Below, in pieces: positions 1-12,879 of a stretch of DNA of 12,879 nucleotides. Where the stretch lies: the NCBI GenBank assembly GCA_016840425.1, contig JAEOSI010000039.1, positions 1 to 12,879 on the forward strand, read 5' to 3'. Source of the stretch: Candidatus Wukongarchaeum yapensis. GTDB taxonomy: Archaea > Asgardarchaeota > Wukongarchaeia > Wukongarchaeales > Wukongarchaeaceae. The notes under the pieces were generated by a model that was not told the DNA's origin, ran no database searches, and saw nothing but the letters and a program-made list of their open reading frames with translations. Within the stretch, counting starts at the first letter, position 1; each line of letters opens with the position of its first letter. The translations under genes were made by a program, and so were the position numbers.

Positions 1-657
1 AACGTTGAAGATGCCTTATCTTTATGTGAAAAATTTAACCTTCAATACGAAATAATCGAAATATCCCCAATCCTAGCATCTGTTAAAAAGGCTTGTTCTG
101 GGTTAAATTTAGAAAACGAAAAGATTGTTTTTGGAAACATAAAAGCTAGAACACGTATGATGATACTCTATGCTTACGCTAACACCTTGAGTCGCCTCGT
201 AGTGGGCACGGGCAATAAGAGCGAGATAGCTACGGGATATTTCACAAAATATGGGGATGGGGGAGTGGATATACTTCCAATAGGAGACCTTTATAAAACT
301 CAAGTGCGGCAATTAGCAAAAGCCTTAGGCGTTCCTGAAAAAATTATGGCAAAATCTCCAAGTGCAGGGCTTTGGCCAGGACAAACAGACGAAGAAGAAC
401 TTGGAATAAGCTATGATCAATTAGACTTAATCCTGTATGGTTTAGAGTTCTGGATGCTCCTCGAAGAGATTGCAGAGCAACTTAAAATATCCCTTGAAAA
501 AGTAAAAAATATAGAAAAAAAGATACATATAACTGAACATAAAAGAAGAGGAAGCATAATCCTAAAATTAGGATACCGAACATTCGGCCTAGACTGGCGA
601 GTACCCCTAGATCAACCTATTAATATTAGAAAGAATGGAGGTGCTTATTTTGGGTAG
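1..657 (+). CDS. nadE: NAD+ synthetase, C-terminal part (5' end lies outside the window)
   Basis: Frame 1 is open from base 1 (NVEDALSLCEKF...), so the ORF-track Met at 157 is internal. NadE motifs present: GNIKARTRMMILY, VVGTGNKSE, GYFTKYGDGGVDILPIGDLYKTQV, KSPSAGLWPGQTDEEELG, EHKRR. Stop TAG at 655-657. Confidence 0.96.
   Translation, partial: NVEDALSLCEKFNLQYEIIEISPILASVKKACSGLNLENEKIVFGNIKARTRMMILYAYANTLSRLVVGTGNKSEIATGYFTKYGDGGVDILPIGDLYKTQVRQLAKALGVPEKIMAKSPSAGLWPGQTDEEELGISYDQLDLILYGLEFWMLLEEIAEQLKISLEKVKNIEKKIHITEHKRRGSIILKLGYRTFGLDWRVPLDQPINIRKNGGAYFG
637..643 (+). promoter_or_regulatory. Shine-Dalgarno site GGAGGTG for elf1, inside the nadE 3' end
   Basis: GGAGGTG at 637-643 lies 6 nt before an in-frame TTG at 650 that gives the typical Elf1 N-terminus MGRRR. 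Confidence 0.8.
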
Positions 658-895
658 AAGGCGCACCCGTAAAGTAGTAAAACGACCTGTTAAAATTCTT
701 CCCCGTATATTTGTTTGCCCTTCTTGTGGTGAAAAAACAGTCAAGGTTGAAATTGATAGAAAATTAAATATTGGAAAAGTAAGGTGCGGGAAATGCAAAC
801 TAGAAGCCACAGTAGAGCATATACGTAGAATCGATGAGGAAGTCGATGTATATTCCCGATGGTTTGACTCCTATTATGCCTCTGCCCAATACTAA
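650..895 (+). CDS. elf1: Transcription elongation factor Elf1 (zinc ribbon)
   Basis: Basic N-terminus (M)GRRRTRK, then FVCPSCG...GKVRCGKC (two CxxC) and C-terminal EEVDVYSRWFD, the Elf1 pattern. I prefer TTG 650 over ATG 635 because the ATG overlaps the SD site. Overlaps the nadE end by 8 nt. Confidence 0.92.
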   Translation: MGRRRTRKVVKRPVKILPRIFVCPSCGEKTVKVEIDRKLNIGKVRCGKCKLEATVEHIRRIDEEVDVYSRWFDSYYASAQY

Positions 896-1006
896 TCTCT
901 ATTTGGAGGCTAATAAGAACTGTTCCATGCATAATCTCCTTAGAAGAACTTAAAAGAAAAACTTAAACCTGCTTATATTGCTCTTTAGCCCTTCATTTGC
1001 TTCTTA

Positions 1007-2149
1007 TTAACGTCTTTTTCTTTTCCTCTTCTTCTTAATTTTTGGTTTTGGTTTTTCTTCTTTTGTTTCTTTTTTCTTTTCACGCATACGCTCTAATACG
1101 GCGCTAATCGGTTCTTCTTCTAAAGCTTTTATCTTATACCTGGAAAGCGCTGTGACCCCGAACATCGCAAAAGAAATTATTATGATGATAAGATCCATTC
1201 TCGGAAGCTTATCCTCCTTCTCTGGAACGATTATAGGCGTTTTATGCGCCAACCATTCAATCAGGTTTTTCCATAAAACGCCGTTATTTTCGCTTTCAAA
1301 CCATGATTTATCTGTTCCCGATACATTGAGGTCGCTAAACATTATAGTAGACCCGCATAAAAGCATTCTAGTATCGTTACCGACAATATGTTTCTGAAGC
1401 CATACAGGTTCCCCATCCGCCCCAGAAACTTCATAATCAGCGTTTAAAACATAAGCTGTTAAATTAACTGTAGCTACTGTTGCCAGTAGTGTTCCTCTTA
1501 AGCTACAAGAATATACGAGCAAAGAATCCACATTCTCAGGCTCATTAACAAAAGTCAAATCCCTAAAATTAGACCTATTAACTAAGATATACGAGAACGG
1601 TTCATTTTTCACTAAAACTGGATCTATTATGACATTTGTATGAACGCCTCCTGCAAACCCTAAAAGTTCGCTAATCTCCAAAGTTTGAAGGAGGGAGTTT
1701 AAGGAAGAAGCAGTACCACTATAAGGTGATGATAAATTAACAGGATTACTTAAAAGAAAAAGGCTACCGTTAAGAGTGGTAACAAACTTTTCGACAGCCA
1801 ATTTTTCATCTGAAGAAAAAGTACTTGTGTTTGAAGGATTTGTTATTATTAAAATATCAACCCCATACAAGTTAGTATATGAGAGTGGTTTATCGTTGAG
1901 ATAGACCTCATAATTTTCTGAGCTATTAATTGCTTCCAAAGCCTTTTTCATAAGGCTTGAATTAATTTTCTGGCCATGTGCCTCGTCAAAAAGAACAACA
2001 ATTTTTTCCTCCCCTTTTAATTCCTTTTGACTTGTTTTAAAATCACTTGCTTTGGCAAAAGCGGTTATCAAAGTAAAAGAGGTCACTAAAATCATTAACG
2101 CAAAAATGACACTAAAATACTTAAACACTCCAACCTTTTTTCTCAACAC
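1007..2149 (-). CDS. Type-I membrane protein with extracellular GIFT/GldG/DUF4350-like (glutamine-amidotransferase-like fold) domain and polybasic tail
   Basis: Hydrophobic N-terminal signal (VFKYFSVIFALMILVTSFTLITAFAKA). Family-like motifs VVLFDEAHGQ, LYGVDILIITNP..FSSDEKLAVEKFV..NGSLFLL and RMLLCGSTIMFSD...N..LWKNLIEWLA. C-terminal TM helix (MDLIIIIISFAMFGVTAL, ~1198-1142) and K/R-rich tail. Nine N-x-S/T sequons. Start is GTG 2149 or TTG 2146, behind GGTGA at 2157-2153. Confidence 0.7.
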   Translation of the reverse strand: MLRKKVGVFKYFSVIFALMILVTSFTLITAFAKASDFKTSQKELKGEEKIVVLFDEAHGQKINSSLMKKALEAINSSENYEVYLNDKPLSYTNLYGVDILIITNPSNTSTFSSDEKLAVEKFVTTLNGSLFLLSNPVNLSSPYSGTASSLNSLLQTLEISELLGFAGGVHTNVIIDPVLVKNEPFSYILVNRSNFRDLTFVNEPENVDSLLVYSCSLRGTLLATVATVNLTAYVLNADYEVSGADGEPVWLQKHIVGNDTRMLLCGSTIMFSDLNVSGTDKSWFESENNGVLWKNLIEWLAHKTPIIVPEKEDKLPRMDLIIIIISFAMFGVTALSRYKIKALEEEPISAVLERMREKKKETKEEKPKPKIKKKRKRKRR

Positions 2150-2259
2150 AGTTCACCAGAAAATATTTTCCATAACATGACTGTTAAAAAAGTAGGATGA
2201 CAATTATAATATAATGTTTATTGCATGTTCTTTAGCTCGAGTTAGTTGGTAGATGGATC
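2150..2259. promoter_or_regulatory. Divergent promoter region between the membrane-protein gene and polC
   Basis: 110-nt AT-rich gap between divergent starts. TATA-like ATTATAATATAAT at 2203-2215. Short palindromes GAAAATATTTTC (2159-2170) and TAACA-N4-TGTTA (2173-2186). Confidence 0.55.
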
Positions 2260-5200
2260 ATGAGTTCAAATATTGCAATGAGTCTCCGCACAAAAAAATA
2301 TTTCGATGAACTATCTTCAAAAACAAACATTTTGTATGACATCGCAACTCGAGCGAAATTAAACGCAAAAGAACCCGAAGTAGAAACACACCCTGCTTCT
2401 GACATCGCTGCAAGAGTCGAAGGCTTGGTGGGTCCGAAAGGAATTGCAAATGCTATAAGAAGAATAAAAGAGGAAAAAATGTCGAGGGAAGAAATAGCTT
2501 TTAAAATCTCTGAAGAAATAGTTTTAGGGCGTTTTGGCGCATTTGAAGAAGAAAAAGGCGCAGATATAGCAATAAGGGCGGCATTATCCCTTTTAACCGA
2601 AGGGCTTACGGCAGCTCCCCAAGAAGGAATATCCAAAGTAAAAATCAAAAAGAATCCTGATGGAAGCCGTTATTTAGCCATATACTTTGCAGGACCAATA
2701 AGAGCTGCGGGAGGTACTGAAACCGCTATCGCTGTACTGATAGGCGACTACATAAGACAACGTTTACACCTTAACCGTTACCTTCCGAAAGCAGAAGAGG
2801 TAGAACGAGTAATCGAAGAAATCGCGTTATATTCCCGTGTAGGCCATGTACAGATACCTGTACCCCCCGAAGACATAAAGTTTGCCGCGGAACGTTTACC
2901 CGTTGAAGTCACAGGCGAGCCTACAGAGCAAGTTGAAGTTTCGGGTCATCGCGACCTTGAAAGAGTAGAAACTAACAGAGTCAGGGGTGGAGCTTGTCTT
3001 GTTATCAACGATGGAATCGTCGGTAGGGCACACAAAATCACAAACCTAATTGAAAAGGTTGGATTAACGGGTTGGGATTGGCTAAAAGAGCTTGCAGAAA
3101 AGAGGAAAGGAGCAAAAGTAAACGGAAATGAAAAAGAAGGAGAAGAAACGACGGAAATTAAGCCCGTTGAAAAATATCTTGAAGATGTTATAGTTGGAAG
3201 ACCTATTTTTTGTCATCCCTCGAAAATCGGCGGGTTTCGCTTGCGATATGGTCGTTCAAGAAACACGGGTCTTTCGGCGGTAGGGTTAAACCCAGCCACT
3301 ATGATCATTCTTGAGGATTTTTTAGCGCCAGGAACCCATATAGTTACTGAAAGACCGGGAAAAGGCGCCATAGTTATGCCTGTAGACACAATAGAAGGTC
3401 CGATTGTTAAACTAAACGATGGAACAGTGGTCGAAATAAAAGACGAAAAAGAAGCAACCATATTGGTAAATAGCGTAGAAGAAATTCTTTTTTTAGGAGA
3501 TATCCTCGTAGGATTTGGAGAGTTTCTAGAAAACAATCATCCTCTTATGCCCTCAAGCTTTACCAAAGAAATATGGTGCAGCGAACTACAAAAAACCATA
3601 ACAAAACTTTTCCAAAATGACATAGAAAACGCCGCCCAAGAAATAGAAATTGAAAAAGAAAAACTCATACAGTTTATAAAAGACCCCCTAAAAACTAAAC
3701 CTGATCCAGTAGAATCCCTAAAAATATCCCTAAAACTTAAAATCCCCCTACATCCCTCCTACACTTATTTTTGGAACAACTTAACAGAAAAAGATGTTTT
3801 CATGCTACGCCAGTGGATCGTAGAAAATAAAAAACAGTTTTCAAAAGATTTTATAACGAAAATCGAAGGCCCTTTTTCTCAAAAAATAAAAAACATACTC
3901 GAAAATCTCATGATACCCCACAAAAACGAAAATAGCACGATAATTCTCGAAGAGCACGCTCCAACACTCTCAGCAACACTAGGAATTTCGAAGAATATCG
4001 ATACAAAAATCGATCTTATAGACCAAACTCAAAACTCTTCTCTTTCTATAGTTAAGCATCTAGCAAGTTTCCCAATAAAAGACAAATTTAGTGGGATATA
4101 TATAGGGGCGAGGATGGGTAGACCGGAAAAAGCGAAAAAAAGGACAATGTCCCCCCCAGTACACGGTCTTTTTCCAGTTGGGATGGCAGGGGGGAAAACA
4201 AGAAACATTATCGACGCTTCTAAAAAGAGGAAAATTTGGATAGAAATTGTTAGAAAAGAATGTGAATGCGGTCATACTACCTACAAAATAAATTGCCCAA
4301 AATGTGGTAAAAAGCCTAGAATCCGCAACACATGCATCAATTGTGGAACCGTCTCAGACGCAACTATATGCCCTAAATGTGGAGGCGAATCTCGCCCTTA
4401 TTCAAAGCAAGAAACAAACCTCGAAGAAGAACTTGAAAACCTAAGGAAAAAAATCGGCGGCTTACCATCGCTAGTAAAAGGGGTCCAAGGACTTTTAAGT
4501 GAAACAAAAACCCCCGAACCCCTAATTAAAGGAATTTTAAGGGCAAAACACGACATATATGTTTTCAAAGACGGAACAGTACGTTTTGATGCTACCGACG
4601 CGCCCTTAACCCACTTCAAACCAAAAGAAATCAAAGTATCCATAGATAAACTAAAAGAACTCGACTACACCCACGACATCCACGGAAACCCCCTAAAAAA
4701 CGATGAACAAATCCTCGAACTCAAAGTACAAGACGCAGTTATAAGCGAAGAAGGCGCACCATACCTCCTAAAAACTGCAAACTTTATCGACACCCTTCTA
4801 CAAAAATATTACAACATGCCACCCTTTTACAATGCAAAAAAAATAGAAGAACTCATAGGCCATCTAGTAATCGGCCTAGCACCCCACACATCCGCAGGAA
4901 TAATAGGGCGAATCATTGGCTTCACCAAGGCAAAAGTAACCTTCGCTCACCCCTACTGGCATGCAGCAAAAAGAAGGAATTGTCTAATTGGTCGTGAAGA
5001 AGTGCTCCTCATCGATTCTATGAACCGACTAGTTATACGAAGAATCGGCGATTTAGAAGATGAAGATTTGAATCAGTTTCGCGCCATTTCAGTTGACAAG
5101 AAAGGGGAGATAGTTGCAAAGAAGATTCGTGAACTGGTTAAACTTCCTGCACCAAAGCATTTGTATCGAATTCGTACAAGTACCGGAAGAGAGATTATTG

Positions 5201-7161
5201 CTACACCTGATCATAAAATGGTTGTATTTAAAGAGGATGGCGTAGAATTCGTTGAGATGCAGGCTTTACAACTTGGAGATAAACTGCTTTCTTTAGCGAA
5301 TCTCCCCACTTTTGATACTTCTACAAATATTGATTTGATAGATTATTTTCTAAAACAGCCCAATTATGAGGATTTGAGGATACATGGGGCAAAAGAGATC
5401 CTTGCAGCTGCTATAATGAAATCCGGAGGCTATGCCGCTGTTATGCAGAAATTAAATCTCAAATTAACCGGAAAATCTCTTTGGGGCTATATTCACAAGA
5501 ATTCAGTACCTTTAGATGTTTTTCACTTAATTACTGAAAGGTTGAAACTTGATATTGATTATAGTTCTTTAAGAATCTCTTATCGAAAAAATGCGGCCAC
5601 ACTCCCTGTTTTGCTCCCTCTTTCGAAAAAACTCGGTGAACTCTCAGGGCTTTATCTCTCCGATGGATTTAGCCGTACAGATTGGAAACCCGGCAAATCC
5701 AAGTATTTCTACCAGGTTTCATGGGCGATTTCAGAGAAAGACGTCGTAGATCGCGTTATGGAATTCTGTAAAACCCTTTTTAATCGAAATCCTTCTATCA
5801 TAAAAAACGATGATCATCCTTATATCATCACTCTAAGTGGAAAAATGTACTATGAACTGTTTAGGAATATTCTTGGATTAGGTAATGGTGCTCATGAAAA
5901 AAGTGCCGCAAAATGTTCATCCTTTTCAAAGGAGTTCCAAAAGGGATTGCTCGGGGGAGTATTATACGGTGATGGTAATATTGACAAATCCGTTACACTA
6001 ACCTCAGTAAATAGAGAACTGATAAACCACCTTGCGCTAATATCCTTGAACTTGGATCTATATCCTCATCTACACAATTCAATCAGAACAACCAACTTTT
6101 CCAAGGATCCCGTCACATTTTATAACATTCGATATTATTCAACCGATCTTCCTAAATTATCTGAGTTCCTTTTTGGAGTTCAGAAGGATCAATTATTAGA
6201 ACGCCTCGCCTCTCAACTCCTTGGTCAAAAGCACCAATCACGTTTTGGTTGTTTCAATATTGTGAAAATCAAAGAATTAGAACGTATCATAGAACACGGA
6301 GAGGACTTCGTATACGATTTCGTATTGGAATCTGATGAAAAGACATTCATTGCAGGATTTGGGGCCCTAGCCACTTACGATTGCGATGGAGATGAAGACT
6401 CAATAATACTCGCACTAGACGCTTTTTTAAACTTCTCCAAAAGCTACCTTCCAAGCACCCGTGGTGGATTAATGGACGCCCCCCTCGTAGTAACAATAAC
6501 CCTAAATCCCGAAGAAGTAGACGATGAAAGCCATAAAGTAGACGCTGGAAAAAAATACCCCCCAGAATTTTACAAACTATGCAAAAAAATGATCAACCCA
6601 AAAAAAGCAGCAAAAATAATCGATATTTTAGAACATAGACTCGGGACAGCCGCCCAATTCGAAGGGATATACTACACCCATGAAACATCCAACATCGCAT
6701 CTGGTCCCCAAAGCTCAGCTTATAAAAAACTAAAATCAATGCCCGAAAAACTCCAAGCCCAACTAAGAATCGCAAAAAAGGTTAAAGCAGTAGACCTGGA
6801 AGATGTAGCAGAACGCATAATAAACCACCATTTACTCCCTGACCTACTCGGATGCATGCGCGCCTTCGGAACACAAAGCTTCCGCTGCGTTAACTGCAAT
6901 CAAAAATACCGGAGAATCCCCCTGAAAGGAAAATGTCTAAAATGCGGCGGGAAACTACTCTTAACAGTTAGTAGAAAAACTGTCATGAAATATTTTAATT
7001 TAGCCAAAGAACTCGTCAAAAAATACAACCTTCAACCTTACCTCCAACAACGTTTAGAACTATTCGAAGATGCAGCAAACACTCTCTTCGAAACTGAAAA
7101 CAAAAACCAACGAAGCCTTTCAGACTTCTCCAATTTAAATGAAAACAAAAAAGAAGAGTAA
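2260..7161 (+). CDS. polC: DNA polymerase II (PolD) large subunit DP2 precursor with one intein (1633 aa; ~1166 aa after splicing)
   Basis: DP2 motifs: DIAARVEGLVG, GLTAAPQEGI, YFAGPIRAAGGT, RVRGGACLVINDG, GGFRLRYGRSRNTG, GDILVGFGEFLENNHPL, IGARMGRPEKA, FKDGTVRFDATDAPLTHF, GLAPHTSAGIIGRIIGF, HAAKRRN|CDGDED, PSTRGGLMDAPL, and Zn-finger clusters including RCVNC...KCLKCGG. Confidence 0.98.
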   Translation: MSSNIAMSLRTKKYFDELSSKTNILYDIATRAKLNAKEPEVETHPASDIAARVEGLVGPKGIANAIRRIKEEKMSREEIAFKISEEIVLGRFGAFEEEKGADIAIRAALSLLTEGLTAAPQEGISKVKIKKNPDGSRYLAIYFAGPIRAAGGTETAIAVLIGDYIRQRLHLNRYLPKAEEVERVIEEIALYSRVGHVQIPVPPEDIKFAAERLPVEVTGEPTEQVEVSGHRDLERVETNRVRGGACLVINDGIVGRAHKITNLIEKVGLTGWDWLKELAEKRKGAKVNGNEKEGEETTEIKPVEKYLEDVIVGRPIFCHPSKIGGFRLRYGRSRNTGLSAVGLNPATMIILEDFLAPGTHIVTERPGKGAIVMPVDTIEGPIVKLNDGTVVEIKDEKEATILVNSVEEILFLGDILVGFGEFLENNHPLMPSSFTKEIWCSELQKTITKLFQNDIENAAQEIEIEKEKLIQFIKDPLKTKPDPVESLKISLKLKIPLHPSYTYFWNNLTEKDVFMLRQWIVENKKQFSKDFITKIEGPFSQKIKNILENLMIPHKNENSTIILEEHAPTLSATLGISKNIDTKIDLIDQTQNSSLSIVKHLASFPIKDKFSGIYIGARMGRPEKAKKRTMSPPVHGLFPVGMAGGKTRNIIDASKKRKIWIEIVRKECECGHTTYKINCPKCGKKPRIRNTCINCGTVSDATICPKCGGESRPYSKQETNLEEELENLRKKIGGLPSLVKGVQGLLSETKTPEPLIKGILRAKHDIYVFKDGTVRFDATDAPLTHFKPKEIKVSIDKLKELDYTHDIHGNPLKNDEQILELKVQDAVISEEGAPYLLKTANFIDTLLQKYYNMPPFYNAKKIEELIGHLVIGLAPHTSAGIIGRIIGFTKAKVTFAHPYWHAAKRRNCLIGREEVLLIDSMNRLVIRRIGDLEDEDLNQFRAISVDKKGEIVAKKIRELVKLPAPKHLYRIRTSTGREIIATPDHKMVVFKEDGVEFVEMQALQLGDKLLSLANLPTFDTSTNIDLIDYFLKQPNYEDLRIHGAKEILAAAIMKSGGYAAVMQKLNLKLTGKSLWGYIHKNSVPLDVFHLITERLKLDIDYSSLRISYRKNAATLPVLLPLSKKLGELSGLYLSDGFSRTDWKPGKSKYFYQVSWAISEKDVVDRVMEFCKTLFNRNPSIIKNDDHPYIITLSGKMYYELFRNILGLGNGAHEKSAAKCSSFSKEFQKGLLGGVLYGDGNIDKSVTLTSVNRELINHLALISLNLDLYPHLHNSIRTTNFSKDPVTFYNIRYYSTDLPKLSEFLFGVQKDQLLERLASQLLGQKHQSRFGCFNIVKIKELERIIEHGEDFVYDFVLESDEKTFIAGFGALATYDCDGDEDSIILALDAFLNFSKSYLPSTRGGLMDAPLVVTITLNPEEVDDESHKVDAGKKYPPEFYKLCKKMINPKKAAKIIDILEHRLGTAAQFEGIYYTHETSNIASGPQSSAYKKLKSMPEKLQAQLRIAKKVKAVDLEDVAERIINHHLLPDLLGCMRAFGTQSFRCVNCNQKYRRIPLKGKCLKCGGKLLLTVSRKTVMKYFNLAKELVKKYNLQPYLQQRLELFEDAANTLFETENKNQRSLSDFSNLNENKKEE
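4981..6381 (+). mobile_element. Intein (467 aa, C908-D1374 of the precursor) with LAGLIDADG homing endonuclease, inserted at RRN/CDGDED
   Basis: In-frame insertion splitting HAAKRRN from CDGDED. Block A CLIGREEVLL (4981), block B REIIATPDHKMV (TPDH 5203-5214), block F FVYDFVL (6307-6327), C-terminus ALATYD followed by Cys+1 (TGC 6382). Confidence 0.96.
5632..6060 (+). other. LAGLIDADG endonuclease core of the intein (approximate span)
   Basis: Motif 1 LGELSGLYLSDG (5632-5667), motif 2 KGLLGGVLYGDG (5941-5976), then block-H-like SVNRELINHLALISLNLDL. Both motifs keep the acidic residue before the final Gly. Confidence 0.88.
7108..7131 (+). other. PCNA-interacting (PIP-box-like) motif QRSLSDFS near the DP2 C-terminus
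   Basis: Matches Q-x-x-L-x-x-F. A C-terminal PIP motif is an established feature of DP2. Confidence 0.7.
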
Positions 7162-7210
7162 AAAATAGTAAAAGATAAAAAATTTAATATTTTAAAAATC
7201 GGAATGCAGA

Positions 7211-7522
7211 GTGCAAAAATTGCCCAAAAATAAAGACGAAAAAAAGAAAATAGAACTTGACCCCAAAGCAATACTAAAAAACAAAAGAAACATCTTCAAA
7301 GGCCTAAAAACAAGAACTCTCATCTTAAAAACAATAAAAAAAGCACCACTATCCGCCCAAGAAATAGCCGAAAAAATCGGGCGCTCTTATACGGCTACTT
7401 TCAATCATCTCCACGCCCTACTACAAGAAAAAATTTTAGAGAGAGAGAAAGTTGGAAGAAAATACATCTGGGGAATTACAGGTATAGGTCAGGAAGAAAT
7501 AGGCAAATACCTAAAAACCTAA
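7211..7522 (+). CDS. Small basic winged helix-turn-helix protein (ArsR-like fold)
   Basis: RTLILKTIKKAPLSAQEIAEKIGRSYTATFNHLHALLQEKILEREKVGRKYIW fits three helices plus a beta wing. Start uncertain (GTG 7211 or TTG 7220). Begins 49 nt after the polC stop on the same strand. Confidence 0.82.
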   Translation: MQKLPKNKDEKKKIELDPKAILKNKRNIFKGLKTRTLILKTIKKAPLSAQEIAEKIGRSYTATFNHLHALLQEKILEREKVGRKYIWGITGIGQEEIGKYLKT

Positions 7523-7546
7523 TAGAACTTAAAAACCCTTATTTTG

Positions 7547-9334
7547 TTAAAAACCCCCTATATTGGCTTCTCTTCTCGCATATTCCTTTATCGTTGAAAC
7601 AAGTTGATTCTTAGCCGTTATTGGGGGAGAACAGAGATTCTGAACACAAACGTATGCCACAGTTTCATCCTTTACAGGATAACCAAGCAAAGGTAAAACT
7701 TCTTCATCTTCTACAGGATCCAAAACACGAACAATCCTCCGAGGCTCATAAAAACGCAAACTCTCAAAAATCATCTCTTTAACATCCTCAGAATCCTTAT
7801 ACCCCACAACATTCACCTTCACTAAACCCCTAAGAAACAAATATACTGCCTTAGCATAATAGGACGCAAAAAGACTGTAACGACTATAAAGCCCAGTGAA
7901 AGAAGCAAGTGTACGTTCTGCAATCCTTTTAAAATCTTGGTTATCGGTCAGATAATAAAGCTTAATAAGAGATATTGCAGCAGTAGAATTCTCAATTATG
8001 GATTTAAAACGTTTTTTTAAGTTGCCTAAAGCCTTCGAATCACTAAAAATATCGAAAAAGCCTCCCACTTTTTCATCAAAAAATTCGCCAACCATAAAAT
8101 CCGTAATTTCCATTGCAATGTCCAAATAACGCTTCTCAAACGTTTTCTCATAACCCTCAAGAAGCGCTTTTACAAAATGAACATTATCCCTGAAAAGCCC
8201 ATAAGTCTGGGGTACATCATCGGCAAAATAATGGAACATGCCTTCCCCCTTCTTATGACAATTTTTCAATAAAAATTCAATAGTTGAAACAGCACGGTTA
8301 AGATAATCTTTTTCTCCCAAAATAGTATAAGCCTCAAGATATGATGAAATCATCATACTATTCCAGTCAACATAAATTGTTTTATTAATGAATGGAGGAG
8401 CCCTACGCTTCCTCTCCTCAAGACCAAAGCTATAATATTCCTCATCAGCATCCTGACTTCCATAAAAACCTCCCCCAGGATTAAAAAGTTTAGAATTCAC
8501 ATAATCCGAGATCTCCACAGCTACCCTTTTATATTTCTCATCTCCAACAACCTGGAAAACCCTTAAATAATTTTTCAAAAGCCCAGCATTAGTCTCAAGC
8601 ATCTTTTCAAAGTGCGGTATGCTCCAATCCCTTGTTGTAGAATATCTAAAGAAACCACCTTCAACCTTATCATAAGTTCTACTATCATACATAAAATCAA
8701 GAGTTTTAGTTACAATCTTTAAAAAACCCTTTTTCCCCAGATCCAAATTATATCTTAAAAGGGCAAGATCTACAGCTTCTGGATGGGGGAATTTAGGCTG
8801 ATCACCAAAACCACCATATTGATCATCAAAATTTAATACAACTGCATCTAAAATGTCAGAAATAATAGAATCATTCAAAACCCCTTTCCCTCTTTCAAAT
8901 TCCTCTCTTTCTAAAGCTTCTTCCGTGATTCTAAGACTTTTAATCCGCTCGTAAATCTCATCCTTATTCGCCTTATACTGATCAGAAATCTGTTTTAATA
9001 TCGGTTTAAACCTATCAGGAGGGATATAAGTAGCTCCTGCGAAAACATCACCATCAGGAGTTAGAAAAGCTGTTGTAGGAAATCCTCCAAAATTATACCT
9101 CTCACTAATATCAGGACGCTGATCAATATCAACCTTGATCGGTATGTATAGTTCATTGATAAGCTCGATAATCTCTTCGTTAGAATAACTGTCCTCATCC
9201 ATGCGATGACACCAATAACACCACGCTGGGGCCGTTAAATTGAGCAAAATCGGCTTATCTAGCTTTTTAGCTAGCTCAAAAACCTCTTTTCCCCATTCAT
9301 ACCACTCAATCTCTTTTTCATTATTAGCAACCAA
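7547..9334 (-). CDS. Thioredoxin-domain protein of the YyaL/DUF255/SPATA20 family (thioredoxin plus alpha/alpha-toroid), ~595 aa
   Basis: IEWYEWG..A..LDKPILL, WCYWCHRMD (CxxC), IKVDIDQRPDI, GGFPTTAFLTPDG, YGGFGDQPKFP, GGFFRYSTTRDWSIPHFEKML, C-terminal AYVC..NLCSPP. I prefer TTG 9334 (GGGGGT 9 nt upstream) over ATG 9394, which falls in the TATA-like element. Confidence 0.9.
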   Translation of the reverse strand: MVANNEKEIEWYEWGKEVFELAKKLDKPILLNLTAPAWCYWCHRMDEDSYSNEEIIELINELYIPIKVDIDQRPDISERYNFGGFPTTAFLTPDGDVFAGATYIPPDRFKPILKQISDQYKANKDEIYERIKSLRITEEALEREEFERGKGVLNDSIISDILDAVVLNFDDQYGGFGDQPKFPHPEAVDLALLRYNLDLGKKGFLKIVTKTLDFMYDSRTYDKVEGGFFRYSTTRDWSIPHFEKMLETNAGLLKNYLRVFQVVGDEKYKRVAVEISDYVNSKLFNPGGGFYGSQDADEEYYSFGLEERKRRAPPFINKTIYVDWNSMMISSYLEAYTILGEKDYLNRAVSTIEFLLKNCHKKGEGMFHYFADDVPQTYGLFRDNVHFVKALLEGYEKTFEKRYLDIAMEITDFMVGEFFDEKVGGFFDIFSDSKALGNLKKRFKSIIENSTAAISLIKLYYLTDNQDFKRIAERTLASFTGLYSRYSLFASYYAKAVYLFLRGLVKVNVVGYKDSEDVKEMIFESLRFYEPRRIVRVLDPVEDEEVLPLLGYPVKDETVAYVCVQNLCSPPITAKNQLVSTIKEYARREANIGGF

Positions 9335-9461
9335 AAAGTTAAAACCCCCGTAACTAACCCAAAAAATTTGCTGCAAATTTCTACAAAAAACCATATATAA
9401 ACCTAATTAAATTATAGAAATAAAAAATAAAAAAAACCAATATTACAAGTAGAGGTTTCTT
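9335..9461. promoter_or_regulatory. Divergent promoter region with shared TATA-like element
   Basis: TATATAAA at 9394-9401 on + reads TTTATATA on -, so it could serve both genes. SD-like GAGGT at 9452-9456 precedes ATG 9462. Confidence 0.6.
9364..9380. repeat. Perfect inverted repeat AAATTTGC-T-GCAAATTT (operator-like)
   Basis: 8-bp arms around a 1-nt centre, read directly from the sequence. Confidence 0.75.
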
Positions 9462-10562
9462 ATGTGCGGGGAGGCCCGTATTTTGAATGAAGTTGAAAAT
9501 TTGATAAAAAGTGGCCTAAATTTTATAATTAACGGAAAGCTTAACGAAGCTTTAGAGTATTTTTATCAGGTAATAGCCCTTGACCCAAAAAATGCTACAG
9601 CTTTCAATAATGTTGGTGTAATGCTCCATTCACTTGGGCATGTAAAAGAGGCTATAGCTTTTTTTAACCAAGCAATTAAATTGGACCCAAATATGGTTAA
9701 ACCTTGGATAAATAAGGGAAGCGCCTTGTACGAATTAAAAAGACTAAGGGAAGCTCTAAAATGTTTTAACCAAGCGCTTCAAGTAAATCCCAAATCTCCC
9801 GAAGCATGGTTAAACAAAGGTGCAGCCCTTCTTGATATGGGTGAGCTTAAAAAAGCTTTAAACTGTTTTGACAAGGCTTTAAAAATTAATCCTAAAATGG
9901 CTGAAGCTTGGTACTGTAAAGGAATAATTTATCAAAATACTAACGAAGTAAAAAAGGCTCTTGAATGTTTTAAAAAAGCTTTAGAAATAAATCCGTCCCA
10001 CAAAAAGGCGTTTTTGAACTGTGGAGTTATTCTACGCTCATTAGGAAGAATAAAAGAGGCTATGAGATGTTTTGAAAAAGCACTACAAATAGATCCAAAT
10101 TATGCAAAAGCGTATTATAATGAAGGAAATGCTTTAAGGGCTTTAGGAAAGAAAGAAGCAGCACTACAATGCTTCAACTACGCTATTGAATTCAATAGTG
10201 AATATTTGGAAGCTTGGATAAACCGAGGAGTAATATTACGTTCTCTAGGGAGGAAAAAAGAAGCCATAGAGAATTATAAACACGCCCTCGAATTAGACCC
10301 TAATTGCGACAAAGCATGGTATAATTTGGGCTTAGTCCTTCCAGATGATGAATTGGAAACGAAAATTGGTTGCTATAAACGCGCACTTGAAATCAACCCG
10401 CGCCACGCTAAAGCTTGGTATAACACTGGTATAGTTTTCAGAAAGCTAGGGCTAGAAACAGTAGCCATAAAATGCTTTGAACAAGCAATAACGCTTGATA
10501 AAAGACTTAAAACCATACTAAACATCCAATCTACAGAAAAGCCCTACACAGAATACGCCTAA
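9462..10562 (+). CDS. Tetratricopeptide-repeat protein (about 10 canonical TPRs, no catalytic domain seen)
   Basis: Tandem 34-aa units such as AEAWYCKGIIYQNTNEVKKALECFKKALEINPSH, ending in DP/NP turns. Unit 9 is 33 aa and degenerate. Confidence 0.93.
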   Translation: MCGEARILNEVENLIKSGLNFIINGKLNEALEYFYQVIALDPKNATAFNNVGVMLHSLGHVKEAIAFFNQAIKLDPNMVKPWINKGSALYELKRLREALKCFNQALQVNPKSPEAWLNKGAALLDMGELKKALNCFDKALKINPKMAEAWYCKGIIYQNTNEVKKALECFKKALEINPSHKKAFLNCGVILRSLGRIKEAMRCFEKALQIDPNYAKAYYNEGNALRALGKKEAALQCFNYAIEFNSEYLEAWINRGVILRSLGRKKEAIENYKHALELDPNCDKAWYNLGLVLPDDELETKIGCYKRALEINPRHAKAWYNTGIVFRKLGLETVAIKCFEQAITLDKRLKTILNIQSTEKPYTEYA

Positions 10563-10671
10563 AAACCCTAAAAAATCCGCCTCAAAAACTCCACAAAATA
10601 AAAACAAAGCAAAAAAATAAAAATAGAAAAATACTATACTACGATGTCTTTTTAGACCTAATCTTTTAAAA

Positions 10672-10678
10672 AGGAGGT
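10672..10678 (+). promoter_or_regulatory. Shine-Dalgarno site AGGAGGT upstream of the TIM-barrel gene
   Basis: Strong SD match. The nearest in-frame codons downstream are CTC 10683 and ACG 10686; there is no in-frame ATG/GTG/TTG until 10743. Confidence 0.7.
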
Positions 10679-10685
10679 TCATCTC

Positions 10686-11504
10686 ACGGGGTCTGTTACC
10701 TTTTTTGCCGCAACTCCCATAGAATTAATCCCCTCTATAACATTGCCAATTTTCTTAGAGAAAATTAAGGAAGAAAACTTTGCAGGCGTCGAAATAAAAT
10801 GTGAACATGGAGTAATTGACCCGGAAAAAATAAGCCCTAAAGAGATCCAAAACCTCAAAGATGTATTAAAATCACTAGAGTTGCAAATATCTATTCATGC
10901 CACTTTTATCGATATCAATATCGCATCCTTTTACCCTTCAATTCTGAAAGCCTCGATCGAAAGGGTTCAATCCTGCCTTACTCTTGCCTATAAACTAGAT
11001 GCAAAATGGATAACCCTCCACTGCGGTCATTTCCTTCCCACCCCCATTGCTACCCTAGAATCTGCCCTAAAAATTTCCCTTAACTCCTTAAAAGAAATTG
11101 CTTCTAAAGCTGAAGGACTGAATCTCAAAATCGGTCTTGAAAACAAAGATTGTAAAATTGGCTATAGAAACATTTTTATCACACCAGAAGAAGGCTTATG
11201 GCTCTTAAAAAACATAGAAAAAGACTGTGTAGGCTTCATATTTGACTGTGGCCACGCCAACACATGTAAAAATAAAAATGATCTCGGCGATTTCTACAAA
11301 AAAATAGAGAAAAAAGTTACAGCAATACATGCACACGACAACGACGGAAGCTTTGACCAACACTTAGCCGTCGGCGAAGGGACAATCAACTTTGAACAGA
11401 TACTGAAAATAAAAATACCGGAAAATATCGTTATCGAATGCGATGAAGAAAAAGAAATCATTGCCAGTAAAGATGCAATCACGAAACTCGTAAACCTGTT
11501 ATAA
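10686..11504 (+). CDS. Sugar phosphate isomerase/epimerase family (xylose-isomerase-like / AP-endonuclease-2 TIM barrel), metal dependent
   Basis: FAGVEI, ISIHATFIDINIAS, ITLHCG, IGLENK, IFDCGHA, AIHAHDNDG..DQHL..GEGTINF, IVIEC carry the family metal ligands. The family call is firm; the start is not (ORF track uses TTG 10743, the frame is open back to 10662). Confidence 0.88.
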   Translation, partial: TGSVTFFAATPIELIPSITLPIFLEKIKEENFAGVEIKCEHGVIDPEKISPKEIQNLKDVLKSLELQISIHATFIDINIASFYPSILKASIERVQSCLTLAYKLDAKWITLHCGHFLPTPIATLESALKISLNSLKEIASKAEGLNLKIGLENKDCKIGYRNIFITPEEGLWLLKNIEKDCVGFIFDCGHANTCKNKNDLGDFYKKIEKKVTAIHAHDNDGSFDQHLAVGEGTINFEQILKIKIPENIVIECDEEKEIIASKDAITKLVNLL

Positions 11505-11520
11505 AAAGAAAGGCTAAAAA

Positions 11521-12879
11521 TCATTGTTTTCGTAAAATTTGGTTCAGATTTTTCTGGATTTTTTCTATCTGTTTTTCAATAACCGGTGTTTTTTTCACCT
11601 TTTCAAGAATCCCTAGCGCTTCTTCAAAATAATCTTTAGCTTTCGGCAACCCATCTTCTCCTCCCATATCCTTAAATAAAAGACCCAAATTTGCTAATAC
11701 AAAAGCTACATCGACTCCCAATTTCGGCATCTCCTTTAAAAACCTAGAATAAATCTCTAAAGCACTATCATAGTGCTCAATAGCCTCTCGGAATTTTCCC
11801 AATTTCACAAGCGAGTTAGCAACATTATTCTCAGTATTAGCAACATCTACCCAAGCACTAGGTTTTTCCCTTGCAAGATTTTTATAAATATCTAAGGCTT
11901 TCTCAAAGTGTGATAAAGCTTTTTTCAAGTTTTCTTCCCCCCCAATATTTACCAAACACGACCCAAGATTTGCCAAATATACAGCAAAGCGATATCCCAT
12001 ACCGGGAATATCTTTCATGGTCTGTTTCTCTATTTCAAGCGCTTCTTCATAACATTCAACTGCCCGTTCAAGATTCTCTTTTCCCCCAATTTTCTGTAAT
12101 AGGGTAGCCATGGCGTTTAAAGCAAGCTGTATATTCATCCCCTCAAACTTTTTCGCAAGATCTCGTCGAATTTTAACAGCTTCTTCAACATATCTTAACC
12201 CCCTCAAGAGATTATTCCTTCCTCCAACCTCCCCTAACAAAACCGCCATATTGGTCAATACGGTGGTTACTTTTACTATTGCTCCCCAACTATCCTTAGC
12301 TATTCTGGAATATTTGGCTAATGCTTGCTGATATTTGCTAATGGCTTTTAAATAATTATCACGCCCCCCTAATTCAACCATAGTGTTCGCCAAATTATTA
12401 TATAAAATAGCTAACTTTTCTTCTGTTCTCGGATTTTCTTCAGAAAATTTTTCACAGATCTTTATCGCTTTTTCATAGTGTCTCATAGCTTCGATAATTC
12501 CTTCTTGTCCCCTAATTTGGCGAAGAACAGTCCCCATATTGTTTAAAACCGAACAAGAATTAAACTCAGCTCTCGGTAACCTTTTTCCTAACTCTTCATA
12601 AATACTTAAACTTTCTTCATAATAGTTTAATGCTGTTTTAAGGTTTTCAATCCCTCCGAAAGTTGACAAAATGTTCCCTAAATTATTGCAAACCATGGCA
12701 TGACCAATTTTGGCCTTTTTTGTTTCAGTAATCAGCTTTTTACAAATTTTCAAAGCTTCATCACAAAACTCTATAGCTGTTTTTAACTGCTCTTTACCCC
12801 CCTGCTCTGTAAGTATTAATACAAGGTTATTCATGATCCCTATGAGCAGTATCTCTCCTCGCGAAACCTCGCCTGATAC
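11521..12879 (-). CDS. Protein of long (~48-aa) TPR-like repeats, probably 5'-truncated by the window edge
   Basis: Nine units from ATG 12834 with consensus NNLG.hL..hGG.ENL..A...YEEAL.I. The frame has no stop from 12879 to 12834 (VSGEVSRGEILLIGI), and the Met sits at a position where other units have an internal residue. Confidence 0.85.
   Translation of the reverse strand, partial: VSGEVSRGEILLIGIMNNLVLILTEQGGKEQLKTAIEFCDEALKICKKLITETKKAKIGHAMVCNNLGNILSTFGGIENLKTALNYYEESLSIYEELGKRLPRAEFNSCSVLNNMGTVLRQIRGQEGIIEAMRHYEKAIKICEKFSEENPRTEEKLAILYNNLANTMVELGGRDNYLKAISKYQQALAKYSRIAKDSWGAIVKVTTVLTNMAVLLGEVGGRNNLLRGLRYVEEAVKIRRDLAKKFEGMNIQLALNAMATLLQKIGGKENLERAVECYEEALEIEKQTMKDIPGMGYRFAVYLANLGSCLVNIGGEENLKKALSHFEKALDIYKNLAREKPSAWVDVANTENNVANSLVKLGKFREAIEHYDSALEIYSRFLKEMPKLGVDVAFVLANLGLLFKDMGGEDGLPKAKDYFEEALGILEKVKKTPVIEKQIEKIQKNLNQILRKQ

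Follow-up and report, generated by a model that had tools for sequence, protein, structure and literature searches.

Among the closest described systems are the PolII (DP2) inteins of Pyrococcus abyssi (Pab), P. horikoshii (Pho), and Methanoculleus marisnigri (Memar) (2LCJ, 5BKH, and 7OEC), which interrupt the same host protein at the same site, KRRN/CDGDED, as the intein analyzed here. They resemble it in having Cys1, Cys+1, and a C-terminal residue other than Asn, and their N-terminal splicing lobe is similar in sequence (E 1e-5 to 5e-4); for the Pho intein (5bkh), the alignment continues through the junction. However, the three inteins have a His-Gln end and a block-F His, where a Tyr-Asp end and a Lys are found here, and the two Pyrococcus inteins are mini-inteins without an endonuclease, whereas a LAGLIDADG domain is present here. 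That characterized PolII inteins end in Gln had been stated in a first interpretation made from the DNA letters alone (the sequence-only reading), and this agrees with published work (PMC4031507, PMC8229266). In the Pho intein, the block-F His was located 3.4 Å from the carbonyl of the terminal residue (PMC8229266). Both Asp and Gln at an intein C-terminus are able to cyclize, the penultimate His is absent in about 5% of functional inteins, and a terminal Asp and the loss of the penultimate His are each compatible with splicing (PMC4031507). Asp-terminal inteins were described by Amitai, Dassa, and Pietrokovski (2004, J Biol Chem 279:3121), as cited in two later papers (PMC4031507, PMC4760082).

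The window, i.e., the whole stretch of DNA analyzed, comprises 12,879 nucleotides of Candidatus Wukongarchaeum yapensis (contig JAEOSI010000039.1) and contains the only DP2 gene found in a search of this genome, which also has a DP1 gene. The features discussed below are the following.

2260 to 7161, plus strand: gene for the PolD large subunit (DP2), 1633 aa (ORF list, translation, Pfam)
2260 to 4980, plus strand: N-extein, last residues H-A-A-K-R-R-N (translation; intein-free relatives)
4981 to 6381, plus strand: intein, 467 aa (aa 908-1374), HINT splicing domain and nested LAGLIDADG endonuclease
4981 to 4983, plus strand: Cys1 (TGT; Cys908), step-1 nucleophile, invariant in intein alignment A1
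5185 to 5226, plus strand: block B, G-R-E-I-I-A-T-P-D-H-K-M-V-V, with Thr at 5203-5205 and His at 5212-5214
5632 to 5679, plus strand: LAGLIDADG motif 1 (...G-L-Y-L-S-D-G...), acidic residue (Asp) present
5935 to 5988, plus strand: LAGLIDADG motif 2 (...G-G-V-L-Y-G-D-G...), acidic residue (Asp) present
6304 to 6354, plus strand: block F, V-Y-D with Asp at 6316-6318 and Lys1361 at 6340-6342; V, Y, D, and K invariant in A1
6355 to 6381, plus strand: block G, G-F-G-A-L-A-T-Y-D, with Tyr at 6376-6378 and Asp (GAT) at 6379-6381
6382 to 7161, plus strand: C-extein, first residue Cys+1 (TGC, 6382-6384), in the catalytic C-D-G-D-E-D motif

The 1633-aa frame is open throughout, and PolC_DP2_N and the central and catalytic domains of DP2 were recognized by Pfam (E 1e-102 to 1e-135), the catalytic domain being interrupted by Intein_splicing (PF14890, 40.7-42.2 bits vs a cut-off of 35.8). 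LAGLIDADG_3 (PF14528) was detected over motif 2 (23.8 bits vs a cut-off of 22.5). An AlphaFold2 model of the intein (pLDDT 89.7, pTM 0.90) gave as top Foldseek matches PI-PkoII, the Pol-2 intein of Thermococcus kodakarensis (2cw7, E 7e-30), TliVMA, PI-PfuI, and PI-SceI, and its endonuclease matched I-DmoI with target-normalized TM scores of 0.72-0.80. Among PDB sequences, PI-PkoII was also the top match for the endonuclease and C-terminal lobe. The LAGLIDADG inteins of this widespread type (V-Y-D...E/Q-N-F-x-x-G-F-G-G-x-x-x-H-N) have the same block F/G length and G-F-G motif as the present intein, but they end in His-Asn, have Glu or Gln at the position of the block-F Lys, and reside in other host proteins.

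By its anatomy and its predicted HINT fold, the insert is a class-1 intein. Cys1, block B T-P-D-H (5203-5214), the block F Asp, and Cys+1 had been described as intact, and all four were found at the codons listed above. Cys+1 (Cys1375) is, like Cys908, invariant in alignment A1; the block B Thr is invariant among the aligned members, and the block B His is retained in all of them except P0017, P0019, and P0263, which have Gln instead. The penultimate His (G:6) and terminal Asn (G:7) are absent, Tyr1373 and Asp1374 being there instead, but this is no bar to class-1 membership because functional inteins with either deviation have been reported (PMC4031507).

Positions 6370-6399 have the sequence gcc act tac gat / tgc gat gga gat gaa gac (A-T-Y-D / C-D-G-D-E-D), and the insertion point lies between the Asn and the Cys of KRRN/CDGDED. 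An intein-free allele was found on an 82-nt contig of run X9, in which the coding sequence for P-Y-W-H-A-A-K-R-R-N is fused straight to 6382 (TGC GAT GGA...), and the same motif is uninterrupted in the intein-free DP2 genes of two relatives (L095 and L096). The sequence and the junction of this allele thus bear out the original parse, with a terminal Asp and with Tyr in place of the penultimate His. With regard to its coordinates (4981-6384), the start stands, but the end has to be moved to 6381, since 6384 takes in the Cys+1 codon. A parse that would have the intein run from Leu to Cys was rejected: neither position 1 nor +1 would then be a nucleophile, and the intein-free allele has TGC, as at 6382, and not TGT, as at 4981.

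As AAT (Asn) is only one transition away from GAT, the terminal codon could have resulted from an assembly or sequencing error in an intein that is canonical at its last residue. Support for base 6379 was examined on Logan assembled contigs, as distinct from raw reads. The base was bridged by contigs of X1 (2017), X3 (2021), and X9 (2025), from three independent studies, and no difference was listed at 6379-6381, which is taken at face value for X1 and X3, where 3 "other letters" each were counted over 601 bases with positions unlisted. GAT was thereby upheld, and the stretch was present in twenty runs from 14 studies. In run X6, contigs end at 6360 and resume at 6382, with none listed over 6361-6381; this gap may mark the point where the assembly graph forks into alleles with and without the intein, although such a hole proves nothing.

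The terminal dipeptides of homologous DP2 inteins were then tabulated. Asp-ending inteins accounted for 23 of 165 DP2-site junctions in a first sample, and a second search brought their number to 36 cluster representatives; natural Asp-ending inteins, which the sequence-only reading had considered very rare, are not so at this site. All 36 representatives, which are ~30-90% identical, end in Asp, and neither Asn, Glu, nor any other terminal residue was found among them or at further loci. In the clade, the terminal Asp is usually preceded by Tyr and in rare cases by Ile, Val, or Phe (33 representatives with Y-D and 3 with I-D). A search with a DNA pattern in which the last two codons were left free gave Asp in nine of nine true DP2 matches and Asn in none; three matches of the metagenome pattern scan (L100, L101, and L103) were due to chance and were not DP2. 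Both GAT and GAC occur as the terminal Asp codon in relatives from independent assemblies, and the penultimate Tyr and block-F Lys accompany the Asp clade-wide. Together with the contigs of the three studies, these observations leave virtually no chance for an erroneous GAT, and the sequencing-error reading is effectively refuted.

In an intein tree computed without the last two residues, the Asp-ending inteins formed a single clade (UFboot 100/SH-aLRT 98), separate from the Gln-ending inteins, and their nearest relatives were two His-Asn-ending DP2 inteins (P0048 and P0129; support 98/97). A Lys at the usual position of the block-F His is invariant in the clade, where PolII inteins have His and the G-F-G-G-x-x-x-H-N inteins have Glu or Gln; in a weakly scoring HMMER alignment with the Pho PolII intein (5bkh; E 0.4), it falls on the block-F His. 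These comparisons suggest that the C-terminal splicing residues (block-F Lys, Tyr, and Asp) changed together in one clade of DP2 inteins. Its hosts include Asgard, DPANN, and methanogen-related archaea, and Cys1, the block F Asp, the Lys, the Tyr, the terminal Asp, and Cys+1 are conserved across this deep clade spanning several phyla. The Y-D end is retained in a 170-aa mini-intein (P0174) and in three inteins in which endonuclease motif 2 has decayed (P0010, P0012, and P0013), indicating selection for this ending through splicing, over and above its being carried along by homing.

The inteins of the type described in 2004 also have a natural C-terminal Asp, are class-1, and have a nucleophilic residue at +1, as in Asp1374/Cys1375. 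The Asp-ending example of that report is reportedly the ribonucleotide reductase intein of Carboxydothermus hydrogenoformans, which differs from the PolD intein in host protein and domain of life. Here, by contrast, the Asp is the hallmark of a whole clade, of at least 36 members, and is accompanied by a Tyr and an invariant Lys; the Asp common to the two cases may be convergent. No description of Asp-ending DP2 inteins was found in a literature search in which most subscription papers were out of reach. The PolD intein is almost certainly a further example of an already known, little-studied kind.

Purifying selection was observed on the intein (dN/dS 0.27-0.37, and 0.12-0.17 in its C-terminal splicing lobe) and, strongly, on the exteins (~0.10; 0.08-0.12 on both sides of the insert). 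The higher dN/dS of the intein, the loss of both the canonical penultimate His and the terminal Asn, and two family-B polymerase matches in the genome could together suggest that the intein is decaying and unable to splice, DP2 being inactive and replication depending on family-B polymerases. This is very improbable, given that the frame is fully open, that the constraint on the exteins is not expected of a dead gene, that no second DP2 copy exists in the genome, that six splicing residues are kept over a deep multi-phylum clade, and that mini-intein and endonuclease-decayed derivatives share the same ending. PolD is probably essential in this organism, although its genome has family-B polymerase genes too. 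The proposal that the intein should splice is thus supported by the sole DP2 gene, the extein dN/dS of about 0.10, and the invariance of Asp across the clade, and from selection, conservation, and the single DP2 copy, splicing almost certainly takes place.

We consider it probable that the insert is a functional, mobile class-1 intein of one Asp clade in which step 3 proceeds by Asp cyclization. Steps 1, 2, and 4 would be those of any class-1 intein, using Cys1, the block B Thr and His, the block F Asp, and Cys+1. Step 3 would take the anhydride route suggested in the sequence-only reading: the terminal Asp would attack its own backbone carbonyl through its side-chain carboxyl to form a cyclic anhydride, which would release the intein from the branched intermediate; the exteins would then ligate and restore RRNCDGDED. 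Asp cyclization is the most likely route for this step. Lys1361 and Tyr1373 may assist it, their nearness to Asp1374 being suggested by the alignment with a solved homologue.

Alternatively, the intein may splice without Asp cyclization, either with the Lys, Tyr, and Asp organizing a direct hydrolysis of the scissile bond or a general-base attack on it, or by a route akin to that of Arg-ending DP2 inteins. Some inteins at the same site apparently end in Arg, which is unable to cyclize, so that this host context may allow release without side-chain cyclization; the Lys does not vary in either the Asp or the Arg clade, and it has been noted that "other mechanisms are possible" for inteins ending in Glu, Gln, or Asp (PMC4031507). 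However, the Arg clade is apart from the Asp clade on the tree, there is a published precedent for Asp cyclization (PMC4031507), and the strict invariance of Asp, over the 36 representatives and the further loci, fits a direct chemical role of its side chain. We thus regard release without cyclization as unlikely, and Asp cyclization is retained as the preferred route.

A more specific view, which we put forward tentatively and with some doubt, is that Lys...Tyr-Asp forms a distinct co-evolved release solution that operates without either of the two C-terminal His residues, the Lys acting as an electrostatic or proton-donating partner of the Asp. In the branch of P0017, P0019, and P0263, this solution would dispense with the block-B His as well. 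Since the protonation state matters for an Asp nucleophile, maturation of the replicative polymerase could possibly be tied to intracellular pH.

The mobility of the intein was assessed from synonymous divergence and from its distribution. The dS of the intein (0.13-0.20) was 2.5-3 times lower than that of the exteins (0.41-0.49), with none of 1000 bootstraps overlapping; comparisons with two distant relatives (L004 and L087) were saturated in dS and were excluded. Presence was patchy within one family (found in G013, but not in G023 or G033), intein-free orthologues are present in the same phylum, and in sample X9 the intein-free allele occurs alongside the intein-plus sequence. The lower dS of the intein and its patchy distribution point indirectly to recent homing. 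The intein would thus be a functional mobile element with a LAGLIDADG homing endonuclease, for which cleavage is predicted.

A further idea, which extends one in the sequence-only reading, is that with a Tyr-Asp end splicing would be slow or would depend on pH, redox, or temperature, and that PolD maturation would thereby be regulated post-translationally. Gln-ending PolII inteins splice slowly (PMC4031507), the residues at 1 and +1 are both cysteines for which a disulphide trap is conceivable, and an Asp nucleophile would be expected to be sensitive to pH. On the other hand, sequence data have no bearing on rate or condition, a patchy distribution and a recent spread are more in keeping with a selfish element than with a regulatory device of the host, and intein-free alleles coexist in the same sample. 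Such regulation therefore appears quite improbable, and a mobile intein released by Asp cyclization remains our preferred interpretation.

Descriptions of Asp-ending inteins go back to 2004, but in the literature searched these were handled only as isolated cases. The clade described here offers a natural series at one host site, with at least 36 cluster representatives ranging from full-length inteins to 170-aa mini-inteins, and is suited to the study of the release step of splicing without the His-Asn pair. It is also a possible source of inteins for engineering, with a C-terminal cleavage whose response to pH may differ. When genomes are annotated, Tyr-Asp followed by Cys at this site should be read as a genuine PolD splice junction, and not as an error or as the sign of a pseudogene.

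The window, an entire 12.9-kb contig of a metagenome-assembled genome (2.16 Mb, 92% complete), carries the gene of the PolD large subunit DP2. All three DP2 domains were matched in the protein (Pfam, E 1e-102 to 1e-135); an Intein_splicing domain, scoring over the cut-off, splits the catalytic one.

Features of the DP2 gene, its intein and the ORFs downstream
2260-7161, + strand: DP2 gene, 1633 aa (ORF list, translation)
4981-6381, + strand: intein, 467 aa, residues 908-1374 (translation, Pfam)
5203-5214, + strand: intein block B, T-P-D-H (translation, alignment)
5632-5679 and 5935-5988, + strand: two LAGLIDADG motifs, acidic residues retained (translation, alignment)
6316-6318, + strand: Asp of intein block F, V-Y-D (translation, alignment)
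7211-7522, + strand, as DP2: 103-aa ORF downstream of DP2 (ORF list)
7547-9394, - strand, opposite to DP2: 615-aa ORF after the 103-aa ORF (ORF list)

The intein follows ...H-A-A-K-R-R-N, starts with C-L-I-G-R-E-E and ends in F-G-A-L-A-T-Y-D, after which the host protein resumes with C-D-G-D-E-D. The codons and residues that the sequence-only reading had given for the junction proved exact, and the block B T-P-D-H and block F Asp that it had described were both found; its span of 4981-6384 was right at the start but not at the end, since 6384 takes in the Cys+1 codon. A confident AlphaFold2 model of the intein (19 homologues, pLDDT 89.7, pTM 0.90) matched endonuclease-containing inteins, PI-PkoII (2cw7, E 7e-30) before TliVMA, PI-PfuI and PI-SceI, and its endonuclease portion resembles I-DmoI. 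Downstream of DP2, the gene order is the same in the assemblies of the window and of the related locus L003, where the counterparts of the two ORFs gave a weak HVO_A0114 winged-helix match and thioredoxin/DsbH-like domains.

The window stretch was present in 20 public sequencing runs from 14 studies, whose records list metagenomes from marine sediment, seawater, marsh and sediment. Base 6379, which the sequence-only reading had singled out for checking, was bridged by contigs of three runs (2017, 2021, and 2025) that agree with Asp, with no differences listed at 6379-6381; this support rests on assembled contigs, not raw reads. Stronger evidence comes from relatives: independent assemblies encode the terminal Asp as GAT (the window, L005/L086, L007-L009, and others) or as GAC (L003, L004, L006, L041, L087, and L098). 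An assembly error at this codon is thus excluded by the bridging contigs, the Asp-ending relatives and the use of both codons. In run X9, an 82-nt contig links the coding sequence of P-Y-W-H-A-A-K-R-R-N straight to position 6382, which fixes the intein boundaries at 4981 and 6381. This contig, which differs from the window by two synonymous changes in the two codons immediately before the junction, is an intein-free DP2 allele co-occurring in one sample. The depths of the intein-free and intein-containing alleles in this sediment metagenome were ~4.7 and ~7, respectively.

When the intein region was compared with 5.8 billion proteins, 19 further DP2 proteins were retrieved (89% to 30% intein identity), all 19 ending in Asp. 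With an all-against-library HMMER comparison and a second word search added, the Asp-ending cluster representatives numbered 36 (33 Y-D and 3 I-D); T-V-D, L-F-D, and V-F-D endings occurred in genome and metagenome loci. A DNA pattern leaving the last two intein codons unconstrained had nine true DP2 matches, of which 9/9 ended in Asp and none in Asn. Of the inteins at the DP2 site in a first sample, 93 ended in Asn, 41 in Gln, 23 in Asp, and 8 in Arg. In a tree of 70 DP2-site inteins, from which the last two residues had been taken out (a separate quick tree had 148 rows), the Asp-enders were monophyletic (ultrafast bootstrap 100, SH-aLRT 98) with a single state change, and were closest to the His-Asn-ending DP2 inteins P0048 and P0129 (98/97). 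They form one clade with one origin.

All members of this clade share Cys1, V-Y-D in block F, a Lys placed 13 residues from the end, G-x-G in block G, the terminal Asp, and Cys+1. Within the clade, P0017, P0019, and P0263 have replaced the block-B His by Gln (T-P-K-Q or T-G-K-Q) and hence lack all three usual catalytic histidines; other members of their branch retain the block-B His. The 479-aa partial DP2 P0174 contains a 170-aa mini-intein of the clade from which the whole endonuclease is gone, and which retains block B T-K-Q-H, V-Y-D, the Lys, and the Y-D/C ending; for biochemical work it would be a handy minimal construct.

The block-F His, penultimate His and Gln of the Pho PolII intein (5bkh) align with the Lys, Tyr and Asp of the clade (HMMER, E 0.4, extein-anchored). 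The widespread inteins of other host proteins with E/Q-N-F-x-x-G-F-G-G-x-x-x-H-N have blocks F and G of the same length as the clade, but carry Glu or Gln at the position of its Lys. Three changes therefore go together: Lys for Glu, Gln or His, Tyr for His, and Asp for Asn. The distance between the block-F His and the terminal Gln carbonyl is 3.4 A in the Pho PolII intein, where this His is presumed to activate cyclisation (PMC8229266); by alignment, its position is taken by the invariant Lys of the clade. About 5% of functional inteins are without a penultimate His (PMC4031507).

Other DP2-site inteins also depart from the usual residues. Apparent Arg-ending inteins of ~510 aa at the KRRN/CDGDED site (P0087, P0170, P0171, P0179, P0181, P0207, P0210, and P0228; for example ...Q-V-F-T-I-R/CDGDED) form a separate clade (100/99), with Lys at the block-F His position, as in the Asp clade, and Cys at the usual block-F Asp. 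Arginine cannot cyclise. Gln-ending Heimdall-type inteins of ~535-545 aa (P0106-P0117 and relatives) have block F S-Y-C-L-E-V, also with Cys at the usual Asp. Class-3 inteins have a similar Cys at F:4, but these Gln-ending inteins still start with Cys1.

Against L003 and L005, close relatives with ~89-90% protein identity, dN/dS was 0.27-0.37 for the intein, 0.12-0.17 for its C-terminal splicing lobe, and ~0.10 for the DP2 exteins. In P0010, P0012, and P0013, the second LAGLIDADG motif has decayed and the Y-D end is retained, which, together with the P0174 mini-intein, argues that this end is kept for splicing and not just carried by homing. The genome contains one DP2 gene, a DP1 gene, and two family-B polymerase matches. 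PolD is established as essential in other archaea (PMC7708050); as the genome also has the family-B matches, its essentiality in this organism is an inference from those archaea. A second intein-bearing gene lies elsewhere in the genome:

L109:999-6101 (contig C152 of the same genome, G000), - strand: MCM helicase gene, 1700 aa, two LAGLIDADG inteins

Since these MCM inteins, one with an HTH_3 domain, have canonical ends (Y-V-H-N/S and I-V-H-N/C), the Tyr-Asp end is peculiar to the DP2 intein and is not a host trait. Overall, the window intein very probably splices. The most likely route would be class-1 splicing in which, at step 3, the terminal Asp cyclises to an anhydride with the assistance of Lys1361 and Tyr1373; such Asp cyclisation seems a fairly likely third step.

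Measured against the two closest relatives, the intein had a synonymous divergence (0.13-0.20) 2.5-3 times lower than that of the flanking exteins (0.41-0.49), with zero overlap in 1000 bootstraps, and its GC content was 0.381 versus 0.404 in the exteins; both agree with a recent horizontal spread of the intein. The genome G013 belongs to another family; compared with it, the intein was 55% and the exteins 49% identical. Among the 40 relatives searched, G001, of the same genus, and G013 carry the Y-D intein; G023 and G033, from the family of G013, do not. In most of the phylum's genomes DP2 is without an intein, and others carry Asn- or Gln-ending inteins at this site. By record titles, clade members occur in Hodarchaeota (L005, 90% identical), Lokiarchaeota, Thorarchaeota, Iainarchaeum/Diapherotrites, Micrarchaeota, and Candidatus Alkanophaga. 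The synonymous contrast and this patchy distribution look like the pattern of a still-spreading homing element.

The insertion site, a non-Asn end there, the loss of the penultimate His, and a terminal Asp all have precedents, so that the novelty that the sequence-only reading saw in this intein is reduced: both the site and the chemistry were known before. A literature search of incomplete coverage found neither this clade of Asp-ending DP2 inteins nor its Lys/Tyr/Asp signature described. It is the clade that is worth attention, being large, strictly conserved, and open to experiment.
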